A stretch of DNA of 64,000 nucleotides, taken from assembly GCA_036825545.1 (NCBI GenBank), contig DAISYB010000020.1, positions 11-64,010 of the forward strand, read 5' to 3'. Positions 1 through 64,000 of the stretch are shown one piece after another (position 1 is the stretch's first letter; the number at the start of each line of letters is the position of its first letter). The stretch is from Crocinitomicaceae bacterium (GTDB taxonomy: Bacteria > Bacteroidota > Bacteroidia > Flavobacteriales_D > Crocinitomicaceae). The notes beneath the pieces were generated by a model that was not told where the DNA came from, did no database searches, and worked only from the letters and a program-made list of their open reading frames with translations. Made by a program: the position numbers and the translations under genes.

Positions 1-50
1 GTTTACTTTAAAAAGTCGGCACGCCGCCAAGCCCGCTGCCGTTATTTGCA
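1..50 (+). repeat. 3' portion of an attC-like site cut by the window edge, ending in the core-like sequence GTTATTTGCA
   Basis: A GC-rich imperfect hairpin (cggca 17-21 / tgccg 37-41) runs directly into GTTATTTGCA (41-50). That 10-mer is the exact reverse complement of TGCAAATAAC at 3204-3213, at the far end of the downstream two-gene unit. Confidence 0.45.
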
Positions 51-86
51 ATATTGCACCACAGTAAGCATTAAACGATTAATATT

Positions 87-94
87 TATTTTTG
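87..94 (+). promoter_or_regulatory. Candidate Bacteroidota sigma-A -7 box (TATTTTTG, consensus TAnnTTTG) upstream of the methylase gene
   Basis: Exact match to TAnnTTTG. It lies just before an A8 run and the in-frame region that encodes the conserved methylase N-terminus. Confidence 0.35.
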
Positions 95-164
95 AAAAAA
101 AAGTCATCTGGAACTAGAAAAAACATATAAACCATTTTTACGCTGGGCAGGAGGCAAAAATTGG

Positions 165-923
165 TTGTTAAAGAATTTAAACGATTACTTACCTAAAAAG
201 GGATTCAATAATTACATAGAGCCATTTTTAGGAGGGGGATCAATATTTTTTTATTTATCTCCGAAAGATGCAATTCTATCAGATCTAAATAGTGAATTGA
301 TTGAAACATATTGTATTTTAAGAGACTCTGTGGAGCCAATTATTGATGTATTACAAACCTATTCGAATACAGAATCATTCTACTATCAAATTCGATCAAA
401 AATTCCAAAATCGGAAATTGAAAGAGCTGCAAGATTTATTTTCTTAAATCAAACATCATTTAATGGTATTTATCGAGTAAATCTCAAAGGAGAATACAAT
501 GTCCCATATGGATTTCGAACGAAAAATTTTCTTCAGGAAGAAAACCTTCGTTCTGCTAGCGAATGTTTAAAAAGTGTAATTATCAAATCAAGAGATTTTT
601 ATCGCTCTTTGGAGGATGTCAAAAAAGGTGACCTTGTAATTCTCGATCCACCATACACGGTTACTCACAATAATAATGGATTCATTAAATACAATGCAAA
701 ATTATTCGATTTAAATGCCCAAATTGCCCTAAGTAAATACATTGATTGTGTCAATGAAATAGGAGCAAATTATATCTTGACTAATGCCGCCCATGAAGAT
801 ATAAGAAAGATTTTCACTCGAAAACATAACGTTATTGAAACAACGAGTAGAGCAAGCTTAGTTGGTGGGAGTAAGGCCAAAAGAGGTAAATATGACGAAT
901 TTATTATTACAAACATTCATTGA
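165..923 (+). CDS. Dam-family (D12 class) N6-adenine DNA methyltransferase
   Basis: Motif I is EPFLGGGSIFF and motif IV is DPPY (645-656). NQTSFNGIYRVN is typical of Dam/DpnM enzymes. The conserved KPFLRWAGGK box is encoded in frame upstream (129-158) of the first canonical start, so the true start is probably near 108 (CTG). The coordinates given are those of the ORF track. Confidence 0.85.
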   Translation: MLKNLNDYLPKKGFNNYIEPFLGGGSIFFYLSPKDAILSDLNSELIETYCILRDSVEPIIDVLQTYSNTESFYYQIRSKIPKSEIERAARFIFLNQTSFNGIYRVNLKGEYNVPYGFRTKNFLQEENLRSASECLKSVIIKSRDFYRSLEDVKKGDLVILDPPYTVTHNNNGFIKYNAKLFDLNAQIALSKYIDCVNEIGANYILTNAAHEDIRKIFTRKHNVIETTSRASLVGGSKAKRGKYDEFIITNIH

Positions 924-925
924 AA

Positions 926-3202
926 ATGGACGATAACACTAGAATATCTTTATCAGGTAAATTACTCAGCGGGAATGAGTTAAAAAAAGAACTGAATTCC
1001 AGAAAAAGGGAATTTATTTATGAAAGTGTACCAAAGTCTTTAAAAGATGAATTTGAATCAGATGGATGGAAATTAGATAAGGAATTTAAAACAAAGTATA
1101 AATTCAAAAAACTAAAAGAAACTGATATTCAATTTGAAGATCAAGTATGGACATTACTCGCAAATTTGGGTTTTACATTTTTAAACAAAGACAGAAATTT
1201 CAATATCCCATATGATAAAGAAGGTAACACTCAACAAATTGACGTAATAGCGAAGGATGATGAATCAGTTTTAATTATTGAATGTAAAGCTTCGAAGGAG
1301 AAAAATAAAAGGGCTGATTTCAAAAAGGATCTGGAAGCATATTCAAGTAAAATAGGTGGTATTTTGCAATCTGTCAAAGAATTATTTCCAAATTCAAAAT
1401 TAAAATTCAAGTTCATCCTAGCAACCTCAAATTATGCGGTTAGCGAACTAGATTTAGAACGACTAGCAAACATTGGTGGCATTCATTTGGACGAAGAAGC
1501 AATTAATTATTACGGTGAAATGCATAGTCAAATTGGTTTAGCTGCGAGGTATCAATTATTAGGCAGTCTTTTTGAAGGTCAAGAAATTCCCGAAATTCAA
1601 AATGAGATCCCTGCAATACAAGGTAAAATGGGAGGACATACGTATTATTCATTCTCAATTGAACCTGAAAAGCTTCTTAAAATAGGATATGTATTACACA
1701 GAAATAAAGCCAATAGAAAAATGATGCCAACATATCAAAGAATTATTAAGAAGGCTCGAATTAAATCTGTTCAAGAATTTATAGATAATGGCGGTTATTT
1801 TGCAAATTCTATAATAATTAGTATTACAACGAATAATAAGAAATTAAAATTTGACAGAGCAAATACTCAAGTTAAAGATTCCATAGCAGATATTGGTATT
1901 CTTCATCTACCAAAAAAATATAGATCAGCTTTCATTATAGATGGCCAACATCGGTTATATGGATATTCAAACTCTACCTATAAAGCAAAAAATTCAATTC
2001 CTGTTGTTGCGTTTATTGATTTGGATAGAGAAGAACAAGTGAAATTATTTATGCAAATAAATGAAAATCAGAAAGCTGTCCCAAAAAATTTAAGAAATAC
2101 TCTTAATTCTGATCTTCTATGGACTTCTGATAGCTTGCTAGATCAATTTAGAGCAATAAAATCCAGAATTTCATTGGAATTAGGTGAGAACAGAAATTCA
2201 GCATTGTATGACAGAGTTATTATTGGTGAAAATAAAAAAAACAATCTAAGATGTATAACTACCGATACAATTATTAGAGCAATTGGAAGAACAAACTTTT
2301 TAGGAAAAGTTACTAAAACTAAAATTGAAAATCCAGGCTCATTTTACAGAGGGGATTTGGATGATTGTTTCGATAAATTATCTGATTTCCTTATTAGGTC
2401 TTATTCTTATTTAACCGATAACGTCCAAGAAGAATGGAAACGTGGAGAAGATAGTATAATTGGTATAAACAAGGGGGTGTATGCCTATATTATGATCTTA
2501 GGTGATATTGTTGACTTTCTTCTAGAAAACAATATTTGTACCCCTAAGAGTTCATCAAAAGTGTTGTTTGAGGAAAGCAAGACATACATAGACCCGATAA
2601 TTAATTTTTATCTTGAAATTAAACCTGATACTGCTGAAGAATTAAAATCAAAACACGGATCAGGTGGAGATACAAAATACTGGCGTACCTTGCAGTTGGC
2701 TGTTAGAAAAGTACATCAAAATTTCAATCCATTAGGATTAGATGATTATCTAAAAAAGGAAGCTCGAGAGTACAATACTGAAGCATTCAAATATATTAGA
2801 GATATTGAAACTTATTTTAAAGATGATTTTAAAAATAGACTCGAGGATTTTTTCGGTTCTTCTTGGTTTAAAAAAGGTGTGCCGCCTCAAACTGCAAAAA
2901 AAGCTAATGAACTTGCTTTCGACAAAAATTTGACAATTGAAAATGTGGAAGATGAAGTTGACGCATGGGATTGTTTAACAATAATTGCATATAGATCCAT
3001 TGCTGTAAAGAATTGGAGAGAAATCTTTGAAGAACATTATACGAGACCGGGTGAAGAAAAAATGCAAGGAGGTAAAGAAGCAAAGACTGAATGGATGGTA
3101 AAATTGGAAAAACTAAGAAATGAAAACTTCCATCAATATTCAGTGACCGAAGAAGAATTTGATTTTTTACAATCTATTCATGAATGGCTGATTGAAAAAT
3201 AA
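926..3202 (+). CDS. Large fusion protein: N-terminal PD-(D/E)xK nuclease-like core, central DGQHR (DndB/DpdB/ParB-like) domain, C-terminal HEPN-like Rx4H motif
   Basis: IDVIAK..VLIIECK gives D at 1241-1243 and ExK at 1280-1288. FIIDGQHRLYGY places DGQHR at 1940-1954, followed by FMQINENQKAV. LRNENFH lies at 3116-3133. The ATG at 926 is 2 nt after the methylase stop codon; the TTG at 920 in the ORF track is less likely. Confidence 0.7.
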   Translation: MDDNTRISLSGKLLSGNELKKELNSRKREFIYESVPKSLKDEFESDGWKLDKEFKTKYKFKKLKETDIQFEDQVWTLLANLGFTFLNKDRNFNIPYDKEGNTQQIDVIAKDDESVLIIECKASKEKNKRADFKKDLEAYSSKIGGILQSVKELFPNSKLKFKFILATSNYAVSELDLERLANIGGIHLDEEAINYYGEMHSQIGLAARYQLLGSLFEGQEIPEIQNEIPAIQGKMGGHTYYSFSIEPEKLLKIGYVLHRNKANRKMMPTYQRIIKKARIKSVQEFIDNGGYFANSIIISITTNNKKLKFDRANTQVKDSIADIGILHLPKKYRSAFIIDGQHRLYGYSNSTYKAKNSIPVVAFIDLDREEQVKLFMQINENQKAVPKNLRNTLNSDLLWTSDSLLDQFRAIKSRISLELGENRNSALYDRVIIGENKKNNLRCITTDTIIRAIGRTNFLGKVTKTKIENPGSFYRGDLDDCFDKLSDFLIRSYSYLTDNVQEEWKRGEDSIIGINKGVYAYIMILGDIVDFLLENNICTPKSSSKVLFEESKTYIDPIINFYLEIKPDTAEELKSKHGSGGDTKYWRTLQLAVRKVHQNFNPLGLDDYLKKEAREYNTEAFKYIRDIETYFKDDFKNRLEDFFGSSWFKKGVPPQTAKKANELAFDKNLTIENVEDEVDAWDCLTIIAYRSIAVKNWREIFEEHYTRPGEEKMQGGKEAKTEWMVKLEKLRNENFHQYSVTEEEFDFLQSIHEWLIEK

Positions 3203-3203
3203 A

Positions 3204-3290
3204 TGCAAATAACATGCACTAAGCAAAATGGCGCAACAATTACTCTCGAAAGAAAGCGCCACATTGCCTAGTGCAGAACCGTTAGAGTAC
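3204..3290 (+). repeat. attC-like imperfect palindrome A (end of cassette 1, start of cassette 2)
   Basis: TGCAAATAAC, then 1 nt, then arm 3215-3234 tgcactaagcaaaatggcgc, a 21-nt loop, and arm 3256-3275 gcgccacattgcctagtgca (17/20 paired). This is followed by gaacc and GTTAGAGTAC (3281-3290). Confidence 0.6.
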
Positions 3291-3333
3291 ATCACCCACA
3301 CCCGGCCTACTCCCGAAATAAATTTGGAAAATA

Positions 3334-3354
3334 GTAACTTATAAGTTACATTTG
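3334..3354 (+). promoter_or_regulatory. Perfect 16-bp palindrome (likely TA operator) overlapping a -7 promoter box
   Basis: GTAACTTATAAGTTAC (3334-3349) is a perfect palindrome. TACATTTG (3347-3354) matches TAnnTTTG. The toxin ATG follows 4 nt later. Confidence 0.5.
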
Positions 3355-3358
3355 CATC

Positions 3359-3727
3359 ATGAATCAAAAAGTCCGCGAAGTTGTTGAATTTGAGAATCAC
3401 TTTAGTGAATTCCTTATGAAGCAACCCAAAAAGGTTCAGAACAAGATATTTAAGATAATTGAAGCGATTGAAACACTTGAAAGAGTGCCGAGCAATTATC
3501 TGAAAATGCTTGTTGGAACCAATGGACTTTATGAAGCAAGGATCCAATTAGGATCTGATATTTGGAGAGTATTTTGCTTTTTTGACAATGGAAAACTGGT
3601 CATTTTATTAAATAGCTTCACAAAGAAGACTCAAAAGACTCCTAAAAATGAAATTGAAAAGGCACTGCAATTGATGCAGAAGTATCACGCCAGTAGGCGG
3701 ACAGGTTATGACACAAAAAAGAAATGA
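3359..3727 (+). CDS. Type II toxin, RelE/ParE superfamily (HigB / phage Gp49-like)
   Basis: 122 aa. The pattern LYEARIQLGSDIWRVFCFFDNGKLVILLNSFTKKTQKTP is typical of Gp49/HigB-type toxins. The gene sits directly upstream of an XRE-type HTH gene. Confidence 0.8.
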   Translation: MNQKVREVVEFENHFSEFLMKQPKKVQNKIFKIIEAIETLERVPSNYLKMLVGTNGLYEARIQLGSDIWRVFCFFDNGKLVILLNSFTKKTQKTPKNEIEKALQLMQKYHASRRTGYDTKKK

Positions 3728-3728
3728 C

Positions 3729-4019
3729 ATGAGCACAAGAAGTTGGAAAGAAATCAAAGATGAAGTATACGGTAAAAAAGGTACTTCTCGTCGTGATGAG
3801 TTGGAGCGTGAATTCGAGTCATTTAAGATCGGGTTGCTTCTAAAAAAGGCTCGGGAAGAGAAACACTTAACCCAAGAACAACTTGCGGAATTAGTGGATA
3901 AGAAAAGAACTTACATTTCGAGAGTTGAAAATGATGGGAGCAATATGACGCTCAAAACATTATTTGAAATTGTCGAAAAAGGTTTGGGTGGAAAAGTTAA
4001 AATATCCATCCAAATTTAA
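3729..4019 (+). CDS. XRE-family helix-turn-helix antitoxin (HigA-like)
   Basis: LLLKKAREEKHLTQEQLAELVDKKRTYISRVENDGSNMTLKTL is a canonical XRE HTH. The ATG at 3729 is 2 nt after the toxin stop. The alternative in-frame start at 3708 would overlap the toxin gene. Confidence 0.8.
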   Translation: MSTRSWKEIKDEVYGKKGTSRRDELEREFESFKIGLLLKKAREEKHLTQEQLAELVDKKRTYISRVENDGSNMTLKTLFEIVEKGLGGKVKISIQI

Positions 4020-4026
4020 TTTAGAC

Positions 4027-4109
4027 GTACTCTAACACACAGTAAGTAAAATGGCGCACGAACATACTCAAGAGATTGCGCTACTTCGCCTACTGTGGGA
4101 TCATTAGTC
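4027..4109 (+). repeat. attC-like imperfect palindrome B (end of cassette 2)
   Basis: GTACTCTAAC (4027-4036) is the reverse complement of 3281-3290. Then 1 nt, arm 4038-4058 cacagtaagtaaaatggcgca, an 18-nt loop, and arm 4077-4097 tgcgctacttcgcctactgtg. This is followed by ggatc and ATTAGTC, where the core G is replaced by A. Confidence 0.6.
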
Positions 4110-4126
4110 AGAATTATAAAAAGAAT

Positions 4127-4582
4127 ATGAAAACACTAAAAATCACAATTATTTGTGCCATATTTTCAATGGCCATCCTTTCGTGTAAAAAAAATGTCAG
4201 CGGATGTACAGATCCAATGTCTGACAATTACACCGCCGAAGCAAACGTAGAAGATGGAAGTTGTAATTATCATGGGAATCTGATTGCATGGTATGATACA
4301 ATTACCCGTGATAGTCTACTCGCTAATAACGTAGCATCAGTTACTATATTTGTGGATAATGAAACATTCCAAAATATCAATCCTTCCTTTATTCTTTGGT
4401 CCTCTCAACCAGAATGCAGTACAAGTTCAATAGGCAATTGGATAACCATGCAAGGTGTAAAAAACAAGACCATTTCCGTTACTGCAAAAGCATCTGATGG
4501 TTCTAACTCAGAGATCCGCAGTTGGAGTCAGTCAATGACTATAAATGCTGGTGAATGTAAACTTTACCAGATAATTTGGTAA
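4127..4582 (+). CDS. Small lipoprotein, function unknown
   Basis: Signal peptide and lipobox in MKTLKITIICAIFSMAILSC. A Cys-bounded motif CTDPMSDNYTAEANVEDGSC follows. The track ORF start at 4076 would run through the attC-like element, so the ATG at 4127 is preferred. Confidence 0.6.
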   Translation: MKTLKITIICAIFSMAILSCKKNVSGCTDPMSDNYTAEANVEDGSCNYHGNLIAWYDTITRDSLLANNVASVTIFVDNETFQNINPSFILWSSQPECSTSSIGNWITMQGVKNKTISVTAKASDGSNSEIRSWSQSMTINAGECKLYQIIW

Positions 4583-4590
4583 AGATCTAA

Positions 4591-4754
4591 AGCAAATAAC
4601 AGTGTGTGTGCATTATTACCTATTGACGTTGTTAGGGGGGCAAAGGAGGAATAATTGATGCAGAATTCAAGAATGGAAAATGGCATATTAGAAAATAAAA
4701 AACAGATGCTTTGGTTTGTGCCTAGTTGACAGTGAACCATACAAACAGTTAAGG
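4591..4754 (+). repeat. Degenerate, expanded attC-like element C (end of cassette 3 and of the array)
   Basis: It starts with AGCAAATAAC, 9/10 identical to the start of element A. It contains aaaatggc and the right-arm-like sequence gtgcctagttgacagtgaacc (compare A: ttgcctagtgcagaacc). Core-like heptamers are GTTAGGG (4631-4637) and GTTAAGG (4748-4754). The central pairing is poor. Confidence 0.4.
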
Positions 4755-4827
4755 TATTCCACAATTACCAAATCTAAATCGTTCAAAACTCTTTTCAAAA
4801 GGCTGGAAGTCGACCGTGCTTATTTCC

Positions 4828-4835
4828 TATTTTTG
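4828..4835 (+). promoter_or_regulatory. Candidate -7 box TATTTTTG, 4 nt upstream of the ATG at 4840
   Basis: Exact TAnnTTTG match. The box-to-ATG spacing is the same as at 3347-3354/3359 and 21580-21587/21592. Confidence 0.4.
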
Positions 4836-4839
4836 CCTG

Positions 4840-5238
4840 ATGATCCGTTTACTCATTCTTTGTATAGCGATCCTCTCCTTCTCCGCTGCGTGCACCAAAG
4901 GTCATGGCAACAAGTTGGAAAGTGATAAGCTGGATATCTACTTTGAATTCAAAGAAGATGAAAATCTTGCTGCAGGTATCGGAAAGTACTGGAAAAACAA
5001 CGGACTCACAGGTGAACAGAAACAAACACTTCGCCTCACCAAAGATGATCAGTCCTACCTCCTTCAATTGATCGCCAATGATCCAAAAGAAGTAAAAAAC
5101 ATGCCTTTCTCTGAGCTGAAATTGCTACTGGAACTGCAGAAGTCGCTCAATGAAGAACTTTTCTCTGAAACGAAGTCACTAGAGATCATGATTTGTGACG
5201 GATCGTTTAATGCCATCCAAAACATTAATGAATTATGA
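4840..5238 (+). CDS. Hypothetical lipoprotein, first gene of the 4840-10475 operon
   Basis: MIRLLILCIAILSFSAAC is signal-peptide/lipobox-like. The stop overlaps the next start (ATGA at 5235-5238). The track start at 4816 (GTG) is less likely, given the -7 box at 4828-4835. Confidence 0.55.
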   Translation: MIRLLILCIAILSFSAACTKGHGNKLESDKLDIYFEFKEDENLAAGIGKYWKNNGLTGEQKQTLRLTKDDQSYLLQLIANDPKEVKNMPFSELKLLLELQKSLNEELFSETKSLEIMICDGSFNAIQNINEL

Positions 5239-6239
5239 AGATCTCCGCTTCCATCTACAGCGATAAGAAACGTCCTTTGAAGGAAGTGATCGAAGATCTG
5301 GTACAACATCAGGTAGATCTTCTTCATGTTGATTGCAACGATGATCTTAGCGTCTTTGAAGACATTGCGCTTATTCGTGAATTATGTGCACTTCCCATCG
5401 ATTTGCACATCATAACAAGTGATCCTGAAAAATATTTCCCACTCCTTCGCCAGCATCCGGTTGAATATGTCACTTTTCAATACGAAGACCTGACAAATTC
5501 CCTTAAACTACCGGCTGACATCTCCGGAAAGAAAGGCTTAGCGATCATTACGCCTACTCCAGTAGATGTTTTTGATGACTATGCTAACTTCGATTTTATT
5601 CTGATCATGGCAACCATTCCTGGACAAAGCGGTGGCGTTTTCGACAAGATCAATTTCTCGAAGATCAGACAGTTTAGAAAAAAATATCCGAATAAATCCA
5701 TCCACGTCGATGGCGGAGTAAATGGTGAAGTATCTTTCATCCTGCGCAACATGGGCGTGAGTTCCTCCGTTTCCGGATCCTATTTATTCAACGCACCAAG
5801 TATCGGACATGCACTGATGAATCTGACCAAACGGGAGATCGAATCACAATATCATGTTGAAGATTTCATGATTCCAATTGAAGAGTGCCCGGTTGTCCGC
5901 ATCGAAGCCATCAGCCTGAAACACATTCTGGAAACCATCGAACGCGGCAACCTCGGATTTTGTCTGATAACTGATCAGGAAGGCGATCTGCGTGGAATTG
6001 TTTCCAGTGCAGACATCCGCAAGGCAATGCTCAGAAAACTGGATTTTTTGCAAACTATCGAGCCGTTTGACCTGATCAACACAGGCCCTCAAACTGTGGC
6101 TAACGACGCTACTGTTGTGGAAATGCTACAACTCATCAAGAAATGTAATTTCCCTATAATGTACTTACCCGTGTTAAAAAAGGAGCGAAAAGCAGTCGGA
6201 ATTGTTAACTTTGTTCACCTCATTAAGGGAGAAATATGA
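5235..6239 (+). CDS. Ribulose-phosphate 3-epimerase-like TIM barrel fused to a C-terminal CBS pair
   Basis: Rpe-like blocks are LLHVDCND, PIDLHII, LIMATIPGQSGGVF, IHVDGGVN and VSGSYLF. The usual MDGHFVPN loop is replaced. The C-terminal ~120 aa look like CBS domains (GIVSSADIRKAML, AVGIVNFVHLI). Confidence 0.7.
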   Translation: MKISASIYSDKKRPLKEVIEDLVQHQVDLLHVDCNDDLSVFEDIALIRELCALPIDLHIITSDPEKYFPLLRQHPVEYVTFQYEDLTNSLKLPADISGKKGLAIITPTPVDVFDDYANFDFILIMATIPGQSGGVFDKINFSKIRQFRKKYPNKSIHVDGGVNGEVSFILRNMGVSSSVSGSYLFNAPSIGHALMNLTKREIESQYHVEDFMIPIEECPVVRIEAISLKHILETIERGNLGFCLITDQEGDLRGIVSSADIRKAMLRKLDFLQTIEPFDLINTGPQTVANDATVVEMLQLIKKCNFPIMYLPVLKKERKAVGIVNFVHLIKGEI

Positions 6240-7234
6240 TCATACACCTCAATAAAGACATATCTAAGGATCGAGCGGCAGCGTTGGCTGAACAGATCAA
6301 AGCATTTCACATTGAAGAAGATGGTATCCAGGTACTGATCACAGGTTCAGGTGTAAAAGAGGTTCCCGCAGCTGTGGCAGCATTCACTGAGAACCATTGG
6401 GTTTTTGCAAATGATTTGCAATTGGCTTCAAGCAAATACAAAAAAGAAAAACGCACGGTACAGATCGGCAACATAACGATTGGTGGTACGAGTGGAAATA
6501 CATTGGTCATTGCCGGACCTTGTTCGGTTGAGTCCGAGGAGCAAATTCGTCAATCCTCCCAATTATTGGTAAAGAACGGATTAACAACCCTTCGAGGCGG
6601 ATGCTACAAACCAAGAACAAGCCCCTACTCTTTTCAGGGACTCGGAATTGAAGGATTGCGTTTGTTGTCAAAAATGCGTGAAGAATTTGGTTTAACGATC
6701 ATCACTGAAGTGCGTGATGCGACTCAAATTGCGGAAGTGATCGAATATTCTGATGTCATTCAGGTTGGTGCTAAAGCCATGTATGACCAAGGTATCCTGC
6801 GAGCGTGTGCGAAGACACAAAAACCGGTATTGATCAAGCGTGGATTTGGGACGACACTCCAAGAATTCGTTCAAGCCGCAGAATTTGTTCTTTCAGGTGG
6901 AAATCCAAATGTGATTCTTTGTGAACGCGGAATACGCACTTTCGAAACAGGAACACGTTTTACGCTTGATCTATGCGGAGTTGCCTGGTTACAGGAATAT
7001 ACTAACTTACCAATTGTTCTCGATCCTTCTCATGCCATGGGTTATGCCTATGGTGTGCCGGCCCTTTCGAAAGCATGTACCGCAATGGGAATTGATGGAT
7101 TGCTGATAGAAGTTCACCCTGATCCTAGTGTAGCCAAATCGGATGCTTCCCAACAATTGGATCACGCGCAATTCGAAAAATTGCTAGGTGAATTACAACC
7201 CGTAGCTCAAAGTGTTGGTTATCAAATCGTATGA
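6236..7234 (+). CDS. 3-deoxy-7-phosphoheptulonate (DAHP) synthase, type I-beta, with an N-terminal regulatory-type extension
   Basis: LVIAGPCSVESEEQ, RGGCYKPRTSPYSFQGLG, VLIKRG, and IVLDPSHA. KPRTSP is of the DAHPS type rather than the KDO8PS type. An ~90-aa N-terminal domain precedes the barrel. Confidence 0.8.
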   Translation: MIIHLNKDISKDRAAALAEQIKAFHIEEDGIQVLITGSGVKEVPAAVAAFTENHWVFANDLQLASSKYKKEKRTVQIGNITIGGTSGNTLVIAGPCSVESEEQIRQSSQLLVKNGLTTLRGGCYKPRTSPYSFQGLGIEGLRLLSKMREEFGLTIITEVRDATQIAEVIEYSDVIQVGAKAMYDQGILRACAKTQKPVLIKRGFGTTLQEFVQAAEFVLSGGNPNVILCERGIRTFETGTRFTLDLCGVAWLQEYTNLPIVLDPSHAMGYAYGVPALSKACTAMGIDGLLIEVHPDPSVAKSDASQQLDHAQFEKLLGELQPVAQSVGYQIV

Positions 7235-7911
7235 TAGTGCTCGAGCAAAATATCAAAGGACTGTGTGCGCGTCACGGCATTGAATACAACGAATTCCTCA
7301 ATGACCTTGATGTGGACAATGTTCACGAACTCACAATTTACGACTTACAGGCCGTAAGTGAAGAATACAATGTTGATTTGCTTTCTTTGCTTTTCAAACC
7401 TATGTTCAGAAAGGATCTTTGGTCGAAGAAAACAGAAAAGATTAAATTGCTGATCATGGACGTTGACGGTGTCATGACCGATGGAGGTATGTATATTACT
7501 GAAAACGGCGATCACATCAAGAAATACAACACCAAAGACGGAATGGCGATTCAGTTTCTCCGCAAAAATGGCATTGAACCGGGCATTATTTCATCCGGAT
7601 TCTTTCCCAAAATGGTGAGTACACGAGCAAAAATGCTCGGCATAGAAAAATGCTACATTGGTCGTGAACCAAAAATGGAAATCTTACATCGTTTTTGTGA
7701 AGAACTATCCATCCAATTGGATCAAGTTGCTATTGTCGGCGATGACATCAATGACCTGGAGATCATTAAAGCTGTCGGACTTTCCGCTTGTCCTTCGGAT
7801 GCCGTGAACATGGTAAAAACGAACGTCGATATTATCTTGTCAAAAAAAGGAGGCGAAGGTTGCATACGCGAATTCATTGACAATTACTTACTGAACAACC
7901 CCATTCAATAA
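7231..7911 (+). CDS. kdsC: KdsC-family HAD phosphatase (3-deoxy-ulosonate phosphate phosphatase-like) with a ~70-aa N-terminal extension
   Basis: MDVDGVMTDGG, KDGMAI, SSG, VGDDINDLE, and GGEGCIREF match KdsC family blocks. The symbol denotes the family only; the physiological substrate is uncertain. Confidence 0.7.
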   Translation: MIVLEQNIKGLCARHGIEYNEFLNDLDVDNVHELTIYDLQAVSEEYNVDLLSLLFKPMFRKDLWSKKTEKIKLLIMDVDGVMTDGGMYITENGDHIKKYNTKDGMAIQFLRKNGIEPGIISSGFFPKMVSTRAKMLGIEKCYIGREPKMEILHRFCEELSIQLDQVAIVGDDINDLEIIKAVGLSACPSDAVNMVKTNVDIILSKKGGEGCIREFIDNYLLNNPIQ

Positions 7912-7925
7912 TAGCATTAAGAATT

Positions 7926-9146
7926 ATGGAAAAGATCAAAATCGGATTAATACGTGAAGGAAAAGTTCCACCAGATCATCGTGTACCTTTAACGCCAAAG
8001 CAATGCAAGGCAATCCAGACACTTTATCCGAATGTTGAAATCATTGCTCAAAGGAGCCCTATCCGCGCTTACAAAGATGAAGAGTATACCGCTGAAGGAA
8101 TTCGTTTAGCTGATGAACTTTCCGATTGTGACATTATTCTTGGTGTGAAAGAAGTGAATATTGATGATCTGATTCCGGAGAAGAGATTCATGTTTTTCTC
8201 ACATACAATCAAGAAACAACCTTATAATCGTGAATTGTTGCGTGCGATTCTTGCGAAAAAAATCGAATTGATCGATTACGAGGTGATCAAGGACAAGCAC
8301 AATAAGCGTTTAATCGGTTTTGGTCGTTACGCCGGAATTGTTGGATGTTACAATGGATTTAGAGCCTATGGATTGAAACACGGTTTATACGAGTTGAAAC
8401 CGGCAAACCAGTGCAAGGACCGCAAAGAAATGGAAGCTCAATTGGTCAATGTAAAATTACCTGCTAATACCAAGATCGTTTTAACCGGATTCGGTCGTGT
8501 GGGTCATGGTGCAGTTGAAGTAATCGATTTGCTGCCAATCAAAGAAGTGACACCGGAAGAATTTTTGTCGAAAGAGTTTGACAAGCCTGTATTCACCCAT
8601 TTGGAGGCAGAGGATTACTTTGGTCGTAAGGATGGAAAACCATTCGTGAAAGAGGAATTCTATTCATCACCTGAATTGTTTAAATCTACGTTTGATCGTT
8701 ATGTTTCCAAAGCTGACATGTACATTCCTTGTCATTTCTGGAACTCAAAATCACCTTACATTTTGACGCGTGAAGATTTAGCACGTGCAGATCGACGAAT
8801 TTCTGTCATTGCGGACATCAGTTGCGATATTGCCGGACCAATTGCGAGTACATTGCGCCCAAGTAAAATTGCAGACCCTATCTACGGTTATGATCCTGAA
8901 ACAGGTGAAGAAACAGATTTTATGAATGATACTGCTGTTGCAGTTATGGCTGTAGACAATTTGCCATGCGAATTACCACTGGATGCTTCAGAAGATTTCG
9001 GAAATGAACTTTTGAAGCATGTACTGCCCGCTTTGTTGAAAGACGATCCTGATAATATTATTGGAAGAGCAACAGAAACGACAAAAAATGGTACTTTAAC
9101 CGAATACTATAGTTACTTGCAGGACTTTGTAGACGGAAAAGAATAA
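7926..9146 (+). CDS. Alanine dehydrogenase/PNT-family oxidoreductase (saccharopine dehydrogenase-like)
   Basis: The N-terminus IGLIREGKVPPDHRVPLTP and the Rossmann motif VLTGFGRVGHGA are typical of the LKR/saccharopine-dehydrogenase-like AlaDH/PNT family. Confidence 0.6.
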   Translation: MEKIKIGLIREGKVPPDHRVPLTPKQCKAIQTLYPNVEIIAQRSPIRAYKDEEYTAEGIRLADELSDCDIILGVKEVNIDDLIPEKRFMFFSHTIKKQPYNRELLRAILAKKIELIDYEVIKDKHNKRLIGFGRYAGIVGCYNGFRAYGLKHGLYELKPANQCKDRKEMEAQLVNVKLPANTKIVLTGFGRVGHGAVEVIDLLPIKEVTPEEFLSKEFDKPVFTHLEAEDYFGRKDGKPFVKEEFYSSPELFKSTFDRYVSKADMYIPCHFWNSKSPYILTREDLARADRRISVIADISCDIAGPIASTLRPSKIADPIYGYDPETGEETDFMNDTAVAVMAVDNLPCELPLDASEDFGNELLKHVLPALLKDDPDNIIGRATETTKNGTLTEYYSYLQDFVDGKE

Positions 9147-9149
9147 AAA

Positions 9150-10475
9150 ATGCTGATCAAAGGAGATAAGAAGGTCATTCGTGGTTGGGTCTTTTACGAC
9201 TGGGCGAATTCGGTCTACAACCTAGTGATCTCCTCCGCGATCTTCCCTATTTTCTACGAGAATATTACCACAGCTCGTTACCTTGAGAAGCATGGACTAA
9301 GTGAACTTCCTGATGGAGAACACGTCACCGTCAATTTCTTCGGTTTCGAATTATCTTCCTCCGTATTGTTGTCATGGGTACTTTCTGCTTCCTTTTTGGT
9401 GGTAGCATTCTTATCTCCTATGTTGTCCGGAATTGCCGATTTCTCAGGAAACAAGAAGCGTTTTATGCAATTCTTTTGTTATCTGGGAGCTGTTGCTTGT
9501 ATTTCACTGTATTGGTTCAAAACTGTTCCACTTGAAATTGGAATGATCTCTGTTTTCCTTGGGAGTATCGGATTTTGGAACAGTTTGGTGTTCTACAATG
9601 CCTTTTTACCGGAAATTGCTGAACCAGAAGATCACGATCGCATTTCAGCTAGAGGATATTCTATGGGGTATTTTGGCAGTATGATCTTGTTACTCATTTG
9701 TTTGGTGATTATTATGTTCATCGATCCTATTTACACCAGTGTAAGTTTCATTCTTGTGGGTATCTGGTGGATTGGGTTCAGTCAGATCACCTTCAGCGTT
9801 ATTCCGAACAACGTTTACAACAAACCCAAGCAGAGCGACATTCTCCTAAAAGGCTTCAAAGAATTAAGGAAGGTATTCAAAGAATTTCAGGGCACCTACC
9901 GTCTCAAGCGCTATTTGAGATCCTTTTTCTTCTTCAACGCGGGTGTACAAACAGTAATGTTGTTGGCTGTGATCTTTGCTAAAAAAGAGATCGATTGGTC
10001 AAACGGTGGTGGTGACTCAGGATTGATCATTGCCATATTGTTGATTCAGATTCTAGGTGCTTTGGGCGCATTTGTCATGTCGCGAGTTTCAGGATGGATT
10101 GGCAACATAAAAACCTTAGGGATTTCAGTTGTCATCTGGATTGGTATCTGCTTTTCGGCATTCTTCGTGAACACACCGGTAGAATTCTACTTCCTTGCAT
10201 CTGCAGTAGGATTGGTGATGGGTGGAATTCAGGCTATTGGACGATCAACTTATTCCAAATTTCTCCCTGAAACACAAGATCACGCCAGCTACTTCTCATT
10301 CTATGATGTTGCAGAAAAGATTGGAATTGTGATCGGTACCTTTAGTTTTGGATTGTTTGAAGCCCTCTTCGATTCAATCCGTTATTCCGTGATCGCCGTT
10401 GCGATCTTCTTTATCCTGGGTCTGATCATGTTGTTCTTCGTGCCGAAAGAGGAACGGGTATCAGTACCACAATAA
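9150..10475 (+). CDS. MFS transporter, UMF1/Atg22-like family
   Basis: The N-terminus RGWVFYDWANSVYNLVISSAIFPIFY is characteristic of UMF1. About 12 hydrophobic segments are present. Confidence 0.75.
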   Translation: MLIKGDKKVIRGWVFYDWANSVYNLVISSAIFPIFYENITTARYLEKHGLSELPDGEHVTVNFFGFELSSSVLLSWVLSASFLVVAFLSPMLSGIADFSGNKKRFMQFFCYLGAVACISLYWFKTVPLEIGMISVFLGSIGFWNSLVFYNAFLPEIAEPEDHDRISARGYSMGYFGSMILLLICLVIIMFIDPIYTSVSFILVGIWWIGFSQITFSVIPNNVYNKPKQSDILLKGFKELRKVFKEFQGTYRLKRYLRSFFFFNAGVQTVMLLAVIFAKKEIDWSNGGGDSGLIIAILLIQILGALGAFVMSRVSGWIGNIKTLGISVVIWIGICFSAFFVNTPVEFYFLASAVGLVMGGIQAIGRSTYSKFLPETQDHASYFSFYDVAEKIGIVIGTFSFGLFEALFDSIRYSVIAVAIFFILGLIMLFFVPKEERVSVPQ

Positions 10476-10517
10476 AGGTATTTTTAAGCCATTTTAATCT
10501 TCATATTAAGCGAATGT

Positions 10518-10525
10518 TAATTTTG
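10518..10525 (+). promoter_or_regulatory. Candidate -7 box TAATTTTG
   Basis: TAnnTTTG match 20 nt upstream of the ATG at 10546. Confidence 0.35.
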
Positions 10526-10545
10526 TAGCGTTAAACAACGTTATT

Positions 10546-11118
10546 ATGAGAGCAGACTCTTCGTATTCGCTAGTGTACCGCATTATGCATTGGGCTATTG
10601 CTTTGTGCATGCTTTTTCTTTTACTTACCATTTTCCTTCGTATGGGTTGGATGAATAAGAACCACATGGCGGATATCATAAAGGAGTATCTGAGTACAGA
10701 GTCTCAAATTCAATTGGACGATGAACAATTGATCACCTTAGCAAAGAAGATCCGTAAACCCATGTGGCTGTGGCACACGTATGCCGGTTATGTCTTGGTT
10801 GGGCTCTACTCCATTCGCTTATTGTTACCATTCTTTGGTGAAATGAAGTTCAGAAATCCTTTAGACAAAACACTAAGTGCGAAAGAGAAATTTCAATTCT
10901 GGACCTATCTCGTTTTTCATGTTTGCGTTGTTATTTCACTCGTAACCGGACTCCTCATTATTTGGGGCTCAGATGCAATTCATGAAACCGCAGAAGAAAT
11001 ACACGTACTTTCAATCTACTACTTGTTGACCTTTATTTTCTTGCATTTTGGCAGTATCCTCTTCGAAGAATTGAAGGGAAATGGGATTGTTTCAAAAATT
11101 ATTGGTGGATCTAAGTAA
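10546..11118 (+). CDS. Cytochrome b561 / Ni-Fe hydrogenase b-type cytochrome family membrane protein
   Basis: Four hydrophobic helices with conserved His residues (RIMHWAIA, WHTYAGY, HVLSIYY, FLHFG). Confidence 0.6.
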   Translation: MRADSSYSLVYRIMHWAIALCMLFLLLTIFLRMGWMNKNHMADIIKEYLSTESQIQLDDEQLITLAKKIRKPMWLWHTYAGYVLVGLYSIRLLLPFFGEMKFRNPLDKTLSAKEKFQFWTYLVFHVCVVISLVTGLLIIWGSDAIHETAEEIHVLSIYYLLTFIFLHFGSILFEELKGNGIVSKIIGGSK

Positions 11119-11130
11119 GTTGATTCCAAG

Positions 11131-11904
11131 TTATTGTGGAGCTTTCAGTACAAAATGTTCTTTTTCCTGTATTTTTCGTGGCAAGAGAATTCCAACCCTA
11201 AACAAATCTATACTTACGTGATAATCCTGTGATTTCACCAATTCGTCAAATGCTTTCTTCATCCCGACACTCCAACGAATATCATCCAAAATGAAAAAGG
11301 TTTCGTCATGAGTATGTTCTTTCAAGTGCTCCAAGTATCTCTTGAGCGCTTCACCGTCATGATGTCCATCTATAAAAACAAAATCGAATTTCGGACCGGT
11401 ATACTTTTCTAAAAAATCTGAAAAAGTGGTATTGTGCGTTTGAATGGACGTAAATCCAAGTCGTTCAAATTGTTCACGTGCCACATTTAATGTTTGCGGA
11501 CAGGCTTCGATCGTCTGGATAGTTGATGCGGGATTGGCTAAAGCCATGGCCAGAGTACCCGAGCCGAGTGAAGTTCCTAATTCGAGAATCTGCGACGGTT
11601 TGTAATACTTTACCAATCGGTACAATAAATTGGCATATTTACCCTTTGTTGCGGAAATGCGAAAGATTTTTTCCACTGTTCTCTCTGACCCGAAATGTTT
11701 TGAACCGGCGCCGGCATCTACGACTGAAAGTACGCGGTGATCTTTGCTCAAGCGAGCTGAATAGTCTTGCCGAATTTGTTTGTGATCAGCTGAAATGAGC
11801 GTTTGAAAACAACGATCCACCATTTCATACACAAAAGGAGAATGCAATCCATGCCTTCCCTTCGCATTCCATTTGTACGTGATGAATTCGCTTAGATAAT
11901 TCAC
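11131..11904 (-). CDS. Class I SAM-dependent (O-)methyltransferase
   Basis: Motif I is ILELGTSLGSGTLAMA. DFVFIDGHHDGEA is typical of family-3 O-methyltransferase-like proteins. Confidence 0.75.
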   Translation of the reverse strand: MNYLSEFITYKWNAKGRHGLHSPFVYEMVDRCFQTLISADHKQIRQDYSARLSKDHRVLSVVDAGAGSKHFGSERTVEKIFRISATKGKYANLLYRLVKYYKPSQILELGTSLGSGTLAMALANPASTIQTIEACPQTLNVAREQFERLGFTSIQTHNTTFSDFLEKYTGPKFDFVFIDGHHDGEALKRYLEHLKEHTHDETFFILDDIRWSVGMKKAFDELVKSQDYHVSIDLFRVGILLPRKIQEKEHFVLKAPQ

Positions 11905-12227
11905 TCTTCCACTTTGCTTAACTCCTGTAAAATTAACCCGACTTCAGGACATTCATAGCGTGTAGTAAAATTTCTGATGAAAATAGTTACCATCTATTTA
12001 CAATATCGTCCTTTAAATAATCAAAGTAATTCTTTTGTGTCCACAGACTTGTGTAGAGCATGTCCACAGATTATCGCATCAAACTAATATTATTTCAAAA
12101 GTCATTTTACATAGCGTGTAAAGAACATGGTGGATCTTTTGTCAGCTTATAATAATAAAAATTCTACTTCACTGCAAAATCATGGTTCATTCACCAAGGA
12201 TCTTTTTATTTTTACGGCATATTATTT

Positions 12228-13643
12228 ATGTCAGATATGCAGTGGCAGCCAACAAATGAGCAGATTGAGCAACAAAAAAAAGCCGTTTTCGGACCGAATC
12301 CAAGTGTTCATTTGAATCGTCCTTGCAAGATCAATGAAGGAATTCTACGAATTGAATCCGAAGAACGCACTCAGTTGATCAAATACTTTGACAAGCGTCA
12401 ACCACAACTCACATTTTTCATTCCTGCTTCGGGTTCAGGCTCCAGAATGTTGGAATTTCTCTATGTATTTCAGTCGTTGGCAGAGAACGAGATTGAACCC
12501 ATGATGGAGCGCTTTCTCAATTCATTGGAAGAATTTGCTTTTTTTCGTCAACTTCCTGAAACAGTAAGAGCAAGCATTCAACAAGAAGGAATTGATCTAG
12601 GAAATTTGATTGACAGTATATTAAATCCATCCGGACTTAATTTGGGACAATCACCAAAAGGGTTGATACCTTTTCATAAGGTCGGACCTTTCATTCTTAC
12701 TCCTTTGCAAGAGCATTTGATCCAGGGTTGTTTGCTCACACAATCGAATCCGAACTTTCACTTTACTATTCAACGTGAATTTGAAGAAGAATTTCAACGG
12801 ATCATTCAAAGTACAACTGCTTTGAGTGGCACAGCATATAACGTGGAATTTTCTGAGCAATCCATTCAAAGTAACTCAGTCGCATTCACGGATGATGGTG
12901 AGCCTGCGCGCAACAAAAACAACGAAATAATTACGCGTCCTTCTGGTCATGGAGCGCTTTTGCCTTTGTTGAATACTATTGAAAGTGAAGTGATTTTAAT
13001 CAAGAACATCGATAACATTCAACATTACACCAAGTCCACCGAAAGTGTAGAGATTTGGAAAGTTCTTTCCGGCTTATTGTTACAATTCAGAAATGAAGCA
13101 AAAGCACTTCACATGAATCCATCAATAAAAGGACTCATCGAATTGAATGATAAATACCAACTTTTTGATTCCAAAGAACTGGAAAACGTTCATGATGAAG
13201 AAGCTATTCGTAAACTAATAGATCGTCCAACACGCGTTTGTGGGATGGTCAAAAATGAAGGTCAACCCGGTGGCGGGCCATTTTGGATTGAACGTTCAGG
13301 GAAAATTACCAAACAAATTGTTGAAAAAGCACAGATCAGTTCAGATAGTAATCAGCGTTCCTTGCTATTGAGAAGTACACACTTTAATCCAGTGATGATC
13401 GCACTTTCTCCACTTTCCTTGGAAGCTACGAAATTTGATTTGATGAAATACCGCGACGAAAACACCTATTTCATTGTTAAAAAAACCTCGGAGGGACAGA
13501 ATATTCGCTACATCGAGCAACCGGGACTTTGGAATGGCAGCATGGCCAATTGGAATTCAATCTTTGTGGAAATACCTAATTCAGTTTTTAGCCCGGTTAA
13601 AACAATTCTGGATTTACTCGATCCACTACATAAACCACACTAA
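12228..13643 (+). CDS. Conserved hypothetical protein (DUF4301-like; possible UDPGP-type nucleotidyltransferase fold)
   Basis: 471-aa intact ORF. FIPASGSGSRM resembles the glycine-rich loop of sugar-1-phosphate nucleotidylyltransferases. The family assignment is from memory only. Confidence 0.4.
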   Translation: MSDMQWQPTNEQIEQQKKAVFGPNPSVHLNRPCKINEGILRIESEERTQLIKYFDKRQPQLTFFIPASGSGSRMLEFLYVFQSLAENEIEPMMERFLNSLEEFAFFRQLPETVRASIQQEGIDLGNLIDSILNPSGLNLGQSPKGLIPFHKVGPFILTPLQEHLIQGCLLTQSNPNFHFTIQREFEEEFQRIIQSTTALSGTAYNVEFSEQSIQSNSVAFTDDGEPARNKNNEIITRPSGHGALLPLLNTIESEVILIKNIDNIQHYTKSTESVEIWKVLSGLLLQFRNEAKALHMNPSIKGLIELNDKYQLFDSKELENVHDEEAIRKLIDRPTRVCGMVKNEGQPGGGPFWIERSGKITKQIVEKAQISSDSNQRSLLLRSTHFNPVMIALSPLSLEATKFDLMKYRDENTYFIVKKTSEGQNIRYIEQPGLWNGSMANWNSIFVEIPNSVFSPVKTILDLLDPLHKPH

Positions 13644-14441
13644 TCAGCGTTTGTTTATTGGTATAAAATCTTCAGTTTTTCCAGCCTGCCATGTTTTCAT
13701 ATGCATTTCCGAACCGTCAAAATAGGCAAAGGTGTTGTAGCGCAACCAATCACCCAAATTCGTGTAGTGTGACGTCTTATTCGAGAGTTCGATCTGTAAG
13801 GGAAGGTGTCGGTGACCAAAAACAAAATGATCTACCTCTTTTTCTTTGAGTTGTTCTTCACAATAGATATATAACCATTCATTTTCATTTCCTTCAAACT
13901 GCTCATCCGCTTGACCTGTTGCGGCGCGACTTGAACGAGAGGAATAATTCGCCAACCAAATGCCAAAATTCGGATGCAAACGGGCAAATGCCCATTGGCA
14001 CAAGCGATTCTGAAAAACCTTTTTCAGAAATTTATAGCCTTTATCACCGGGTCCCAAACCGTCTCCGTGACCAATGATGAGTTTTTTTCCATTGAATTCC
14101 CGTTCAATTGGTTCGCGGTACAAGAAAAAACCCAATTCCTTTGGGAGATAATCAAAGATCCACATGTCATGGTTTCCGGTAAACACATGAACCGGGATTC
14201 CAGCATCCGTCAACTCAGCAATTTTTCCTTGTAAACGAACAAAACCTTTGGGAATAGCATGCTTGTACTCAAACCAGAAATCAAAAATGTCACCTACGAG
14301 AAATATTTCATGAGCAGTTGGACGGATGTGCTCCAGCCAAGCAACAATTTCCTTTTCACGCGCTAAACTTTTCTCGTAATTTGGAACGCCTAAATGAAAA
14401 TCCGACGCAAAATAGATATGTTTCCCTTCCGGAAGTTGCAT
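13644..14441 (-). CDS. lpxH: UDP-2,3-diacylglucosamine diphosphatase
   Basis: Calcineurin-like metallophosphoesterase motifs: FASDFHLG, GDIFDFWFEY, GNHD, and GHGD. Confidence 0.8.
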   Translation of the reverse strand: MQLPEGKHIYFASDFHLGVPNYEKSLAREKEIVAWLEHIRPTAHEIFLVGDIFDFWFEYKHAIPKGFVRLQGKIAELTDAGIPVHVFTGNHDMWIFDYLPKELGFFLYREPIEREFNGKKLIIGHGDGLGPGDKGYKFLKKVFQNRLCQWAFARLHPNFGIWLANYSSRSSRAATGQADEQFEGNENEWLYIYCEEQLKEKEVDHFVFGHRHLPLQIELSNKTSHYTNLGDWLRYNTFAYFDGSEMHMKTWQAGKTEDFIPINKR

Positions 14442-15560
14442 TTAGAATCCAAAGATCTTCTTCAACTCTGCCTCCAAGTCCGGACCTCTCAAATTGGTCT
14501 TGATGATCTTTCCTTCCTGATCGATCAATAGCGTAAATGGAATACCTTTCACACCGTACATTTGAGGAACTTTACTTGACCAATGTCCCAAATCACTCAC
14601 ATGATTCGGCCAAGACAGATTGTCTTTTTCTATTGCTGCCAACCAAGCGGCTTTATCACGGTCCAATGAAACACTCATTACCGTGAATCCGGAATCCTTG
14701 TATTTTTCGTACGTTTTCACCACATTCGGATTTTCCTTACGGCAAGGTCCGCACCAAGATGCCCAAAAATCTATCAATACGACTTGGCCACGCAGATCAG
14801 ACAATTTCATAGTTGTTTTACCGTCAGTCTTCAATTCCTCAAAATCCGGAGCCAATTTACCGGGAGCCAATAGATTCGCCTCTTCCTTTTTCGCTTTTAT
14901 CAGCTTGTAATTTTTTACGATTTCCTTTACAGCAGGTGACTCACCAAATCCGGTATTCAATTGGTTCACAATGGACTCATAGGTAGCAAAATCATTCTCT
15001 ACATCGATCAATTGAACCACAGGAATCAAAGCTGCTGAATTTTGATTTTTCGCAATAAAATTCTGCATGTTCGCTTGAAAATTGTAGTACTCTTGCGTTA
15101 AACTCGCATTAATCTCATCGCGTTTTGACGGATTTGCCTGCATTTCAGCAATGCCATTGTCACGTTTGTGATTCCATAGTGTCATTACCTTAACAAACTC
15201 GTTCATCACCGCACTTTCATCAGAACCAACGATATTTGAATAATTGAACAGGTCTGCACCATCACCATAAATCTTGATGTCCGATTTATTGCGCAAAATC
15301 AAATTGATATGTGATTCACCCAATTTCAATACATAATAATCTGCACTGGGCAAACTCGCATTCATACTGAAATCACCATTCTTTTTGATCGCTGCTTTTT
15401 TGTAGACACGGTAATTGCCCGGACCGAAGTACTGCGCCAGCGTAACAGAATCTTCCTTTGTATTGAAAATATTTCCGGAGATCGTTACATCAATGGACTG
15501 CTGAGCAATCAGCATTGTGCTGAAGATCAAAAAGCTGTAAAGTGATAAAAGTCGTTTCAT
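14442..15560 (-). CDS. TlpA-family thiol:disulfide oxidoreductase with an N-terminal DUF4369-like domain
   Basis: LIDFWASWCGPCRKENP is a thioredoxin-fold CxxC motif. The signal peptide is MKRLLSLYSFLIFSTMLIA. The internal ATG at 15560 is preferred as the start. Confidence 0.8.
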   Translation of the reverse strand: MKRLLSLYSFLIFSTMLIAQQSIDVTISGNIFNTKEDSVTLAQYFGPGNYRVYKKAAIKKNGDFSMNASLPSADYYVLKLGESHINLILRNKSDIKIYGDGADLFNYSNIVGSDESAVMNEFVKVMTLWNHKRDNGIAEMQANPSKRDEINASLTQEYYNFQANMQNFIAKNQNSAALIPVVQLIDVENDFATYESIVNQLNTGFGESPAVKEIVKNYKLIKAKKEEANLLAPGKLAPDFEELKTDGKTTMKLSDLRGQVVLIDFWASWCGPCRKENPNVVKTYEKYKDSGFTVMSVSLDRDKAAWLAAIEKDNLSWPNHVSDLGHWSSKVPQMYGVKGIPFTLLIDQEGKIIKTNLRGPDLEAELKKIFGF

Positions 15561-15596
15561 AGTATTTTCTTTGTATCTGTTTAAGTGCGACAAATT

Positions 15597-16760
15597 TTAT
15601 TTGCCGAGCAGCTCAACCAATTTCTGTTCCAAACTCGCTCCACGTAAACCAGTTTCGATAACATTACCTTCTTTATCCAAAAGAACTGTGTGTGGAATTC
15701 CTGAGAAACCATAAAGTGAAGTCATCGGCGTTTTCCACCCCAATAAATCACTCACATGGTTGGGCCATTCCAAGCCATCCGAAGCAATTGCTCTCTTCCA
15801 CGCTTCAGCATCCTGATCAAGTGAAACCGAATAAATGGTAAATCCACGATCCTTGTATTTCTGGTACAATTTCACCACATTTGGATTCTCCCGACGACAG
15901 GGTCCGCACCACGACGCCCAAAAATCAATCAAAACATATTTTCCTCTTAACGAAGACAACTTAATGACTTTTCCCTGAGGATTCTTCAATGCAATTTCAG
16001 GAGCCAATTTAGATCCAGACTCTTTGGCTAAGTACTGTTCGTAAGCCATTTCAATCTGAAAAACCTGATTCTCCATTGTTGCAGCGATTGGTGAACCCTC
16101 GTACGTTTTCAAATACGCTTCAGCTACTACTTTCAAAACGTCAAGGTACTCCGGATTCCAATATTTGAATCCTGTATTGGGAGAAAGTGTGGTTGACAAA
16201 ACGATGTTGAAAGGGTTCTCCGGGCTCTTTTTCATGCTTGCCACTGCGAAATCATCCACCGGTTTTTTTAGCTCGTGGTAACGCTTCACCACCTCTTCTT
16301 CTGAGGCTGTTTTCTGTAATTCGCTTAACTCACCTTGAGAAGAGGCAAAAACACTGTACAAGCGCATGTACTCATTCATGACTCCTGCCCATTTTGTTCC
16401 ACCAACATTGGGACGCATGGAAAAATCAGCAAAGCTACTCTTCACTGTGATTTTGTCATCCGGAACGATGGTCAATGGAATGGCTTTATCCGCAGATGCA
16501 CCTATTCTCAATTGATACAAGCCCATTCCAGGAACATTTCCCGATAAACTGAAAGATCCGCTATTATCTGTTTTACCCTTGACAACTTCAATCGTTCCCT
16601 GTGCACTCAGTGCCTCAACAAAAACATCCATATTGTCAGCTCCTTCGACTTGCCCACTTATCGTAAAGTTATCATCCGGATCCATTTTCACTTCGTTATC
16701 ATCTGCACCACAAGATACCAGTAAAACGACCAATAAAAGTTGTAAAGCGTATTTCATCAT
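15597..16760 (-). CDS. TlpA-family thiol:disulfide oxidoreductase lipoprotein (paralogue of the preceding gene)
   Basis: LIDFWASWCGPCRRENPNVVKLYQKYKDRGFT is nearly identical to the equivalent block in the neighbouring gene. The lipobox is LLVSC. Confidence 0.8.
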   Translation of the reverse strand: MMKYALQLLLVVLLVSCGADDNEVKMDPDDNFTISGQVEGADNMDVFVEALSAQGTIEVVKGKTDNSGSFSLSGNVPGMGLYQLRIGASADKAIPLTIVPDDKITVKSSFADFSMRPNVGGTKWAGVMNEYMRLYSVFASSQGELSELQKTASEEEVVKRYHELKKPVDDFAVASMKKSPENPFNIVLSTTLSPNTGFKYWNPEYLDVLKVVAEAYLKTYEGSPIAATMENQVFQIEMAYEQYLAKESGSKLAPEIALKNPQGKVIKLSSLRGKYVLIDFWASWCGPCRRENPNVVKLYQKYKDRGFTIYSVSLDQDAEAWKRAIASDGLEWPNHVSDLLGWKTPMTSLYGFSGIPHTVLLDKEGNVIETGLRGASLEQKLVELLGK

Positions 16761-18217
16761 AATGCATCTAATGTATTGCGCAATAATGCGTTGGCTACCT
16801 TTGGATCTGCTTTTCCACCGGAAACACGCATTAACTGTCCCATAAAGAACCCTGTTAATTGTTTCTCACCGTTCTTATAACGTTCAACTTCCGCAGGATG
16901 TTGCCTGATCACCTCCTGAATGAATGCCAAAACAGCATCTTCATTGGAATCCTGAATCAGATTTAATTTTTCCGCGATATGTAATGGAGATTTATCCAAT
17001 TCTGTCAACATCGCAGGAAAGATCTTTTGTGAAGCAACAGAAGTCGAAACTTTTCCTTCATCGATTAAGTTGATCAATTCTGCTAAACGCTCGTCGCTGA
17101 TCGGAAAATCTTCGATCTCAACACCGTACTCATTCAAGTAAGACTTCACATCTCCCATGATCCAGTTCGCCGCAGCTTTGTAGTTGCGTGTATGGAGGAT
17201 GACATCCTCATAAAACAATGCAATTCCTTTGTTATCCGTTAAGTTGTAGGCGTCATACGCAGACAAACCTAATTCTTCCGTGTATTTCTTGAACAATTCT
17301 CTCGGCAAAGCAGGCATTTCAGTGCGAATCAGTTCGATTTGCTTTTCCTCCACGATCAATGGCAAAAGATCCGGTTCTGGAAAATAGCGGTAATCGTTAG
17401 CTGCTTCCTTCGAACGCATCGAAATAGTAATCCCTTTTAATGCGTCGAACGAACGTGTTTCCTGACTGATCGTTTCTCCATTTTCAAGACATTCAATCTG
17501 ACGGTTAACTTCAAATTCGATCGCACGTTGTACATTTCGAATGGAATTCATGTTCTTTACTTCGACCTTCGTCCCGAATTCGGATGTACCTTTCAAACGC
17601 ACCGAGATATTTGCATCACAACGCAGGGAACCTTCCTCCATGTTTCCGTCACAAATATCCAGATAACGTACCAATTTACGGACTTCTGTCAGGTAGTTAT
17701 ACGCTTCCTGTGAACTGCGCATATCAGGTTCTGAAACAATCTCCAAAAGTGGAACACCAGCTCGATTCAAGTCCACCAATGTGTCGTAAACATCAACATC
17801 GTGAATACTTTTACCGGCATCCTCCTCCATATGAATTCTGGTGATTCCTACTGCCTTCTCTCCGTCTTCATCCGTTTTAATGTAAATAGCTCCGCCGATA
17901 CAAATTGGGGTAGTATCTTGCGTGATCTGATACCCTTTTGGAAGATCAGGATAGAAATAATTCTTGCGTGCAAAATGTTGCTCACGTGCAATCGTGCTTC
18001 CACATGCAAGACCAAGTTTGATAGCAAATTCAACTGTACGTTTATTCATCACCGGCAATGTTCCGGGATGCCCCAAAGTGACCACGCTCACGTTGGAATT
18101 CGGTTGAGATCCGTATTCGTTTACATCAGAGGAATAAGCCTTCGAACGCGTCAACATTTGAGCGTGGACTTCTAATCCAATGACTACTTCATATTTATCA
18201 CGAATGGTAGCGTCCAT
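16757..18217 (-). CDS. gatB: Asp-tRNA(Asn)/Glu-tRNA(Gln) amidotransferase subunit B
   Basis: YEVVIGLEVHAQM, NRAGVPLLEIVSEPD, and LRCDANISV, plus the C-terminal GatB/YqeY domain. Confidence 0.95.
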   Translation of the reverse strand: MDATIRDKYEVVIGLEVHAQMLTRSKAYSSDVNEYGSQPNSNVSVVTLGHPGTLPVMNKRTVEFAIKLGLACGSTIAREQHFARKNYFYPDLPKGYQITQDTTPICIGGAIYIKTDEDGEKAVGITRIHMEEDAGKSIHDVDVYDTLVDLNRAGVPLLEIVSEPDMRSSQEAYNYLTEVRKLVRYLDICDGNMEEGSLRCDANISVRLKGTSEFGTKVEVKNMNSIRNVQRAIEFEVNRQIECLENGETISQETRSFDALKGITISMRSKEAANDYRYFPEPDLLPLIVEEKQIELIRTEMPALPRELFKKYTEELGLSAYDAYNLTDNKGIALFYEDVILHTRNYKAAANWIMGDVKSYLNEYGVEIEDFPISDERLAELINLIDEGKVSTSVASQKIFPAMLTELDKSPLHIAEKLNLIQDSNEDAVLAFIQEVIRQHPAEVERYKNGEKQLTGFFMGQLMRVSGGKADPKVANALLRNTLDAL

Positions 18218-19029
18218 TAAATTCGAGAGATTAATTCTTTCATGATCAATGTCATTTTCGGCTCTTGGCGACTTGCCACCTCAATAACATCTTGTACACT
18301 TACTTCTTTGATCTTTCCCGGTACACCAAGGTCAGTAATGATTGAAATTGCGAAACAAGGGATAGACATGTGTCGGGCAACGATCACTTCTGGTACTGTA
18401 GACATTCCAACTGCATCAGCTCCGATAGCCCGTACGTACCCATATTCTGCAGGAGTCTCCAGCGTTGGACCAGTCAAACCTGCGTATGTTCCCACAGCCA
18501 CACGAATGTTATTCTCTTTAGCGATTTCCTTCGCCAATTCAATCATAGCCGGGTCATAAGGGACACTCATATCCGGGAAGCGCGGTCCTAATTCATCAAT
18601 ATTCTTTCCAATTAGCGGGTGAGCCGGGAACAAATTAATGTGGTCATTCTGGATCATGATCTCCCCCACTTCAAAGTCCGGATTTACACCTCCTGAAGCA
18701 TTTGAAACGAACAAACGCTCAATGCCTAACAACTTCATCACACGCACAGGAAACGTTACCTGTTGCATTGAATAACCTTCATAAAAATGGAAACGTCCCT
18801 GCATAGCAACAACTTTCTTCCCTCCCAATTCACCAAAGATCAATTTTCCCGAGTGACTTTCTACTGTTGAAACAGGAAAATGCGGAATCTGATCATACGG
18901 AATTTCATCGATCACTTTGATCTCTTTCACCAAACCACCTAGTCCTGTACCTAAAATAATTCCTATCGTAGGTTCAATGTTCGTTTTTGTTCTGATGAAC
19001 GCTACTGATTCTTTAAATTGTTCCAACAT
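18217..19029 (-). CDS. Purine nucleoside phosphorylase (trimeric PNP family)
   Basis: GIILGTGLG, MQGRFHFYEGY, SNASGG, and VGMSTVPE. Confidence 0.85.
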   Translation of the reverse strand: MLEQFKESVAFIRTKTNIEPTIGIILGTGLGGLVKEIKVIDEIPYDQIPHFPVSTVESHSGKLIFGELGGKKVVAMQGRFHFYEGYSMQQVTFPVRVMKLLGIERLFVSNASGGVNPDFEVGEIMIQNDHINLFPAHPLIGKNIDELGPRFPDMSVPYDPAMIELAKEIAKENNIRVAVGTYAGLTGPTLETPAEYGYVRAIGADAVGMSTVPEVIVARHMSIPCFAISIITDLGVPGKIKEVSVQDVIEVASRQEPKMTLIMKELISRI

Positions 19030-20044
19030 ATTGATCTATAATTGATTTAAACTTTTCACTTTCGTCAATCTGAATGCTGATCGGCAGATAAAACCAAGGA
19101 TACTTATCCAATTCTCCTTTCGATCTGTTTTGACTTAATCTGACAAAGTCCTTTTCTGTTGTCAAAATAGCCGCATTACTGTGTGCAAAAGTATCAAATT
19201 TTCGGTGAATTGCTTCTATATCTGAGTCCTTGAAATCATGATGATCAGCAAATGTAAGATGCTCGATTTCCGCCATAGTTGAAACATAACGAATCATCAG
19301 TTCTGGATTAGCAATTCCGGTCACAACAAGCACTTGTTTCGGTGAATTCCAATAACTTCCTTTGAAACCAAGAGGTTGACCGTAAACGATTCTCGAGAAA
19401 AAAACAGGTTTCTCATTTATGTTTAAACGTAAGCGAAAATCTTCTTTTTCTTGCAAAGTCAGCACTGTTGGACATTTAGTAACGATCACTAGATCTGCAC
19501 GCTTTTTATTGTGCGAAAACTCGCGCAAGTTGCCTGTTGGAAGAACCTGATCGTTGAAAAAAGGCTTTTGATATTCCGTCAATAAAATCGATAAACCACA
19601 ACGTACTGCTCGGTGCTGAAAAGCGTCATCCAAGAGGAAAAGTGAAACCGAGTCCTCTTCATGGAGTACACGTTTTACAACTTCACTACGCCGTTCTCCA
19701 ACGGCGACCAATACTTTATCCCCAAATCTTTTCTTGTAAAAAAGAGGTTCATCGCCCACTTCTTCAGATTGATCATTCACTTGAACCCATCTGAATCCTT
19801 TGGTTTTTCGTCCGTATCCACGACTTACAATACACACTTTGTGTTGTTCTTTTAGATAGTCGGCTAAAAAGTGTACGTGTGGCGTTTTACCTGTACCACC
19901 GGTTGACAAGTTACCGACTAAAATTGAAGGTACCGGAATCGAATAAACAGAAAAGATTTCTCTGTTGTAACACCAATTTCTCACTTCTACTATGAAACCA
20001 TAGAGCAGAGAAAATGGAAGCAGTATCCAGCGCAAAACGAGCAT
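19013..20044 (-). CDS. lpxK: Tetraacyldisaccharide 4'-kinase
   Basis: P-loop VGNLSTGGTGKTP, then SRGYGRK and LLDDAFQH. Confidence 0.85.
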   Translation of the reverse strand: MLVLRWILLPFSLLYGFIVEVRNWCYNREIFSVYSIPVPSILVGNLSTGGTGKTPHVHFLADYLKEQHKVCIVSRGYGRKTKGFRWVQVNDQSEEVGDEPLFYKKRFGDKVLVAVGERRSEVVKRVLHEEDSVSLFLLDDAFQHRAVRCGLSILLTEYQKPFFNDQVLPTGNLREFSHNKKRADLVIVTKCPTVLTLQEKEDFRLRLNINEKPVFFSRIVYGQPLGFKGSYWNSPKQVLVVTGIANPELMIRYVSTMAEIEHLTFADHHDFKDSDIEAIHRKFDTFAHSNAAILTTEKDFVRLSQNRSKGELDKYPWFYLPISIQIDESEKFKSIIDQYVGTI

Positions 20045-20069
20045 GGATCAAAAATAGCTAAAATTGGGG

Positions 20070-20726
20070 CTATTGGGCTGAATAATCAGAGAATTGCTGA
20101 TCACCTGCGAAATAATAAATTCGCACCTGAGCTGTATCATTGAGAAAATCAATCTTTCCAATTTCGACACGATTTATCTTCAATCCGGTTCTGACTTCTA
20201 AATCAGCCTTCATTTCTTCATAACGATCAGGAACGATCAGATCAATTCGCTCATAGTTTATCGTTTTTCGTGTCTCGTGCTTGATCAGCCACAGGTATTC
20301 TAAAACGAAGATCATCAGAATCAGTGATCCATTTATTATTCCTATTTCTGCAATACTCATCATGGATGAGGAAAGTGAATTTACCACACTCGCCCCTATC
20401 ACCACAAAAAGATAAGTCATCTCCTTGATCTCAATGGCATCTGTACGATAACGTATGATTCCGAAAATGGCAAACAACCCAAGTCCCAAACCAATATCAA
20501 TATCTAATTTCTTCAGCCCAAAACATAAAAAGAAGGTTACCATACCAATTAGATAGTAGGTAAACAAGTAGTCTTTTCGCTTCGTCTTTGGATAATAGAG
20601 TAATCGAATTACAATTGTTAGAAAAACAAGATGAAACAGTGAACGCCATCCGAGTAGTTCCACATCCTGACTAAACCAGATCATCTGGTTATTTTGAGTT
20701 GCTGTTAAAAGAAAATTATGCAGCAT
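20070..20726 (-). CDS. DUF4956-like membrane protein
   Basis: Multi-pass hydrophobic N-terminal half plus a soluble C-terminal domain. It overlaps and follows a VTC-domain gene, which is a known pairing. Confidence 0.55.
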   Translation of the reverse strand: MLHNFLLTATQNNQMIWFSQDVELLGWRSLFHLVFLTIVIRLLYYPKTKRKDYLFTYYLIGMVTFFLCFGLKKLDIDIGLGLGLFAIFGIIRYRTDAIEIKEMTYLFVVIGASVVNSLSSSMMSIAEIGIINGSLILMIFVLEYLWLIKHETRKTINYERIDLIVPDRYEEMKADLEVRTGLKINRVEIGKIDFLNDTAQVRIYYFAGDQQFSDYSAQ

Positions 20727-21486
20727 TAGATTCCAGTTTACTAATTTTTAGAATTTTCGATTTAAAACGATTGAATTTCAATCCCTTATCTTTGTGCAAT
20801 CGCATAACACCGAGACAATACTTGCTGACGCGTAAAGGACGAATCATTCCTTCTTTCATGAGCCTATAAAACATAGCGTTTCGGTTCACTTTTTCTTGTT
20901 TCAATTCAGCGATAACAAGTCCTTCAAAACGGGATTCCTTGTCTTGCCAATTGTAAACAAGATCAAAATCAAAAGTGAGTCGCTCCGCCCCGTTGTTACT
21001 CACAAGGGTTATCCGGTTATACCTGTTTTGTAATACAGGTGCAATTGACTTATTGGATTTCAGCAGGGAAGAAACAAATTCCTTCTCCTCTTGGTCCTGA
21101 AGATCAAAAGTTCCCTTCGCAGGAATTCTCTTTTTAACGGTATGTCCTTTGATACGCTCCTTCACTTCAAGGTAGGAAGTACCCACATCAACATAACTGC
21201 GGTAGCGCACTTTGAAACGATGCGTTTTGCCCGCATGATGATCATTAAAGAAGCTGAATTCAGCATCATCCAGGTAAACACTTTCATAAATAAAACTTCG
21301 CTTGTTATTGATTTCCAAAACCCTGTAATCATCAATAAGCAACGGAAGTATTTGAAGAAATAGTTTTTCAGACAATATAAACTTGGTGTCATAGCGATCC
21401 ATCAACTTAGCCTCGTCCATTTCAGCAAGTGAAACGGATCGAAACATGGAGAGCAGCTTGTCAACCTGAGTATTTAACATGATCAT
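20716..21486 (-). CDS. VTC (polyphosphate polymerase / CYTH-like triphosphate tunnel) domain protein
   Basis: RYDTKFIL, FKVRYRSY, YLEVKERIKG, and VIAELK form the alternating charged beta-strand pattern of CYTH/VTC tunnels. Confidence 0.6.
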   Translation of the reverse strand: MIMLNTQVDKLLSMFRSVSLAEMDEAKLMDRYDTKFILSEKLFLQILPLLIDDYRVLEINNKRSFIYESVYLDDAEFSFFNDHHAGKTHRFKVRYRSYVDVGTSYLEVKERIKGHTVKKRIPAKGTFDLQDQEEKEFVSSLLKSNKSIAPVLQNRYNRITLVSNNGAERLTFDFDLVYNWQDKESRFEGLVIAELKQEKVNRNAMFYRLMKEGMIRPLRVSKYCLGVMRLHKDKGLKFNRFKSKILKISKLESNAA

Positions 21487-21579
21487 TAGCCCAAAGTTAA
21501 TTATTTGTAAATCTCACGCAAGTAAATTGATGAGTTTTGAAATTCCTTTCGTTCAATTTCCCTAATTCACTAGGATACC

Positions 21580-21587
21580 TATCTTTG
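21580..21587 (+). promoter_or_regulatory. Candidate -7 box TATCTTTG, 4 nt upstream of the purT ATG
   Basis: Exact TAnnTTTG match. The ATG is at 21592. Confidence 0.45.
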
Positions 21588-21591
21588 TAAG

Positions 21592-22752
21592 ATGAGAAAA
21601 AAGATCCTTCTTTTGGGTTCAGGTGAACTTGGAAAAGAGTTCGTAATTGCTTGTCAGCGCTACGGACAATACATAATTGCAGTTGATAGTTACGAAGGAG
21701 CGCCCGCGATGCAGGTTGCACATGAATTTGAAGTAATCAACATGTTGGATGGAGATGAGTTGGATCGAATTGTTGCAAAACATCAGCCCGACCTAATTGT
21801 ACCTGAGATCGAAGCTATTCGAACGGAGCGTTTTTTCGATTACGAACAAGAAGGAATTCAAGTCGTTCCAAGTGCGAAAGCAGCGAATTTCACCATGAAC
21901 CGCAAGGCCATTCGTGATTTAGCGGCTATTGAAGTTGGCGTGCGCACAGCTCCTTACAAATATGCTACATCATTTGAAGAGTTGAAGGAAGGTGTTGCTT
22001 ATACCGGTATGCCATGTGTGGTTAAACCACTGATGTCCAGCTCAGGTAAAGGACAATCCGTTATCAAAACGGAAGCTGACATCGAAAAAGCATGGAATTA
22101 CGCAATGGAAGGTTCTCGAGGTGACCTAAAAGAGGTAATCGTTGAAGGATTTATTGATTTTGACTATGAGATCACCTTATTGACTGTAACTCAAAAAAAT
22201 GGTGCTACCCTATTCTGTCCGCCAATTGGACACCGCCAAGAACGAGGAGATTATCAGGAAAGCTGGCAACCACAAGTAATGGATCCTGCGCATTTAGCTG
22301 AAGCTCAAGAAATGGCAGGAAAGGTGACCCAAGCATTAGGTGGAGCCGGAATTTGGGGGGTAGAATTTTTCATCACCAAAGAAGGCGCCTATTTTTCTGA
22401 ATTGTCTCCACGTCCGCATGATACGGGAATGGTCACATTAGCCGGAACTCAAAACTTTTCAGAATTCGAATTGCACGCAAGAGCGATTTTAGGTTTGCCC
22501 ATTCCTGAAATTGAATTGTTGAACAACGGTGCCAGTGCCGTTGTTTTAGCGACTAGTTCAAACGATGCTACACCCGTTTTTACCGGTCTAGAAAAAGCGG
22601 CCAATCACCTGAGATCTGATCTGCGTATTTTTGGAAAACCTTTCACACGGCCTTACAGACGCATGGGTGTAGTCTTGACCTATGGAAAAGAAAATACTAC
22701 AGAATTGGTGGAGCGCGCAAAAAAAATTGCAACAGAAATTGAAGTAAAATAA
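21592..22752 (+). CDS. purT: Formate-dependent phosphoribosylglycinamide formyltransferase (GAR transformylase 2)
   Basis: [12 protein letters not shown], an ATP-grasp core, and PRPHDTG. Confidence 0.9.
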
Positions 22753-22819
22753 ACACTTACGCGCTTTTCAAGAATTTGAATTGTTGTAACTTAAATGCAC
22801 ATTTAGAAGGATTCCTGCA

Positions 22820-25800
22820 ATGAACTTGGAAAGAAACAATATCAGTACAGAACTATCAGACTTTCTTGATACGTGTAAGCAATCCAGCGAAAAAGCAATT
22901 GGTGTACTGCAATCCCTCATCGATCAATTAGAGCATCCTGAGGAACAATCCAAAGGCATTCAACTGTTGAATGAACTTAAGCATTTTGCGAAAAGCATAA
23001 CGGCTGATGACATGCGTAATGAATTTCATTTTCACTTTTTGGAAATGGAAATTCCGGGAAACATGAATGACACAATTCGTCTTCAGTTGCTGCAATTACC
23101 AAGTACTTTCGCGCCGGAAGACTGGTCGTTCACCTTTTTCGAAGGATTATCGCGCTATACTTTTTCGGAGTTTCACGATAAACAAATGGTTGAGCTCGGG
23201 TGTGGAAATGGTTGGATCACAATCTCCATGGCCCTGAAATACAATTGCCGAAAGATTTTTGGTCTGGACATCAATCCAAGAGCGATTTTATCCTCCAAGA
23301 TCAATCTTTTCCTGAATGCATTTGACGATCAAGGTACACTTATCCGATTCTCAGATGGACGAAGTTTGTTGGAAGCAGTGGAATTTAAAGTATCTGATCT
23401 ACTCTCCTGTTTTTATACTTCACGAGAATCCGATTTCGATGTTATCATCGGTTGCATACCTCAAGTTCTTGCTCCTGACGAGGGTATCGATCAATCCATG
23501 ATCTCCGAAACCGCGAATGATGATTTTCTACATTCATTGAGCAATTACACGGCTGAACAAGGTTATGTTGAGGATAAATTCGGACTTGGATTGATCGCTC
23601 GTTCCGTTGAAGAAAGCATCGAAATGCTGAAACCGCAAGGGAAATTGATCTTAAATCTGGGTGAACGTCCACGCAGGGAGGTGCTTGAACGACTGGTGAA
23701 ACGAAGAGGACTGTTGATCAGCCGCATTTGGACGAGAAAAGTGGAACAAGCCAATGACACAGACATCGATTCACTTGTGCGATTGGAAAAAGAGATGAAT
23801 CATCATTTCGAGTTCTATACCGACCTTCATTCCGAAACACCAATCAATGCGCGAACAGCTAAATTATTTGCGACAAAAGGTGGACGGATCTATCATAATT
23901 TGTCCGTTTACGAGTGTAAGTTTGATTTTTACACGGAAACTCAGGTGCTTTTCGATGAGTTGAAAAATGAACTTTTTTCCGAAGCGAAAACTGGCCTAGA
24001 CCTTGATTATGCAGATAGCAACAAAAAGGAAGAAAAAATCCGATTTTTATCGGAACTCACTAAGGATTTACGCACTACACCATTTTTCCCTTATGAAGAT
24101 AACTTGGGAAGTCAATCCTTCAGAAACTACCTTTCAGATTTTCTTTCAGCCTATCAGCATGTCAATTTTTCAGAGGATCAAATTCTGGTAACTCCAAATT
24201 TGGCAACATTGATCGAAAATGTGCGTGACATATTCTGTCCAAAAGCGCTTTTCCTTTCAGAACCTTTATTCAACTTGTTTCCCGATTTGGCGGCCCATGA
24301 AGAAGTGATCTCGGTTCCTTCATGTTCAAAGGAGTTGAATTCGTTAATTGAAAAAATTCGACCGCAGATCGTTTTTGCCAGCATTCGTGACAACCATACT
24401 TTTTCAGGAGAGGCATTCTTGCGTATCGTTGAATCGTGTAAACGGGCAAATTCAAGACTTTTTCTCGATCTTTCTGAATGTTTCGAGTTGTCGAGTTCTC
24501 CTCAGTCGATAGGTGTTTTCCAATATTTAGCAGAGAATGACTTGCCTCTGCACGTTACTTTAGTTGGTGAATTATCGAAGAATCAGATCTATTCAGACCT
24601 GAGTACCTGTTTCGCAATCAGTACAAACAAAACGCTAGTGTACAATCTGAGAAATGCAGCAGAATTCTCGTACAGTCGTTCTCCGTATTTGGCTCAGTTG
24701 TTTTACTCTATACTTTTGAAAGACCTGACCGGGTTCCATATGAAAAATGTGAAGAATACAGAGTCCATCCAACTGCTTCAGGAAGAGAACGAGCAAATGC
24801 GTTCGATCTTTATCACTCCCACAACGACTGTCAATGCTTCTTTCCAACACTCTTCTATAAAGGGTAATGAATTAGCGGTAAATGCATCAACAGTGCGATT
24901 CGATTACGGAGAGAATGAATTAAATTGTCCTGACGATCTCAAAATTTCCATTCTGGAAAGCTTTACCCGTCAGTCACTAGAGCAAGACGATTACGATCCC
25001 AAATTGCTAATCAAACGTTTTGTAACAGAGCGCTTTGGTTTAAAATACGGTGATTATTTGTATTATGGCAATGGCGTTGCACCTTTATTTGCCGCAATCG
25101 CCAAAAAGATCAAGGAAGAAAACGGAACATTGCTTATTCCGCGAGGTGCATACGGCTATTTCTATGGAACTGCACAGTTTCATGGCGTAAAAATTCGTGT
25201 AATACCGACTGATGTAGCACAATCGTTTATTCCAAGTCCAAGCGCAGTAAAAGAAGCTCTAAATGACATAGAAAATCCTTGGATTTTCCTCAATTTTCCA
25301 TTGGTAAATCCAACCGGTGCCTGTTGGAGCAATGAGCAACTGGAATCTATTTTAACCTTGGATGAAATCAGAAATAGCCGATTGATCATTGATACGGTTT
25401 TTTCCGGACTTGAATTCAAGGGACCAGGTTCTTTTCCTATTTTGACAGAAAAAGAAGTTGAATTGAATTACATTTTGTTGGGTGGGATCTCCAAAGAATA
25501 TTCTGCAGGTGGAATCCGTTTTGGATATGCACTATCAAATTTTTGTTCCGATTTGGGTAATCGAATCAATTATAAGCCACACCGAACAGTCTTATACGCC
25601 GTTAAGAAAATATACAGTAAGTACCTGGATCGCGACCTTCGTGTACTGCATTCTTTAAATGAACAAACAAGTCTATTGAGTGAACGGGCGAAATTGCTCG
25701 GTGATGTCCTTCAACAAAACGGCTGGACTGTTCTGCCACCAGAAGGAGGATTATTTCTCGTGGCTAAACCAGACTCATTGCTTGGTAAAACTTGTAAATT

Positions 25801-25990
25801 AAGTAATGGTGAAGAATTAACAGTTGATGCAACGTCAATAGGCAGGATCATGCACGACAAGGTCAATTTCCTGATCAACAATGATCGATGGACTGGAATC
25901 CCCGGTTATTGTCGTTTTGTCCTTAGTGTACAAGAAAAAACATTTAACGAAGGTTTACAACGAATTAAACAATTTCACACTGAAATCTAA
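22820..25990 (+). CDS. Plant-type methionine S-methyltransferase-like protein (N-terminal SAM methyltransferase plus C-terminal class I/II aminotransferase-like domain)
   Basis: 1056 aa. Matching blocks are EDWSFTFFEGL, VELGCGNGW (23192-23215), GLDINPRA, IIGCIPQVL (GCIPQ at 23450-23464), FLHSLSNY, FGLGLIARSVEE, DTDIDSLV, and the C-terminal WTGIPGYCRF. These agree with my recollection of plant MMT (EC 2.1.1.12) along the whole length. Confidence 0.7.
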   Translation: MNLERNNISTELSDFLDTCKQSSEKAIGVLQSLIDQLEHPEEQSKGIQLLNELKHFAKSITADDMRNEFHFHFLEMEIPGNMNDTIRLQLLQLPSTFAPEDWSFTFFEGLSRYTFSEFHDKQMVELGCGNGWITISMALKYNCRKIFGLDINPRAILSSKINLFLNAFDDQGTLIRFSDGRSLLEAVEFKVSDLLSCFYTSRESDFDVIIGCIPQVLAPDEGIDQSMISETANDDFLHSLSNYTAEQGYVEDKFGLGLIARSVEESIEMLKPQGKLILNLGERPRREVLERLVKRRGLLISRIWTRKVEQANDTDIDSLVRLEKEMNHHFEFYTDLHSETPINARTAKLFATKGGRIYHNLSVYECKFDFYTETQVLFDELKNELFSEAKTGLDLDYADSNKKEEKIRFLSELTKDLRTTPFFPYEDNLGSQSFRNYLSDFLSAYQHVNFSEDQILVTPNLATLIENVRDIFCPKALFLSEPLFNLFPDLAAHEEVISVPSCSKELNSLIEKIRPQIVFASIRDNHTFSGEAFLRIVESCKRANSRLFLDLSECFELSSSPQSIGVFQYLAENDLPLHVTLVGELSKNQIYSDLSTCFAISTNKTLVYNLRNAAEFSYSRSPYLAQLFYSILLKDLTGFHMKNVKNTESIQLLQEENEQMRSIFITPTTTVNASFQHSSIKGNELAVNASTVRFDYGENELNCPDDLKISILESFTRQSLEQDDYDPKLLIKRFVTERFGLKYGDYLYYGNGVAPLFAAIAKKIKEENGTLLIPRGAYGYFYGTAQFHGVKIRVIPTDVAQSFIPSPSAVKEALNDIENPWIFLNFPLVNPTGACWSNEQLESILTLDEIRNSRLIIDTVFSGLEFKGPGSFPILTEKEVELNYILLGGISKEYSAGGIRFGYALSNFCSDLGNRINYKPHRTVLYAVKKIYSKYLDRDLRVLHSLNEQTSLLSERAKLLGDVLQQNGWTVLPPEGGLFLVAKPDSLLGKTCKLSNGEELTVDATSIGRIMHDKVNFLINNDRWTGIPGYCRFVLSVQEKTFNEGLQRIKQFHTEI

Positions 25991-25995
25991 GCAAC

Positions 25996-26553
25996 ATGAA
26001 AGTAGTAGTTTTTTCAATTTTATCCTTATTTGGTGTAGTTCTATTATCCTGTAAAACAAGCAGAGACAATGCATCACTCACTGATCAAGAGATCATTCAA
26101 TTGGGAGATTCATTGAGTAGAATAGCACAACAAACCTTACTACAAAATGTAGGCGAAGCAATAAAAAATGGCGGAACTGCTCATGCGGTTGATTTCTGTA
26201 ATATTCATGTCAGCTCTATGATGGATTCATTATCCAAAGAATACAACGTGCGAATTGAACGTATAGCCAGAAAAAACAGGAATCCCAATAATGCTCTGAC
26301 GATGGAGGAATCGCGTTTATTACGACCTCTCGAAAAAGGATTCAAAAACGACACCTTGATCAATATGGGAGACAAACGCATTTACTACAAAGCCATACGA
26401 ATTGAAATGCCTGCTTGCTTGCAATGTCATGGCACTAAAGAAGATATTTCGCCGGAAACATTAAGCATTATCCGAAAGAAATATCCTACAGATCGAGCAA
26501 CAGGATTTAAAATGGGGGATTACCGTGCAACCTGGAAGTTGGTGTTTGAATAA
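25996..26553 (+). CDS. Secreted/lipoprotein DUF3365 (Tll0287-like) domain protein with a c-type heme motif
   Basis: The signal peptide with lipobox is VLLSC, and there is a single CLQCH heme-binding motif. The gene starts 6 nt after the MMT-like gene. Confidence 0.55.
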   Translation: MKVVVFSILSLFGVVLLSCKTSRDNASLTDQEIIQLGDSLSRIAQQTLLQNVGEAIKNGGTAHAVDFCNIHVSSMMDSLSKEYNVRIERIARKNRNPNNALTMEESRLLRPLEKGFKNDTLINMGDKRIYYKAIRIEMPACLQCHGTKEDISPETLSIIRKKYPTDRATGFKMGDYRATWKLVFE

Positions 26554-27693
26554 TCAAATCAATCCAAGCGCAATTTTCATACGGATTACCTTTTTTGCCG
26601 CAGCATCGACTTTCTTTTTGAATTCTGCATCTGTGCGGTAACGGGCAAGAATCTGTTTATGAGCACGTTCGGCATCAACAGGCATCAACACGATATCGCA
26701 ACCGGCATTTACTGCTTTCACCTCGCATTGAGGAACAGAAACAACACCTCCCATATTCATAGCATCTGTTACGATCAATCCTTTAAAGCCCATCTCCTCT
26801 TTCAATAATTTTGTCACAATCGTTTCCGAAGTTGTTGCCGGTAAACCTTTCGTGTCATATTTTGGATTGTTCTTTACAGCAATATGAGCTACCATGATCG
26901 ATAGAACCCCATTCTCAATCAATTGCGGATAATTTCCAATCTCTTTCAATTCACCATCGATCATTTGAAGTGCTTTGTGCGTATCTCCCGAAACCAAACC
27001 ATGCCCCGGGAAGTGTTTCGCTGTAGCAATGATGTTGTGCGATTGAGTTTGCTGAATAAATGCATCTGACCAAGGAATAATGTTAGCAGGCACCGCGCCG
27101 AAACTTCTAAAACCGACTGTTTTATTTGGAGACATATCGACTACCGGCGAAAAATTGTAATTGATTCCGATCTCGTTTAAATCCTTCGAGATCACATCGG
27201 CAACCGTTCTAACCTCCTCGATGGTTGTCAGTTCATTAGCTTTCTTTACCGGTGTTGAGCCCGTGATCTTTCTATTCACCAAACTTGGTTCCGCATCTGC
27301 TGAATACAAAAACGGCAAATTGCCGATCGAATCGTTCATAGCTTCAAAGGATTTAATCCAATTAGTGAATTCTTCTTTCGTTCCATTGAGCATTAATACA
27401 CCACCAATAATTCGTTTGTTAATGTGTGAGCGGATTGTCGCTTCTGTTTGACCTAATCGGCCTACCGCCGGCATTATCAATTGGGCAACAATTGCCGTAT
27501 CATCCAGTGCAGCAAAGATTCTTTCTACATCCTTATCCAATTGAGGATCCTCTTTCAAAAAGTCAGAAATCTGGTATGTTTTCTTCACTTCTTCCTGTGC
27601 AATTTTCACCGGATTCTTAGATACCTCAGGCTCTGATTGCGCGCAGCTATTAAAAAGTATCAACACGAGAATTGGTAGGATGATCTGCTTCAT
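26554..27693 (-). CDS. Glycoside hydrolase family 3 (beta-N-acetylhexosaminidase-like) lipoprotein
   Basis: KHFPGHG and GLIVTDAMNMGG. The lipobox is LFNSC. Confidence 0.8.
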   Translation of the reverse strand: MKQIILPILVLILFNSCAQSEPEVSKNPVKIAQEEVKKTYQISDFLKEDPQLDKDVERIFAALDDTAIVAQLIMPAVGRLGQTEATIRSHINKRIIGGVLMLNGTKEEFTNWIKSFEAMNDSIGNLPFLYSADAEPSLVNRKITGSTPVKKANELTTIEEVRTVADVISKDLNEIGINYNFSPVVDMSPNKTVGFRSFGAVPANIIPWSDAFIQQTQSHNIIATAKHFPGHGLVSGDTHKALQMIDGELKEIGNYPQLIENGVLSIMVAHIAVKNNPKYDTKGLPATTSETIVTKLLKEEMGFKGLIVTDAMNMGGVVSVPQCEVKAVNAGCDIVLMPVDAERAHKQILARYRTDAEFKKKVDAAAKKVIRMKIALGLI

Positions 27694-28706
27694 TTCTTAA
27701 CTATTTTATCAATATAGGATCCAAAATTAAGGTGTTCCATCATACCGGATCCACGGTAACGCATTGTTTTATGCACACGGTCTTTGTCAATAACCATTCC
27801 ATATCCCATCAGCGGTTTCCTCAGTTTTTGATTGGTCATTTTCGACAACACACCGAATCTTAGATCATAAAAAATCAGCGTATCACCATTTCGTTCCGTA
27901 GTATAGTATCCGTTTGAGATGAATTTAAGAGCAGCAGTGTAATCCTTATCCGGCCATTTTATACGATTCAAGTCCTTTCTTTTCTTGGTGATTGTATCGA
28001 TATCGCTCGAATCAAACTCATAGAAAAGTGATTTATAAGCTACATAATAATTCCTATCATCTTCTGAGAGCATCATCCAATAAAAACTCGTCAAGGGCAT
28101 CGGCGTCACCATGTGATTTCTGGATTCGATCCCTGCTTTTTCAAAATAAGATGGTGAAGCACTCAAAATAGTCAATTTCACCACAACACCCCAAAGTAAG
28201 TAAAGCGATGAAAAGATCAGTCCCGCATTGTTCCATTTCCTTCGCAAGGGATTTTCTCGTTTCATGAATAAGGCTACCAGCAAACAGATCATGAATGGAA
28301 CGGTGTACAAAGGATCAATAACGAAAACGGTATTGAAGGTAATTCGGAAATCAAATGGCCACAAAAACTGTGTTCCATAGTTAGTAAACATATCCAACAT
28401 CGGATGCGTCACGATTGCCAGAAACCACAACCACATCCATGTTTTTAATTCATACCGTTGTCTGTACAATTTATGAAACAACCAACCAAGAGCTGGTCCC
28501 ATGAGCAGTGCAAATACCAATGAATGTGAAAATCCACGGTGAACAAGTGCGGCTTCAACCGGATGATAGAGATTTCCAACGAACACATCCAGGTCAGGAA
28601 TCGTTCCGGCAATTGCTCCCCAAAACGCTGCTTTTCCGCCCATTTTTCTTCCTGCAACAGCCTCGGCAACTGCTGCTCCAAGTACGATTTGAGTGAGTGA
28701 ATCCAT
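27690..28706 (-). CDS. YdjM-family membrane-bound metal-dependent hydrolase
   Basis: MDSLTQIVLGAAV..IPDLDV..HRGFSHS is typical of the DUF457/YdjM family. Confidence 0.65.
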   Translation of the reverse strand: MDSLTQIVLGAAVAEAVAGRKMGGKAAFWGAIAGTIPDLDVFVGNLYHPVEAALVHRGFSHSLVFALLMGPALGWLFHKLYRQRYELKTWMWLWFLAIVTHPMLDMFTNYGTQFLWPFDFRITFNTVFVIDPLYTVPFMICLLVALFMKRENPLRRKWNNAGLIFSSLYLLWGVVVKLTILSASPSYFEKAGIESRNHMVTPMPLTSFYWMMLSEDDRNYYVAYKSLFYEFDSSDIDTITKKRKDLNRIKWPDKDYTAALKFISNGYYTTERNGDTLIFYDLRFGVLSKMTNQKLRKPLMGYGMVIDKDRVHKTMRYRGSGMMEHLNFGSYIDKIVKK

Positions 28707-28835
28707 GTTGAGAATGATGAATTTTGAATTAGGAATGATGAATTTGGGCTTGTGGGCTAAAATTAAAAATATCTGATGAGTTTAACAGAACTTGATCTTA
28801 ATTGTTCTTGTTGCATAGGAATGTGATCAAGTGAT

Positions 28836-28843
28836 TATATTTG
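28836..28843 (+). promoter_or_regulatory. Candidate -7 box TATATTTG
   Basis: TAnnTTTG match 16 nt upstream of the ATG at 28860. Confidence 0.4.
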
Positions 28844-28859
28844 TCAAAAAATAAAAAAC

Positions 28860-29750
28860 ATGAAAAACGTTGCAGTTATTGGTGCAGGAACAATGGGAAA
28901 TGGTATTGCCCATGTATTTGCTCAAACGGGATACAAAGTAAACTTGATTGATATTTCACAGGCTTCTCTTGACAAAGGATTGGCGACAATCTCCAAGAAT
29001 CTGGATCGTCAAGTTGCCAAAGAAGTGATCTCTGAAACACAGAAAGCTGAAACACTGGCTAATATCACAACTTATACTTCGATGGAAGAAGGTGTAAAAG
29101 GAGTTGGATTGGTGGTGGAAGCGGCTACTGAGAACATTGATCTAAAACTAAAGATCTTCGCAGATTTGGATAAAATGACTACACCGGAAGTAATTCTGGC
29201 TTCCAACACCTCGTCAATCTCAATTACAAGGATCGCATCTGTGACTTCACGACCGGAAAAAGTGATCGGAATGCATTTCATGAATCCGGTGCCGGTTATG
29301 AAGCTTGTGGAAATCATCCGTGGATATTCAACGACAGATGAAGTGACGAAATTGATTATGGATATGTCGCGTGAATTGGGTAAAGTTCCGGTTGAAGTGA
29401 ATGATTATCCTGGTTTCGTAGCTAATCGTATTCTCATGCCAATGATCAACGAAGCGATCTACACCCTTTTCGAAGGAGTTGCAGGAGTTGAAGAAATTGA
29501 TACGGTGATGAAATTAGGAATGGCTCACCCAATGGGTCCACTTCAATTAGCTGATTTCATTGGATTAGACGTTTGTTTGGCAATCCTAGAGGTACTTCAC
29601 GATGGTTTTGGCAACCCGAAATATGCGCCATGCCCACTTTTGGTAAACATGGTTACTGCAGGTAAGAAAGGTGTTAAAACCGGCGAAGGATTCTATTCTT
29701 GGACGCACGGAACAAAGGATTTGATTGTTGCGGATAATTTTAAGAAATAA
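28860..29750 (+). CDS. hbd: 3-hydroxybutyryl-CoA / 3-hydroxyacyl-CoA dehydrogenase
   Basis: VAVIGAGTMGNGIA, SNTSS, HFMNPVP, and GFVANR. Confidence 0.85.
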   Translation: MKNVAVIGAGTMGNGIAHVFAQTGYKVNLIDISQASLDKGLATISKNLDRQVAKEVISETQKAETLANITTYTSMEEGVKGVGLVVEAATENIDLKLKIFADLDKMTTPEVILASNTSSISITRIASVTSRPEKVIGMHFMNPVPVMKLVEIIRGYSTTDEVTKLIMDMSRELGKVPVEVNDYPGFVANRILMPMINEAIYTLFEGVAGVEEIDTVMKLGMAHPMGPLQLADFIGLDVCLAILEVLHDGFGNPKYAPCPLLVNMVTAGKKGVKTGEGFYSWTHGTKDLIVADNFKK

Positions 29751-29767
29751 TTTTCAATAAAAATAAA

Positions 29768-29795
29768 AGGCTTCCAAATTGGAAGCCTCTTTTAT
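29768..29795. terminator. Bidirectional intrinsic terminator hairpin between convergent genes
   Basis: aggcttcca (29768-29776) pairs with tggaagcct (29780-29788). A-rich sequence lies on the left and T-rich on the right. Confidence 0.6.
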
Positions 29796-29812
29796 TCTCT
29801 CATTATTTCTCT

Positions 29813-30658
29813 TTAAGGAAACTTTGGAAACTTACTAAAATCCCTTTTTCGCTTTTCCAAGAACGCATTGCGACCCTCTACAGCTTCTTCGGTCATGTAA
29901 ATCAAGCGTGTCGCCTCTCCCGCATATACTTGTTGTCCAACCAAACCATCGTCAATCAAGTTGAATGCAAATTTGGCCATTTTCACTGCTGTTGGACTCT
30001 TAGTGAGTATTTCCTGGGCCCAATCAAAAGCGAATTGCTCGAGTTCATCGTGTGGAACTACAGCGTTAACCATTCCCATGTCAAATGCTTCTTGTGCGGA
30101 ATAAGACTTTCCTAAAAAGAATATCTCACGTGCACGTTTTTGTCCAACCTGACGAGCCAAATAAGCGGAACCAAATCCACCATCGACACTGGCTACATCG
30201 ACATCTGTTTGCTTGAAAACCGCATGTTCCTTGCTGGCAATTGTCATATCACAAACAACATGTAAACTGTGTCCACCTCCTACTGCCCAACCAGGTACCA
30301 CTGCAATCACCACTTTATTCATAAAGCGGATCTGACGTTGCACATCTAAAATATTGAAGCGATTTACACCATCTTCACCTTTATATCCGGTAGTTGAACG
30401 CACACGTTGGTCTCCACCTGAACAAAATGCCCAACCACCATCTTTTGGAGAAGGACCTTCACCGGAAATCAAAACGACGCCTATTTCTTGACTTTCATGC
30501 GCATGGATCAGTGCTTCCAGTAGTTCAGAAACTGTCTTCGGACGAAATGCGTTCCTCACTTCAGGACGATTAAAAGCAATACGCGCTACTCCATCACAGT
30601 ACTTATAGGTAATATCTTCAAAAGTTTTGATTGTTGTCCAATTCATACTATTCTTCAT
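29813..30658 (-). CDS. menB: 1,4-dihydroxy-2-naphthoyl-CoA synthase
   Basis: Crotonase fold with ARIAFNRPEVRNAF, FCSGGDQ, and GWAVGGG. Confidence 0.9.
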   Translation of the reverse strand: MKNSMNWTTIKTFEDITYKYCDGVARIAFNRPEVRNAFRPKTVSELLEALIHAHESQEIGVVLISGEGPSPKDGGWAFCSGGDQRVRSTTGYKGEDGVNRFNILDVQRQIRFMNKVVIAVVPGWAVGGGHSLHVVCDMTIASKEHAVFKQTDVDVASVDGGFGSAYLARQVGQKRAREIFFLGKSYSAQEAFDMGMVNAVVPHDELEQFAFDWAQEILTKSPTAVKMAKFAFNLIDDGLVGQQVYAGEATRLIYMTEEAVEGRNAFLEKRKRDFSKFPKFP

Positions 30659-30671
30659 AAATTCATAATTT

Positions 30672-31400
30672 TCAGGCTAATCCACCATTAATTCCAATTG
30701 TTTGACCATTCACATAAGCCGCATCCTCACTGAACAAATAAGCGATCATGACCGCAAGTCCTTTTGCCTCACCTAAAGTTTTCGCAGGAATTGTTTCTTT
30801 CAACTGTTCGATCATTTTCTCCGGTACCTGTTCAATCATTCCTTTGTCGAGGTATCCGGGAGCAATGCAGTTTACGGTAATCCCATGTTTTGCCCAATCA
30901 GCAGACTGAGCTCGCGCCAATCCCATAAGTCCTGCTTTTGAAGCCGCGTAAGCCGCAGTTCCTCCCACTGGAATCTTGCCAACAACCGAAGAAATGTGAA
31001 CTATTCGTCCAAATCCATTTTCGATCATTTGTTTAGCCAAAAGCTTCGATAAAAGAAATGGTATGGTGAGATTCAGGTTAATCACTGCATTCCAATCGGA
31101 AGCAGCCAGTTTGTGAGATGAAGCAGAACGATTGATCCCTGCGTTGTTTACCAGATAGCTGATTTTTCCCATTTCGGTTTCAATTCGCTCAAGTAACTTC
31201 ATACAAGACAATTCATCTTCCAAAGCGGATTCAAACACCGCACAATTTGTCCAATTCTTATCGGCGATGTGCTTTTTCAGTTCCTCCGCTCTTGAATCTG
31301 CTTGTAATGCAAGCGTATATCCTTTTTCAAGCAAAACAGGAATCATTTCTTTTCCTAATCCTCCTGAAGCACCTGTTATCAATACGATCTTTTCCTTCAT
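30672..31400 (-). CDS. SDR-family oxidoreductase (FabG-like)
   Basis: ITGASGGLGKE, NNAG, and YAASKAG. Confidence 0.8.
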   Translation of the reverse strand: MKEKIVLITGASGGLGKEMIPVLLEKGYTLALQADSRAEELKKHIADKNWTNCAVFESALEDELSCMKLLERIETEMGKISYLVNNAGINRSASSHKLAASDWNAVINLNLTIPFLLSKLLAKQMIENGFGRIVHISSVVGKIPVGGTAAYAASKAGLMGLARAQSADWAKHGITVNCIAPGYLDKGMIEQVPEKMIEQLKETIPAKTLGEAKGLAVMIAYLFSEDAAYVNGQTIGINGGLA

Positions 31401-31401
31401 C

Positions 31402-32334
31402 TTATTGCGCTATTTCTTCACCGTGAGGCGTGTACATCGTCACACCCCGTTCGTTGTATTCGTTCTTCATTACGACTAACATCTGAGCAGCATCAAAACA
31501 CATGGTTTTCGCTTTTCCAATTTGTCCGAACTGTACAACTCCCTGCTCTACAAACATAGGTATAAGTTGATCACACTTGCGTTTAGCAGAAAAAACAGGA
31601 TTATGTACTTTAATTCTTACTTTATGTATTTCACCGCTTTCATCACGAATCTGCATGATAAAATGCTCATGATGATAGACCGGAAACTTAAAATCAGTTA
31701 CTGCATCTTCAAGTAAATGTAAACTTGTTCCTGCATTATCAAGTGTCACCCCAATGTAAAGGATCTTCCCATTCACTTCTGTCAGTCGCGCAAATGGCGA
31801 ATTCAACGTATATGGCGTCTCTTCACCAAAATGACCTTCAACAAACCAATCAGCCCGAGGTCCCAAAGCACAAACAGGCTCTGTTGGACTCAAGCTTCTT
31901 TTTACCCCTTCCATTTTTCGAAAGGCTTCAGATACGGCCCCAAGAGCTGAAGGCGATTGATTAACATCGAAAAAATTCTGATTGCGCACATATTCTAATT
32001 GAAGTGACGGATTCGGAGAACTAGGCATCAAAATGTTTCCATTTATGCCAACAACTTCTTTCAATGCATCAATTAGAGTGCGAGGACCATTTTCCATGTA
32101 ACCGATCCTGCTCATACTGCAGTGCACAAGTACTGAATCTCCTTGTTGAATACCTAAGTTTTTGAGATCGTCGATCAAACGATCTTTTCTCACCACATCC
32201 CCTGATTTTGCGGAATTTTGCAATTCAATTCGCACTTTTTTCTTTTTGTACTGGCGGTATTTTTCCAGTAAGAAAAGTGGGATGATATTACGAAGTGTTC
32301 CTTTAAAATCCATTACAAGGCTTAAAATTAACAC
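31402..32334 (-). CDS. AAC(3)-family aminoglycoside N3-acetyltransferase-like protein
   Basis: GDSVLVHCSMSRIGY, and TSLHLLE, resemble Antibiotic_NAT (AAC(3)) family blocks. There is an N-terminal extension of about 50 aa. Confidence 0.6.
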   Translation of the reverse strand: MLILSLVMDFKGTLRNIIPLFLLEKYRQYKKKKVRIELQNSAKSGDVVRKDRLIDDLKNLGIQQGDSVLVHCSMSRIGYMENGPRTLIDALKEVVGINGNILMPSSPNPSLQLEYVRNQNFFDVNQSPSALGAVSEAFRKMEGVKRSLSPTEPVCALGPRADWFVEGHFGEETPYTLNSPFARLTEVNGKILYIGVTLDNAGTSLHLLEDAVTDFKFPVYHHEHFIMQIRDESGEIHKVRIKVHNPVFSAKRKCDQLIPMFVEQGVVQFGQIGKAKTMCFDAAQMLVVMKNEYNERGVTMYTPHGEEIAQ

Positions 32335-32343
32335 AGATCATCC

Positions 32344-33108
32344 TTATTGAGCAATGAAGGTGTACGTTATTGTTCCATCCTGAAGCTTGGGTGCGGAGCC
32401 TGAATAGGTGAAACGAGACATTTTAGCGTATTTTACAGCTTGTTCGATCATGCAATAATTCGCATTTCTGCTTAGTGTTGGCTCGTAGGTTGCATTGGTT
32501 ACATCACCATTTTGATTCACCTTAATGCTCACTGTTACTTTGCCGGATGCACCATAACCACAGGTATAACCCGGATTCCGAACGTACCAAGTATTGTTTT
32601 GATGCGGGGGTCTGTTGCTTAAAGACCATTCGACCATTACATCACCAGAATAAGCTTTATTCCCACCATTCGTTGCACTTTGCTTGTCATTTGGATTGGT
32701 TGGATTTGACGTTTGTTGCTTTTTTCGCTCATCCATTTCTTGTTGCAACTTTTTACGCTTCTCCTCTCCTCCTGCTTCCTCAAACAGTTTTCGTTCATAA
32801 TCTTTTACAGAACGTTCTACATCTGCCGCAGACATTTTGTTGGACGACCAATTCTCACTGCTTCGTTCCCGATCATCGTTTCTATCTCGGGCGATACTTT
32901 TCACATCAGACGGATTAAAGTCACCGGGCAATTCTATATTTTCAGCTTTCAGCTGAATATCTGCGTGGTCTTCAATTCGCGCACCTTCAAAAAAAGGCCT
33001 GATCGGCTCATAAGTAGTGTGTGTTTCAAGTAAAAGGTACATGAACAAGATAACGTACCCCGCAAAGGCAGCCATTAATCCATATACTATTCTTTCCTTG
33101 ATCGCCAT
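32344..33108 (-). CDS. Membrane-anchored protein with a TonB C-terminal-like domain
   Basis: An N-terminal transmembrane segment, a charged Lys/Glu-rich linker, and a C-terminal block GKVTVSIKVNQNGDV...AVKYAKMSRF. Confidence 0.5.
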   Translation of the reverse strand: MAIKERIVYGLMAAFAGYVILFMYLLLETHTTYEPIRPFFEGARIEDHADIQLKAENIELPGDFNPSDVKSIARDRNDDRERSSENWSSNKMSAADVERSVKDYERKLFEEAGGEEKRKKLQQEMDERKKQQTSNPTNPNDKQSATNGGNKAYSGDVMVEWSLSNRPPHQNNTWYVRNPGYTCGYGASGKVTVSIKVNQNGDVTNATYEPTLSRNANYCMIEQAVKYAKMSRFTYSGSAPKLQDGTITYTFIAQ

Positions 33109-33113
33109 TATAT

Positions 33114-35225
33114 TTATTCTTCAAATACTGGTTGAATGATCCGTTGCTCTTTCAAGTAAAAGTAATGCAAATCATCACTGTTTGTCAAAACCAGAAAACT
33201 ATCGTTATGCATACGGATTTGTTGATATTCCACCGGTATTAACAATTTGCCCTTTTTATTATAAACACCAAACTTTGAACCATTCGAAACTAGATACATA
33301 TCATCACCAAGTCGGTTCACAGAAGTAAACGAGCACGGAATGACAAAATTGCCTTTCTGATCGATCACTCCGGATAGCGTTAATTGCTCCACAATCGCCT
33401 GACCATCAACAAAGCTTTCAGCGAATTCATACTGTGGTTTGAGAATTTCTTTACCTGTCAAGTCCATGAATCCCCATCCTTTTCCTTTTGTAAAGGCAAT
33501 CAATGAGCTCACTTGTCCAAGATTGCTAAATGTTGGCGCAATCACAAACTTACCGTTTCGGTCGATAACACCATATTTGCCTTTCATCACAGCAATGGCA
33601 TGTGCTCCAGAATATGCTCCTTTTTCCAGATAATTAGGAAAAGTCTCAAATTTTGGAGGCAAGACAATTTTTCCTTTTTCATCAAAATAGCCAATAAGAT
33701 CATCCTTCACATACAAGGCTCTACCATCTTTTAATTGAGCTATCTCATCATATTCAGCTTTGTGCACAGGCGTACAATTGCGCAACATCAGACCAAAGTA
33801 TTCATCATCTTCAAAAATTAACAGCGAATCTGTAAAAAAACTGATGTTATCGTAACCCGGTGGAATCAAATAGGTACCAAAAGGATCGATATAGGCTTGT
33901 CTGTCACCTAACTGTACCTTTGCCATTCCATTCGAAAAGGAATAAGCTTCATCAAAACGCTCCTCGATACGCAATGCTCCATTTTTCTCATAGAAACCGT
34001 ATTTTTCACCTTTCGCTCCATAAACGTATCCTTCCGAAACAGCTCCTAAGTCTTCGAATTCACATTCAAAAATGCGCTTTCCGCCTCTATCGATCATTCC
34101 CAGTTTTTCGTTGCACTCAACCACAGATCTTCCGTTCTCAAAATCGGAAACATTGTCAAATTCGAAGGGGATCACTACTCTATTTCCTTTATCTATAAAA
34201 CCATACTTTCCATTTTTAGCTGCGGCAGCCAAACCTTCCTTAAAAAACCCAAGTGATTCATATTGCGCCTCAATGATCACTTTTCCGGAGTAATCCATGA
34301 AACCAAAATACGTTTCATGCTTAAAAGGTAAAATCTCACGTTTGGCATACAATAGGTCAGTTTCCAAGTCCTCCGTGTAAGGAAAAGCAGGATAAGTATC
34401 TCTAAACTCATCAATTCTATTCTCTGAAAAATCAACCATAAACAATTGGTACAATCTCCTCCACGCTTCACCCACGTTGTGATTTGTAGGATAAGTTTGG
34501 ATGAATTTCTCGAATGCCAATATTGTATTTGGCTCCGTCACAATTTCATAAATACGATTTTCAGCATCATTGACATATGGATTTTCCGGACATTTCTTTA
34601 AAAATTCAACGTAAGAGATCAATGTTTTGGTAATCGTATATTCCTGGTATTGTGATCGAAAGAAATCTGCTGTTGCTTGAGGTAAAAAAGCACTTTCCGG
34701 ATATCTTTCCATGAAATAAGCATAAGCCGTACTCGTATTCAAACCCTTTGCATGATTATATGCCAATGAATCTCTTTTAAAAATCGCTGTATGGTATTCA
34801 ATCGACCATGGATGTTTATCAATAAATTCTTGATAAGCATCAACGGTATGTTTACTCTTTGCAACAACAAAGAATCCAGTACTTATGTTACGTTGTAATT
34901 CAGCAATATGAAGGTAATCGAACGAAAACTTTTTGTAACTCTCTTTCTTCTTATCCTTTAGCTGTCCATATTCTTTCTCAGCAATCAGAATGTAACGATA
35001 CGCCGAGTCTAAGGAGTGAAATGGGTTGTCTGTCCGATAAAAAATGGTTGCTAAACCGAAAGAAGCCGGTGATGGGCTACGTTTGTATGATTTCTCAAAC
35101 AGACCTTTAGCCTTAAAATAATTGAATTCCTCTAGCGCATAGAATGCCCGTTCTATTTTCCCGGCAGACACAGATCCGGTGAAACTGAGAAACAAAAAGC
35201 ACGAGAACAAAAGACGTATCCACAT
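33114..35225 (-). CDS. WG-repeat (KWG) containing protein with an N-terminal TPR-like region
   Basis: Many repeats of the type KYGFIDKGNRVVIPFEFD, KYGVIDRNGKFVIAP, and WGFMDLTGKEILKPQYE. Confidence 0.7.
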   Translation of the reverse strand: MWIRLLFSCFLFLSFTGSVSAGKIERAFYALEEFNYFKAKGLFEKSYKRSPSPASFGLATIFYRTDNPFHSLDSAYRYILIAEKEYGQLKDKKKESYKKFSFDYLHIAELQRNISTGFFVVAKSKHTVDAYQEFIDKHPWSIEYHTAIFKRDSLAYNHAKGLNTSTAYAYFMERYPESAFLPQATADFFRSQYQEYTITKTLISYVEFLKKCPENPYVNDAENRIYEIVTEPNTILAFEKFIQTYPTNHNVGEAWRRLYQLFMVDFSENRIDEFRDTYPAFPYTEDLETDLLYAKREILPFKHETYFGFMDYSGKVIIEAQYESLGFFKEGLAAAAKNGKYGFIDKGNRVVIPFEFDNVSDFENGRSVVECNEKLGMIDRGGKRIFECEFEDLGAVSEGYVYGAKGEKYGFYEKNGALRIEERFDEAYSFSNGMAKVQLGDRQAYIDPFGTYLIPPGYDNISFFTDSLLIFEDDEYFGLMLRNCTPVHKAEYDEIAQLKDGRALYVKDDLIGYFDEKGKIVLPPKFETFPNYLEKGAYSGAHAIAVMKGKYGVIDRNGKFVIAPTFSNLGQVSSLIAFTKGKGWGFMDLTGKEILKPQYEFAESFVDGQAIVEQLTLSGVIDQKGNFVIPCSFTSVNRLGDDMYLVSNGSKFGVYNKKGKLLIPVEYQQIRMHNDSFLVLTNSDDLHYFYLKEQRIIQPVFEE

Positions 35226-35312
35226 ACTACAAAAATAACGGTTCGAAATGGAAAATCGTACGAGAAAACAGTACGCTTAGTTCAAAATGAAGTAGAATTC
35301 TTCATTTTAAAG

Positions 35313-35350
35313 CAAAAAAAAACCTCCAAAACTGGAGGCTTCTATTTTTT
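35313..35350 (-). terminator. Intrinsic terminator of rpmE
   Basis: cctcca (35323-35328) pairs with tggagg (35333-35338). On the minus strand the hairpin is followed by a T9 run. Confidence 0.65.
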
Positions 35351-35365
35351 TTTCGGAGTACGAAA

Positions 35366-35620
35366 TTATTTCATCGTACGACCGTAACGGTTCTTGAACT
35401 TATCGATACGACCAGCTGTATCCACAAACTGAACGATACCAGTAAAGAATGGGTGACTCTTATGAGAGATATCCAATTTCACCAATGGATATTCATTTCC
35501 ATCCTCCCACACAATTGTTTCGCTTGATGTTGCACATGATGGACAAACGAAAGAATACTCGTTTGACATGTCTTTGAACACCACTAATCTGTAATCCTCT
35601 GGATGAATATCTTTTCTCAT
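35366..35620 (-). CDS. rpmE: 50S ribosomal protein L31, type B
   Basis: MRKDIHPEDYRLVVFKD...HPFFTG...VDTAGRIDKFKNRY. Confidence 0.9.
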   Translation of the reverse strand: MRKDIHPEDYRLVVFKDMSNEYSFVCPSCATSSETIVWEDGNEYPLVKLDISHKSHPFFTGIVQFVDTAGRIDKFKNRYGRTMK

Positions 35621-35660
35621 TTTTGAAATATTATAATGCCTTTATTCTTAAAACAGGGTG

Positions 35661-35668
35661 CAAAGTTA
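35661..35668 (-). promoter_or_regulatory. Candidate -7 box (TAACTTTG on the minus strand) for rpmE
   Basis: The plus strand reads CAAAGTTA. The box lies about 40 nt upstream of the rpmE start codon. Confidence 0.35.
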
Positions 35669-35726
35669 AACAAAGATTTTAAAAACAATAATTTTTTTAC
35701 ACAAAATAATCGTCGTCACCTTTCGT

Positions 35727-35734
35727 TATATTTG
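35727..35734 (+). promoter_or_regulatory. Candidate -7 box TATATTTG, 5 nt upstream of the ATG at 35740
   Basis: Exact TAnnTTTG match. Confidence 0.45.
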
Positions 35735-35739
35735 CAGTC

Positions 35740-37137
35740 ATGCTGAATTTAAGATCCATTTGGTACTTCACCCCCATCGTTTTACTGGTTTTAGCCGGTA
35801 ATCTAACCAGCTCTTGTAAAAAGAAAGGACTTCTATCCAAGGAGAATCTTAGCTTTTCCAAAGATACTGTTGTTTTCGATACTATTTTCACAACTATTGG
35901 CTCAACCACTCAGCAATTCAAGATATATAACCGTGAAAACCGTACAGTTCGCATTGATGAAATTGAACTTATGGGAGGAAACAGTTCACCCTTTCGTATC
36001 AATATCGACGGAATTTCAGGTATTTACATCAAGGATATTGATTTAGAGGGTAAGGACAGCTTATTTGCATTTGTAGAAGTCACCTTGGGTATTAACAGTC
36101 AGTCTCTACCGATGATTGTTGAAGACTCCATTCGTTTCCGAACAAACGGGAAGGATCAATATGTGAAATTGGCCGTTTGGGGACAAGATGCTTACTTTCA
36201 TTATAAAGATTTGAATGAAGGAACATGGCCAAATGACAAGCCTCACGTGATCTACGGCTATGCTGCGGTTGACTCTGCCAAGTCCTTAACTATCCCGGCA
36301 GGAACGAAAATTCATTTACACAAAAATGCTTTGCTTTACGTGTACAAGGGATCCTTAGATGTACAAGGTGAACTGAACAACGAGGTGGTTTTTCAAGGAG
36401 ATCGCCTGGAAGCATGGTACCAGGAAGTTACCGGTCAATTTTACGGGATCTATTTTCACGAGGCACGGCCTTCAACGATCAATTATGCCATTGTGAAAAA
36501 TGGTATTTCAGGAGTGCATTTGTATTCAAAGGATCCTGACTTTAATCCGCAATACACGTTAACCATAACCAATACTAAACTCATTAATAATGCGCGTTAC
36601 GGAATTTTTATATACTCTGGCGCTAAAGTTAAAGCCGAAAATTGTGTCATAGCGAGAAACGGAACGCATGCTCTACTGGTTTTGGAAGGCGGGGATTTTA
36701 ATTTCAATCACTGTAATCTGGTCGGCTATGGTCCGGCTACAGGTCCTGCAGTGGGAATCAGCAACTATTACAACGATTACGCGAATGCCACCCAAAATAT
36801 TGGATCGATCAATGAAGGAATCATATACAACTCAGTGATTTATGGAAATCAAAACAGTGAAATTGCGTTTGACACAATTAGTGATGCTGCTATTACGTTA
36901 AGTTTTGACATTCGCAATTGCTTGATCAAGCGAACACCGGCTGGCACAGACAATTTTTACAGCAACATATTTTGGAACCACAATCCACTGTTCAATGATG
37001 TTCAAACCTATAATTTCCTGTTTCCTGCTAATTCAAAACTCAATAATAATGGCTTTTCCACTAGTGTAGAATTTGATATCAATGGAAATTCAAGAATAGG
37101 TCCTAATCCTCCGGATATTGGAGCGTATGAGAATTGA
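35740..37137 (+). CDS. Lipoprotein with right-handed parallel beta-helix repeats
   Basis: The lipobox is LTSSC. Repeated segments such as NNARYGIFIYSGAKV and RNGTHALLVLEGGDF are typical of pectin-lyase-fold repeats. Confidence 0.55.
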   Translation: MLNLRSIWYFTPIVLLVLAGNLTSSCKKKGLLSKENLSFSKDTVVFDTIFTTIGSTTQQFKIYNRENRTVRIDEIELMGGNSSPFRINIDGISGIYIKDIDLEGKDSLFAFVEVTLGINSQSLPMIVEDSIRFRTNGKDQYVKLAVWGQDAYFHYKDLNEGTWPNDKPHVIYGYAAVDSAKSLTIPAGTKIHLHKNALLYVYKGSLDVQGELNNEVVFQGDRLEAWYQEVTGQFYGIYFHEARPSTINYAIVKNGISGVHLYSKDPDFNPQYTLTITNTKLINNARYGIFIYSGAKVKAENCVIARNGTHALLVLEGGDFNFNHCNLVGYGPATGPAVGISNYYNDYANATQNIGSINEGIIYNSVIYGNQNSEIAFDTISDAAITLSFDIRNCLIKRTPAGTDNFYSNIFWNHNPLFNDVQTYNFLFPANSKLNNNGFSTSVEFDINGNSRIGPNPPDIGAYEN

Positions 37138-37209
37138 TGTTAGGATGTTAGGATTTTAGGATATTAGGATGTTAGGACTATAGGATATCCGGACTTTAAG
37201 ACATTAGAC
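37138..37209. repeat. Tandem 8-bp repeat, about 9 units (consensus TGTTAGGA)
   Basis: The units read tgttagga tgttagga ttttagga tattagga tgttagga ctatagga tatccgga ctttaaga cattagac. The repeat starts immediately after the stop codon at 37135-37137. Confidence 0.85.
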
Positions 37210-37218
37210 GGGAATGAA

Positions 37219-37266
37219 GTGTATAGTGTTCAGTACAACATTTTGACTGCACTAAGCACTATACAC
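37219..37266. terminator. Long hairpin between convergent genes (possible bidirectional terminator)
   Basis: Perfect 10-bp stem: gtgtatagtg (37219-37228) pairs with cactatacac (37257-37266). The loop is 28 nt and has some internal pairing. There is no clear U-tract. Confidence 0.4.
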
Positions 37267-37280
37267 TAACTACCTAGATT

Positions 37281-39116
37281 TTAATTCAACACTATCTTTT
37301 GAATGCGCTGAACGTCTGAATTTCCTATTCGAACGATATACGTTCCTGTTGACAGATCATTAGCATCGAACTCGTGCTGCATTGCCCCATTGATGATCTT
37401 TTTTGAAGCGTAACGCACCATTCTTCCACTCATCTCATAAACCTCAACTGCTACATCTGAATTAAGCTCAGCACCTTCAAGAGAAACGATTAAATTACCA
37501 TTTGATGCATACGCTTTCATTAAGGCTTGTTCTAACTTGTTTTGTGGTGTATTGGCCATTTGCTCCATGTCAAACGAAAAAATTCGTGTGCGACGAGAAC
37601 CTGAAGATCCAATGTATTCACCTGTAAACCAAAATGTAGTTCCGTTAGGATCTAAAGACATGTGAGCATAATCACCATAGCGGTTACCACCTGATTGAGC
37701 ACTGATTCCAGAGACAGCGATCTGCTCCATCATCGACATTTCACCCAAAGGCATATTGGCATAGCGACCTGTAAAACCGAGTCCAGGGAATGAGTTTGGT
37801 CCGGAAATGGAGTACGCCAAACCAATGTTTTTGTTCATATCCATTGCAATACTACCAATGAAGCGACTGTCGCCATCAGCAGGAGCAAAGGTTCCTTCCT
37901 GGTACACTGAAAACTGAGCAGTTGCTTCATCTTGTCTCAACTCATACCAACGGATACCACCGGTATTGTTATTGTCAATATCAACGACCATACACAAAGT
38001 CACGGAATTGTATCCCGGCCAACGAATGTATTGAGCCCTATAGTTGAAGATCGAAGAGATAGCATCCAATTTCTGTGTTGAATTCTTTTGGATGATGTCG
38101 TTCCAAGAGGTAGTGAACACTGAATTGAAGGGCTGAGGGTAAAGTGTTTGATGACTCGAAATTGTTGAATTCAGAGGCGTATTCCAATCCACTTGAAACT
38201 TTAAAATGCGGATCTGGTCCTGAGCTACTCCACTCCACGAATCATCCTGAAAAAAGAACATATAGTTAGGCGTACCATAAGGAGGAAGTGCACCGTCTGC
38301 ATCTGCAGGCAAAACACTTTTAAAACCGTAATGCGTAGAGAATGATGGCAAATTCAACCCGACCATTGCGGCAGAAGCGTCACCCACTAACATTTTATCT
38401 CTTTCAAACACGACCGCATTCTTTTGGTTTGTATTGGAAGTCATGTAGTATCCATCTGCCCAAATCGAATATTTTGGATAATCCGGGAACGTTGGCATTG
38501 TAAATGAATACGTATAATAAGTTGAGGTCGGATCAGGACTTGTAGAAACGGCAAACAAAATTTGATTTGATCCCGTTTGAAACTGTGTAATCACCCAACG
38601 ATCTGCATGACGATCATACAAAACGATTGGATCTCCTGAATTCGTGCTACCCGGCCACAAAGAACTCAAGTTCAATGAATTTGTTAACGGACTTCCCAAC
38701 TTGTCGTATACTCTGTATTTTGTATTCACCGCTTGAACGTAATGATTCGGTCCTGCAGCACCTGACGGATCCGGAGGAAAAGCACCAGTTTGTCCATCAA
38801 AATTCACAATTGGACCTCTATTCATTTGTGTTCCCTGCTTATCTTGGAGAATTGGATCCATTCCCAAAGGCAAAGCATTTGGATTAACTGCTTCGGGACG
38901 CTTACGTTCCTCCCGAATAGCATGATCAGCCGCCATTTCGTTTTTTTCTTCAGCTGTTGGCAGGTCTTTCAACGGAATTGAAACCCCATGAAATACCCCA
39001 TGTTTAAAAGTAATCTGCTCATTTTCGACCTCTTGACGTAATTGTCCATTGGTCAATTGAGAAAATGAGAAGGAGCTCAAAGAAATAAGAGCAAAGGAGA
39101 GAATAGTACTTTTCAT
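37281..39116 (-). CDS. Secreted protein with a T9SS type-A C-terminal sorting domain, function unknown
   Basis: N-terminal signal peptide MKSTILSFALISLSSFSFSQ. The C-terminal ~80 aa (LIVSLEG...VYEMSGRMV...GTYIVRIGN...QKIVLN) match the pattern of the Por secretion tail. Confidence 0.65.
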   Translation of the reverse strand: MKSTILSFALISLSSFSFSQLTNGQLRQEVENEQITFKHGVFHGVSIPLKDLPTAEEKNEMAADHAIREERKRPEAVNPNALPLGMDPILQDKQGTQMNRGPIVNFDGQTGAFPPDPSGAAGPNHYVQAVNTKYRVYDKLGSPLTNSLNLSSLWPGSTNSGDPIVLYDRHADRWVITQFQTGSNQILFAVSTSPDPTSTYYTYSFTMPTFPDYPKYSIWADGYYMTSNTNQKNAVVFERDKMLVGDASAAMVGLNLPSFSTHYGFKSVLPADADGALPPYGTPNYMFFFQDDSWSGVAQDQIRILKFQVDWNTPLNSTISSHQTLYPQPFNSVFTTSWNDIIQKNSTQKLDAISSIFNYRAQYIRWPGYNSVTLCMVVDIDNNNTGGIRWYELRQDEATAQFSVYQEGTFAPADGDSRFIGSIAMDMNKNIGLAYSISGPNSFPGLGFTGRYANMPLGEMSMMEQIAVSGISAQSGGNRYGDYAHMSLDPNGTTFWFTGEYIGSSGSRRTRIFSFDMEQMANTPQNKLEQALMKAYASNGNLIVSLEGAELNSDVAVEVYEMSGRMVRYASKKIINGAMQHEFDANDLSTGTYIVRIGNSDVQRIQKIVLN

Positions 39117-39161
39117 AATTTTAGCATTTCAGCAAAGGTGCAATAAAATCAGGAGAGTTAC

Positions 39162-39197
39162 AAGAAAAAGAAAACCCCACCGAATGGCAGGGTTTTC
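39162..39197 (-). terminator. Intrinsic terminator of mdh
   Basis: gaaaaccc (39170-39177) pairs with gggttttc (39190-39197). On the minus strand the hairpin is followed by a T-rich run. Confidence 0.65.
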
Positions 39198-39217
39198 AAC
39201 ATATTTACATGCTAATC

Positions 39218-40156
39218 TTATGCAGTCATGTTCATGTTATCCAACACGTCCATTACACTTTTTACGGCAGCAGCTGATTCTTCCAACAATGCTTTTTCAG
39301 CCTCATTCAAATCCAATTCGATAATTTTCTCGATACCATTCTTACCAAGTACAACCGGTACGCCAAGATAGATATCTTTCATACCGTATTCACCTTGCAA
39401 CCATGCACATACCGGGAAGATACGTTTTTGGTCACGGATAACAGCCTCAACCATTTGCGCAGCAGCTGCACCGGGAGCATACCATGCAGAAGTACCCAAC
39501 AATTTAACAATTTCTCCACCACCAAATTTCGTACGCTCAATGATTTCGTTCAATTTCTCCTCAGAGATCAATTCTGTTACAGGAATACCTGAAACTGTTG
39601 TATAACGTGGAAGCGGCACCATTGTATCACCATGTCCACCCATCAACACTGCTTGAATATCTTTCGGAGAAACGTTCAATTCCAAAGCAAGGAATGAGCG
39701 GTAGCGCGCTGTGTCTAATACACCCGCCATTCCAAATACTTTTGACGAATCAACTTTTGCAGCAAGATAAGCGCAGTATGTCATTACATCCAAAGGATTC
39801 GAAACGATAATAATGATCGCGTTTGGAGAAAACTTGATCACATTTTCTGTAACTGACTTAACGATTCCAGCATTCGTAGCGATAAGATCATCGCGCGACA
39901 TTCCCGGTTTTCTTGGTAATCCTGAAGTGATCACAACCACATCTGAATCAGCAGTCTTCGAATAATCATTCGTTGAACCTACCGTTCTTGAATCGTACAA
40001 ATTGATCGGAGATGTTTCCCAGATATCAAGTGCTTTACCTTCTGCAAATCCTTCTTTAATATCCAAAAGAACGATCTCATTTGCGATCTCTCTGTGTGCA
40101 AGGACGTCAGCGCATGTCGCTCCAACATTTCCAGCACCAACTACAGTTACTTTCAT
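39218..40156 (-). CDS. mdh: Malate dehydrogenase (LDH-like MDH)
   Basis: MKVTVVGAGNVGATCA, GLPRKPGMSRDDL, and GGHGDTMVP. Confidence 0.95.
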   Translation of the reverse strand: MKVTVVGAGNVGATCADVLAHREIANEIVLLDIKEGFAEGKALDIWETSPINLYDSRTVGSTNDYSKTADSDVVVITSGLPRKPGMSRDDLIATNAGIVKSVTENVIKFSPNAIIIIVSNPLDVMTYCAYLAAKVDSSKVFGMAGVLDTARYRSFLALELNVSPKDIQAVLMGGHGDTMVPLPRYTTVSGIPVTELISEEKLNEIIERTKFGGGEIVKLLGTSAWYAPGAAAAQMVEAVIRDQKRIFPVCAWLQGEYGMKDIYLGVPVVLGKNGIEKIIELDLNEAEKALLEESAAAVKSVMDVLDNMNMTA

Positions 40157-40204
40157 TGTATTTTGATTGAATTAATACTTAGTATTTTGTCGCGACGAAA
40201 ATAA

Positions 40205-40212
40205 TACTTTTG
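40205..40212 (+). promoter_or_regulatory. Candidate -7 box TACTTTTG upstream of the ECF sigma gene
   Basis: TAnnTTTG match about 105 nt upstream of the proposed GTG start. Confidence 0.3.
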
Positions 40213-40317
40213 TTAGATAAAAAAGGTATATTCAACCGCAAATATTGTCATTCAATATTTTTTTTTGCTCTAGAGGCAACTACCAAAACGCAACTGCGTC
40301 ATTGTAACGAAACAAAT

Positions 40318-40887
40318 GTGGAAAACAGGAAACAATTAGAAGCGATTATTGAAGGCTGTCTGCGTAATAGCAGGCGTTCGCAAGAAGAATTGTTCCGACT
40401 CTACTACGGAAAGATGTTATCTGTGTGTATGCGTTATACGAACGATAAAGATACAGCACAGGAGGTCCTTCAGGAAGGTTTCATAAAGATCTTTGATAAA
40501 TTGGGAGCATTCGACTACAAAGGTTCATTTGAAGGATGGATACGCAGAATTGTCGCTAACACGGCAATTGATGCGATCCGAAGATCCAAAAAGGATCCTT
40601 TTTTATCGGATAATGATAATGACTTCAAACTAGGGGCAGAAGACCGAATGGTAGAGCAAGAAGAAATGGAACTGAAAGATCTGAAAGCTGAGATCGCATT
40701 AGAGGCCATTCAACAACTTTCACCTGCGTACAGATCGGTTTTTAACTTGTATGTTTTGGAGAACTATTCCCACAAAGAGATCGGTGAGTTACTTGGTATA
40801 AGCGAAGGAACGTCAAAATCCAACCTTGCGAAAGCCCGGATAAACTTGCAAAAGATATTAAATGAAAAATTCATGAATATTGATTAG
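40318..40887 (+). CDS. ECF-subfamily RNA polymerase sigma-70 factor
   Basis: Region 2 is LFRLYYGKMLSVCMRYTNDKDTAQEVLQEGFIKIF. Region 4 is YRSVFNLYVLENYSHKEIGELLGISEGTSKSNLAKAR. GTG at 40318 is chosen because the upstream part of the track ORF (from TTG at 40210) has no sigma homology. Confidence 0.8.
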   Translation: MENRKQLEAIIEGCLRNSRRSQEELFRLYYGKMLSVCMRYTNDKDTAQEVLQEGFIKIFDKLGAFDYKGSFEGWIRRIVANTAIDAIRRSKKDPFLSDNDNDFKLGAEDRMVEQEEMELKDLKAEIALEAIQQLSPAYRSVFNLYVLENYSHKEIGELLGISEGTSKSNLAKARINLQKILNEKFMNID

Positions 40888-40889
40888 AC

Positions 40890-42182
40890 ATGAAAAACAA
40901 TTTGGATAAAGTATTTAAAGAAAGCTTGGAAGGTCATGAGTACGCTTATGATCCGAAGGCATGGGACGCATTGAGCAAAGCGCTCGATAAAAAAGTTCCA
41001 TCCGGAAATCAAGGCTCAACAATGAAATGGTACCTAGGTGGCGCTGCGATCATTGGCGCTGTCATCATTTCTGCCGTTTACCTTAACAATTCTACAAAAA
41101 CAGCAGCAAAATCTGGCGCTCAAAAGGAATTGAACATTGAAGCAAACAGCAACAAAGAAACCAATGAACTTGCTCAAGAAAATAAGGTCACAAAAACAGT
41201 AACTAACAACGCATCACCAAAGCAAGAAACGACAAATTTAAAGCCTGAATCTGCCAATCCATCTACACCTAAATCAACGGATCATTTGATTTTTAGAAAT
41301 GGATCAGGTGGTCATGGAGATGGTTCGGGCACATCATGGGGAACTGGTCAAGGAATTCCAAATCGCACACCTAACCCTACCATCCCTCAAGATAACGGTG
41401 ATATTGCACCTGCTGTCACTGTAGTCATTCCTGAATTTGGTTCTGCTTGTCAAGGTCAAACCTATTCTATTGACAACAGAAATGATGTGGCACTAACAAT
41501 GACTAGTCCATCCGGAAATGAAACTCTGTTGCGTTCCAAAACAAAAACAGCTGTCACCTTGGACGAAAATGGGGTATATAACATTGCTTACATCAAGAAT
41601 AATCAAGTTGTCAAGCAAAACAGCTTCCACGTCAATCCGGCACCATCTGTTGATCTCAGTTATGATCCAATCAACATATATGACAAAGGTTTGCCTTCGA
41701 TCCAAATGAAATCAAGTTCGATCGGAACCTCTTTCGAATGGACAATTCCAGGAACAAAGAATCCTGTTTACGGTAAAGAAGTAAACGCTCATTTCTTTAA
41801 CAAAGGGACATACAAAGTGAATTTAACTGTCACTTCATCAAACGGATGTAGTGCAACAGAAACGATGAATGTGAATATGCCGGAGGATTACAATTTGATG
41901 GCGGTCAATGCAATTAACCCAAATTCACACATTGAGAAGAACAGAACGTTCATGCCTCATGCACTGAAAGAAAGAAATACACCATTCACCTTGTTGATTA
42001 TCGATCCAGCTACCGGAGCAATTATTTTTGAAAGCAATGATGTAAACAATCCTTGGACAGGTATTGACAGAAGAAATGGTCAAGTAGTTGAAGTGAACAG
42101 ACCGTATGTATGGAAAGTGAGCTTGCAAAAACCAATGGACGGCGAAAAAGCGGAATACAAAGGAACTGTAATCCTACAATAA
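40890..42182 (+). CDS. Membrane-anchored putative anti-sigma-like protein with PKD-like and T9SS type-B-like C-terminal domains
   Basis: It starts 2 nt after the sigma gene. It has a ~45-aa cytoplasmic N-terminus, one transmembrane segment (WYLGGAAIIGAVIISAVYL), and a low-complexity linker. The PKD-like segment is FEWTIPG..YKVNLTVTSSNGC. The C-terminus NAINPNS..RTFMP..IIFES..WTGIDRRNGQVV..YVWKV..GTVILQ resembles the gliding-motility C-terminal domain. Confidence 0.5.
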   Translation: MKNNLDKVFKESLEGHEYAYDPKAWDALSKALDKKVPSGNQGSTMKWYLGGAAIIGAVIISAVYLNNSTKTAAKSGAQKELNIEANSNKETNELAQENKVTKTVTNNASPKQETTNLKPESANPSTPKSTDHLIFRNGSGGHGDGSGTSWGTGQGIPNRTPNPTIPQDNGDIAPAVTVVIPEFGSACQGQTYSIDNRNDVALTMTSPSGNETLLRSKTKTAVTLDENGVYNIAYIKNNQVVKQNSFHVNPAPSVDLSYDPINIYDKGLPSIQMKSSSIGTSFEWTIPGTKNPVYGKEVNAHFFNKGTYKVNLTVTSSNGCSATETMNVNMPEDYNLMAVNAINPNSHIEKNRTFMPHALKERNTPFTLLIIDPATGAIIFESNDVNNPWTGIDRRNGQVVEVNRPYVWKVSLQKPMDGEKAEYKGTVILQ

Positions 42183-42206
42183 GTTTATCCTAACCACTCA
42201 TAGATG

Positions 42207-42232
42207 AAAGACCGTTCGCGGTCTTTTGTTGT
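42207..42232 (+). terminator. Intrinsic terminator
   Basis: aaagaccg (42207-42214) pairs with cggtcttt (42219-42226) around a ttcg loop. A T-rich tail follows. Confidence 0.6.
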
Positions 42233-43189
42233 TTAATCCCATTTTTTCAGAAAGGGGAAATCGGCTAAAAGCTGTTGTTTCTTTTGTCCTAAATTCAACC
42301 TAAAATCCATTGAAGACTTACTTTCCGGATGCAATGACCGATGCTCCTCACTTAGCTTCAATTGCCTAACTAGCTTAGCCAATTCAAGAGTTTTCTGATC
42401 AAAGTAAGTCGATTCAATTTTCTCCCAAACAAACTGTACAGCTTCTAACGATGGATGCACAAGGTCTTGAGTGAAATATCGGTAATCTCTTAAAACATCC
42501 AACACTAGTTCGTAGGACGGGAAATACGAGCAATTGTTCAACTGCTCCAATTCTGCCACTAAGCGAATCAGTTCAGCTTTGCTCCTATTATTCTCAACTA
42601 GGCCTTCTTTACTGTGTCGAACAGGACTAACCGTAAACACCAGCTTTAAATCCGGAAACTGACGATTCAAAAGTTTCACCACTTCCTTCCATTCCACAAG
42701 CAAATCCTCTGCTTTACTCATTGCCCGCTCAAACTGACCAGACGAAAATTTATGGCAATTGGCAACAATCAGTTTTGATTCAATCAGTTCGTAACGCCAG
42801 GCAGTCCCAAAAGTGATAAAAAGCACTGATGCTGATGAAAGCAATTCGCGCCATTTTGATCGTTCTGAACTTAATTTTCGTTTGATCTCACCCTCGGACA
42901 TGGCATACATTCCGCTTCCCGCATCCCAGGACAACCATACATCCTCACGTAAAACAATTCGCTCGGCTAGGCAACCAGTGCACAATTCGTTTAGAAATCG
43001 TGCAATTACAGAAGGATGGAAAATTGTTCCAAATGGATTGGAATGTGTATCAAAACCGTTCAATTCGAAATGGCTACTGATTTCATCGGAGAAGCAACTT
43101 CCGATCAATGCCAATGGTTGATGATGATCAATTTTAAATTCTGATTGAGGAATTATGACATCCAGAGTTCGCATCGCATTAAACGGCAT
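42233..43189 (-). CDS. GSCFA-domain protein
   Basis: The motif LIGSCFSDEI and the overall length are typical of the GSCFA family. Confidence 0.75.
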   Translation of the reverse strand: MPFNAMRTLDVIIPQSEFKIDHHQPLALIGSCFSDEISSHFELNGFDTHSNPFGTIFHPSVIARFLNELCTGCLAERIVLREDVWLSWDAGSGMYAMSEGEIKRKLSSERSKWRELLSSASVLFITFGTAWRYELIESKLIVANCHKFSSGQFERAMSKAEDLLVEWKEVVKLLNRQFPDLKLVFTVSPVRHSKEGLVENNRSKAELIRLVAELEQLNNCSYFPSYELVLDVLRDYRYFTQDLVHPSLEAVQFVWEKIESTYFDQKTLELAKLVRQLKLSEEHRSLHPESKSSMDFRLNLGQKKQQLLADFPFLKKWD

Positions 43190-44834
43190 TGATCAAATCC
43201 TGTGCATTGGTAATCGCTGCATTGGTAATCACATCACCGGACATAAGGCGAGCGACTTCCAATACATGTTGCTCCTTATCGAGTTTACGCACATTGGACA
43301 AAGTTCGCTCATTGTTCACCTGTTTTTCGACTACAAAATGATGTTCAGCCGCTGCAGCCACTTGTGGTAAGTGTGTAATCGCAATCAATTGGGCACGCTT
43401 ACCCATTTTTCTCAACAATGATCCAATCTTTTGTGCTACATCTCCTGATACACCCGTGTCAATCTCATCGAACAGTACAGTTGGAATCGCCTTCTTCTCT
43501 GCGATCAAATGCTGAATCACAAGCATTACACGTGACAATTCACCACCACTTGCAGCTTTTTCAATCGCCACGGGAGCAACACCTTTGTTGGCTGAAAAGA
43601 TCATCTTTAACTCAGTAAAACCGTTTGGTCCGGGATTATCTTTTCGATCCACTTCAAATACGAGTTTGGTATCCGGCAATTTTAGATCTGTCAATTGTTC
43701 AATCACCAGCTTCTCGATCAAAGGTGCTTTTTCAAGTCGTTTTTGATGCAAGTCATTCGCAAGTTGTTCTACTTCTCGTTCTTTCTGTCGGACTTGTTGA
43801 TCCAAAGCAGTGATCTCTTCTTCAAGCTGACTGGAATTATGAACTTCTTCCTGAAGGTTGATACGTAAATCATTCAATTCTTTCTGGCTGGTCAATCTGT
43901 GTTTTCTAAGTGCCGAATTAAAACGATCCAATTGCTCCATTAAGTCAACTTTACGCACTGGATCAATATCTAATCCACTTGCAAATCGTTCACTATCGTT
44001 GCCAATCTCTTTTAGCTCAAGTAAGGTAGAGTTCAATCTTAGATAAAGATCGTCTAAATCTCCTGAAACACTTCTCACCTTTTCCAATTCCACTTTTGAT
44101 CTGTTTAACTGGCTCAACAAACTGCCATCACCATGGATCAATTCATAGACCTTACCTAAAACTTCAATAAGTCCTTCACTGTTTGAAGCTAACTCAAATT
44201 CCTTTTCTAAGGCAGCGAAATCATTTTTTTCCAATTGAAGTTCCTCCAGTTCTTGCAATTGAAAAGCCGTATAATCTTGTTGTTTGAGTAATTCAGCTAA
44301 ACGTTCTTGTTTTTCTGTTAGCTCAGCCTTGAGTTTTCTATAGTCTGAATAGGCTGAAATGTACGCATTTCGTTCAAGAATGAGCTCACCAAGGATATCC
44401 AAAATATCCAACTGAAACTGCCGATTTTTCAGCTCAAGCGTATTGTATTGAGAGTGAATATTTACTAATTTCTCGGTAAAATCTCTTAGAACATTCAATT
44501 GAACAGGCGTATCATTGATAAATGCGCGGGATCTTCCTGATGTGCTCACTTCGCGTCGAATCAGTGTCGGATGAGCCAAATCAAGATCGTTTTCCTGAAA
44601 AAACGCTTCCAGTTTATACGCTTGAATATCAACTGTAGCTTCCACAATTGATTTGTCGCTTTCAGGACCAATTACTGAAAAATCTGCCCGCTCACCTAAG
44701 AGAAGCCCTAGTGCATTCAATAAAATCGATTTTCCGGAACCCGTTTCTCCTGTGATCACAGTGAAACCTTTCTGCAATTCAAGATCGAGTGCATTGATCA
44801 ATGCAAAATTCCTTATTCGCAGGGAAGCGATCAT
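43179..44834 (-). CDS. recN: DNA repair protein RecN
   Basis: Walker A is ITGETGSGKS. A long coiled coil follows, and the C-terminal signature is ASGGELSRVML..LFDEIDTGVSG. Confidence 0.95.
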   Translation of the reverse strand: MIASLRIRNFALINALDLELQKGFTVITGETGSGKSILLNALGLLLGERADFSVIGPESDKSIVEATVDIQAYKLEAFFQENDLDLAHPTLIRREVSTSGRSRAFINDTPVQLNVLRDFTEKLVNIHSQYNTLELKNRQFQLDILDILGELILERNAYISAYSDYRKLKAELTEKQERLAELLKQQDYTAFQLQELEELQLEKNDFAALEKEFELASNSEGLIEVLGKVYELIHGDGSLLSQLNRSKVELEKVRSVSGDLDDLYLRLNSTLLELKEIGNDSERFASGLDIDPVRKVDLMEQLDRFNSALRKHRLTSQKELNDLRINLQEEVHNSSQLEEEITALDQQVRQKEREVEQLANDLHQKRLEKAPLIEKLVIEQLTDLKLPDTKLVFEVDRKDNPGPNGFTELKMIFSANKGVAPVAIEKAASGGELSRVMLVIQHLIAEKKAIPTVLFDEIDTGVSGDVAQKIGSLLRKMGKRAQLIAITHLPQVAAAAEHHFVVEKQVNNERTLSNVRKLDKEQHVLEVARLMSGDVITNAAITNAQDLINAV

Positions 44835-45739
44835 TAGTTTAAAATTTCCTGATAACGGGAAGCGTTTGCCGGATCGATGCGCTTCAAAAGATTTACAATA
44901 TCGTTCTTATCCTTCACCTCAGCGTCTGCATACAAGTTTTTCAACTCTTCTCGCTTAGCTTGGACAAAATTGAGCATATTCACTGAATTGGGACGAGTTG
45001 CAACAACTTTATTCAGTCGAGTCAATGCGTCATAAATTGCTTTACGTCCTTTTTCCTTATCATCGTAAAGTACATCAATTCCTTTTCTGTGATAATCGTA
45101 ATTACATTCTCTCAGGGGTTCAAATAATTGATGCAAAATGTTATCAACCAGATAAAAACGATTATTCTTTCCTTGTTCATTTGATTTCCAACCTTGAAAA
45201 GGAGAAACCTGAGCATTGGTCACAATCTGTTGCGCTTCATTGAAGTAAGGTGTTCCTCCTTTCATTGAAAAGCTATCGTAATCCATTCCAATTATGAAAT
45301 ACGCATAAAAAGCCAAAATTGAAGTTAGATTATCTCTAAATTGATTTGGCGCATAGATCAGAACTGCATTACGGGAATACGCAAATTGAATGTTATTATC
45401 CTGATAATTGAATAATGTAGTGTTGTAGGAACTATTGAATCCAGGTCGTGTAGATTGAACTTGTAAAAACCCTTCATAAACACCCGGACTCGGTATCTTA
45501 TTAATTTGAAGCTGCAGATTACAGTTAATTCGTTCTTCCACTTTGAACTTGTCTTTCGTCCATTGCGTGGTATTCATCATGTCATAAATCGTTTGCTGCA
45601 ACTGTTCGAAAATCTCCTTTTCAACAGAAGTTACTTCTAGTCGGGTATCTGTAATGATAGAAACCTGACAGTTCAATTCCTGCGCGCGCAAAATTGACGA
45701 TAACAATCCAAGAAAAACGAATAAAGTACTAAATCTCAT
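44834..45739 (-). CDS. DUF4835-family protein (T9SS-associated PorD-like)
   Basis: It has a signal peptide, is ~300 aa long, and occupies the conserved position between recN and coaBC seen in Flavobacteriia. The family assignment is from memory. Confidence 0.55.
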   Translation of the reverse strand: MRFSTLFVFLGLLSSILRAQELNCQVSIITDTRLEVTSVEKEIFEQLQQTIYDMMNTTQWTKDKFKVEERINCNLQLQINKIPSPGVYEGFLQVQSTRPGFNSSYNTTLFNYQDNNIQFAYSRNAVLIYAPNQFRDNLTSILAFYAYFIIGMDYDSFSMKGGTPYFNEAQQIVTNAQVSPFQGWKSNEQGKNNRFYLVDNILHQLFEPLRECNYDYHRKGIDVLYDDKEKGRKAIYDALTRLNKVVATRPNSVNMLNFVQAKREELKNLYADAEVKDKNDIVNLLKRIDPANASRYQEILN

Positions 45740-46929
45740 TATAATCTGGCGATCAAGTGTTCAACAATATCGGAAGCTGTTTCCGACTTTGACTTTAACT
45801 CAAAATTAGTGATTTTATTGTCACGATCTATTATGGAAATTCGATTCGTATCATGAGCAAATCCAGCGCCTTCGTGTTCTAATGAATTCAAAACGATCAT
45901 ATCAAGATTTTTGCGCTGCAATTTCTTTATAGCATTTGCTTCAGCATTATTGGTTTCAAGCGCAAATCCAACTAAAAACTGCTTATTCTTATTTTCACCA
46001 GCCCAAGCAAGAATATCCGGATTCTTAACCAGCTTCAATTCTAAGGTATCATTTGATTTTTTAATTTTTTGTTCAGCAACTTCAGCCGGACGATAATCAG
46101 CTACGGCTGCGGTAAAGATTCCAACTTCGGCCTTTGACCAGTGCATTTGAACGGCTCCCAACATTTCTTTTGCTGATTGAACATTTACAATGGTCAATTC
46201 GGGGTGAATCAAGTTCAATTTCGTTGGACCAGATACCAAAACAACCTCAGCACCTTCGTTCAACAATTTTTCAGCAATTGCGTATCCCATTTTACCGCTG
46301 GAATGGTTCCCAATAAAACGCACTGGATCAATCGCTTCGTAAGTTGGTCCAGCCGTTAACAATACTTTCTTTCCTTGCAAACGACCAAATTGTGAGAAAT
46401 GAGCTTGAATATGTCGCGCAATAATCTCCGGCTCTGCCATACGGCCTTCACCTTCCAAACCACTTGCTAAAGCACCGGACTCTGCAGGAATAATTTTAAC
46501 GCCATCCGCTTTTAGCTGATCCATATTTCGTTTCGTAGCAGGATGTGCGTACATATCCAAATCCATTGCCGGAGCTGCCACAACCGGACATTTCATGGAT
46601 AAATAGGAGGCCAAAAGGAGATTATCACAGGCACCTTGCGCCATTTTGCTCATCGTAGTGGCAGTAAGCGGAGCGATTACGAACAAATCAGCCCACAAGC
46701 CATATTCTACGTGGTTCGTCCACTCCCCTGTTTTCTTATTCCAGAATTCAATTCCAACAGGATTTTCAGAAAGTGTAGCGACAACGAGCGGGCTTATAAA
46801 ATCACAAGAGGCAGGAGTCATTAAACATCTGACTTCTGCCCCTTCTTTCTTTAATATTCGGATGAGGGTAGCAATTTTATAAGCTGCAATACCTCCTGTA
46901 ATTCCCAGAAGTACGCGTCTACCCTTCAT
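45739..46929 (-). CDS. coaBC: Bifunctional phosphopantothenoylcysteine decarboxylase / phosphopantothenate-cysteine ligase
   Basis: ITGGIAAYK, APAMD, TAGPT.EAIDPVRFIGNHSSGKMG, and AAVADYRP. Confidence 0.95.
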   Translation of the reverse strand: MKGRRVLLGITGGIAAYKIATLIRILKKEGAEVRCLMTPASCDFISPLVVATLSENPVGIEFWNKKTGEWTNHVEYGLWADLFVIAPLTATTMSKMAQGACDNLLLASYLSMKCPVVAAPAMDLDMYAHPATKRNMDQLKADGVKIIPAESGALASGLEGEGRMAEPEIIARHIQAHFSQFGRLQGKKVLLTAGPTYEAIDPVRFIGNHSSGKMGYAIAEKLLNEGAEVVLVSGPTKLNLIHPELTIVNVQSAKEMLGAVQMHWSKAEVGIFTAAVADYRPAEVAEQKIKKSNDTLELKLVKNPDILAWAGENKNKQFLVGFALETNNAEANAIKKLQRKNLDMIVLNSLEHEGAGFAHDTNRISIIDRDNKITNFELKSKSETASDIVEHLIARL

Positions 46930-46933
46930 AGCA

Positions 46934-47254
46934 TTATTTTTCTTCTTGCTTGCGCACGTAGATCTCGTCCGCTAACATTTCATCGATTGCCATTGCCACG
47001 GGCTTAGGCATTTTTTCGTAGAACTTAGAGATTTCGATTTGTTCACGGTTTTCGAAAATCTCTTCCAAATTATCAGTTGAAGAAGCAAATTCCTGCAATT
47101 TCGCATTCAATTCTTCTTTCATTTCCACACTGATCTGGTTGGCACGCTTACCCATAACTACGATTGACTCGTAGATATTACCTGTTTTATCTTCCAGGTT
47201 GATCACATCGCGTGTTACAGTCGATTTTTCTGCTGTACTGTTTTTGTAGCTCAT
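46934..47254 (-). CDS. rpoZ: DNA-directed RNA polymerase subunit omega
   Basis: NIYESIVVMGKRANQI, and the gene sits in the conserved coaBC-rpoZ-bamD neighbourhood. Confidence 0.8.
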   Translation of the reverse strand: MSYKNSTAEKSTVTRDVINLEDKTGNIYESIVVMGKRANQISVEMKEELNAKLQEFASSTDNLEEIFENREQIEISKFYEKMPKPVAMAIDEMLADEIYVRKQEEK

Positions 47255-47259
47255 ATATC

Positions 47260-48135
47260 TTATTTTACCAGGGAACTCAACTCTTTTTCCATGGCTGAAC
47301 GGTATTTATTCACTTCAGCCAAATAGGAAGATGTTGAAAATTCGATTGCAAAGGTATTACATCTTTCTATAGTTTGCTCAATTCTCTCCCTTTTTTTGTC
47401 TTCGACACTATTTAAAGAGAGCAAATAGGAATTTTTTGTCATTAAGTAAACAATTTCTTCTTTCTGTTGAGAACGCGGATAATCTTCAATAAAACTTTGC
47501 GCTGAAGCAACCGCGGCACGATAATCCTGCATTTTTGCATACAGTTTAACCGCTTCATAGTCCTTTTTCTCCATCTTTAGTCTCAAACGATCCATAATGT
47601 GGTTACATGAATCCACTAAACTTGATTCGGGATAACGATTAATGAATTGCTGCAGACTATTAATTGCCAATTCTGTTTCGTGCTGGTCTAATTTGTATTC
47701 CGGTGAGTTTTTAACTGAACACATGGCAGACAAAAACAAGGCTTCCTGTGCTTTCACACTCGAAGAAAAACGTTGCGTAAAAGATCCTAAGTAATAACCG
47801 GCCATGTAATAATCACCTGCATGATAATAAGCCTTACCAATTCTGAAATACGCCAATTCCCCCTCACCTGTTCTTGGCATTCTCTGGTAGATTTGCTCAT
47901 ACAATGTCACCGATTGAAGCAAGGTGTTTTGGTGAATTTTAACCTCACCTCTACCTGTTTTCTTTGGAGTACCATTGCTTTTTAATCGAGGAGACAAACC
48001 CTTTTCAAAATAGGTGTTGGCCATTTCCATTTTCTTTGTGTAATCATCCGATTTCACCACTTTGTTATAGTCTGAACAACTTACAACAAGCGGAAAAACA
48101 AGTAGAAACGAAAAATAGATCTTAGAAAATTTCAT
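47260..48135 (-). CDS. bamD: Outer membrane protein assembly factor BamD (TPR lipoprotein)
   Basis: The lipobox is VVSC. TPR-like repeats are present (YFRIGKAYYHAGDYYMA). The internal ATG at 48135 is preferred as the start. Confidence 0.75.
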   Translation of the reverse strand: MKFSKIYFSFLLVFPLVVSCSDYNKVVKSDDYTKKMEMANTYFEKGLSPRLKSNGTPKKTGRGEVKIHQNTLLQSVTLYEQIYQRMPRTGEGELAYFRIGKAYYHAGDYYMAGYYLGSFTQRFSSSVKAQEALFLSAMCSVKNSPEYKLDQHETELAINSLQQFINRYPESSLVDSCNHIMDRLRLKMEKKDYEAVKLYAKMQDYRAAVASAQSFIEDYPRSQQKEEIVYLMTKNSYLLSLNSVEDKKRERIEQTIERCNTFAIEFSTSSYLAEVNKYRSAMEKELSSLVK

Positions 48136-48210
48136 TGAAAGCAAAAGTAAAGGATTTTCGAAGACACCCAACACATTGAGCAGATTAATTCTTAAAGTTT
48201 CTTAACGAGA

Positions 48211-49233
48211 TTATTTTATGCGAAGACTTTTCCCTACTTGTAGTACCGTTGTAGGTTTTATCCCGTTCAACTGACAAATTTTTGAAACAGTCGTTCGATT
48301 TCTTGAGGCAATTGAAGATAAAGTATCACCGGATCTCACTTTGTAATACACGCGACTGCCAGAATCAACACGTGCAGTCATTTCATTCTCACCATGTTCT
48401 ATTTGATCGGATGGTTTAGCTCCAGGACGGAATAATCCTTTATGAACCATCAAATTCTCGTCCTTACAAACATGCTTATCGAAATCGATTACCTCCTCCG
48501 GATTCATCGGTGCATCATAAAAACGCACTTCAAAATGAAGATGTGCACCAAACGAACGCCCCGTATTTCCTCCTAGTCCAATTACTTCACCCGCTTTCAC
48601 ATCTTGATCCGGCACTACGAGCAGCTTACTTAAATGCGCATAAAAAGTCTCTAAGCCATTGTAGTGCCTGATGATAATTAAATTTCCAAATCCACCATCG
48701 TTCCACTTCGCATAACGGATCTTTCCATCCCATGCTGAACGAACTGTGTCACCTGTATTTAAATTGATGTCAATTCCATTGTGGTAGCGGCCACTTCTAA
48801 AGCCATAACGCGAAGTAACGATTCCCGGAACCGGGGGATGAAACCCGGGATGCTCATCATCCATCAAGCACACCCAAAGGGTATCTTTTAATTTTGACAA
48901 ATCATTTTGTCGACCGGAGGTGTAACACACATCATTGTCCCAGGTCTGCACAAAATTATATTCCGGATTTTCTGAGCACGCCGTGTGAATGTAGGAATTC
49001 ATAATTCCATCAAAATGTTTATCATCGAGAAACTCCCAAGTTCTATTGGAATAAATCACCATTGCACCACGCTCGGTAAATACCGTATCGATCACGGTTT
49101 GAGACCATACCGAATACACGCCTGACAAAAGGACAATTATGGAGAGAAATACGTTTGTCATTCCTTGCATCGATCCTGAATTCTTCTTTCGAAGTACTTC
49201 ATTTTCTTTTTTGATTGCCCAAATATAGTACAT
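48211..49233 (-). CDS. M23-family metallopeptidase with a C-terminal LysM domain
   Basis: HNGIDI, GNTGRSFGAHLHFEV, and the LysM block YKVRSGDTLSSIASRNRTTVSKICQLNGI. The start may be one of the internal Met codons. Confidence 0.85.
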   Translation of the reverse strand: MYYIWAIKKENEVLRKKNSGSMQGMTNVFLSIIVLLSGVYSVWSQTVIDTVFTERGAMVIYSNRTWEFLDDKHFDGIMNSYIHTACSENPEYNFVQTWDNDVCYTSGRQNDLSKLKDTLWVCLMDDEHPGFHPPVPGIVTSRYGFRSGRYHNGIDINLNTGDTVRSAWDGKIRYAKWNDGGFGNLIIIRHYNGLETFYAHLSKLLVVPDQDVKAGEVIGLGGNTGRSFGAHLHFEVRFYDAPMNPEEVIDFDKHVCKDENLMVHKGLFRPGAKPSDQIEHGENEMTARVDSGSRVYYKVRSGDTLSSIASRNRTTVSKICQLNGIKPTTVLQVGKSLRIK

Positions 49234-49238
49234 TGAGC

Positions 49239-50069
49239 TTATTTTTTCAACACATCCATTACGAAGATATTGTAAAATAGATCTTCGTTTGGTTTTACAA
49301 AATCCAGGTATCCTTTATCACCATAGGCCTCAGACGACGGAACAAGTACATACATTCGGTCAGAGGATTTAGCATTTATTAACGCTTTTCGCAGCCCCGG
49401 AACCAAGCCATAATCACCCAAGGTGTAGGTAAACGGTTGATTTGTTCTAAACGTGTTGGAGTACAAAGGATTTGATGGCGAGCTAACCATGGCATGAAAC
49501 ACAATTGATTTTCCTTCATCAAATTTAACCTTATTGTTCTTATTTTCTTCCAGAACCCATACTTTAACCCCATCAATAGTTCGATTAGGTTTTTGTTTAG
49601 AAACAATGCGAATGGAAACGAAATTATCTGCATTTGGTGGTATTAGGCCGGGTACACCTTTTTCTCCACGTGCCAAGTCAGCCGGAATGCGAATTCGCGC
49701 AAAATCACCAACCTTCATTTCCTTCAAAGCGAGATCCCAACCTTTCGTTTGCATCTCAAATCCAACCAAAAAAGGAAATGTTTCTTTTTTAATTAAGTGA
49801 TTACCATCAACGACATCTCCATCTTTCAAACGCACTTTGTAATCGATATTGAGGAGATCGCCACTTTTCACCTTTTCACCATCTCCTTTTTCATACCATT
49901 CGATCATAAGCCCATTATCCATCATTTTAGTGTCAAGTACCTCGTGCTCGCGATCCAAAGAATAGTCGACTTTTGCCTTAGGTTTTACCTCAATAGGCTT
50001 TTTTTCAACTCCTTCAGTACTGCATGAAGAAGTAAATAAAACAACTAATGTAAAATAGAACCACTTCAT
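49239..50069 (-). CDS. FKBP-type peptidyl-prolyl cis-trans isomerase (two FKBP-like domains), lipoprotein
   Basis: The lipobox is TSSC. FKBP blocks are present (GDLLNIDYKVRL.DG, GWDLALKEMKVGD, PGLIPPNA). Confidence 0.8.
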   Translation of the reverse strand: MKWFYFTLVVLFTSSCSTEGVEKKPIEVKPKAKVDYSLDREHEVLDTKMMDNGLMIEWYEKGDGEKVKSGDLLNIDYKVRLKDGDVVDGNHLIKKETFPFLVGFEMQTKGWDLALKEMKVGDFARIRIPADLARGEKGVPGLIPPNADNFVSIRIVSKQKPNRTIDGVKVWVLEENKNNKVKFDEGKSIVFHAMVSSPSNPLYSNTFRTNQPFTYTLGDYGLVPGLRKALINAKSSDRMYVLVPSSEAYGDKGYLDFVKPNEDLFYNIFVMDVLKK

Positions 50070-50584
50070 TACTTGATTTTTATGAGATGAACATCAACAA
50101 CTAATACGGCCAAAGGCGGAACTTTATCAAAATCACCAACTAATCCGTGTCCCAAATGACTTGGGATAATCAACTTCGCTTTATCGCCTACCCTCATTTT
50201 CTTGATTCCTTCGTGAATTCCAGATTCGAGTTGACTCTTGTCGATAACAAACTCCTCCACCTCATCCTCTGACGTTTTGTACACTTCCTTTCCGTCCAAC
50301 AATTTTACATTCAACTCGACTTGAGCAATTTGTCCAACGCGCGCAGAATCTCCTTCACCTTGTTTATAGATGAAGTATTTCAATCCTGTTCCTGATTCCT
50401 GCATTTTCCAGTCCTTATGATGTGCTAGAAACAATTTGATCTGAATCTCTTCTTCTTGTGCTAAATTTTTATTCAAATCGGTTGATTTTTCCTTGTTCCA
50501 ATCCATATCGATCTGCTGTTCCACTTCTGTTGAAGTACAAGCCGCTATAATTAGGGTGAAAACGTAAAAAACCAGGATTCTCAT
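50069..50584 (-). CDS. FKBP-type peptidyl-prolyl cis-trans isomerase
   Basis: GQIAQVELNVKLLDG, GIHEGIKKMRVGDKAKLIIPSHLGHG, and PPLAVLVVDVHL. Confidence 0.8.
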   Translation of the reverse strand: MRILVFYVFTLIIAACTSTEVEQQIDMDWNKEKSTDLNKNLAQEEEIQIKLFLAHHKDWKMQESGTGLKYFIYKQGEGDSARVGQIAQVELNVKLLDGKEVYKTSEDEVEEFVIDKSQLESGIHEGIKKMRVGDKAKLIIPSHLGHGLVGDFDKVPPLAVLVVDVHLIKIK

Positions 50585-51585
50585 AAAGGGAAATATTGAT
50601 CGATCAGAGATTTGAATTTATTCACTGCATTTGCCATTCCTTCATGGCTAATTCCACCAGCTGCATATTTGTGTCCACCACCTTCAAAGTGATCCGATGC
50701 CAATTGATTAACAACGTAATTGCCTTTTGAGCGAAACGAAATCTTCACGACTCCATCTTTTTCCGAAAAGAATACAGCCACCATGATTCCCTCAACAGAC
50801 AGTGCCTGATTCACCAAACCATCCGTATCTCCTTTGCGGTAATTGAATCGATCCAATTCACTCGCTGTCATTGAAATATAAGCTATCGGTCGCGCAGGTA
50901 TCAACTCAAGTTTTTCACTCAACGCATAACCACGAAGTTTCAAGCGATCAATTGTGTTTGTATCAAAAACTTTTTCATGAACAGCAAAGTGTAATACTCC
51001 CAAACGGAGCAAATGCGCTAGCATGTCATGTGTCTCAGGGCGTACTGATGGATAACGGAAAGAACCTGTATCTGTCATGGTACCCAAATACAATGGAGTA
51101 CCAATCTGTACATCTAACACGTCCTTGTTTCCTGAGCCAACAATGAATTCATACACCAGTTCAGAGGTCGATGCTACGTGAGTGTTTGAAAGAATATGAT
51201 CAAAATAAGACAGGTCAGGATCAAGGTGATGATCAATAACTATTTTGACACCCTGAAAACTGCGCAACAAGGGTTCCATTTCTTGCCCTACTCTTCCCGG
51301 TGCATTAAAATCCAGACAGATTAACACGTTTGCTTCTAACACTAATTGTTCGACTTTTTCACGATGTGATTCGTGCACATGAATCTGATCGGCGCCATCC
51401 ACCCACAGCAAAAACTCAGGTGCCGGATCGGGGTGACAAACACTTACCTCTTTTCCAATTTTACGCAGAAAATGGTACATCCCCAATGAGGAACCAATCG
51501 AATCTCCATCAGGCGACTTGTGAGAAACGATTACAATTTTTTTGGCGTCCTGAATGGCCGAATGGATCTCTTGGTAGATCTGCAT
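50581..51585 (-). CDS. nrnA: DHH-family phosphoesterase (NrnA-like oligoribonuclease / pAp phosphatase)
   Basis: SHKSPDGDSIGS, VIDHH, GTMTDTGSF, and GGGHKYAAGG. Confidence 0.8.
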   Translation of the reverse strand: MQIYQEIHSAIQDAKKIVIVSHKSPDGDSIGSSLGMYHFLRKIGKEVSVCHPDPAPEFLLWVDGADQIHVHESHREKVEQLVLEANVLICLDFNAPGRVGQEMEPLLRSFQGVKIVIDHHLDPDLSYFDHILSNTHVASTSELVYEFIVGSGNKDVLDVQIGTPLYLGTMTDTGSFRYPSVRPETHDMLAHLLRLGVLHFAVHEKVFDTNTIDRLKLRGYALSEKLELIPARPIAYISMTASELDRFNYRKGDTDGLVNQALSVEGIMVAVFFSEKDGVVKISFRSKGNYVVNQLASDHFEGGGHKYAAGGISHEGMANAVNKFKSLIDQYFPL

Positions 51586-51621
51586 GTGTTCAATAATTCA
51601 AATTAAGTGATCAGTTACAGA

Positions 51622-52492
51622 TCACGAAAGTATTTTTTTAGTCTCTGCCGTAATTCGTGAACGAAGTCCCTCTGAAACAGGATACAAAGGCAAGCGCATT
51701 GTTTCATCCATAATTCCACGAACGTTCATTGCCACTTTCACTCCACCCGGATTTCCTTCCTCGAAGAACATTTTGGTCACCGGCAACAGATCGTAATGCT
51801 CCTTTCGTGCTGTTGACAGATCACCATCCAAAGAAGCATGAACCATTTTCGAAAACTTCTCCGGAAAGGCATTTGCCACAACCGAGATCACACCGTCCGC
51901 ACCTGCAGCGATCAAAGGCATCGTAATAGCGTCATCACCTGACAACAGACCAAAGCCATCCGGTTTCAAACGAATGATCTCCATGATCTGCTCCATGCTT
52001 CCTGATGCCTCTTTCATCGCCACAATGTTATCGATTTTCGCCAGTTCCAGTGTAGTCTCAGGAGTCATGTTCGACCCCGTTCTACCCGGGACATTGTACA
52101 AAATGATCGGCAATATCGTGCATTTCGCAATGTATTTGTAATGTTCGATGATCCCTTTCTGGATTGGCTTGTTATAATAGGGAGAAACGGACAAGATCCC
52201 GTCTACTCCGGCAGGCACTTTTTTTAAGGTCTCACCGACAGCAATGGTATTGTTCCCTCCAACTCCATAAACAATCTTTAAACGCCCTTTGTTCTCATCG
52301 ATCACTGTTTGCAGCAACTCCATTTTCTCTTCTTGAGAAAGAGTTGGAGATTCACCTGTTGTACCTTGTACAACAAGAAAATCTGTACCGCCATCGATCT
52401 GCATACGCACCAACTTGCGGACAGCATCGTGATCAATTGTCATGTCACTTTTGAAAGGTGTCACCAATGCAACACCGGAACCTGTAAAGGGA

Positions 52493-52500
<8 letters not shown>
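51622..52500 (-). CDS. dapA: 4-hydroxy-tetrahydrodipicolinate synthase
   Basis: GSGVALVTPF, VVQGTTGES, YNVPGRTG, and IVAMKEASG. The internal ATG at 52500 is preferred as the start. Confidence 0.95.
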
Positions 52501-54990
<2,490 letters not shown>

Positions 54991-55169
54991 TTAGGGAGAA
55001 ATGCAGTTAAAAAAATAAATTTCATTCACGACTTATCAGTCTCTCGTTGTGAATTAATGAATCCAAAGTGATCCAAATCAATCAAAAACATGACTTTCAT
55101 CATTTTCGTTGGAATTCAGTATGACCAATCTTAATTTGGCTTTCAGAAACTCAAAGAAATCGAAATCCC

Positions 55170-55976
55170 ATGAAAATCAGAAACAAGGTCATCGCAATCA
55201 CCGGATCAGGTAGTGGAATAGGTCGCGAATTAGCCATACAATTTGTCAATAAAGGAGCAAAAGTCGCTTTAATAGATATAAATGAAGACACTTTAAAAGA
55301 AACTGCAGTGCTTTGCGGAAACGCGTCTACCTCGATCCATGTACTCTCTATTGCGGATCAGGCGGCTGTAAATGCGTTACCAGAGAAGGTCATTGCTGCA
55401 CACGGTCAGGTAGACGCGATCATCAACAACGCAGGGATCATCCAGCCTTTTGTTGACGTGATTGATCTCGATTTCAACGTGATTGATCGTGTGATGAACA
55501 TCAATTTCATGGGGACAGTCTACATGACGAAAGCCTTCTTGCCACATTTGCTCAAAAGACAGGATGCACACATTGTAAACGTAGCCAGCATGGGTGGATT
55601 TATCCCTTTTCCTGGTCAAACTGTTTACAGCGCATCGAAGGCAGCAATGAAAACCTTTACCGAGGGACTGTATGGCGAACTAAAAGAAACGAATGTCGGT
55701 GTTACGATCATTTTGCCAGGAGCAGTAGATACAAATATCATGTCCAATTCAGGATTAGTAACAAAGGAGGAAGAAGCGAAATCTAAAGAAAATAGCGCGA
55801 TGAAAGGCTTATCTACAGAGAAGGCAGCTGCGATCATGATTAAAGCGATTAAAGGAAATAAATTGAGAGTCTTAGTAGGAAGTGACGCCCGTTTTCTGGA
55901 TTTCTTGTACCGATTAGCTCCACGTTTTGCTGTTAATTTTATCGTGAAGCAAATGGCGAAGTATAAGAAGAAGTAA
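55170..55976 (+). CDS. SDR-family oxidoreductase
   Basis: ITGSGSGIGRE, NNAG, and YSASKAA. Confidence 0.85.
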   Translation: MKIRNKVIAITGSGSGIGRELAIQFVNKGAKVALIDINEDTLKETAVLCGNASTSIHVLSIADQAAVNALPEKVIAAHGQVDAIINNAGIIQPFVDVIDLDFNVIDRVMNINFMGTVYMTKAFLPHLLKRQDAHIVNVASMGGFIPFPGQTVYSASKAAMKTFTEGLYGELKETNVGVTIILPGAVDTNIMSNSGLVTKEEEAKSKENSAMKGLSTEKAAAIMIKAIKGNKLRVLVGSDARFLDFLYRLAPRFAVNFIVKQMAKYKKK

Positions 55977-56081
55977 GGAATAGACGATAAGATTTTTATG
56001 GGGCTTTTGTCATGGTTTTTATTCATAAACACACGCCAAAAGCCAAAGACTTTTTCGATTAACACTCGGGTTAATCATATT

Positions 56082-56110
56082 GAACCCCTCTGGGGTTCGA
56101 TTGTTTGTTT
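56082..56110 (+). terminator. Possible intrinsic terminator
   Basis: gaacccc (56082-56088) pairs with ggggttc (56092-56098). A T-rich tail gattgtttgttt follows. Confidence 0.45.
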
Positions 56111-56186
56111 ACTAGAATTAACTTCAACTTGTTAGTCTCTAATTTCAAGTAAAATCAACTAAGAATATTTATCTTCAACCTCTCGA

Positions 56187-56194
56187 TATCTTTG
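56187..56194 (+). promoter_or_regulatory. Candidate -7 box TATCTTTG
   Basis: TAnnTTTG match 16 nt upstream of the ATG at 56211. Confidence 0.4.
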
Positions 56195-56210
56195 TCAAAT
56201 TTTATCAATT

Positions 56211-57224
56211 ATGCCAAAAATCCTTTATTGCATTTTTATTGCATCGTCCTTAACTTCCATGTTATTCTCTCAGAGAATAATCACCTCTGACGGTAAAGAT
56301 ATGGGACAAGTTTCATATTTTCTAGAGCCATGTATCAATAACATTAGTTCAAATCTTCTTGAACAAGGAATAAATATAAATCCGGAAAAATTTTGCCATT
56401 GTATTGCTGAAGAATTAATTCCGGTTTTAACTAAAAAAGAAAATGAATATTTTTTCTTTCAAGACCACATGGTTGAACTATTTTCAAATCCTAAGTCAAG
56501 CCCAATTTTAATAAATTGTATCAAATCAAATTTAAAGTTGGACGCAAACACAGTCGTTGATTTTAAATCCATTGAGGATAGTATTGAAGGACCAAAAATT
56601 TTAGACATTTGTGTAAGTACCTTTTTCAGTTTTGATTTAGAGCAATTTGTCAGTAGAGAACAATCTCTAGAGTATTGCAAATGTGTACATCAAACTTTTC
56701 CTTCTAAAAAATACACCTATAGTGAACTAGTTGAAAACAAGGGGTTCAGGGGTAGAAATGCAGCTATGGATAAAGCAAAATGCATGTCATTTGCCTTATA
56801 TGGCGATTCGTCAATTTGGAACTCTTCAAACAGTCTAACCCAAGGTCCAAGTGGAAAAATAAATATTAAAATTGATCCAAATAATTTTATTGGCATTCAA
56901 ATTGGCTCAAAAGAGCACTTAATTAAGATAAATTTGAGTGCTCAAGAATCTCAATTAAGTAAAGAAATTGAAAACGAACTTACCATTTTGGGACTATTCA
57001 ACTCATCAAATTCTTACGGTGAAGTTAACATTAAGAAGAATAATGGTGAAGAAACCTTAGGTAATATTTACTCTTTGCCTTCAGCAAAAATAGGTCCTTT
57101 TATCATACATGATATTCCTGTCATCATTGTTAGTGATGACTTTTATTTAGGGGCATCTTTTTTTCAAAACTTTAACCTTGTTGAACTAAACCAAGAGAAT
57201 GGATTTCTTATTCTTGAAAAATAG
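56211..57224 (+). CDS. Hypothetical secreted protein; the C-terminal region may be retropepsin-like
   Basis: It has a signal peptide and is noticeably AT-rich. The C-terminal segment ..IGPFIIHDIPVIIVSDDFYLGASFFQNFNLVELNQENGFLIL resembles the ends of bacterial retropepsin-like domains. The evidence is weak. Confidence 0.4.
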   Translation: MPKILYCIFIASSLTSMLFSQRIITSDGKDMGQVSYFLEPCINNISSNLLEQGININPEKFCHCIAEELIPVLTKKENEYFFFQDHMVELFSNPKSSPILINCIKSNLKLDANTVVDFKSIEDSIEGPKILDICVSTFFSFDLEQFVSREQSLEYCKCVHQTFPSKKYTYSELVENKGFRGRNAAMDKAKCMSFALYGDSSIWNSSNSLTQGPSGKINIKIDPNNFIGIQIGSKEHLIKINLSAQESQLSKEIENELTILGLFNSSNSYGEVNIKKNNGEETLGNIYSLPSAKIGPFIIHDIPVIIVSDDFYLGASFFQNFNLVELNQENGFLILEK

Positions 57225-57234
57225 ATGTAACACA

Positions 57235-58131
57235 TTAATAAGATGAACCAACAAATACTGAACGCACCGCCTTAACCATTCGGTCTTTACCCTGCATGTC
57301 CTTTCTGACTTCGACAGAGAAATAGTTCTCGGTTTGCAACAACTGAACAACTGCATCTGCCAGGTCTTCATGGATCTCAAAATAAAGCGACCCACCTTTT
57401 TTGAGGTATTTTTTTCCTTGCTGAGCGATTACGCGGTAAAAGAGCAAAGGGTCATGATCGTCAACAAAAAGAGCCATGTGAGGTTCGTGTTCCAATACAT
57501 TTTCAGCCATTGAAGATCTGTCAGCAAAAGGAATATAAGGTGGATTGGAAACCCAAACGTCAAAAGACGATGCTTCGAATCCAGAATAAGTTGCAGGTTC
57601 AAGCAGGTCCAACTCAAGCCATTCCACTCCCAAACCAAGCAAAACAGTATTTTCTTCGGCTAAATTCAGTGCATCTTTGGAAACATCCACTCCGATAATT
57701 TTTGAATCTGTGAGTGCTGAACTCAAAGCCAGTGCAATGCAACCTGAACCGGTGCACAGGTCAATTACTTTTAATTCCTTTCGATCAGAATGATCTTCAA
57801 GGATCCATCGCACCAATTCTTCTGTTTCAGGACGAGGAATTAAAGCCCGATTGTCCGTTTTGATCGTTAAGCCGTAAAAATCGGTATGTCCGATAATATA
57901 TTGAAAGGGCTCATTAGCTTGAAGTCGCTTGACAATACTTCGAAAATACAAGAGATCCGATTCAGAGAGCAGGTGTCTATCACTCAGTAAATAATCCGCT
58001 GAAGACAATTTCAAACGCTCACAAACGGCTGTTTTGAGCATTTGTCGGATCTCACTTTCAGAGAATTGATCCTGCAGTCGCTCCCTAAAATAGCTTTTAA
58101 CAGCTTCAACAGTATTGGTTTGAACGAACAT
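57235..58131 (-). CDS. prmC: Release factor glutamine N5-methyltransferase
   Basis: DLCTGSGCIA and VSNPPYI. Confidence 0.9.
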   Translation of the reverse strand: MFVQTNTVEAVKSYFRERLQDQFSESEIRQMLKTAVCERLKLSSADYLLSDRHLLSESDLLYFRSIVKRLQANEPFQYIIGHTDFYGLTIKTDNRALIPRPETEELVRWILEDHSDRKELKVIDLCTGSGCIALALSSALTDSKIIGVDVSKDALNLAEENTVLLGLGVEWLELDLLEPATYSGFEASSFDVWVSNPPYIPFADRSSMAENVLEHEPHMALFVDDHDPLLFYRVIAQQGKKYLKKGGSLYFEIHEDLADAVVQLLQTENYFSVEVRKDMQGKDRMVKAVRSVFVGSSY

Positions 58132-58162
58132 TTAACACCGATTTTAGAGATTAAAAATTCAA

Positions 58163-58771
58163 TTAATGTTTGAGATCTTCAGAACTATCTTTGAAGAAGA
58201 TATCAATAAAAATTCGCATTAACACCACTCCCGCTAACACAATTTGAACCTTTAATGTTGTTCCTAGTGAGTTTGCATCAATAAAATGCAAAATTATAAA
58301 TGCAACTATCATCGTTCCAGAGATCAACAAATAATGAATCATTAATTTCTGCCTTAAAACCAATTCACGATAAAGGATGTCCGGCAGCAACCTTAAATTT
58401 ATCCAATGGAAAAGCGGTAAGAGAAAAAGAGAAAAGATAAACTCTTCTGAAAACAGGAAAAGAATACTATCTTCCAATTCGAACTTAGGCAACAAGAATT
58501 TAAAAATCAAGCCAAGAAAAATTCCCTGCATTGTGATATACGCGAGATGACCAAATACAATACTGAGTAGGTCAGGTATTTTCCTGAAGGATTTTGGGTG
58601 TTTTAGTTGAGCAAAAATTCGAATAAAAAAATACAGTAAAAAAATCACGTTGGTCTCCAGAAGCAATACAAAAAAGATATTCTGAACTGGCCATTCATAG
58701 AGGAGATTAGCAAGATAGAACCAAACATAGGAGCCTACGATCAAAAGATTGGATTGAGAGAGAAAACGCAA
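58163..58771 (-). CDS. Hypothetical multi-pass membrane protein
   Basis: Intact 202-aa ORF with about six hydrophobic segments. I recognise no motif. Confidence 0.45.
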   Translation of the reverse strand: MRFLSQSNLLIVGSYVWFYLANLLYEWPVQNIFFVLLLETNVIFLLYFFIRIFAQLKHPKSFRKIPDLLSIVFGHLAYITMQGIFLGLIFKFLLPKFELEDSILFLFSEEFIFSLFLLPLFHWINLRLLPDILYRELVLRQKLMIHYLLISGTMIVAFIILHFIDANSLGTTLKVQIVLAGVVLMRIFIDIFFKDSSEDLKH

Positions 58772-58776
58772 AATAA

Positions 58777-59607
58777 TTATTGGTTCTTGAGTAGCGAAAT
58801 CCTCAAATACGATTTAATTTCTTTCAATGGAATCTCAATTCCCGGCATTCCCATCACATAAGGGGCTACTTCGTACTGATTGTAAATGAAGATCATCTTC
58901 TCCCCATCAAAATAGAAATTCTCAGAGCAATAAAAACCGTCCTCAAACCAGTAACCGGCATCTGTCAACGATTGGGATGGATCGATCTCGTTTGTCTTGC
59001 GAAAGTATTTTTCGGCGATCTTGGTAAACCCCTTCAGGTCTGCGACAATGTCTTTCAATTTCAGCACTTTTCCACTTTCTCTATCGATTAGATCGTAGGT
59101 CATATATACACTGCCATGTGCGCCACCAGAGTATACCTCCTGTCCGGTTGATAAGACTACAAAATCCCTGTACGACTCATCGATCGTGTTTCCTTGATCG
59201 ATGTACCACATCGACATATCCGGAATTTCTTTCATTCCTTCCAAGTATTCTTTCTTGAAACCTTCCAATTGTTCCTTGAACCATTCCACTTTGATTCTTC
59301 CAAGTTTTTTATACGCTTCCTTGTTTTGAATCAGTACCCTTTCAATGATCAGTTCATTCACTTTCTTCTCATAAAGCAATAGATCATCAGTCGGATCATA
59401 AAACATATAAGCTATGTGACATTCAGAGGTGTTTTTTGGATCTGACGGATCCTTTAGAACAGTCATATACTCCCCACTTTTTAATCGAGGCAGAATCGAA
59501 TCTTCAGCAACTTCAAGTTGATCTTGCTCTTGATCCAATGGATCATTTACATCTGAAGAAGATGAACAGGCACTGAGAATAAAGAAAAGAAATAAAAAGC
59601 GGATCAT
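58777..59607 (-). CDS. DUF3298/DUF4163-type lipoprotein (RsiV/PdaC-like fold)
   Basis: The lipobox is ILSAC, and YSGGAHGS is the family hallmark. The ATG at 59607 overlaps the lgt stop (ATGA). Confidence 0.7.
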   Translation of the reverse strand: MIRFLFLFFILSACSSSSDVNDPLDQEQDQLEVAEDSILPRLKSGEYMTVLKDPSDPKNTSECHIAYMFYDPTDDLLLYEKKVNELIIERVLIQNKEAYKKLGRIKVEWFKEQLEGFKKEYLEGMKEIPDMSMWYIDQGNTIDESYRDFVVLSTGQEVYSGGAHGSVYMTYDLIDRESGKVLKLKDIVADLKGFTKIAEKYFRKTNEIDPSQSLTDAGYWFEDGFYCSENFYFDGEKMIFIYNQYEVAPYVMGMPGIEIPLKEIKSYLRISLLKNQ

Positions 59608-60476
59608 GAATTGGCCGTTTTTTTCTTGAGTGCTGACCAGATCAAATAGATTCCTGTCAAAACGAGCGGTACACTCAACCATTGCCCGGTATTCAATCCG
59701 GTCATAGCTGCAATTTTATCGTCCGTTTCGGATTGACCAAGTTTGAAAAATTCTACCAGTATTCGTGCACCAAAAACGAGGATCAGAAAAGCACCAAAAA
59801 CAACTCCCGGTTTTTTCCAAAGATCTCTTTTCCAATACAAAAACATCAAAACTAAGAAGCCGATGAAATAACATATTGCCTCGTACAATTGAGCAGGATG
59901 ACGCACGGGTATACTTTCCCATGTCCCGTCAAACAAGTGACGGTCGTGCTCCAGAAAACGGAATCCCCAAGGAACATTCGTTTCATATCCAACCATTTCG
60001 TGATTAACCAAATTCCCTAAACGAATAAATGTTCCTCCTATAGCAATTGGAGCTGAAATGCGGTCCAACGTCCACAAATAGGGTTTTTGGACAATCTTTT
60101 TGGAGTAGTACCACAATGCCAATAAAATAGCAATTGCTGCACCATGACTAGCTAAACCACCTTCCCATACTTTGAAAATATCTAATGGATGAGAAAAGTA
60201 ACCTCGTTCCAGTAAAAAACCTTGTGGGTCGTACAAGTCAAACCAAGGACCATAGAACAAAACATGTCCCAATCGGGCACCCACAATTGTAGGAACAACC
60301 ATAAAAAGCACCAGCTTATCCAAAGCATCATTGGAAATACCCTCCTTTTTGTACATGCGTTTTACAACGAAATAACCCAGAACTAATCCGGTCACAAAGA
60401 GGATTCCATACCAGTTTGGCGTTTTATAGCCTTCGATCAGCTCTGCGCTGAAATCCCAGTTAATTGCTGCGATCAC
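59604..60476 (-). CDS. lgt: Prolipoprotein diacylglyceryl transferase
   Basis: GARLGHV, GGLASHGA, and IGRLGN-like (FIRLGNLVNHE). Confidence 0.92.
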   Translation of the reverse strand: MIAAINWDFSAELIEGYKTPNWYGILFVTGLVLGYFVVKRMYKKEGISNDALDKLVLFMVVPTIVGARLGHVLFYGPWFDLYDPQGFLLERGYFSHPLDIFKVWEGGLASHGAAIAILLALWYYSKKIVQKPYLWTLDRISAPIAIGGTFIRLGNLVNHEMVGYETNVPWGFRFLEHDRHLFDGTWESIPVRHPAQLYEAICYFIGFLVLMFLYWKRDLWKKPGVVFGAFLILVFGARILVEFFKLGQSETDDKIAAMTGLNTGQWLSVPLVLTGIYLIWSALKKKTANS

Positions 60477-61561
60477 TTGTTATCTACTTTAATAATTTCG
60501 ATTAAAGATAATGGTTTTTCCTTCTGAAGTTTGAACTGTAATTTTTCAGAGCGACCTTTTTTGAAGATCTTATTGGAAACAACCTTGCCTTTTCGCAGTG
60601 CTTTTTGCTCTTCTTCCGGTAAATGGATCACATGTTGACATTCATCTGAACAACAATTTTCCATTTTCGTTTTACAGGTATCGCATTGAATGAACAATAA
60701 GTGACAAGCGTCATTTGCGCAATTCGTATGAACGTCGGCAGGTGAACCACATTGGTGACAAACGGAGATAACATCTTCAGTCACACGCTCACCTCGTCGC
60801 TCATCGAATACAAAGTTCTTTCCAATGAATTTATTTTCAAGTCCTTTTTCTCTGCAATCATTGGCGTATTTGATGATCCCACCTTCCAACTGATGTACTT
60901 TATTGAATCCACGGTGCTTGAACCATGCCGATGCTTTTTCACAGCGGATTCCACCCGTACAATACATAACAATGTTCTTATCCTCATTCCCTTTGAGGTA
61001 TTCTTCTTCAATGAATGGTAATGATTCACGAAAAGTATCCACATCAGGTAAAATCGCACCTTTGAAGTGTCCAACTTCCCATTCATAATGATTTCTGAAA
61101 TCAATCAAGATGGTATTTGGATCATCGGTGATCTTGTTAAAATCCTCTGCTTCTAGGTGAACACCTTTGTTTGTGACGTCAAATGTTTGATCATTGAGTC
61201 CGTCAGCAAGAATTTTCTCGCGAACCTTGATCTTCAACTTCAGAAAAGGAAATTCAGCTTCTGCATCATCTACTGCGTAATTCAAGCGAATTCCATTCAA
61301 AAAATCGATTTGATACAGTTCTTCTCTAAATTGATCCAGATTATTAACCGGTACTGCGATTTGCGCATTGATTCCCTCTTTGGCGACATAGGTTCTACCT
61401 ACGACATCTAAATTCGACCACATTTGAAAAAGGTGATCTCTGAATAAACGAGGATTCGCAATGTGTGCATACTGATAAAAAGAAATAGTAACGAAACGAT
61501 ACCCTTTCTCTCTTAACTGCACTACGAGATCCTCTTTACTTAACGTATTCCACAGTTGCAT
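60473..61561 (-). CDS. trhO: Rhodanese-domain tRNA U34 hydroxylase (UPF0176/YceA family)
   Basis: VTISFYQY and CTGGIRCEKA, plus a Cys-rich C-terminal extension. Confidence 0.85.
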   Translation of the reverse strand: MQLWNTLSKEDLVVQLREKGYRFVTISFYQYAHIANPRLFRDHLFQMWSNLDVVGRTYVAKEGINAQIAVPVNNLDQFREELYQIDFLNGIRLNYAVDDAEAEFPFLKLKIKVREKILADGLNDQTFDVTNKGVHLEAEDFNKITDDPNTILIDFRNHYEWEVGHFKGAILPDVDTFRESLPFIEEEYLKGNEDKNIVMYCTGGIRCEKASAWFKHRGFNKVHQLEGGIIKYANDCREKGLENKFIGKNFVFDERRGERVTEDVISVCHQCGSPADVHTNCANDACHLLFIQCDTCKTKMENCCSDECQHVIHLPEEEQKALRKGKVVSNKIFKKGRSEKLQFKLQKEKPLSLIEIIKVDNK

Positions 61562-61652
61562 GCTATGCTGAATTAAATAAAAAGTGATGCAAAAGTAGGG
61601 AGAATTACGTTTAGGACGAAAAAAGCATGAAAAATGAAGTATATTCGTAGCA

Positions 61653-62246
61653 ATGAAGCGTCTGATCTCATTTATTCCAATTTATCTATTGCTTATTGCA
61701 GCAAACTGTTCCGGAGCATACACCCCGTCGAAAAAGATTTTAGAATCGAATAAAATGAATTTTCCTGATTTGGAAAAAAGGGCTCATGCCTCTTTCAGTT
61801 ACCAGTTATCCTCCCTGTTCACAGATGCCTATTCAGATCATTTTGTTCTGAAGTCAAACGCAACGACCAAATCGATAAACGATCTCAATATTTTCTTCAG
61901 CATTGAGACATTTGACCGCAATGATATTGAAACGATTCGGTTTTTGAACGAAACAGACCAGTCTGATTTGGAATTGATTCACGACTATTATATCGGAATG
62001 AGGCAGAGCTCTCTCGCTTACAACACGCTTTCACTTCGCAAGAAACTAAAAGGGAAATCAACTTTCCCTGGCTACATTCAACACGTCATCGGTAAAAACA
62101 AATACGAGACAAAAAGCATGATCTACATGATTTCAACAGTTGAAATTGACGGTGCATATCACGTTTTCCAATTAATTGGTCCAAAAGACAACATGGGTTA
62201 TTTTCATGATGATTTCTTGAAAATCTTGAACTCTATTGAAAAGTAG
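61653..62246 (+). CDS. Hypothetical lipoprotein
   Basis: The lipobox is IAANC. I recognise no other motif. Confidence 0.45.
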   Translation: MKRLISFIPIYLLLIAANCSGAYTPSKKILESNKMNFPDLEKRAHASFSYQLSSLFTDAYSDHFVLKSNATTKSINDLNIFFSIETFDRNDIETIRFLNETDQSDLELIHDYYIGMRQSSLAYNTLSLRKKLKGKSTFPGYIQHVIGKNKYETKSMIYMISTVEIDGAYHVFQLIGPKDNMGYFHDDFLKILNSIEK

Positions 62247-62247
62247 G

Positions 62248-62883
62248 ATGTATTCAGATAGGTACCTTGAAAAAATAAGAATGGCGTTTATTGAGGGTTT
62301 ACCGGGTGAAGCGTCTCACAAACGAATGGCCCCATTCAATCGTCCATTATCCAGTGAAGCACTTAAAACAGCAACAAATTACAAGGAATCCGCTGTTGCA
62401 GTAATCTGCTATCCCGTGGGTAATGAGATTCAGTGTATTCTAACCCAACGTCCTTTTTATGAAGGTGCACACAGTGGTCAGATCAGTTTTCCGGGAGGAA
62501 AATTTGAACCTGAAGATCGCGACAGTATTCAAACAGCATGCAGAGAATGTTTGGAAGAAATTGGTTTAGCTATTAATGAAATTCATCATATGGGAATGCT
62601 TACTGAGGTCTTTATTCCCGTCAGTAATTTTTTGGTTAAACCCCATTTCTTCTTTTATGATGAGATTCCCATTTTTCGACCTGACACACGAGAAGTCGCC
62701 GAAATAATCACTTTTTCCTTAAATGATCTGGAGGATGAAAACGTTATTTCCACCATGGAAATTCGTTTTCCAAATGGATTGATTCAGCGTAACGTTCCAT
62801 GCTTTCAGTTTGGGACGAAAAAAGTATGGGGAGCAACAGCACTCATATTGAATGAACTGAGAGAAATAATCATTAATGATTAA
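62248..62883 (+). CDS. NUDIX hydrolase (CoA pyrophosphatase-like)
   Basis: The Nudix box is GGKFEPEDRDSIQTACRECLEEIGL. The ATG at 62248 is 2 nt after the upstream stop. Confidence 0.8.
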   Translation: MYSDRYLEKIRMAFIEGLPGEASHKRMAPFNRPLSSEALKTATNYKESAVAVICYPVGNEIQCILTQRPFYEGAHSGQISFPGGKFEPEDRDSIQTACRECLEEIGLAINEIHHMGMLTEVFIPVSNFLVKPHFFFYDEIPIFRPDTREVAEIITFSLNDLEDENVISTMEIRFPNGLIQRNVPCFQFGTKKVWGATALILNELREIIIND

Positions 62884-64000
62884 AACCTTGCTCGTGCAAA
62901 CCCAAATGCTGCCGAGATACTATTTGAATTTTGTGTAAAGAATGTCAAAGCATCGTAGGACGAAATTCCAAATTCGTATGCCCCATCTTTAAGAATAAAA
63001 TTAATTCCAACTGGAACGTTATTTCGGTAGATGCCACCACCAAAATAACCAGCGCTTATACCAATCCATTTTACAGGACGAACCTCACCTCCCAAAGCTA
63101 CAATTGGATTCACAATTCCTCCAGGATTAGTTCTGTCAAACGGTGCAACTACATCAAAACCAAAACGAGCAATTTTTCCTAAATCTAAGCTCGCTCCAAA
63201 ACGAAAATTCGCTGCATTTTTTAGCACATATTTTTCTTGACCTTCCAATTGAAAAATTGAACCTTCGCGCAAAAATTGATTCGTGCTTTGAGTTACATTG
63301 TAATCCGATAAGCCATTCAAATCGAGCTCAAAGACCAAAGTATCCTTCACACTATATACATTTCGATTGTAGGTAACCTGCCCAATATTATTAACGGATG
63401 CAGCAATTCGAAGGTTATTAAACAGAATCACACTCGCAGAAAGATCTATTCCATAACCATTACCAACGGCAGAAGGCAAAAGATTACCTTCTTTCACGTA
63501 ATTTGAAGGATTTCCTGCTGCTGCCGCTCCATAATCTATATTAAAATTGGGGGACATAGAGGCGTTCATATTGAATCCTTCATCAGTTGATTCCAAATTA
63601 AACATTGCCATCGACTGAATGAATCGCCCACCAATACCCGCGTAAACAACAAAAACTGAATCTTTACCAAAGATTTTTCTTCCGTAACCAAAATTGTAAT
63701 AGCGATTCCAAACTGACCTGATTTCAGATCCCTTCGTTATCTGACTAATATTTAACGGAGTTGAAACTTTACCTGAAATGACTCCATTCAGGGTATCTTG
63801 TGAAAGATTTGGGTTATTCGCAATGACTGAAGTATCACCGTCAATTACTACTGTTAACGAATCAAAATAAGACGCCAATTTACCTTTGAATAGAATATCG
63901 GTCAAATCTTCATTCAATCGTGAATACCACTGGTAACTTTCACGCACATTAAAGGCAATTCCTCCAAGTTTTTCATTTTGATATGCAAATCCACCCCAGT
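62880..64000 (-). CDS. Outer-membrane beta-barrel-like protein (DUF5723-like), N-terminus outside the window
   Basis: The reading frame stays open to position 64000. The sequence alternates aromatic and glycine-rich beta-strands and ends in ..AAFGFARARF. Confidence 0.5.
   Translation of the reverse strand, partial: WGGFAYQNEKLGGIAFNVRESYQWYSRLNEDLTDILFKGKLASYFDSLTVVIDGDTSVIANNPNLSQDTLNGVISGKVSTPLNISQITKGSEIRSVWNRYYNFGYGRKIFGKDSVFVVYAGIGGRFIQSMAMFNLESTDEGFNMNASMSPNFNIDYGAAAAGNPSNYVKEGNLLPSAVGNGYGIDLSASVILFNNLRIAASVNNIGQVTYNRNVYSVKDTLVFELDLNGLSDYNVTQSTNQFLREGSIFQLEGQEKYVLKNAANFRFGASLDLGKIARFGFDVVAPFDRTNPGGIVNPIVALGGEVRPVKWIGISAGYFGGGIYRNNVPVGINFILKDGAYEFGISSYDALTFFTQNSNSISAAFGFARARF

Follow-up and report, generated by a model that had tools for sequence, protein, structure and literature searches.

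The left end of a 64,000-nt stretch of DNA from an uncultured Bacteroidota (Flavobacteriia-like) chromosome, called the window here, raises the question of whether its genes belong to the far end of an integron and, if so, whether that integron is of the classical kind. A first-pass annotation had read positions 1-4754 as consecutive cassettes bounded by attC-like sites at the distal end of an integron-type array. This central reading was supported and extends to many genomes: the segment is very probably the part of an integron-like cassette array that lies farthest from the recombinase, and we are equally confident in its content of two intact cassettes plus a terminal unit that has decayed (Table 1). 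The count of three consecutive cassettes thus stands for the first two, and the third is a decayed unit that breaks the boundary rule described below. The system is an integron-like capture system and not a canonical integron, because the recombinases linked to such arrays lack the IntI-specific insertion and are co-oriented with the cassettes.

Table 1. Features of the array segment and of its junction with the chromosome (window coordinates).
Feature	Position	Strand	Details
Putative 3′ part of preceding attC-like element, cut by window start	1-40	+	abuts the GTT opening cassette 1; has GCCAAGC
R′ box GTTATTTGCA, opens cassette 1	41-50	+	exact reverse complement of 3204-3213
Cassette 1, G+C 31%	41-3280	+	D12-class adenine methyltransferase and 758-aa DndB/DpdB-like protein
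Methyltransferase reading frame	96-923	+	canonical start only at 165
DndB/DpdB-like gene, 758 aa	926-3202	+	
Element A, short-type attC-like site	3204-3290	+	R″ 3204-3213, 1 nt, arm 3215-3234, loop, arm 3256-3275, spacer GAACC 3276-3280, R′ 3281-3290
Cassette 2, toxin-antitoxin pair	3281-4102	+	boundary 10-mers exact complements
Gp49/HigB-like toxin	3359-3727	+	PF05973 at 8e-22
HTH_3 antitoxin, 96 aa as called	3729-4019	+	open frame from 3708; PF01381 at 2e-12
Element B, short-type attC-like site, somewhat degenerate	4027-4112	+	spacer GGATC; R′ ATTAGTCAGA, A replacing G
Terminal unit 3	4103-4754	+	lipoprotein-like ORF, 151 aa (4127-4582), and decayed element remnant
Putative decayed long-type attC remnant	4591-4754	+	R″-like AGCAAATAAC 4591-4600; interior GTTTGTGCCTAGTTGACAGTGAAC 4706-4729; spacer AAACA; GTTAAG 4748-4753
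First conserved chromosomal DNA, 5′ of core lipoprotein gene	4755-4840	+	GTATTCCACAA...CGTTCAAAACTCTT common to L150

The two intact sites, elements A and B, stand alone in the window. A 26-nt pattern for the family matched twice in the 64 kb and in none of 100 shuffles, and two covariance models (R1, and R2, which was built without window sequences) found only A and B across the whole window. Element A scored 101 bits with R1 (E = 1e-24) and 34.3 bits with the independent R2 (E = 4e-6), and on either strand its fold is more stable than that of shuffles (z = -4.0 and -4.5). Element B scored 76.9 bits with R1 and 25 bits with R2 (E = 7e-4), and its fold alone was no better than shuffles (z = -1.1 and -0.8). 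The arms pair as annotated, with 17 of 20 positions Watson-Crick in A and, in B (4038-4058 with 4077-4097), 16 of 21 plus two G-T pairs. The complementarity claimed for the ends of each unit is likewise exact, both in cassette 1 (GTTATTTGCA, 41-50, with TGCAAATAAC, 3204-3213) and in cassette 2 (GTTAGAGTAC, 3281-3290, with GTACTCTAAC, 4027-4036). The motif GCCAAGC, present in positions 1-40, is one that long-type elements (described below) carry in their 3′ arm; because neither covariance model scores this truncated piece, we infer rather than observe that it belongs to an attC-like element. Separately, element A contains break points of two Logan contigs, L001 and L002, and L002 also breaks within the 1-40 piece, at window position 16.

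Elements A and B are members of a conserved hairpin family present at 46 genome-assembly loci, nearly all from Crocinitomicaceae, Fluviicola or other Flavobacteriales. These loci were found with a 19-base pattern, for which we estimate about four expected matches from pattern length, collection size and equal base frequencies. The pattern selected the 5′ half of alignment A1, but conservation is also high in the 3′ half, on which the pattern placed no selection. A related second type of element is 132 nt long (the long type), and the stem covariation first noted between A and B is strong in both types. In alignments A1 and A7, compensatory changes occur in 5 of the 11 stem pairs of the short type and in 14 of the 18 stem pairs of the long type. 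Columns 16 and 69 of the short type, for example, are CG in 22 sequences but GC in 17 others. Pairing is kept in 90% of cells of the long type, with compensatory change in 15 of 22 pairs and a covariation score of 0.457, whereas shuffles gave 0.129 and slid controls 0.03-0.09. The family has the architecture of attC (AAC, L″, loop, L′, GTT, with structure kept over sequence), and AAC and GTT are invariant. Extrahelical L-box bases, which mark the recombining strand, were not found in these sites; the arms are equal (20/20 in A, 21/21 in B) and carry conserved A-C and T-G mismatches but no bulges, which leaves the 1-nt versus 5-nt spacer beside the R box as the sole asymmetry. A same-strand ORF ends between -10 and +60 nt of R″ at 36 of 44 short-type elements, and none of the 44 is abutted by an opposite-strand ORF. 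All ORFs of the window array are oriented toward their element, as annotated.

The complementarity at cassette ends recurs in related arrays, as a rule by which the 10 nt that follow GTT in an element are reverse-complementary to the 10 nt that precede AAC in the next one. The rule holds with 9-10 nt exact in 13 of 25 consecutive element pairs (15 other loci and the window); random cross-locus pairs reached this length in 18 of 1909 cases. Within a single element, the variable flanks do not pair with each other. The same cassette was also found with different neighbours, the divergence falling exactly after GTTA. One cassette with its element is common to loci L046 and L047 (about 95% identity), which diverge immediately 3′ of GAACCGTTA, that is, after GTTA. 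Both the pair counts and this split support the proposed crossover at G|TT of R′, and the comparison of relatives that had been suggested as a check did reveal junction-precise cassette variation, here and in assemblies that diverge after AAC|GTT.

Those assemblies show how related arrays begin: with a co-oriented tyrosine recombinase gene, then an attI-like site of about 110 nt ending AAC|GTT. An identical recombinase occurs at one chromosomal site with downstream genes that differ per assembly, and the assemblies are 100% identical to ...CCCAAC GTT and divergent beyond. For P0025 and P0012, the assemblies agree fully as far as ...TACCCAAC GTT and have unrelated sequences 3′ of GTT, and L038 has the same layout. 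After the identical attI-like site, position 4 is variable (A or G), and the first cassettes close on the expected complement. An attI insertion site adjoining the recombinase, with variable first cassettes, was seen in related loci only. A hairpin-closed cassette lies downstream in 25 of the 49 recombinase loci with at least 800 nt there, whereas the control side had one in 1 of 42. Roughly half of these loci were thus negative in this strict test, and L062 showed no cassette. Outside the training locus, 45 of 47 model hits lie downstream on the recombinase strand (null 15.5%, p = 3e-34). The window itself encodes no recombinase, in agreement with the first-pass annotation, and the source contig (66,110 nt) extends at most 2.1 kb beyond it; the recombinase and attI-like site of the window's own array would lie upstream of position 1.

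In our reading, each cassette carries one or two genes and ends in an imperfect hairpin site. From 5′ to 3′ this site has N6-TAAC, a single nt, a first stem arm whose mismatches are conserved, a loop, the second arm, a spacer of 5 nt and GTTA-N6. Cassettes would be joined by recombination at the GTT of R′, so that the N6 after GTTA would move with the downstream cassette and complement that cassette's own N6-TAAC. New cassettes would enter at the attI-like site ending AAC|GTT, 3′ of the recombinase. The site family with its covariation, the boundary rule, the junction-precise variation and the physical linkage of recombinase, attI-like site and array are observed. We infer that the recombinase catalyses cassette exchange and that the site is recombined as a single strand folded on itself, and the same holds for the strand used in recombination.

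The linked recombinase is related to IntI and XerA. It is most similar in sequence to VchIntIA, which is also its best solved-structure match, and Foldseek ranked XerA level with VchIntIA. The recombinase had been expected to carry the IntI-specific insertion, the additional domain around patch III that defines an integron integrase according to the passage in PMC9668308 citing Messier and Roy (2001). This domain is not present in the array-linked recombinases of related loci. P0025 has 22 residues (299-320) in place of the 65 residues of VchIntIA (182-246) that hold the insertion, and the AlphaFold model has only a short hairpin (302-317) in this region. All 14 array-linked recombinases tested scored 189-226 bits with the TIGR02249 integron-integrase model, below its cut-off of 265, and the best stretch covered only profile positions 2-180 of 315, the alignment stopping at the insertion point. 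Scores with NF040815, the NCBI 'tyrosine recombinase/integron integrase' model (XerA / integron integrase), were 214-232 bits, and most members reach its cut-off of 220; with the XerC and XerD models they fell far below the cut-offs. The recombinase also has an extra conserved N-terminal domain of about 80 residues. A canonical integrase is transcribed divergently from the cassettes, with the Pc promoter in or near intI; here, every linked locus has recombinase, cassettes and sites on one strand.

These properties bear directly on the alternative of a canonical integron array without a nearby integrase (CALIN), in which the attC sites would be ordinary, a genuine IntI would be encoded elsewhere and the Xer-like neighbours would be bystanders. 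In favour, the sites have the R″-L″...L′-R′ layout of classical integrons, and crossover at GTT and the logic of the cassettes also agree; VchIntIA is the best solved-structure match of the linked recombinase, and reviews list Bacteroidota among the phyla that bear integrons. However, the 46 element loci contain no IntI-type ORF besides the linked recombinases, the 14 tested recombinases score below the TIGR02249 cut-off and align only to the insertion point, and assemblies diverge exactly at the end of the conserved site directly 3′ of this gene, with nearly all sites downstream of it and co-oriented. IntegronFinder 2.0, moreover, reports a single complete integron in Bacteroidetes proper, in Salinibacter. 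We consider a CALIN improbable.

An integron-like system with its own recombinase nevertheless shares much with classical integrons such as the Vibrio cholerae chromosomal integron (VchIntIA, VCR sites). In both, tandem, co-oriented and putatively mostly promoterless cassettes each end in an imperfect palindromic site with an inverse-core AAC and a core GTT, and crossover at GTT makes the first bases of a cassette complement its own inverse core. The attI-like site adjoins the recombinase gene, whose product here is closest in sequence to VchIntIA, and cassette content is strain-variable and rich in toxin-antitoxin and defence genes. Unlike the classical integrase, the recombinase here lacks the additional domain (22 residues against 65), falls under the TIGR02249 cut-off, has the extra N-terminal domain and is transcribed with the cassettes, with the attI-like site 3′ of its stop codon. 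The sites differ in their equal arms, conserved mismatches and lack of extrahelical bases, in the asymmetric 1-nt and 5-nt spacers, in a 10-bp R box instead of the canonical 7 bp and in loops that are conserved across genera. The 'inverted integrase' integrons of Treponema and some other non-proteobacterial lineages also have the integrase co-oriented with the cassettes, as here, but to our knowledge the integrases of that group keep the IntI additional domain that these recombinases lack. The catalytic and core-binding domains have the length seen in Xer recombinases (archaeal XerA, bacterial XerC/D). Modules flanked by dif sites and moved by Xer, of which the pdif modules of Acinetobacter plasmids are an example, are likewise discrete gene modules between recombinase sites. 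Whereas dif sites are 28-bp duplexes, the sites here are covarying hairpins of 80-140 nt in tandem arrays, next to an attI-like site and a recombinase of their own.

The two genes of cassette 1 are probably a restriction-modification-like defence pair, with matches in Pfam (PF02086 at 1.5e-45, PF14072 at 2.5e-17) and PADLOC (MTase_II, 316 bits; DpdB, 74 bits) and a nuclease-like N-terminus in the DndB/DpdB-like protein. The conserved N-terminal KPFLRWAGGK motif of the methyltransferase lies 5′ of the first ATG/GTG/TTG, and a 1-nt shift within an A-run separates the gene from its L063 homologue. The toxin-antitoxin pair recognised from the letters alone is that of cassette 2. It is very improbable that such units are autonomous small mobile elements, moved by a transposase through their own 10-bp terminal inverted repeats. 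Although 10-nt inverted repeats flank each unit and the methyltransferase and DndB-like pair occurs in another genome without any element (82% identity over window positions 78-3193), units are always tandem and co-oriented with exactly one hairpin site between them, insertion is at a single conserved site beside a tyrosine recombinase, no transposase accompanies them, and in the 59 kb of the window outside the array neither the pattern nor the covariance models found any scattered copy; the terminal-inverted-repeat alternative is not needed. Least probable of all is that the hairpins take no part in recombination and serve as REP-like repeats, terminators of transcription or structured RNA. 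Their place directly 3′ of stop codons would fit such a role and the covariation would equally suit an RNA structure, but no T-run follows the stem, no Rfam family matches, the only two copies in 64 kb are both within the array, and cassette-specific boundary complementarity and junction-precise exchange would be left unexplained.

At its distal end, the integron-like array terminates at 4754, as annotated, since similarity to relatives lacking the array starts at 4755. BLASTN homology of the window to L064-L066 and L150 starts at 4822, and unit 3 is missing from the relatives that align from 4755 or 4822 on. The unit 3 ORF had no Pfam or PADLOC match. In place of the third family member claimed to follow it, the sequence adjoining the core DNA holds what is probably a decayed long-type attC remnant: the R″-like AGCAAATAAC sits 8 nt 3′ of the stop codon, the interior GTTTGTGCCTAGTTGACAGTGAAC matches that of the long-type element L057b at 21 of 24 positions, and an AAACA spacer precedes GTTAAG. 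Neither covariance model scored this remnant, shuffles folded at least as well (z = +1.3 and +1.4), and its R″ is not complementary to the start of unit 3, ATTAGTCAGA, which breaks the boundary rule. The segment is more AT-rich than the core, as had been suggested, with a G+C content of 31.1% in cassette 1, 36.9% in cassette 2 and 35.9% in unit 3 against 40.0% in the remaining window.

The array system is widespread in Bacteroidota, and its recombinase is without the domain that defines integron integrases. This missing domain may explain the near-absence of Bacteroidota in integron surveys.

Two hairpin elements, A and B, close the first two coding units of the window. The first-pass annotation had located their arms and counted their base pairs, and both are borne out by the sequence, as is its claim that the ten nucleotides opening each of these units are the exact reverse complement of the ten that precede the hairpin at its end (see table). 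On either strand, the fold of element A is much more stable than that of shuffled sequence (z = -4.0 and -4.5), with a folding energy of -17.6 kcal/mol for the bottom strand versus -15.5 kcal/mol for the top strand. Element B alone folds no better than shuffled sequence, and its top strand is slightly better than its bottom strand, which leaves the energies ambiguous as to the strand used. A 26-nt family pattern matches twice in the 64 kb and never in 100 shuffles, and two covariance models run over the whole window match only A and B. A dispersed repeat, which the annotation had named as counting against its own reading, is thus excluded. An Rfam search of the whole window returned no matching family. 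The three units are also AT-richer than the rest of the window, as had been noticed (31.1-36.9% G+C against 40.0%).

Features of the array at the beginning of the window
Feature	Position	Content
Apparent 3' arm of a preceding long-type site	1-40	scored by no model
Cassette 1	41..3280	D12-class adenine methyltransferase; 758-aa DndB/DpdB-like protein with nuclease-like N-terminus; 31.1% G+C
Complementary 10-mers of cassette 1	41-50 / 3204-3213	exact reverse complements
Element A	3204-3290	short type
Arms of element A	3215-3234 / 3256-3275	17/20 Watson-Crick pairs
Cassette 2	3281..4102	Gp49/HigB-like toxin; HTH antitoxin; 36.9% G+C
Complementary 10-mers of cassette 2	3281-3290 / 4027-4036	exact reverse complements
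Element B	4027-4112	short type
Arms of element B	4038-4058 / 4077-4097	16/21 Watson-Crick pairs plus two G-T pairs
Unit 3	4103..4754	lipoprotein-like protein, no family match; 35.9% G+C
GTTAAG	4748-4753	

A 19-base pattern derived from A and B, run against a single genome of each species, returned 46 loci, nearly all in Crocinitomicaceae, Fluviicola and other Flavobacteriales. Roughly 4 are expected by chance (our own estimate, based on the length of the pattern and the size of the collection at equal base frequencies). The consensus of this short type is N6-TAAC A TGCACTA A GCAA AA TGGCGC (20-nt loop) GCGCCA CA TTGC C TAGTGCA GAACC GTTA-N6. Conservation extends to its 3' half, on which the search pattern placed no constraint, and its outer stem covaries, columns 16/69 being CG 22 times and GC 17 times. 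Within one element the variable flanks mostly show no mutual complementarity. A second, long type of about 132 nt has the same ends and spacers; 90% of the cells in its stem pair, and compensatory change is seen in 15 of its 22 pairs. Its covariation score of 0.457 compares with 0.129 in shuffles and 0.03-0.09 in slid controls. One long-type position never pairs and one T-G pair is conserved. A covariance model trained only on long-type sites from outside the window matches A at 34.3 bits (E = 4e-6) and B at 25 bits (E = 7e-4), so the two types have one architecture. The arms are equal in length and lack bulged bases, the sole asymmetry being a 1-nt versus a 5-nt spacer, and the conserved mismatches of the short type run opposite to those of the long type. 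Taken together, the alignments indicate that site structure is under selection for pairing.

Loops of integron attC sites are normally variable. The long-type loop motif TTGACAGTTTAGTGCTCCGAAA is kept across genomes (L057 13149-13286, L017, L033, L036 and L050, among our comparison loci; alignments A3 and A7) and may serve as a promoter of the following cassette or be bound by a protein; the 20-nt short-type loop is likewise conserved. A 6.5-kb contig of a Methylotenera MAG (L026), binned as a betaproteobacterium, carries one full short-type element, through either mis-binning or transfer. An archaeal match in a Methanobrevibacter MAG (L020) was rejected as chance, consisting of the search pattern alone with no element around it.

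The boundary rule of the window holds in other arrays. We compared 25 pairs of successive elements on one strand, drawn from the window and 15 other loci. In 13 of them the 9-10 nt starting at the upstream GTT were exactly reverse complementary to the nucleotides ending in AAC before the next element, a level attained by 18 of 1909 random cross-locus control pairs. The two flanks of a single element were never complementary over more than 7 nt. Short-type elements also sit immediately behind genes: a same-strand ORF ends between -10 and +60 nt from the inverse core R'' in 36 of 44 (median 1 nt), in 9 of these 36 (L003-L048 and the window) the cassette gene uses the TAA of the inverse core TAAC as its stop codon, and an opposite-strand ORF abuts none of the 44. 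Loci L046 and L047 have one cassette and its element in common at about 95% identity and are unrelated directly past GAACCGTTA. These comparisons place the crossover at GTT or immediately beside it. The inverse-core 10-mers are non-random, their outer end preferring T-R-C, which makes chance 9/10 matches likelier than uniform odds would suggest. One inverse-core 9-mer, GCAAATAAC, occurs after cassette 1 (3205-3213), after unit 3 (4592-4600) and on a Mariniflexile contig (L031, 1992-2001).

Several arrays adjoin a tyrosine recombinase. The recombinase is directly upstream of the elements and on the same strand in L038, and a truncated copy is so placed in L048. At E < 1e-20 the family numbers over 7,800 homologues, for the most part from Flavobacteriales and with lengths of about 380-405 aa, and arrays adjoin members down to about 40% identity. 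We retrieved 80 metagenomic loci by the recombinase alone and applied a strict cassette test that also demands the hairpin; a looser version admitted low-complexity 10-mers and gave noisy controls. A hairpin-closed cassette was found downstream of the recombinase in 25 of the 49 loci with at least 800 nt of downstream sequence, compared with 1 of 42 on the control side, and in those 25 the first GTT lies 47-240 nt beyond the end of the aligned recombinase match. Outside the training locus, 45 of 47 model hits were downstream on the recombinase strand (null 15.5%, p = 3e-34). The locus ends within 400 nt after the recombinase gene in 32 of 80 cases and before the gene in 6 of 80, an excess that fits assembly breaks in variable arrays. 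L135 has 13 cassettes with one co-oriented ORF in each. By comparison across genomes, the recombinase and the sites are physically linked.

An exact-protein look-up placed identical copies of one such recombinase, P0025, in several assemblies at one chromosomal position after paaABC. The downstream genes differ per assembly: a BstA-like gene and a HinfI-type restriction-modification system in one variant, two GmrSD genes with cation efflux and MerC in another, and an AccI-type endonuclease in a third. P0012, another array-linked recombinase, shows the same pattern of an identical protein followed by differing genes. In the assemblies of both, identity is 100% past the stop codon for about 110 nt, up to ...CGAAGATCTTCGT(A/C)TACCCAAC GTT, and beyond GTT the sequences are unrelated. 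The first cassettes end in the expected complement, e.g., GTTATGGGTC...GACCCATAAC. Together with L046 and L047, these assemblies show cassette turnover both at an attI-like site and between cassettes.

Individual loci add further detail. In L056 (10001-15342) the recombinase and array lie in a gene cluster for phenylacetate catabolism, flanked by paaC and a paaD-like gene. Since the 2.9-kb first cassette carries a plus-strand BstA-like gene together with a minus-strand HinfI-type restriction-modification pair, opposite-strand genes are possible in cassettes. L038 (5300-8000) belongs to a high-G+C Flavobacteriales chromosome with AT-rich cassettes, one of them closed by the short-type site of the window, which suggests cassette transfer across hosts of very different base composition. 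Past its last site stands a 39-nt unit, GTTGAGCGC...GCGCTCAAC, with no hairpin site after it. The L048 recombinase (4938-5237) ends just before the catalytic tyrosine region (...HSSTKTLFS*) and adjoins a HigB/HigA cassette with a short-type site; it is likely a pseudogene heading a fossil array.

The closest solved structure to P0025 is VchIntIA (2a3v; E = 4e-41), aligned in two pieces between which residues 299-320 of P0025 (22 aa) replace residues 182-246 of VchIntIA (65 aa). The latter stretch contains the IntI-specific insertion, which contacts extrahelical bases. An AlphaFold model has just a short hairpin at this position. Fourteen array-linked proteins scored 189-226 bits against the integron-integrase model TIGR02249 (cut-off 265), with alignments limited to profile positions 2-180; NF040815, "site-specific tyrosine recombinase/integron integrase", aligned contiguously to these proteins at 214-232 bits (cut-off 220). 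The AlphaFold model also contains a confident N-terminal alpha/beta domain of about 70 residues that is not present in IntI or Xer (P0025 residues 11-81, columns about 14-95 of alignment A6, pLDDT about 90). The domain is conserved among the array-linked recombinases, is followed by a proline-rich linker, and has only weak DUF5710 matches in Pfam. A Foldseek search with the full recombinase model ranked VchIntIA and XerA together and returned nothing on the N-terminal domain. In some of these recombinases (L095, L110, L132) the N-terminus is extended by over 250 residues.

The window itself contains no recombinase gene, in agreement with the annotation. Its source contig measures 66,110 nt, of which no more than 2.1 kb can fall beyond the window. 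Logan contigs, assembled independently from the same run, are interrupted within elements, at window positions 16 and 3214/3240, and a query of the metagenome collection with an exact 35-mer, aimed at DNA upstream of position 1, gave no match. At the other end, alignment to relatives of about 78% nucleotide identity starts at 4822 and, by eye, at GTATTCCACAA (position 4755), directly following GTTAAG. At this chromosomal site the relatives carry no insert or an unrelated island. Three of them (L065, L150, L152) have no array; L064 (1-6800) and L066 (1400-6800) hold, exactly at the spot of the array, an unrelated island of about 5 kb of minus-strand ORFs, among them genes for a baeRF-family and an FGE-sulfatase-domain protein, and free of repeats and of model hits. 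The end of the array is therefore 4754, where the annotation had placed it. The intergenic spot is an insertion hot spot. Because these relatives lack the array, variation at the junctions is documented in other arrays instead: the cassette change at G|TT that the annotation had proposed to look for among close relatives is seen in L046/L047 and P0025/P0012, but not at the site of the window.

The annotation's description of a family element behind each of the three units stands for A and B but not for the third, a candidate at 4583-4760 that neither model scored and that gave no fold signal; we keep it as a decayed remnant. Unit 3 is a decayed terminal unit. An R''-like AGCAAATAAC begins 8 nt past its stop codon, an AAACA spacer stands ahead of GTTAAG, and a 24-nt stretch is similar to the inner part of a long-type site. 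The R''-like box has no complement in the first bases of its own unit and matches the start of cassette 1 at 9/10. A partner sought for the start of unit 3, ATTAGTCAGA, has its sole exact match in the window at 63740, inside a gene with no adjoining hairpin, and was dismissed as chance.

Sedentary chromosomal integrons have been reported to carry defence and toxin-antitoxin genes (bioRxiv 10.1101/2024.07.02.601686). The methyltransferase and DndB-like pair of cassette 1 is also found in L063, where there is no element and hence no alternative cassette context. The window methyltransferase (92-165) has no ATG, GTG or TTG upstream of the conserved N-terminal KPFLRWAGGK motif; its L063 homologue (82% identical) has a TTG start, and relative to that homologue the window copy has a 1-nt shift within an A-run. 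A 5' truncation, phase variation or a non-canonical start codon may account for this.

Both the definition of integrons and the software that searches for them rely on an integrase with a specific inserted domain and on attC sites with extrahelical bases. By this definition Bacteroidota are almost devoid of integrons. In Bacteroidetes proper, where only In0 elements had been found earlier, IntegronFinder 2.0 reported one complete integron, in Salinibacter (PMC9024848). Reviews include Bacteroidota among the phyla with integrons, and a classification of tyrosine recombinases calls the insertion "not fully conserved" in its integron-like subgroup, making no link to arrays. The arrays described here resemble integrons in their cassette boundary rule, junction-precise turnover and insertion site beside the recombinase. 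Unlike integrons, they have a recombinase that lacks the IntI insertion and falls below the integron-integrase model cut-off, sites without extrahelical bases, and a recombinase co-oriented with the cassettes. In all available comparative tests they behave as integrons, and in function the system would be one.

We propose that the linked recombinase catalyses the exchange and that the site would work as a folded single strand, as in integrons, with the 10-bp R box fully paired solely in the excised circular cassette. The absent protein insertion and the absent extrahelical bases are probably connected. The N-terminal domain, the mismatches or the spacer may take over the role of the extrahelical bases. 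The array of the window would presumably be headed by a recombinase of this kind. On balance we favour, by a modest margin of belief, the view that this array is an instance of a large, undescribed class of integron-like platforms in Bacteroidota, whose integrase lacks the additional domain held essential for, and defining of, IntI and whose sites mark themselves by conserved mismatches and an asymmetric spacer, not by extrahelical bases. A full-text literature search, of incomplete coverage and thus compatible with an earlier publication, found no description of this system, and we consider it somewhat probable that it is new.

If this view is true, cassette capture on folded DNA does not depend on an IntI of canonical architecture, and the near-absence of integrons reported for Bacteroidota is an artefact of how they are detected. 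Should experiments confirm it, the host range of integron-type gene capture would extend to a major environmental phylum, and the system would offer a natural test of which IntI and attC features are truly needed for recombination of folded DNA. A large pool of cassette genes would also become visible, including restriction-modification-like, GmrSD, BstA, toxin-antitoxin and metal efflux genes.

Follow-up and report, generated by a model that had tools for sequence, protein, structure and literature searches.

PD-lambda-5 consists of two genes, one of which encodes a D12-like methylase, and has been called a "highly compacted ... RM+Abi system" (Vassallo et al. 2022, PMC9519451). DndB has been described as a ParB-like protein with a HEPN domain (PMC3632139). 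A survey of HEPN domains listed a Swt1-like HEPN fused to ParB, Saro_3948, and gave for this fusion neither a pairing with a methylase nor any function (PMC3710099); the earlier note on this DNA was thus right that ParB-HEPN fusions are already present in computational surveys. Here we describe a methylase gene and a gene for a 758-aa protein, called Big, that stand side by side in a Crocinitomicaceae contig of which 64,000 nucleotides were analyzed (the window). No solved structure or experimental literature was found on this methylase-Big pair.

A mobile cassette with two genes

The pair is carried by an integron-type cassette (Table 1). Its attC-like inverted repeats are present, and the R'' and R' cores are complementary across the G/TT junctions. 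AAATAAC (3207-3213), the R'' core of the cassette's own attC, is the reverse complement of GTTATTT (41-47), and CTCTAAC (4030-4036) that of GTTAGAG (3281-3287). The DNA at 3203-3295 forms a hairpin (-15.5 and -17.6 kcal/mol, z -4.1 and -4.6) that was equalled by none of 200 shuffles, and a related copy of the attC is found at 4033-4058 (repeat family D5). The GC content is about 30% in the cassette and 40-45% in the backbone downstream. The borders proposed in the earlier note, at 41/42 and 3281/3282, are therefore real, as are the two genes separated by 2 nt, the product given there as ~760 aa being 758 aa long. The array extends past the left end of the window, and any intI/attI upstream of it would lie outside. 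The gene pair is mobile: homology to the closest relative begins about 15 nt upstream of the start codon and ends at the stop codon, and no conserved flanking genes were found among the related loci surveyed.

Table 1. Features of cassette 1 and its borders (positions in the window)
Feature	Position	Strand	Landmarks
Preceding attC-like site, 3' end	1..47	+	R' core GTTATTT 41-47; G/TT junction 41/42
Integron-type gene cassette 1, two-gene module inside	42..3281	+	attC-like borders, R''/R' complementarity, hairpin, GC
TTG followed by A8 run	92..102	+	TTG 92-94, A8 95-102; TTG homologous to the methylase start of the closest relative, +1 nt out of frame
DpnM/Dam-type D12 N6-adenine DNA methylase, predicted open frame (gene 1)	96..923	+	motif X (KPFLRWAGGK) 129-158, DPPY 645-656, TGA 921-923
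Big, putative effector, 758 aa, PD-(D/E)xK + DGQHR + HEPN (gene 2)	926..3202	+	ATG 926, TAA 3200-3202
Predicted N-terminal PD-(D/E)xK nuclease domain, Card1/NucS/VC1899-like, aa ~60-215	1103..1570	+	D106 1241-1243, E119-C-K121 1280-1288
DGQHR domain (DndB/DpdB-type, ParB/Srx superfamily), aa ~228-527	1607..2506	+	DGQHR motif 1940-1954
Predicted C-terminal all-alpha Swt1-like HEPN domain, aa ~600-758	2723..3199	+	R731-N-E-N-F-H736 3116-3133
attC-like recombination site of cassette 1	3203..3290	+	R'' AAATAAC 3207-3213; R' GTTAGAG 3281-3287

Domains of the methylase and of Big

Gene 1 had been read as a D12-class N6-adenine methyltransferase from its motifs, FLGGGS among them. Profile searches and the motif positions agree with this: PF02086 (1.5e-45, Pfam) and TIGR00571 "dam" (1.4e-65) are both above cutoff, and PADLOC MTase_II is matched at 6.5e-95. 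The catalytic and SAM-binding motifs of a Type II R-M methylase are intact, though this copy lacks an in-frame start. Among solved structures, DpnM is the nearest (2dpm, 3.5e-49); E. coli Dam is matched at 2.7e-31. Because these closest enzymes both recognize GATC, gene 1 is probably GATC-specific, judging from protein similarity. Seven related loci lying within GATC-specific DpnII systems also count toward this specificity.

All three domains assigned to Big in the earlier note find support. By profile, the DGQHR/DndB-type core is a firm assignment (TIGR03187 2.2e-43, above cutoff; PF14072 2.5e-17; PADLOC DpdB 2.1e-21), and the DGQHR motif is unchanged in 78 of 79 homologs. The predicted PD-(D/E)xK and HEPN domains, both below curated thresholds, have weaker but consistent support. 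For the first, profile matches are sub-threshold (Card1_endonuc 0.0012, NERD 0.0063, CARF_PDDEXK from PADLOC 5e-4). Foldseek against the PDB returned 1xmx, 9u49, 5gke, 1y88 and 6xl1 as top matches, all PD-(D/E)xK nucleases, with probability ~1.0 but marginal E values of just 2e-3 to 2e-2. The pattern E71/D72...D106...E119-x-K121 is conserved (D72 99%, D106 92%, E119 84%, K121 82%), and motif, conservation and fold together point to this superfamily. The C-terminus is modelled as all-helical (pLDDT 89). Foldseek gave no significant match to this model, the top one being the Swt1 C-terminal domain (E 2.6), while HEPN_Swt1 is the best Pfam match of the C-terminus in six of seven divergent homologs (4.7e-6 to 0.017, all below the 27.5-bit cutoff). 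The Rx4H motif is well kept (R731 92%, N732 96%, H736 92%).

E119 of the ExK motif is absent from 13 of the 79 homologs and the HEPN R/H from five. Since one motif or the other has been lost in some homologs while the methylase is intact, neither nuclease is indispensable. These losses leave room for Big assisting or regulating DNA modification, as DndB and DpdB do, instead of being a defense effector; it might, for example, load the methylase, tune its expression or limit over-methylation, with nuclease-like domains that mainly bind nucleic acid. For DndB, a role in regulating modification, modulated by ATP, has been described. The near-invariant DGQHR domain is the only one firmly assigned, Big is found in complete DpnII systems, where an endonuclease is present anyway, and it also occurs beside further modules with a presumed role in modification, for example radical SAM + DGQHR + ATPase. 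However, the PD-(D/E)xK and HEPN catalytic residues are retained in 84% and 92% of homologs across phyla, which argues for enzymatic nucleases, and no homolog of the sample has lost both motifs. Furthermore, Dam-type methylases function without accessory factors, and Big scores far under the equivalog cutoffs for DndB (TIGR04172, 84.9 bits vs 450) and DpdB (NF041060, 76.7 bits vs 300). We consider a purely regulatory Big quite improbable.

Linkage of the pair in related genomes and state of the local copy

The methylase and Big form a conserved functional unit with a near-obligate, co-evolving linkage. Among 80 related loci, 77 had enough flank, and a D12-class methylase was found in the operon at every one of these. 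A Dam homolog is present at 72 of the 80 loci and in 64 of them is the gene immediately before Big, in the same orientation. Of the loci that gave no tblastn match, five have a divergent D12 methylase within the operon (PF02086 at ~9e-18 confirmed for two, the other three grouped with these by sequence), and the remaining three are interrupted by contig ends. The earlier note had proposed to check whether homologs of Big always adjoin a methylase; the linkage proved near-universal, being kept at 28-35% identity and in several other gene orders. The two genes overlap by 4 nt in 33 of 56 pairs. Their identities co-vary (r 0.63; 0 of 999 permutations as high), so that by both this correlation and the 77/77 count they are linked as the methylase and nuclease genes of a Type II R-M system. 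Every complete methylase copy has retained DPPY and motif X. At the sole locus with a truncated methylase (L037), the effector carries D106N, E119Q and the only DGQHR variant, DSQHR.

The surroundings of the pair vary. A C-protein-like HTH_3 gene lies upstream at some loci, and at seven loci Big is embedded in complete DpnII systems with their own endonuclease. The Big family comprises about 511 clusters at 50% identity in many phyla, including Bacteroidota, Actinomycetota, Bacillota and Pseudomonadota. On alphaproteobacterial plasmids, distant full-length homologs adjoin a triad of DGQHR, radical SAM and ATPase genes, and no Dam is present. One full-length homolog, with 30% identity, is on plasmid pNL1 of Novosphingobium aromaticivorans DSM 12444. 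Going by its locus-tag prefix, Saro_3948 comes from this organism, and it may be the pNL1 homolog.

The earlier note overlooked that the methylase has no in-frame start here. No ATG, GTG or TTG precedes motif X in its frame, and it is the only one among ~75 homologous genes without a start codon upstream of RWAGGK. The position of the start was taken from alignment with the closest relative (L081), and deletion of one A from the A8 run gives TTG-KKSHLELEKTYKPFLRWAGGK, colinear with that relative. Since one extra base in A8 shifts the start out of frame, the local methylase may be non-functional. The cassette in this genome could then be a decaying or silenced copy, in which the extra A knocks out or phase-switches the methylase and the module is currently not a complete system. 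This is a possible reading, though not the one we would put first. Besides the lone missing start and its repair by a single base, the location of the cassette at the distal end of the array fits it, as distal integron cassettes are usually weakly expressed from the integron promoter. However, the rest of both reading frames is intact with all catalytic motifs, a homopolymer sequencing error may have produced A8, and slippage on A8 in transcription or translation, or the in-frame CTG at 108, could yield some product. Moreover, decay bears on the state of the local copy and not on the nature of the module.

Proposed mechanism and comparison with known systems

We give an even chance to the module being a self-contained, horizontally mobile R-M-type defense module with a multi-nuclease effector, captured as an integron cassette. 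The DpnM/Dam-type m6A methylase would mark host DNA, most likely at GATC, and the DGQHR module of Big would bind DNA, probably under nucleotide control, and sense the presence of the cognate mark. Where the mark is absent, it would license two enzymes, the N-terminal Card1/NucS-like PD-(D/E)xK DNase and, as a further output that halts growth, the Swt1-like HEPN RNase at the C-terminus. The methylase would be translated before Big and be translationally coupled to it, so that self DNA would be protected before the effector accumulates. GATC specificity, restraint rather than activation of the effector by methylation, nucleotide dependence, DNase and RNase activity and phage defense are what we infer for the module. 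The earlier note is upheld as to the domains and the methylase linkage, while the defense function and the suggestion that restriction and abortive infection are placed in one polypeptide keep the standing of a proposal. The distant plasmid homologs beside a radical SAM triad without Dam, and the sub-threshold HEPN and PD-(D/E)xK assignments, are counted against the R-M-type reading.

Big is not simply "the" restriction enzyme, because seven loci have their own R.DpnII and 13 of 79 homologs are without the ExK glutamate. With R.DpnII already encoded beside the effector, restriction of the same unmethylated site by Big would be redundant. The window copy also speaks against classical R-M, since the effector is intact while the methylase has no in-frame start, unless this is due to sequencing error, is bypassed, or another genomic GATC methylase is present.

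Alternatively, the methyl mark of the host could activate the effector. Methylated self DNA would stimulate a DGQHR/ParB-like NTPase, which would turn the nuclease on invaders; the effector alone would be non-toxic, and the methylase would be needed for defense and not for self-protection. An intact effector beside a start-less methylase would then be tolerable, and coexistence with R.DpnII would not be redundant. The architecture of Big is analogous to that of the DUF262 (ParB-like NTPase) + nuclease enzymes SspE, GmrSD and BrxU, in which a ParB/Srx-fold, nucleotide-binding, DNA-sensing domain is likewise joined to a nuclease and tied to DNA modification. COG1479, DUF262 and DGQHR have been placed in one group (PMC3632139), and SspE has been equated with DndB (PMC10853773). 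However, Big has the motif DGQHR where these enzymes have DGQQR, its predicted nucleases are PD-(D/E)xK and HEPN and theirs HNH, and DUF262 models are absent from its Pfam and NCBIfam matches. These enzymes are modification-dependent or modification-sensing, and in Big control could run in either direction. A methylase-first operon with a 4-nt overlap and an occasional C-protein-like regulator is also typical of self-protecting R-M. Activation by the mark is thus unlikely in our judgement, if worth keeping in mind.

A wider and more tentative proposal may be made for the large family as a whole. In one chain, a DGQHR module would sense whether DNA is methylated and drive a DNase and a HEPN RNase, merging restriction with abortive infection. 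This effector chassis would be re-used with Dam alone, with a full DpnII system, with a D12 methylase + ABC ATPase + HNH, or with radical SAM + DGQHR + ATPase. If true, this would be an experimentally untouched, widespread defense family of ~500 clusters at 50% identity.

PADLOC 2.0 matched no system model with the two proteins, giving single-gene matches only (MTase_II and DpdB); in all, matches were confined to MTase_II/oMTase, PD-Lambda-5_B, DpdB and weak CARF_PDDEXK/Csx1 models. BREX and DISARM were rejected, as the cassette has just two genes and the core genes (PglZ, BrxC; DrmA/B/C helicase, PLD proteins) are absent. Dnd was rejected because dndA/C/D/E are not in the cassette and Dpd because dpdA is not, besides the scores given above; dpd genes were missing from the cassette and from all 80 related loci surveyed. 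Big shares the DGQHR domain with DndB and DpdB and is also encoded next to a DNA-modifying enzyme. Unlike them, it is partnered by a methylase, is twice as long and has an additional N-terminal PD-(D/E)xK domain. Because partner, scores and architecture differ, the database label "DNA sulfur modification protein DndB" is misleading for Big.

PD-lambda-5 has the same two-gene layout with a D12-like methylase, and the window methylase matches PD-Lambda-5_B (5.4e-12). This system was rejected too, since Big has no match to PD-Lambda-5_A at E <= 0.01 and is not homologous to it at that sensitivity. At PrrC-EcoprrI and other R-M loci with an embedded HEPN RNase, the RNase is genetically linked to the R-M system and has been proposed to act as a second defense line; PrrC, however, is a protein of its own that contains an ABC-ATPase domain. 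In structure, the Big N-terminus is matched best by Card1/Can2/Cdn1/VC1899 and NucS/EndoMS, which have the E...D...ExK layout in common with it, but they are CARF-controlled or mismatch-repair nucleases, and no CARF domain was detected in Big.

DpnII/MboI (GATC) Type II R-M systems resemble the module in having a D12 methylase, that of the window being nearest to DpnM, in the tight coupling of two genes, the methylase adjoining a protein with a predicted PD-(D/E)xK domain, and in their mobility, variable flanks and occasional C-protein-like HTH regulator upstream. They differ in that Big, with its 758 aa and three domains, does not resemble R.DpnII (PF04556), is accompanied at seven loci by a true R.DpnII together with a second, DpnA-like methylase, and has lost the ExK motif in part of its family. 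The earlier statement that the pair matches none of Dnd/Ssp, Dpd, BREX, DISARM or type I-IV R-M stands for named PADLOC 2.0 systems and for the dnd, dpd, BREX and DISARM genes, of which the cassette has none, but was overstated for type I-IV R-M. Because a methylase and a PD-(D/E)xK protein are, formally, all the genes that a minimal Type II R-M system requires, it holds there only for the architecture of the nuclease.

The gene pair and its cassette

The D12-class methylase and the large protein encoded downstream of it (Big) form a real, widespread and uncharacterised methylase-linked two-gene module. The earlier note had placed both open reading frames and the methylase motifs correctly (Table); its observation was confirmed, while its interpretation is partly supported. 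In profile searches the methylase matched PF02086 (1.5e-45), TIGR00571 'dam' (1.4e-65, above the cutoff of that model) and PADLOC MTase_II (6.5e-95). Among solved structures DpnM (3.5e-49) comes nearest, followed by E. coli Dam (2.7e-31); the two are GATC enzymes, and judging from these similarities GATC is the likely specificity here as well.

The methylase frame opens past a TGA (93-95) and its first ATG, GTG or TTG is a TTG at 165, 3' of motif X. About 75 homologous methylase genes have a start codon 5' of RWAGGK, at a distance of usually 5-25 codons; the window is the sole exception. The closest relative, L081, has a large protein 90% identical to Big, and its methylase gene begins with a TTG whose homologue lies at window 92-94. 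According to the alignment, the A8 run of the window (95-102) has one extra base, which puts the homologous TTG out of frame. The extra base may be a sequencing error in the homopolymer; it may also be a true frameshift, inactivating or phase-variable, or mark a site of slippage. The local copy of the module may be defective. At 87-94, overlapping the homologous TTG, lies a Bacteroidetes-type -7 box (TAnnTTTG) that was judged uninformative in such AT-rich DNA.

The G|TT cassette borders are real. The element at the 3' end of the cassette is a strong DNA hairpin (z -4.1 and -4.6), and the core heptamers are complementary across the junctions: GTTATTT (41-47) pairs with AAATAAC (3207-3213), and GTTAGAG (3281-3287) with CTCTAAC (4030-4036) of the next attC-like site. 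The GC content is ~30% in the cassette vs 40-45% in the backbone. The second cassette encodes a Gp49/HigB-like toxin (PF05973, 8.1e-22) and an HTH_3 antitoxin (2.1e-12); in its attC-like site the R' core is degenerate (ATTAGTC in place of GTT...) and the fold is weak (z -1.3). No hairpin forms at 4583-4660, and a third attC proposed there was rejected on that ground. From 4.5 to 5.5 kb the GC content climbs from ~37% to ~44%; this rise marks where the cassette array gives way to the backbone. Two small predicted lipoproteins are encoded 3' of the array. Integron cassettes serve as stores of defence systems according to a recent preprint (bioRxiv 10.1101/2024.07.02.601686), to which the window cassette would add a Bacteroidota example.

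Features of the gene pair, the cassette array and related loci (window coordinates unless a locus is named; residue frequencies in 79 aligned homologues of Big)
Feature	Location	Strand	Details
D12-class N6-adenine methylase	96-923	+	KPFLRWAGGK 129-158, FLGGGS, DPPY 645-656, stop TGA 921-923
Big, 758 aa	926-3202	+	ATG 926 to TAA 3200-3202
DGQHR motif of Big			invariant in 78/79
D72 of Big			99%
D106 of Big			92%
E119 of Big			84%
K121 of Big			82%, plus 10% R
R731 of Big			92%
N732 of Big			96%
H736 of Big			92%
Hairpin element	3203-3295
Second cassette, toxin-antitoxin pair	3282-4109		genes 3359-3727 and 3708-4019, 20-nt overlap
attC-like site of second cassette	~4030-4109
Predicted lipoprotein	4128-4582		lipobox-like LSC
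Predicted lipoprotein	4816-5238		lipobox-like AAC
Truncated methylase locus, Pedobacter jejuensis	L037 1221-3925
HTH_3 gene 5' of methylase	L055 6714-6929
HTH_3 gene 5' of methylase	L082 5009-5170
Triad locus on pNL1	L085 (NC_009426.1) 8341-12481
Triad locus	L086 8470-12693

Domains and distribution of Big

Three domains had been proposed for Big: PD-(D/E)xK, DGQHR and HEPN. The DGQHR assignment (aa 230-527) is firm on the profile matches, with TIGR03187 at 2.2e-43 (above cutoff), PF14072 DndB at 2.5e-17 and PADLOC DpdB at 2.1e-21. Big was rejected as a DndB or a DpdB, since both equivalog cutoffs are far from reached (84.9 vs 450 and 76.7 vs 300, respectively). A PD-(D/E)xK domain is well supported, although the profile matches at aa ~60-215 are all sub-threshold (Card1_endonuc 0.0012, NERD 0.0063, CARF_PDDEXK 5e-4). 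The layout E71/D72...D106...E119-C-K121 is typical of this fold, and the best PDB matches of the full-length AlphaFold model in Foldseek are PD-(D/E)xK nucleases (VC1899, Cdn1, EndoMS/NucS, AF1548, Card1, Can2, McrC and Hjc). These matches cover the N-terminal domain only and are marginal, with probabilities near 1 and E-values of 2e-3 to 2e-2. The model has a pLDDT of 77, and its DGQHR core is poorly modelled (<50 at 245-296 and 333-359). A HEPN domain is probable only. The C-terminus (aa ~600-758) is all-helical in a separate model (pLDDT 89) and bears R731-N-E-N-F-H736; HEPN_Swt1 was the best Pfam match in 6/7 divergent members (4.7e-6 to 0.017, all below the 27.5-bit cutoff). Foldseek returned nothing significant for the C-terminal model, the top match being the HEPN domain of yeast Swt1 (E 2.6), so that the call relies on profiles and motif. 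The family profile, searched by sequence against all PDB chains, gave no match at E <= 1.

The family is large and spans many phyla, including Bacteroidota, Actinomycetota, Bacillota, Pseudomonadota, Patescibacteria and others. There are 2,839 matches in the 90%-clustered database; the best 120 show 57-90% identity, and almost all of them are full length. A search of 50%-identity representatives gave 511 clusters at E <= 1e-30; among the best 150 of these most are full length (745-790 aa), with identity down to 28%. No full-length homologue was found in the phage collection. Members are currently labelled 'DndB' or 'DGQHR domain-containing protein'. Many database homologues, such as P0004 and P0010, carry the name 'DNA sulfur modification protein DndB', and dnd genes are not found alongside; the 'DndB' labels are likely a systematic misannotation. 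Because of this mislabelling, and because the family lacks a system model in PADLOC 2.0, it is missed by defence inventories.

The catalytic residues are not universal: E119 is absent from 13 of the 79 aligned homologues (16%) and the HEPN R/H from five. None lacks both nuclease motifs, but only about one double loss would be expected by chance, and hence we make no claim on complementary loss. Loss of ExK does not track with the presence of another nuclease, as DpnII-embedded and HNH-linked copies retain it.

Linkage to methylases and genomic context

A Dam homologue is present in 72 of the 80 genomic loci surveyed: directly upstream on the same strand as Big in 64, within a complete DpnII system in seven (L005, L006, L008, L009, L010, L012 and L018) and divergently transcribed in one. 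Of the other eight, three are cut by contig ends and five have a more divergent D12 methylase (399-416 aa). In three of these five (L045, L047 and L080) the methylase (399-406 aa) is found with a ~600-aa AAA_21/ABC-type ATPase and an HNH protein, up- or downstream of Big; in the remaining two (L052 and L058) a radical SAM enzyme accompanies it, along with a second DndB-like protein. Thus a D12-class methylase occurs in every locus with enough flank. The genes overlap by 4 nt in 33/56 adjacent pairs, the identities of methylase and Big co-vary (r 0.63, 0/999 permutations), and motif X and DPPY are intact in every complete methylase copy. The homology between the window and L081 is confined to the gene pair.

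In the seven DpnII systems the gene order is DpnM-like methylase, R.DpnII (PF04556, 9.1e-96), Big and DpnA-like N6_N4 methylase. Big is therefore tied to GATC methylation, yet it is not the sole nuclease there. The evidence points against reading the pair as simply a methylase plus its restriction enzyme: R.DpnII coexists with Big in these loci, E119 is lost in part of the family, some relatives have non-Dam partner modules, and the local methylase has no start codon. Among relatives at 28-35% identity, a D12 methylase is adjacent in 4/6 (upstream, downstream or convergent). Alphaproteobacterial plasmids, pNL1 among them, carry full-length homologues (28-30% identical) that instead adjoin a conserved triad, in which a radical SAM enzyme and an ATP-binding protein are joined by another DGQHR protein, shorter than Big. 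This triad may be an undescribed DNA-modification module, and its place beside Big points to a possibly unknown modification pathway.

The sole truncated methylase, cut down to the C-terminal 135 aa, is that of Pedobacter jejuensis, where Big carries D106N, E119Q, K121R and DSQHR, the only DGQHR variant seen; this looks like a decaying system. When the loci were searched for shared flanking genes and for signs of defence islands, the flanks proved not to be conserved, and defence-like neighbours are only scattered (e.g. SIR2_2 and an ORC/CDC6-like ATPase). C-protein-like HTH genes were found in 2/7 small upstream ORFs tested. In some loci (L055 and L082) a small HTH_3 gene just 5' of the methylase resembles Type II R-M controller (C) proteins. 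No such gene is present in the window cassette.

Proposed mechanism and comparison with known systems

A compact R-M-type defence module is the best-supported reading, which we hold at about an even chance. The analysis establishes only the anatomy of the pair, its conservation and its linkage, whereas which way control runs, what the activities are and that the pair defends against phage is what we infer. The Dam-type methylase would mark self DNA and Big would be the effector. Sensing of DNA and of its modification state would fall to the DGQHR (ParB/Srx-fold) module, probably controlled by nucleotides, and would in turn govern the PD-(D/E)xK DNase and the HEPN RNase of Big. It is unlikely that Big is instead an SspE-like effector activated by modification, and a little less likely still that it is an accessory or regulator of modification like DndB or DpdB. 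If the R-M-type module works as proposed, methylation-linked immunity would be the first functional context for DGQHR (DndB/DpdB) outside sulfur and deazaguanine modification. Restriction and abortive-type outputs would be joined in one protein, in a two-gene system easily tested in E. coli.

PADLOC 2.0 contains no named system with this composition; no system model fits the pair, which gave single-gene matches only, and dnd, dpd, BREX and DISARM genes are all absent. No experimental work on the methylase-Big pair was found in the literature searched. Computational surveys had noted the building blocks: PMC3710099 lists a fusion of Swt1-like HEPN to ParB (Saro_3948), and PMC3632139 describes DndB as a ParB-like domain with HEPN and reports fusions of COG1479/DGQHR to PD-(D/E)xK and HEPN. 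PD-lambda-5, which has a D12-like methylase and is described as a compacted RM+Abi system in PMC9519451, is a conceptual analogue of the pair; the partner protein of its methylase shows no detectable homology to Big. The pair is best filed under restriction-modification-type defence, and not as a categorically new kind.

Follow-up and report, generated by a model that had tools for sequence, protein, structure and literature searches.

Two adjacent genes lie on the forward strand near the start of the window, the term used here for the whole stretch of 64,000 nucleotides that was analysed. The upstream gene encodes a Dam-family DNA methylase, and the downstream gene encodes a large protein that we refer to as the effector. 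The TTG start codon of the effector gene at position 920 overlaps the TGA stop codon of the methylase gene (TTGA), and an alternative ATG is present at position 926. The features of the two genes are as follows.

92..104, + strand: TTG followed by a run of eight A (A8, nt 95-102)
96..923, + strand: Dam-family (D12 class) N6-adenine DNA methyltransferase gene (TIGR00571, Pfam MethyltransfD12)
920..3202, + strand: effector gene, 760 aa
920..1594, + strand: predicted PD-(D/E)xK (restriction-endonuclease-like) domain, residues ~1-225, from AF2, Foldseek and family Pfam matches
1136-1138, 1241-1243 and 1280-1288, + strand: candidate catalytic residues E73, D108 and E121-C-K123
1607..2506, + strand: DGQHR / DndB-like (ParB-Srx superfamily) domain, residues ~230-529
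Within this domain, + strand: motifs QR (residues 273-274), DGQHR (residues 341-345, nt 1940-1954) and FxxxN (residues 377-381), then a helical C-terminal half
2507..2764, + strand: helical linker with no family match, residues ~530-615
2765..3199, + strand: probable Swt1-like HEPN domain, residues ~616-760
3116-3133, + strand: Rx4H motif R733-N-E-N-F-H738, at the end of the penultimate helix

The methylase matches the profiles TIGR00571 dam (4e-58) and Pfam MethyltransfD12 (5.5e-41). With E. coli Dam it shares 30% identity, and the GATC-contact residues R124, N120 and P134 are kept. Based on these conserved contact residues, together with the related loci that contain a DpnII cassette, the specificity of the methylase is probably GATC. 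The window itself shows no avoidance of GATC, with an observed/expected ratio of 1.32.

The start of the methylase gene is irregular. The first canonical in-frame start codon is a TTG at position 165, whereas the conserved sequence KPFLRWAGGK is encoded upstream of it, at nt 129-158, and methylase homologues begin 5-12 codons before this sequence. The A8 run is one base longer than in the closest homologue, and as a result the TTG start and the methylase ORF are in different reading frames. In the related locus L078, where the effector is 90% identical, the corresponding TTG is in frame. The effector in the window looks intact although the methylase start is frameshifted. The A8 run might render the whole system phase-variable.

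Domain architecture of the effector

The motif residues that a first-pass annotation had quoted for the ORF 920-3202 are all found where it placed them. That annotation did not include the Dam-family methylase gene, which lies directly upstream and is translationally coupled to the effector gene. It proposed three domains in the effector, of which the PD-(D/E)xK fold and the DGQHR/DndB-like domain hold and the HEPN domain stands in part only. The nuclease and HEPN assignments depend on family-level and structural evidence and not on the window sequence alone.

The N-terminal region is predicted to be a PD-(D/E)xK nuclease fold, as the first-pass annotation had claimed. The AF2 model of residues 1-200 (pLDDT ~88) has an alpha-beta-beta-beta-alpha-beta order, with helix 68-82, strands within 87-124, helix 135-155 and strand 162-170. 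In this model E73 is situated on the helix; D108 is part of the strand pair that comes next, and the strand after that bears E121-x-K123. The highest-ranking PDB structures by Foldseek are Cdn1, VC1899, AF1548, Card1, Can2, Hjc, McrC and EndoMS, with a probability of up to 1.0 and a best E of 4e-3 for the whole-protein query. Members of the family match Pfam Hjc, Card1_endonuc, NERD and HSDR_N_2; the window protein by itself reaches 1e-3 for Card1_endonuc and 6e-3 for NERD, both below cut-off. Among 71 divergent homologues (27-52% identity), D108 is conserved in 68, E121 in 64, E73 in 60 and K123 in 54, and the DNase motif is intact in 54 of 66 genome loci. The domain resembles generic nucleases (Card1, Hjc, NERD and the HsdR N terminus) more closely than site-specific enzymes. 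A sequence search of the PDB with the family profile gave one spurious match only (E 0.046).

The central DGQHR/DndB-like domain is solid, with both TIGR03187 (149 bits against a cut-off of 58.85, E 2.2e-43, residues 232-529) and Pfam DndB (PF14072; 63.4 bits against 29.1, residues 230-392) scoring above their cut-offs. PF14072 is matched by 63 of 64 family members. The residues confirmed in the window protein are Y272-Q-R274, D341-G-Q-H-R345 and N381/Q384/K385. In the 71 divergent homologues Q273-R274, D341, G342, Q343 and R345 are invariant, and H344 and N381 are each present in 70. The AF2 model of the DGQHR core has a pLDDT of 30-60 and no fold matches; a ParB-like fold of this core is suggested by sequence profiles only. 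A DndB-like protein has been reported to bind ATP and GTP (PMC12704722).

The region of about 290 residues for which the first-pass annotation had recognised no motif shrinks to about 90-110 residues. Residues 400-529 fall within the DGQHR domain as it is delimited by TIGR03187 and by the DpdB profile NF041060, which aligns over residues 230-514, and the HEPN-like region starts at ~616-640. In the linker that is left, the helices are confidently predicted, and neither a family match by profile search nor a fold match by Foldseek was obtained.

The C terminus is probably a Swt1-like HEPN domain, an assignment made at the level of the family. Of 64 family members, 20 match Pfam HEPN_Swt1 (PF18731) at E<=0.01, the best of them at 1.2e-7; sampled members score 21.8-26.2 bits at ~622-730, and no competing family matches the region. 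R733 is conserved in 56 and H738 in 52 of the 71 divergent homologues; of the genome-locus homologues, 65 of 66 have the R..H pair intact, and the pair is aligned in 197 of the 245 full-length members. The predicted helices comprise a long helix 617-653, 656-670, a helical insert, a helix 724-738 with the motif at its end, and a final one at 744-759. This order fits HEPN, for which the available text of PMC3710099 describes a bundle of four helices in which the motif closes helix 3 and is followed by the loop to helix 4. The family-level Pfam matches, the Rx4H motif and its placement thus speak for the HEPN domain of the first-pass annotation. What speaks against it is that the window protein reaches 12.8 bits with HEPN_Swt1 (cut-off 27.5, E 0.15), and that Foldseek with a separate, confident AF2 model of residues 475-760 (pLDDT 87.7) returned no HEPN structure from the PDB (best E 0.94) or BFVD (best E 1.2).

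The effector belongs to a large family of 511 clusters at E<=1e-30, nearly all of ~760 aa, across which the PD-(D/E)xK, DGQHR and Rx4H motifs are conserved; the window protein has no exact match in the assembly collection. Of 245 full-length members, 244 contain DGQHR and 165 have all three motif sets. A single nuclease motif is missing from 75 members and both from only 4, and in 32 the DNase motif is gone while DGQHR and R..H are both kept. This retention pattern would fit a core switch with modular effectors. The 4 double losses compare with ~7 expected under independence, giving no clear signal of compensation between the two nuclease motifs.

The architecture had been called unusual, which is overstated. 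It is that of a large conserved family, and fusions of ParB, PD-(D/E)xK and HEPN domains have been on record since 2013 (PMC3632139 and the accessible part of PMC3710099).

Related loci and genomic context

A survey collected 76 related loci, of which five lack upstream sequence and 71 were scored for an upstream methylase. A homologous Dam-family methyltransferase gene lies upstream in 68 of these 71; the linkage to the methylase is near-obligate, with translational coupling. The two genes are on the same strand in all loci but one (L047), and the commonest spacing is the 4-nt overlap that is also present in the window (20 loci). All-against-all clustering of the neighbouring ORFs revealed no other gene conserved across loci.

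A DpnII endonuclease gene (Pfam DpnII 4.5e-95) is also present in nine loci, mostly as part of a tight dpnM-dpnII-effector-dpnA operon. The effectors of the DpnII loci are ~57% identical to that of the window, and their methylases only ~30%. The effector thereby appears to be linked to GATC methylation rather than to one particular methylase protein.

The module has a GC content of 30-32%, compared with 40-44% in the flanks. Its closest relative (90% identical) is flanked by different genes, and the distribution is sporadic across phyla, in differing genomic neighbourhoods. Homologues are also found on plasmids, among them a full-length copy without an adjacent methylase on pNL1 of N. aromaticivorans. 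In two loci (L035 and L046) a Septu PtuA/PtuB pair immediately precedes the effector, in L035 also with a D12 methylase, and in L037 such a pair lies further downstream. In about 15% of members the methylase is retained although the DNase motif is degenerate.

A toxin-antitoxin pair adjoins the module in the window. As a part of the system it was rejected, since a relative of the antitoxin occurs near one of the 76 loci (L033) and a relative of the toxin near none. A phage origin was likewise rejected, no full-length homologue being present in 50,697 phage records. Promoter and terminator scans gave background levels, and Rfam and tRNA scans of the window gave no matches. In PADLOC the only match of the effector is a partial DpdB, and no known system there covers the methylase-effector pair.

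Proposed function and alternatives

We consider it probable that the genes at 96-923 and 920-3202 together make up a two-gene module that is self-contained and horizontally mobile, that resembles a restriction-modification system and whose presumed role is defence. In favour of this are the linkage to the methylase with no further conserved partner, the apparent link to GATC methylation, the domain assignments, the retention of the motifs, the signs of mobility, the toxin-antitoxin and Septu genes close by, and the published fusions of similar domains. The upstream coupled Dam-family methylase defines the purpose of the effector. The methylase would mark host DNA as self, most likely at GATC. 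The DGQHR domain would bind NTP and DNA and act as a sensor or switch that reads the methylation mark; both the dependence on NTP and the methylation state that activates the effector are presumed here. On unmarked, foreign DNA, the switch would license the generic, non-site-specific PD-(D/E)xK DNase to cut. The C-terminal HEPN RNase would be licensed by it too, as a second output or a fail-safe in the manner of growth arrest or abortive infection. Both predicted nuclease domains are taken to be catalytically active. A simple rule that unmethylated DNA is cut would be insufficient, because of the members that combine a degenerate DNase with a retained methylase and because of the methylase-less copy on pNL1.

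Several observations run against this model, including the lack of GATC avoidance in the window, the HEPN fold that Foldseek did not recover, the sub-threshold HEPN_Swt1 score of the window protein and the poorly modelled DGQHR core. A frameshifted methylase next to an intact effector is unexpected if the effector kills unmethylated cells, a conflict that would be eased by a sequencing error or by slippage that restores expression of the methylase. In addition, the DpnII present in nine loci would be redundant if the effector were a plain GATC restriction enzyme.

More tentatively, and with the chances rather against it, the effector may represent a new class of methylation-gated immune effector, centred on a ParB-type NTP switch that reads Dam methylation. 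In such a class, NTP-driven dimerisation would create a composite HEPN RNase site, as well as a DNase pair where the DNase is retained, and one polypeptide would link restriction-type discrimination of self and non-self to abortive infection at the RNA level. The 32 members that keep DGQHR and HEPN without a DNase motif suggest that the DNase would be optional.

The effector could instead be an ordinary Type II restriction endonuclease for the site of the methylase, probably unmethylated GATC. The PD-(D/E)xK domain would then do everything, and the DGQHR and HEPN-like regions would serve only in DNA binding, dimerisation or as a scaffold, with no NTPase or RNase activity. A methylase-nuclease pair with overlapping stop and start codons is the classic Type II layout, the PD-(D/E)xK motif is intact in most members, and the HEPN fold is not confirmed by structure search. 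We nevertheless regard this explanation as improbable. DGQHR (244/245) and R..H (65/66) show conservation at least equal to that of the DNase motif (54/66), and both survive in the 32 full-length members from which the DNase motif has gone. Moreover, the nuclease domain is like generic nucleases and not like site-specific enzymes, and nine loci already encode DpnII.

Addiction behaviour is known for restriction-modification systems. A mainly selfish module that acts by post-segregational killing comes next, and is improbable as well. Here the methylase would be the antidote and the multi-nuclease the poison, and the islet would thereby be stabilised. The small size, mobility, low GC and varied contexts of the module would agree with this, as would the adjacent toxin-antitoxin pair in the window and the plasmid-borne homologues, all of it compatible with defence as well. 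Strict dependence of poison on antidote is at odds with the frequent point inactivation of the DNase where the methylase is kept, and with the plasmid copy that has no methylase.

According to the available account, DndB is an ATP-modulated repressor of its modification operon (PMC4507180, via PMC10853773). By analogy, the DGQHR domain, the most conserved part of the effector, might bind DNA and NTP to control the adjacent methylase, with the nuclease-like domains being vestigial. This we judge very unlikely, since the two flanking nuclease motif sets are kept in two thirds of the 245 members, the protein is twice the size of DndB and scores far below the cut-offs of the DndB/DpdB equivalog models, and it has no recognisable HTH. 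The effector gene is also situated downstream of the methylase gene and translationally coupled to it. A MutH-like, methyl-directed repair or processing nuclease that uses hemimethylated Dam sites would account for a Dam-family methylase partnered with a PD-(D/E)xK nuclease, but it is hardly credible for a sporadic, islet-like gene with changing neighbourhoods across phyla, no linkage to mutS or mutL, and an HEPN-like RNase domain and defence-island neighbours unlike those of housekeeping repair.

If the two-gene defence module is correct, it would be a very compact defence system of about 3.1 kb, in which a single protein combines restriction of DNA with an RNase and an NTP-dependent ParB-like switch. 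The module is found in many phyla and is absent from PADLOC-DB 2.0.0 (2023). ParB-nuclease-HEPN fusions were already catalogued computationally in 2013 and have never been characterised; our literature search on DGQHR, DndB-like, ParB-HEPN and HEPN-restriction fusions found catalogue-level mentions only and no characterised member. The module would offer a tractable model for the role of DGQHR/DndB-type ParB domains in DNA-modification systems. It would equally serve as a model for whether a restriction-fused HEPN domain is a backup suicide arm, as was proposed in 2013 from comparative genomics.

Comparison with known systems

The closest precedent for the architecture is the catalogue of Anantharaman et al. 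2013 (PMC3710099), whose available text describes Swt1-like HEPN domains with Rx4H, their fusion to ParB-like and REase-fold domains and a link to methylases. It lists a Swt1-like HEPN domain fused to ParB (Saro_3948), and it proposes a suicide or backup arm for HEPN domains that are fused to restriction nucleases in restriction-modification systems. It is a catalogue without experiments, and the PD-(D/E)xK-DGQHR-HEPN order and the near-obligate pairing with a Dam methylase were not found in that text. Fusions of DGQHR/COG1479 domains to PD-(D/E)xK and HEPN domains are described in PMC3632139, where DndB itself appears as a ParB-like domain fused to an HEPN domain.

The effector resembles DndB and DpdB in its central domain, which matches TIGR03187 well above cut-off and contains QR, DGQHR and FxxxN, and in having a DNA-modification enzyme as partner. 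It is neither of the two. The DpdB model NF041060 gives 76.7 bits against a cut-off of 300, TIGR04172 (DGQHR_dnd_1) gives 84.9 against 450, and the DndB equivalog TIGR03233 (DNA_S_dndB) does not match the window protein. No dnd or dpd genes lie nearby, the only conserved neighbour being the D12 methylase. The effector is about twice the length of DndB and DpdB and carries in addition an N-terminal PD-(D/E)xK domain, and its partner is a base methylase instead of a phosphorothioation or deazaguanine system.

With Type II restriction-modification systems the module shares adjacent methylase and nuclease genes in one operon. The likeness to the DpnII type, a cassette of DpnM/Dam methylase, DpnII endonuclease and DpnA, extends to the Dam-family methylase as self-marking arm and to the nine loci where the effector lies beside such a cassette. 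In contrast, the effector is unrelated to the DpnII/MboI endonucleases, three times larger and multi-domain, and it coexists with DpnII rather than replacing it.

Card1, Can2 and Cdn1 provide the best structural matches of the N-terminal domain, together with the weak Pfam match to Card1_endonuc. They are generic PD-(D/E)xK nucleases that are turned on by a fused sensor domain. The effector has no CARF domain and no CRISPR linkage, and its putative sensor is the ParB-like domain.

In SspE, GmrSD and BrxU a ParB-like NTPase domain (DUF262) is joined to an HNH-type nuclease domain (DUF1524). Similar to the effector, they combine a ParB-like NTP-binding domain and DGQ(H/Q)R with a nuclease fusion, and they read the modification state of DNA (PMC4619093, PMC10853773); the partner of SspE is a separate modification module, SspABCD (PMC4619093, PMC10853773). 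The ParB-like subfamily is a different one, however, with GmrSD_N (PF03235) matched by one of 64 family members (6e-4) and DUF1524 by none of the 64. The effector also differs in its PD-(D/E)xK in place of an HNH nuclease, its extra HEPN domain and its adenine-methylation partner. Whereas GmrSD and BrxU attack modified DNA, the effector must tolerate the mark of its own methylase. Its relation to GmrSD, BrxU and SspE is therefore one of analogy, in that it would work like them, and not one of membership.

Domains and family of the effector

The genes discussed here lie at the start of the window:

96-923, + strand: methylase gene
920-3202, + strand: effector ORF, 760 aa, with a TTG start inside the upstream stop (TTGA)
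3359-3727: gene for a Gp49/RelE-like toxin (Pfam Gp49 8e-22), directly downstream of the effector gene
3708-4019: gene for an HTH_3 antitoxin, overlapping the toxin gene by 20 nt

The TTG start of the effector overlaps the TGA of the upstream gene, and the first ATG lies at nt 926. The residues quoted in the first-pass annotation (E73, D108, E121-C-K123, Y272-Q-R274, D341-G-Q-H-R345, N381/Q384/K385 and R733-N-E-N-F-H738) are all found as numbered there. More than 3,900 matches to the effector came from a word-indexed search; the best 120 are nearly all 756-784 aa long, 57-90% identical and mostly from Bacteroidota. Exhaustive phmmer scanning of 1.84 billion cluster representatives found 2,019 matches at E<=1e-3, of which 511 reach E<=1e-30, with most alignments spanning from about residue 15 to about residue 758. 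The effector belongs to a large family of fixed architecture.

From its sequence, the central domain is unambiguously identified as DGQHR, as had been proposed: TIGR03187 matches residues 232-529 (E-value 2.2e-43; 149 bits, cut-off 58.85). Pfam DndB matches at 2.5e-17, and the DpdB models match at about 1e-21, far under their equivalog cut-offs. Because the DGQHR domain as defined by TIGR03187 and DpdB reaches to about residue 529, some 130 of the ~290 residues earlier described as lacking a motif form its helical C-terminal half. That description holds for about 90-110 residues (around 530-615/640), which match no family.

When the effector sequence was used alone, matches to nuclease families (Card1_endonuc 1.2e-3, NERD 6e-3 and Hjc 0.019) and to HEPN_Swt1 (E 0.15) were weak and below threshold, so both calls needed independent support. 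An AlphaFold2 model built with a 32-sequence alignment has the canonical PD-(D/E)xK element order in residues 1-200 (pLDDT ~88), with E73 on helix 68-82, D108 between strands 104-112 and E121-x-K123 on strand 116-124, followed by a helix and a strand. The best PDB matches found by Foldseek with the whole 760 aa as query (Cdn1, VC1899, AF1548, Card1, Can2, Hjc, McrC, EndoMS and MGME1; probability up to 1.0, E-value 4e-3) are all PD-(D/E)xK nucleases, in agreement with the N-terminal nuclease first suggested from motifs. Among 64 divergent homologues scanned singly, Hjc was matched by 7 (best 1e-5), Card1_endonuc by 6, NERD by 4 and HSDR_N_2 by 3. The matched modules are of a generic, not a site-specific, nuclease type.

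The HEPN assignment of the C terminus was upheld in part. HEPN_Swt1 is the only recurrent C-terminal family match, found in 20 of the 64 homologues at E<=0.01 (best 1.2e-7), and sampled members score 21.8-26.2 bits over about residues 622-730, the gathering score being 27.5. The modelled helices comprise a long one at 617-653, then 656-670, a helical insert, 724-738 and a last one at 744-759, with R733...H738 at the end of helix 724-738. When residues 475-760 were modelled on their own, the confident structure (pLDDT 87.7) matched nothing in the PDB or BFVD. The C-terminal region is probably, though not provenly, a Swt1-like HEPN domain.

Across 71 divergent representatives, QR and DGQHR show essentially no variation. 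The proposed DNase residues are conserved in most of these (D108 in 68, E121 in 64, E73 in 60 and K123 in 54), as are the HEPN residues R733 (56) and H738 (52). Of the 66 homologues taken from genome loci, 65 have an intact R..H and 54 an intact DNase motif; in 11 the DNase motif is point-degenerate (such as EDKE in Pedobacter panaciterrae, or EDER in three others), and the methylase is still present in most of the 11. Among 245 full-length members, all three motif sets are found in 165, the HEPN motif is not aligned in 43, the DNase motif is lost in 32, both nuclease motifs are lost in 4 and DGQHR is lost in 1. These motif states show the ParB-like site to be the constant core, and either nuclease can be lost. 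Several locus homologues are fragmented, by frameshifts (L051, L057 and L058) or by a ~700-nt insertion (L061), and locus L030 combines a truncated methylase with an effector with degenerate motifs (ENQR, DSQHR), which suggests frequent decay of the module.

The coupled methylase and its probable mark

The first-pass annotation omitted the gene context that we consider decisive. The gene directly upstream encodes a Dam-family (D12) N6-adenine methylase (TIGR00571 4e-58), and its stop overlaps the effector start. A homologous methylase is found upstream in 68 of 76 related genome loci that were retrieved; 5 of the other 8 are without any upstream sequence. A 4-nt overlap is the commonest spacing, and clustering of all neighbouring ORFs across the loci revealed no further conserved gene.

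In nine loci (L004, L005, L007, L008, L009, L011, L017, L047 and L053) the effector gene adjoins a complete GATC cassette with a DpnII endonuclease (Pfam DpnII 4.5e-95), usually accompanied by a DpnA-type second methylase. In most of these the genes for Dam methylase, DpnII endonuclease, the effector and a DpnA-type N6_N4 methylase make up a tight operon, as in L007 (dpnM-dpnII-effector-dpnA), whose genes abut or overlap. The DpnII gene comes after the effector in L053; the cassette of L047 lies upstream on the opposite strand. Relative to the window, the effectors of the DpnII loci are about 57% identical, whereas the Dam methylases are only about 30% identical. Related effectors pair with more than one Dam subfamily, in one case as part of a bona fide GATC cassette; it is therefore probably the mark, not a single methylase protein, on which the effector depends. 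We infer m6A in GATC as the probable mark. Of the contact residues of E. coli Dam, R124, N120 and P134 are conserved in the window methylase, and the positions of L122, K9 and Y119 carry conservative substitutions. GATC is not avoided in the window (1-64000; observed/expected 1.32) and has a density of 7.8 sites per kb outside the low-GC islet described below. Among 4-nt palindromes CCGG is also over-represented (1.63), and CTAG and GGCC are the most depleted (0.73 each).

The start of the window methylase is anomalous. The reading frame opens only at nt 96 and offers TTG 165 as its first canonical start, but the conserved KPFLRWAGGK motif is encoded before that point, at nt 129-158. A TTG further upstream (92-94) precedes an A8 run (95-102) and is out of frame, there being one base more than in the closest homologue (effector 90% identical), where the TTG is in frame. 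Overlapping nt 87-94 is a Bacteroidetes-type TAnnTTTG box. The offset may reflect a sequencing error in the homopolymer, a frameshift that inactivates the gene, or a tract that is prone to slippage or phase-variable. This matters because the effector in the window looks fully intact. The 64-kb window contains no second Dam gene.

Distribution and neighbourhood of the module

The 76 loci are mostly from Bacteroidota, the remainder from Acidobacteriota, KSB1, Nitrospirota, Spirochaetota, Clostridia, Arcobacteraceae, Methylococcaceae, one deltaproteobacterium and many Alphaproteobacteria, the last with an effector identity of about 32%. Full-length effector copies occur on five plasmid records, and none was found in 50,697 phage records. 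The conjugative plasmid pNL1 of N. aromaticivorans (L077, 4905-12262) carries a full-length homologue of 30% identity without an adjacent methylase, in which R replaces the catalytic K (E-C-R). A little further downstream, the other strand of pNL1 has a gene cluster for an ATP-binding protein, a radical SAM protein, a further DGQHR protein and another ATP-binding protein.

The GC content is 30-32% in the methylase-effector pair, about 36% in the adjacent toxin-antitoxin pair and 40-44% further in (1-4100 versus 5000 onward). The low GC of the pair fits an islet that looks horizontally acquired; its left boundary is outside the window, and the 90%-identical relative sits between unrelated genes. 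A toxin relative is near none of the 76 loci and an antitoxin relative near only one (L033), so the toxin-antitoxin pair is an independent neighbour.

The effector comes immediately after a Septu-like pair, PtuA ATPase and PtuB HNH (PADLOC 2.5e-45, 3.8e-40), in L035 (2154-8346) and L046; in L037 such a pair lies further downstream of the effector. The gene string of L035 also includes a 406-aa D12 methylase belonging to a different subfamily. At least six loci, namely L023 (8951-10141), L027, L030, L033, L048 and L056, encode a second, stand-alone DGQHR protein that is shorter (about 390-415 aa) and lies ~0.6-2 kb beyond the effector. Its similarity to TIGR04172 'DGQHR_dnd_1' reaches E 4e-64, under the equivalog cut-off, and no dnd genes are near it in those loci.

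Proposed mechanism and relation to known systems

On balance, we favour the methylase and effector being a two-gene restriction-modification-like defence module; the general class is moderately probable and the details less so. What the sequences show is the identity of the domains (for HEPN at family level), the conserved motifs and the coupling to the methylase; the mode of action is inferred. The methylase would mark self DNA, and the DGQHR/ParB-like domain would bind NTP and DNA as a sensor or switch. On unmarked DNA the switch would license the generic PD-(D/E)xK DNase, with the HEPN RNase licensed too, as a second or fail-safe output. Binding of ATP and GTP has been described for a DndB-like protein (PMC12704722), and nuclease action in SspE, GmrSD and BrxU is driven by ParB-like domains (PMC4619093, PMC10853773). 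Such a second or fail-safe role has been proposed for HEPN domains fused to restriction components (PMC3710099).

A simple logic of cutting unmethylated DNA is complicated by the DNase-dead members that retain a methylase, the methylase-less pNL1 copy and the coexistence with DpnII in nine loci. Four less probable readings compete with this one: a plain Type II enzyme, a selfish addiction module, a DndB-like regulator and a MutH-like repair nuclease. The effector itself is neither DndB nor DpdB, since it misses the equivalog cut-offs and the loci show no linkage to dnd or dpd genes. A GmrSD- or SspE-type enzyme was likewise ruled out by the family scan of the 64 homologues.

Database names of effector relatives are only "DGQHR domain-containing protein" or, wrongly, "DndB". 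We found no characterised member of the family in the literature, and the methylase-effector system is absent from PADLOC-DB 2.0.0. DGQHR/COG1479 domains are fused to PD-(D/E)xK, HNH and HEPN domains and linked to restriction-modification systems, and DndB itself combines ParB-like and HEPN domains (PMC3632139); Saro_3948 has been described as a Swt1-like HEPN fused to ParB (PMC3710099). The fusion types themselves have thus already been noted by comparative genomics, and the methylase-effector pair is an experimentally untouched system that is both compact and widespread.

Follow-up and report, generated by a model that had tools for sequence, protein, structure and literature searches.

A plant-like, two-domain methionine S-methyltransferase homologue with a predicted intact PLP site in a Crocinitomicaceae bacterium

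The window, that is, the whole 64,000-nucleotide stretch of Crocinitomicaceae DNA that was analysed, contains a complete gene for a homologue of methionine S-methyltransferase (MMT), which starts with ATG, has no internal stops and encodes a protein of 1056 aa (Table 1). In a full-length BLASTP comparison with Selaginella MMT (XP_024516277), 398 of 1079 positions were identical (37%, E = 0) and aa 15-1052 were covered; the MMT of Pseudobacteriovorax antillogorgiicola is 40% identical over the full length. Pfam searches detected the class I SAM-methyltransferase motif (MTS/Methyltransf_31) at aa 117-182 and an Aminotran_1_2 domain (PF00155) at aa 741-1003. An earlier sequence-only reading had proposed a full-length, two-domain MMT homologue on the basis of short blocks of the plant enzyme; this identification holds, and all the quoted blocks are present in the translation and align with the matching blocks of the Selaginella protein. 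The match is specific to MMT and goes well beyond chance. The AF2 model of the protein has a mean pLDDT of 86.9 and a pTM of 0.82, the latter suggesting a rigid multi-domain assembly. The helical head shows 22-23% identity to the plant and Pseudobacteriovorax MMTs.

Table 1. Features of the MMT locus and its immediate flanks (aa numbering refers to the MMT homologue)
Feature	Coordinates	Strand	Basis
purT, housekeeping gene, 67-nt gap upstream of MMT	21592..22752	+	NCBIfam PRK09288/TIGR01142; conserved in the 81%-identical relative (L081)
Group III (plant-like, two-domain) methionine S-methyltransferase homologue, complete gene, 1056 aa	22820..25990	+	ORF, end-to-end alignments, AF2
N-terminal helical head, aa 1-84, least conserved part	22820..23071	+	Four helices in both AF2 models
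SAM-dependent methyltransferase domain, MmtN type, aa 85-370	23072..23929	+	phmmer, Foldseek, identity to plant MMT
GxGxG SAM-binding motif, G127-C-G129-N-G131	23198..23212	+	Invariant in all homologues
Degenerate aminotransferase-like large domain, aa 431-637, without a conserved PLP lysine	24110..24730	+	hhalign duplicate of the C-domain
Complete class I aminotransferase-fold domain with intact predicted PLP site, aa 680-1056	24857..25987	+	Pfam, profile-vs-PDB, Foldseek
K892 codon (AAA), predicted PLP Schiff-base lysine	25493..25495	+	Aligned with the catalytic Lys of 1o4s, 6f77 and 1m4n
Tll0287-like ORF, 185 aa, 5 nt after the MMT stop codon	25996..26553	+	Pfam PF11845

The neighbours of the MMT gene in the window are purT, the Tll0287-like gene, GH3, YdjM, VTC and lpxK. 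Genomic context was compared through the close relatives P0002 and P0010. The Tll0287-like ORF is possibly co-transcribed with MMT, and in L081 the corresponding gene also follows MMT, with a 4-nt overlap. It is absent beside MMT in L001, L083 and other loci and thus is not a family-wide partner. Neighbourhood clustering of 80 related loci detected no partner gene common to the family; it recovered only synteny inside clades (the ribosomal protein/rpoB region of Silvanigrellales) and a two-component cluster of generic type. No methionine, SMM or DMSP genes were found among the 53 ORFs of at least 150 aa scanned, up to position 57224, and no downstream DMSP-pathway genes were found in the window or in the 80 related loci. 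Searches of the window for Rfam families and tRNAs gave no matches either, and accordingly no riboswitch was detected upstream of MMT. The GC content of the gene equals that of its flanks, with no composition anomaly, and the locus is an ordinary chromosomal one, syntenic in the close relative. Compared with the 81%-identical relative, non-synonymous divergence is low in all domains, with the C-domain evolving at about five times the rate of the methyltransferase domain (dN 0.20 vs 0.04); dN alone is given because synonymous sites are saturated, which makes dN/dS unusable. The closest relatives of the host genome and many members of the family come from metagenome-assembled genomes whose sample codes we take to denote lake and river projects.

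The methyltransferase domain is of the MmtN type. Its best relative by sequence among solved structures is MmtN (7vvv; phmmer E 2.9e-7, aa 97-363), and in the same search the matches to generic methyltransferases were confined to the SAM motif. In a Foldseek fold search, MmtN chains take the top nine places (E 3e-16 to 4.5e-15), with the next protein at 4e-10. The domain is 53% identical to the corresponding domain of Selaginella MMT. D150, S192 and C212 are the aligned counterparts of D69, S101 and C121, which bind SAM in MmtN, and are conserved in essentially all homologues. The methionine-binding residues of MmtN, in a pairwise HMMER alignment that involves a poorly predicted loop, fall opposite A218 (E127), in a gapped loop (R132) and beside an insertion (E250); the AF2 model is poor in the loops around aa 216-252. 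These three residues were reported to be non-essential for catalysis (Peng et al. 2022, PMC9135737), and the same paper agrees with the sequence-only reading that MmtN corresponds to the N-terminal part of MMT only.

The remainder of the protein consists of two aminotransferase-fold modules. A profile of the middle region matched that of the C-domain with 98% probability (hhalign E 2.3e-13, aa 431-637 vs aa 724-936), and the middle region is a degenerate internal duplicate of the C-terminal aminotransferase domain; K586 sits at the aligned lysine position of the middle module, in a column that is variable across the family. The C-domain matches PF00155 with E 4.7e-22, and in profile searches against the PDB its scores for aspartate aminotransferase (6f77, E 8e-36, 127 bits) and ACC synthase (1m4n, E 4e-33, 118 bits) are equivalent and fit transamination and gamma-elimination alike. 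Foldseek gave TM scores of 0.77-0.84, normalised to the target, for this domain, and its best NCBIfam match is to GntC, which is a PLP cyclodehydratase rather than a transaminase.

The predicted PLP site of the C-domain is complete. The motif GISKEYSAGGIRFGY begins at aa 889, and its lysine, K892, which the sequence-only reading had singled out as a PLP-type lysine, indeed aligns with the Schiff-base lysine of 1o4s (FSKSHSMTGWRVGY), a solved aspartate aminotransferase; lysine occupies this position in 113 of 115 non-plant homologues. K892, D858, N830, R900 and R1032 align, respectively, with the catalytic Lys, the pyridine-N Asp, the O3' Asn, the phosphate Arg and the alpha-carboxylate Arg of 1o4s, 6f77 and 1m4n. 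Together with R693, D695, E698, N699, G752, Y778 and S891, these residues are invariant or nearly so among 71 non-plant full-length representatives, a set that includes a clade of only 25-28% identity. The tyrosine that is hydrogen-bonded to PLP O3' (Tyr225 in aspartate aminotransferase and Tyr233 in ACC synthase) is replaced by F861, which aligns with the Y of DDMYEHL in 6f77 and of SDEIYSG in 1m4n; phenylalanine is found here in 115/115 non-plant proteins in one alignment and, in the other, in 70/71 non-plant and 5/6 plant proteins. The invariant G-E-N (aa 697-699) was considered as a counterpart of the ACC-synthase-like 'A-E-N' sulfonium anchor; this idea was dropped because the HMM alignment to ACC synthase begins downstream and histidinol-phosphate aminotransferases carry N-E-N-P at the equivalent position.

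The same positions were inspected in six plant MMTs, with residues read from database proteins (an Arabidopsis sequence served as search bait only). The PLP lysine is absent from all six, where position 892 is occupied by L, F or T; furthermore, the phosphate arginine R900 is replaced with E, K, T or D, Y778 with N, and R693 with H. Among the 43 positions that are at least 95% conserved in non-plants, 27 are retained in plants, and exactly seven have a different residue in each of the six plant proteins; these seven, K892, R900, Y778 and R693 among them, are all located in the C-domain. At the level of sequence, the PLP site is intact in the bacterial versions and has been specifically lost in plants.

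Separate neighbour-joining trees were constructed for the two domains, and both place the window protein inside the MMT family. Within the limits of a crude method and of unsupported deep nodes, the window protein clusters with other sequences from Flavobacteriales (50/50 and 41/50 bootstraps), and the main clade of both trees also holds Pseudobacteriovorax and plants. Together with a charophyte, the plants make up a separate clade that nests inside the bacterial diversity. When aminotransferase and ACC-synthase outgroups were used, 40/50 replicates placed the root within or close to a divergent bacterial clade, and 3/50 placed it on the plant/Mastigella branch. The domain trees thus support the plant-bacterium transfer history that the sequence-only reading had raised, and they point to bacteria as the donors and streptophytes as the recipients.

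We detected at least 685 homologues of the window protein. Of 185,579 species genomes, at least 87 carry the gene, four of these being from Bacteroidota; complete genomes with the gene include those of Aliikangiella, Pleionea, Hugenholtzia, Fluviispira and Xenococcus. Some homologues are longer (1400-1800 aa), with extensions that gave no Pfam match. Many homologues are named 'methionine S-methyltransferase' by JGI, as is one from a Salibacteraceae MAG by NCBI. A plant-like dual-domain MMT occurs in some Deltaproteobacteria and Oligoflexia and is designated Group III MMT by Peng et al. 2022 (PMC9135737), who cite Williams et al. 2019. The two-domain version, considered unexpected for a Flavobacteriia-like genome in the sequence-only reading, had therefore been published for bacteria, and for bacteria in general homologues are common. 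Our literature search found no characterised MMT from Bacteroidota, and nothing specific on Bacteroidota MMTs or on bifunctional or PLP-active bacterial MMTs. As a gene call, the window gene is a routine, further Bacteroidota member of the published bacterial MMT group.

The favoured reading, to which we assign a probability of about 0.7, is that the window protein is an SMM synthase of Group III with a functional PLP domain. By homology to plant MMT and MmtN, the N-terminal domain would use SAM to methylate L-methionine on its sulfur, with S-methylmethionine (SMM) as the product. In the tandem aminotransferase-fold pair that follows, the complete C-terminal copy, next to its degenerate middle copy, keeps every residue for binding PLP and the amino-acid carboxylate, unlike its plant counterpart, and from this residue conservation we infer PLP binding. 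The PLP domain would then act, in bacteria, on the sulfonium amino acid supplied by the adjoining methyltransferase domain, and the plant enzyme would be a derived form that kept the methyltransferase activity alone. A more specific proposal, which we put forward tentatively and hold to be doubtful, is that bacterial Group III MMTs are bifunctional, making SMM and then converting it in the PLP domain, and that plant MMT is a half-inactivated descendant of a bacterial gene that would have been acquired by an early streptophyte. The chemistry of the second step is a matter of speculation: it could be a gamma-elimination or an ACC-synthase-like reaction, releasing dimethylsulfide along with ACC, vinylglycine or 2-oxobutyrate, or a transamination of SMM to 4-dimethylsulfonio-2-oxobutyrate.

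Several observations weigh against a functional PLP domain fed by an SMM synthase: E127, R132 and E250 of MmtN lack clear equivalents in the pairwise alignment, F861 stands in for the tyrosine, the C-domain evolves faster, and the neighbouring genes point to no product of the PLP domain. Moreover, intact PLP sites occur also in non-catalytic sensor domains of the MocR/GabR type. The protein might be an SMM synthase only, with a PLP domain that binds PLP without being an enzyme of the pathway and serves as an oligomerisation scaffold or, as in MocR/GabR, as a PLP-dependent allosteric amino-acid sensor that tunes the methyltransferase. Plant MMT is active although it lacks the PLP residues, so its C-terminal half has a role independent of catalysis, and the retention in plants of 27 of the 43 highly conserved positions, the near-universal F861 and the absence of linked downstream genes across the 80 loci fit the same explanation. 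However, the complete set of catalytic residues (Lys, Asp, Asn, the phosphate and carboxylate arginines and the N-terminal substrate loop) is invariant across clades of about 25% identity, beyond the needs of a scaffold, whereas a sensor would preserve the same residues; we consider a scaffold or sensor possible but on the whole rather unlikely. The methyltransferase domain could also act on a substrate other than free methionine, in which case the family name would be misleading for bacterial members. The methionine-contacting residues of MmtN are not visibly conserved and the loops near aa 216-252 are poorly modelled, but the 53% identity of the domain to plant MMT, a characterised methionine S-methyltransferase, and the treatment of bacterial and plant MMTs as one functional group by Peng et al. 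2022 (PMC9135737) make this improbable.

Two further explanations concern the role and the origin of the gene. The sequence-only reading implied a part in SMM/DMSP-type sulfonium metabolism. In one such explanation, MMT would catalyse the initial one or two reactions of DMSP synthesis by the methylation pathway, with SMM from the N-domain being transaminated or decarboxylated by the PLP domain toward DMSP-aldehyde or DMSP-amine. The class I aminotransferase fold of the C-domain would suit such a role, but none of the downstream genes lies in the window or in the 80 related loci, and in the lake and river settings suggested by the sample codes of the relatives DMSP would not be expected as an osmolyte. 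SMM is the first intermediate of the methylation pathway to DMSP, and P. antillogorgiicola, the carrier of the 40%-identical MMT, produces DMSP; nevertheless, DMSP was made by just one of the four MMT-carrying strains that were tested, and Group III genes are unlinked to downstream DMSP genes (Peng et al. 2022, PMC9135737). A DMSP role is thus unlikely, and the window gene more likely serves methionine/SAM/SMM housekeeping than DMSP osmolyte synthesis. A recent transfer of the gene from a plant to the bacterium, which the end-to-end similarity to plant MMT might suggest, is already contradicted and, in our estimate, extremely improbable: the window protein groups with Flavobacteriales, plants and the charophyte are nested in bacteria, the outgroup root rarely falls on the plant/Mastigella branch, the bacterial proteins retain ancestral PLP residues that are absent in plants, and the gene has the GC content of its flanks and a synteny common to the 81%-identical relative.

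The aminotransferase-like half of MMT, usually seen as an unexplained plant appendage, has a strictly conserved, complete predicted PLP site in bacteria. If the PLP domain is catalytic, this would account for the existence of the fusion and for the source of the plant SMM cycle enzyme, and a bifunctional MMT would represent, in bacteria of lakes, rivers and the sea, an undescribed route from methionine to dimethylsulfide or a new product. It would also explain the purpose of SMM in bacteria that do not make DMSP, a question left unanswered by Peng et al. 2022 (PMC9135737).

Compared with known systems, the window protein equals plant MMT (EC 2.1.1.12; Selaginella XP_024516277, Arabidopsis MMT) in length (about 1050-1090 aa in the group) and in the order of its parts, namely, helical head, MmtN-type methyltransferase, middle aminotransferase-like module and C-terminal aminotransferase-like domain. 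It differs in that it keeps, as do nearly all non-plant homologues, the PLP lysine, the phosphate arginine, Y778 and R693 that plants lost. With bacterial Group III MMTs (P. antillogorgiicola and other Oligoflexia/Deltaproteobacteria), it shares family, architecture, 40% identity, the intact PLP site and the status of a stand-alone gene with no linked pathway genes; however, its host belongs to the Flavobacteriales (Crocinitomicaceae-like), of a phylum not named by Peng et al. 2022 (PMC9135737), and the gene lies on a separate Bacteroidota branch. MmtN (7vvv/7vvw/7vvx; Group I/II, bacterial, archaeal and rotifer) shares the fold of the N-domain (TM 0.69-0.78 normalised to MmtN, 22% identity), the GxGxG motif and the equivalents of D69, S101 and C121, but is a protein of about 300 aa without the aminotransferase-like part, whereas the window protein has two further aminotransferase-fold modules and, in pairwise alignment, no evident equivalents of E127, R132 and E250; Group I genes cluster with DMSP or NRPS genes, whereas the window gene is not linked to DMSP, NRPS or homocysteine methyltransferase genes. 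Subgroup I PLP enzymes (the aspartate/prephenate aminotransferases 6f77 and 5wmh; the ACC synthases 1m4n and 1b8g; GntC, 8fft) resemble the C-domain in fold, in the catalytic Lys, Asp and Asn, and in the phosphate and carboxylate arginines. In contrast to these enzymes, the C-domain of the window protein follows a methyltransferase and its own degenerate copy in one polypeptide, the equivalent of Tyr225 is Phe, and the family has its own invariant N-terminal motif, R-x-D-Y-G-E-N.

The MMT gene is an uninterrupted ORF with an ATG start that encodes a protein of 1056 aa. Its identification as a two-domain homologue of methionine S-methyltransferase (MMT) is borne out by end-to-end alignment with an annotated plant MMT, that of Selaginella moellendorffii (XP_024516277; 398/1079 identities, aa 15-1052). 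All the sequence blocks quoted in the sequence-only reading are present, each aligned with the matching Selaginella block, and the lysine of GISKEYSAGGIRFGY is K892, with the codon AAA at 25493-25495. The search of NCBIfam found no specific model for the protein, the top matches being PLP enzymes, with the cyclodehydratase GntC first. A search of ~5.8 billion proteins yielded at least 685 matches at E <= 1e-5; nearly all of the best 120 are two-domain proteins of ~1050 aa, with 38-81% identity to the window protein. Many homologues are named 'methionine S-methyltransferase' by JGI and one, from a Salibacteraceae MAG, by NCBI, a plant-like MMT of dual-domain layout has been described in some Deltaproteobacteria and Oligoflexia, and plant and bacterial MMTs have together been named 'Group III' (Peng et al. 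2022, PMC9135737). Because bacterial two-domain MMTs are already published and annotated, the earlier view that such a protein is unexpected in a bacterium fails; the gene is a further case of a published kind of MMT.

Features of the window and of the MMT gene
Feature	Position	Strand	Remarks
D12/Dam-type type II DNA methyltransferase	165-923		
DndB/DpdB-like protein, 760 aa	920-3202		overlaps the D12/Dam-type gene
Two tandem paralogous lipoprotein-like genes	14442-16760	-	C-terminal thioredoxin/AhpC-TSA domain in each
purT		same as MMT gene	upstream of MMT gene, 67-nt gap
MMT gene	22820-25990	+	
Class I SAM-methyltransferase motif	aa 117-182		Pfam match
Degenerate duplicate of aminotransferase large domain	24110-24730	+	hhalign
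Aminotran_1_2	aa 741-1003		Pfam match
Tll0287-like ORF			starts 5 nt past the MMT stop codon
Aminoglycoside 3-N-acetyltransferase-domain ORF	31402-32334	-	PF02522, E 4.7e-50

Among 1.84 billion representatives at 50% identity, 148 matched at E <= 1e-30, and scanning one genome of each of 185,579 species with a pattern gave at least 87 carriers. These include Bdellovibrionota (Silvanigrellaceae, Oligoflexia, Bacteriovoracaceae, Pseudobacteriovorax), Kangiellaceae, Alcanivoracaceae, Alteromonadaceae, Pleurocapsales-type cyanobacteria, Sericytochromatia, Acidobacteriota, Myxococcota and four Bacteroidota. From these counts and this spread, the MMT family is rare and patchy, neither new nor restricted to plants. 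The sample codes of many close relatives and other carriers belong to what we take to be lake and river projects. Five homologues of 1400-1800 aa (P0284, P0289, P0293, P0299, P0310) carry a 500-900-aa N-terminal extension before the MMT module, in which Pfam found no match. Assemblies of bdelloid rotifers, Rotaria spp., also encode two-domain MMTs (P0045, P0051, P0108) that share 42-44% identity with the window protein and branch near the Bacteroidota sequences; P0051 has Glu at the PLP-lysine position. In a rotifer, the short MmtN type alone has been reported (Peng et al. 2022, PMC9135737).

The N-terminal domain is specifically similar to MmtN, the short bacterial Met S-methyltransferase. 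Among solved structures, the best sequence match is MmtN 7vvv (E 2.9e-7, aa 97-363), the match to generic methyltransferases being confined to aa 123-190. When aa 1-378 were modelled with AF2 (pLDDT 88.4) and the fold was searched, all nine MmtN chains ranked on top (E 3e-16 to 4.5e-15; TM 0.69-0.78, normalised to MmtN), and the first other protein was PrmC (4e-10). GxGxG is conserved in the window protein and its homologues, as are D150, S192 and C212, the equivalents of the SAM-binding D69, S101 and C121 of MmtN. The Met-contacting E127, R132 and E250 of MmtN lack clear equivalents in the pairwise alignment; these residues are non-essential for catalysis in MmtN (Peng et al. 2022, PMC9135737). 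By homology, the domain would convert Met and SAM to S-methylmethionine (SMM).

The lead from this analysis, and a testable one, is that the predicted PLP site of the C-terminal domain (aa 680-1056) is conserved in bacterial MMTs and lost in plants. In alignments with solved aminotransferases and ACC synthase, K892 falls on their Schiff-base lysine, in keeping with the PLP-lysine signature noted earlier. We checked whether plant MMTs retain it: K892 is present in 113 of the 115 full-length non-plant homologues and absent from all six plant MMTs compared, which are real database sequences with L, F or T at this position. R900 (phosphate), N830, D858, Y778, G752 and R1032 (carboxylate) are found in 115/115 non-plant homologues, as are R693, D695, E698 and N699 of an N-terminal motif. 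The pattern recurs, with single exceptions at few positions, in 71 representatives that take in a clade just 25-28% identical to the query. In the plants, position 900 is E, K, T or D, 778 is N and 693 is H. Of 43 positions within aa 240-1056 with at least 95% conservation among non-plants, all six plants keep 27; exactly seven are replaced in all six (R693, G697, Y778, K892, R900, L978, F979), every one of them in the C-terminal domain. Replacement at PLP-site positions thus argues that the plant domain specifically lost the cofactor site, and near-invariance in the non-plant homologues that the bacterial domain is constrained to keep it; the sequences show a complete predicted PLP and carboxylate-binding site in bacterial MMTs. 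In class I aminotransferases, a Tyr contacts PLP O3'; nearly all MMT family members have Phe there (F861).

The AF2 model of the whole protein is of high confidence (pLDDT 86.9, pTM 0.82). Profile-profile comparison found aa 431-637 homologous to aa 724-936 (98%, E 2.3e-13), so the middle region is a degenerate internal duplicate of the aminotransferase large domain. No lysine is conserved in this copy, which has invariant residues of its own (Y425, D550, S559, N588, Y591, Y618, R620, Q626, Y629); Y618 and P622 differ in the pairwise alignment with Selaginella MMT. One idea is that this region is a candidate mimic of the second subunit of an aminotransferase dimer.

The history of each domain was followed in a neighbour-joining tree; both trees are crude and weak at deep nodes. 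Streptophytes are monophyletic in the C-domain tree (50/50), and the N-domain tree recovers land plants (49/50) and land plants with the charophyte Closterium (45/50); in both, streptophytes are nested within the main bacterial clade. The window protein clusters with two sequences from Flavobacteriales (50/50 and 41/50), and a divergent bacterial clade is set apart (50/50 and 37/50). Aminotransferase and ACC-synthase outgroups placed the root in or beside this clade in 40/50 replicates, against 3/50 for the plant/Mastigella branch. The concordance of the two trees implies that the fusion is old. Of the plant-bacterium transfer history proposed earlier, the relationship stands, most simply read from these trees as a probable transfer from bacteria to an early streptophyte; GC, synteny and neighbours show no sign of recent transfer or an island at the window gene. 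The archamoebid Mastigella eilhardi transcribes an MMT homologue (P0231) whose PLP site is degenerate; in the C-domain tree this protein is loosely associated with plants (23/50), in the N-domain tree it is not.

At 0.39-0.41, the GC of the gene matches its flanks, and the scanned window genes are ordinary Bacteroidota housekeeping genes, one T9SS-sorted protein among them; the window GatB shares 79% identity with the GatB of a Crocinitomicaceae MAG and 76% with the one from Taishania pollutisoli. No riboswitch or tRNA was found in the window. Gene order is shared over 19 kb with an 81%-identical relative, and this order is absent from both a 64% relative and the representative of the nearest species. 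Clustering of neighbours at 80 MMT loci found no partner conserved family-wide, in agreement with Peng et al. (PMC9135737). A gene for a response regulator or histidine kinase is found ~2 kb or less from MMT at 13/80 loci, in different phyla (L003, L013, L017, L029, L033, L040, L045, L046, L052, L060, L061, L077, L078; <=1 kb in 12), which may be chance, such domains being common. In Silvanigrellales-type genomes (L005, L008, L012, L019, L021, L028, L031, L034, L049, L064, L069 and others), the position of MMT is fixed: upstream lies the gene of a conserved secreted protein, next to the rplK-rplA-rplJ...rpoB cluster, and downstream a cytidylate-kinase-like gene.

Elsewhere, the first 3 kb of the window have a GC of 0.31, versus ~0.40 for the rest, and 165-3202 could be a small islet of restriction-modification or defence genes. 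The tandem lipoprotein-like pair, the first member of which also has DUF4369, is kept in the 81% relative. The neighbours of the acetyltransferase-domain ORF are fatty-acid and housekeeping genes.

In the model, the C-terminal domain superposes on prephenate/aspartate aminotransferases (TM ~0.8, target-normalised), with ACC synthase close behind, and its profile gives E 8e-36 for 6f77 and 4e-33 for ACC synthase (1m4n), scores so nearly equal that sequence does not separate transaminase from gamma-eliminating chemistry. A role of the PLP domain as a sensor or scaffold is a serious rival to catalysis. We favour, speculatively, action on the sulfonium product SMM, whose gamma leaving group is excellent; exactly this chemistry is performed on SAM by ACC synthase, a close relative in structure.

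A DMSP role for the window MMT is unlikely. Group III MMT genes show no linkage to genes for DMSP, NRPS or Met cycling, and what SMM does in bacteria carrying them is hard to predict (Peng et al. 2022, PMC9135737). Among four Group III MMT strains tested, one made DMSP, Pseudobacteriovorax antillogorgiicola (Peng et al. 2022, PMC9135737), whose MMT (P0064) shares 40% identity with the window protein along the full length.
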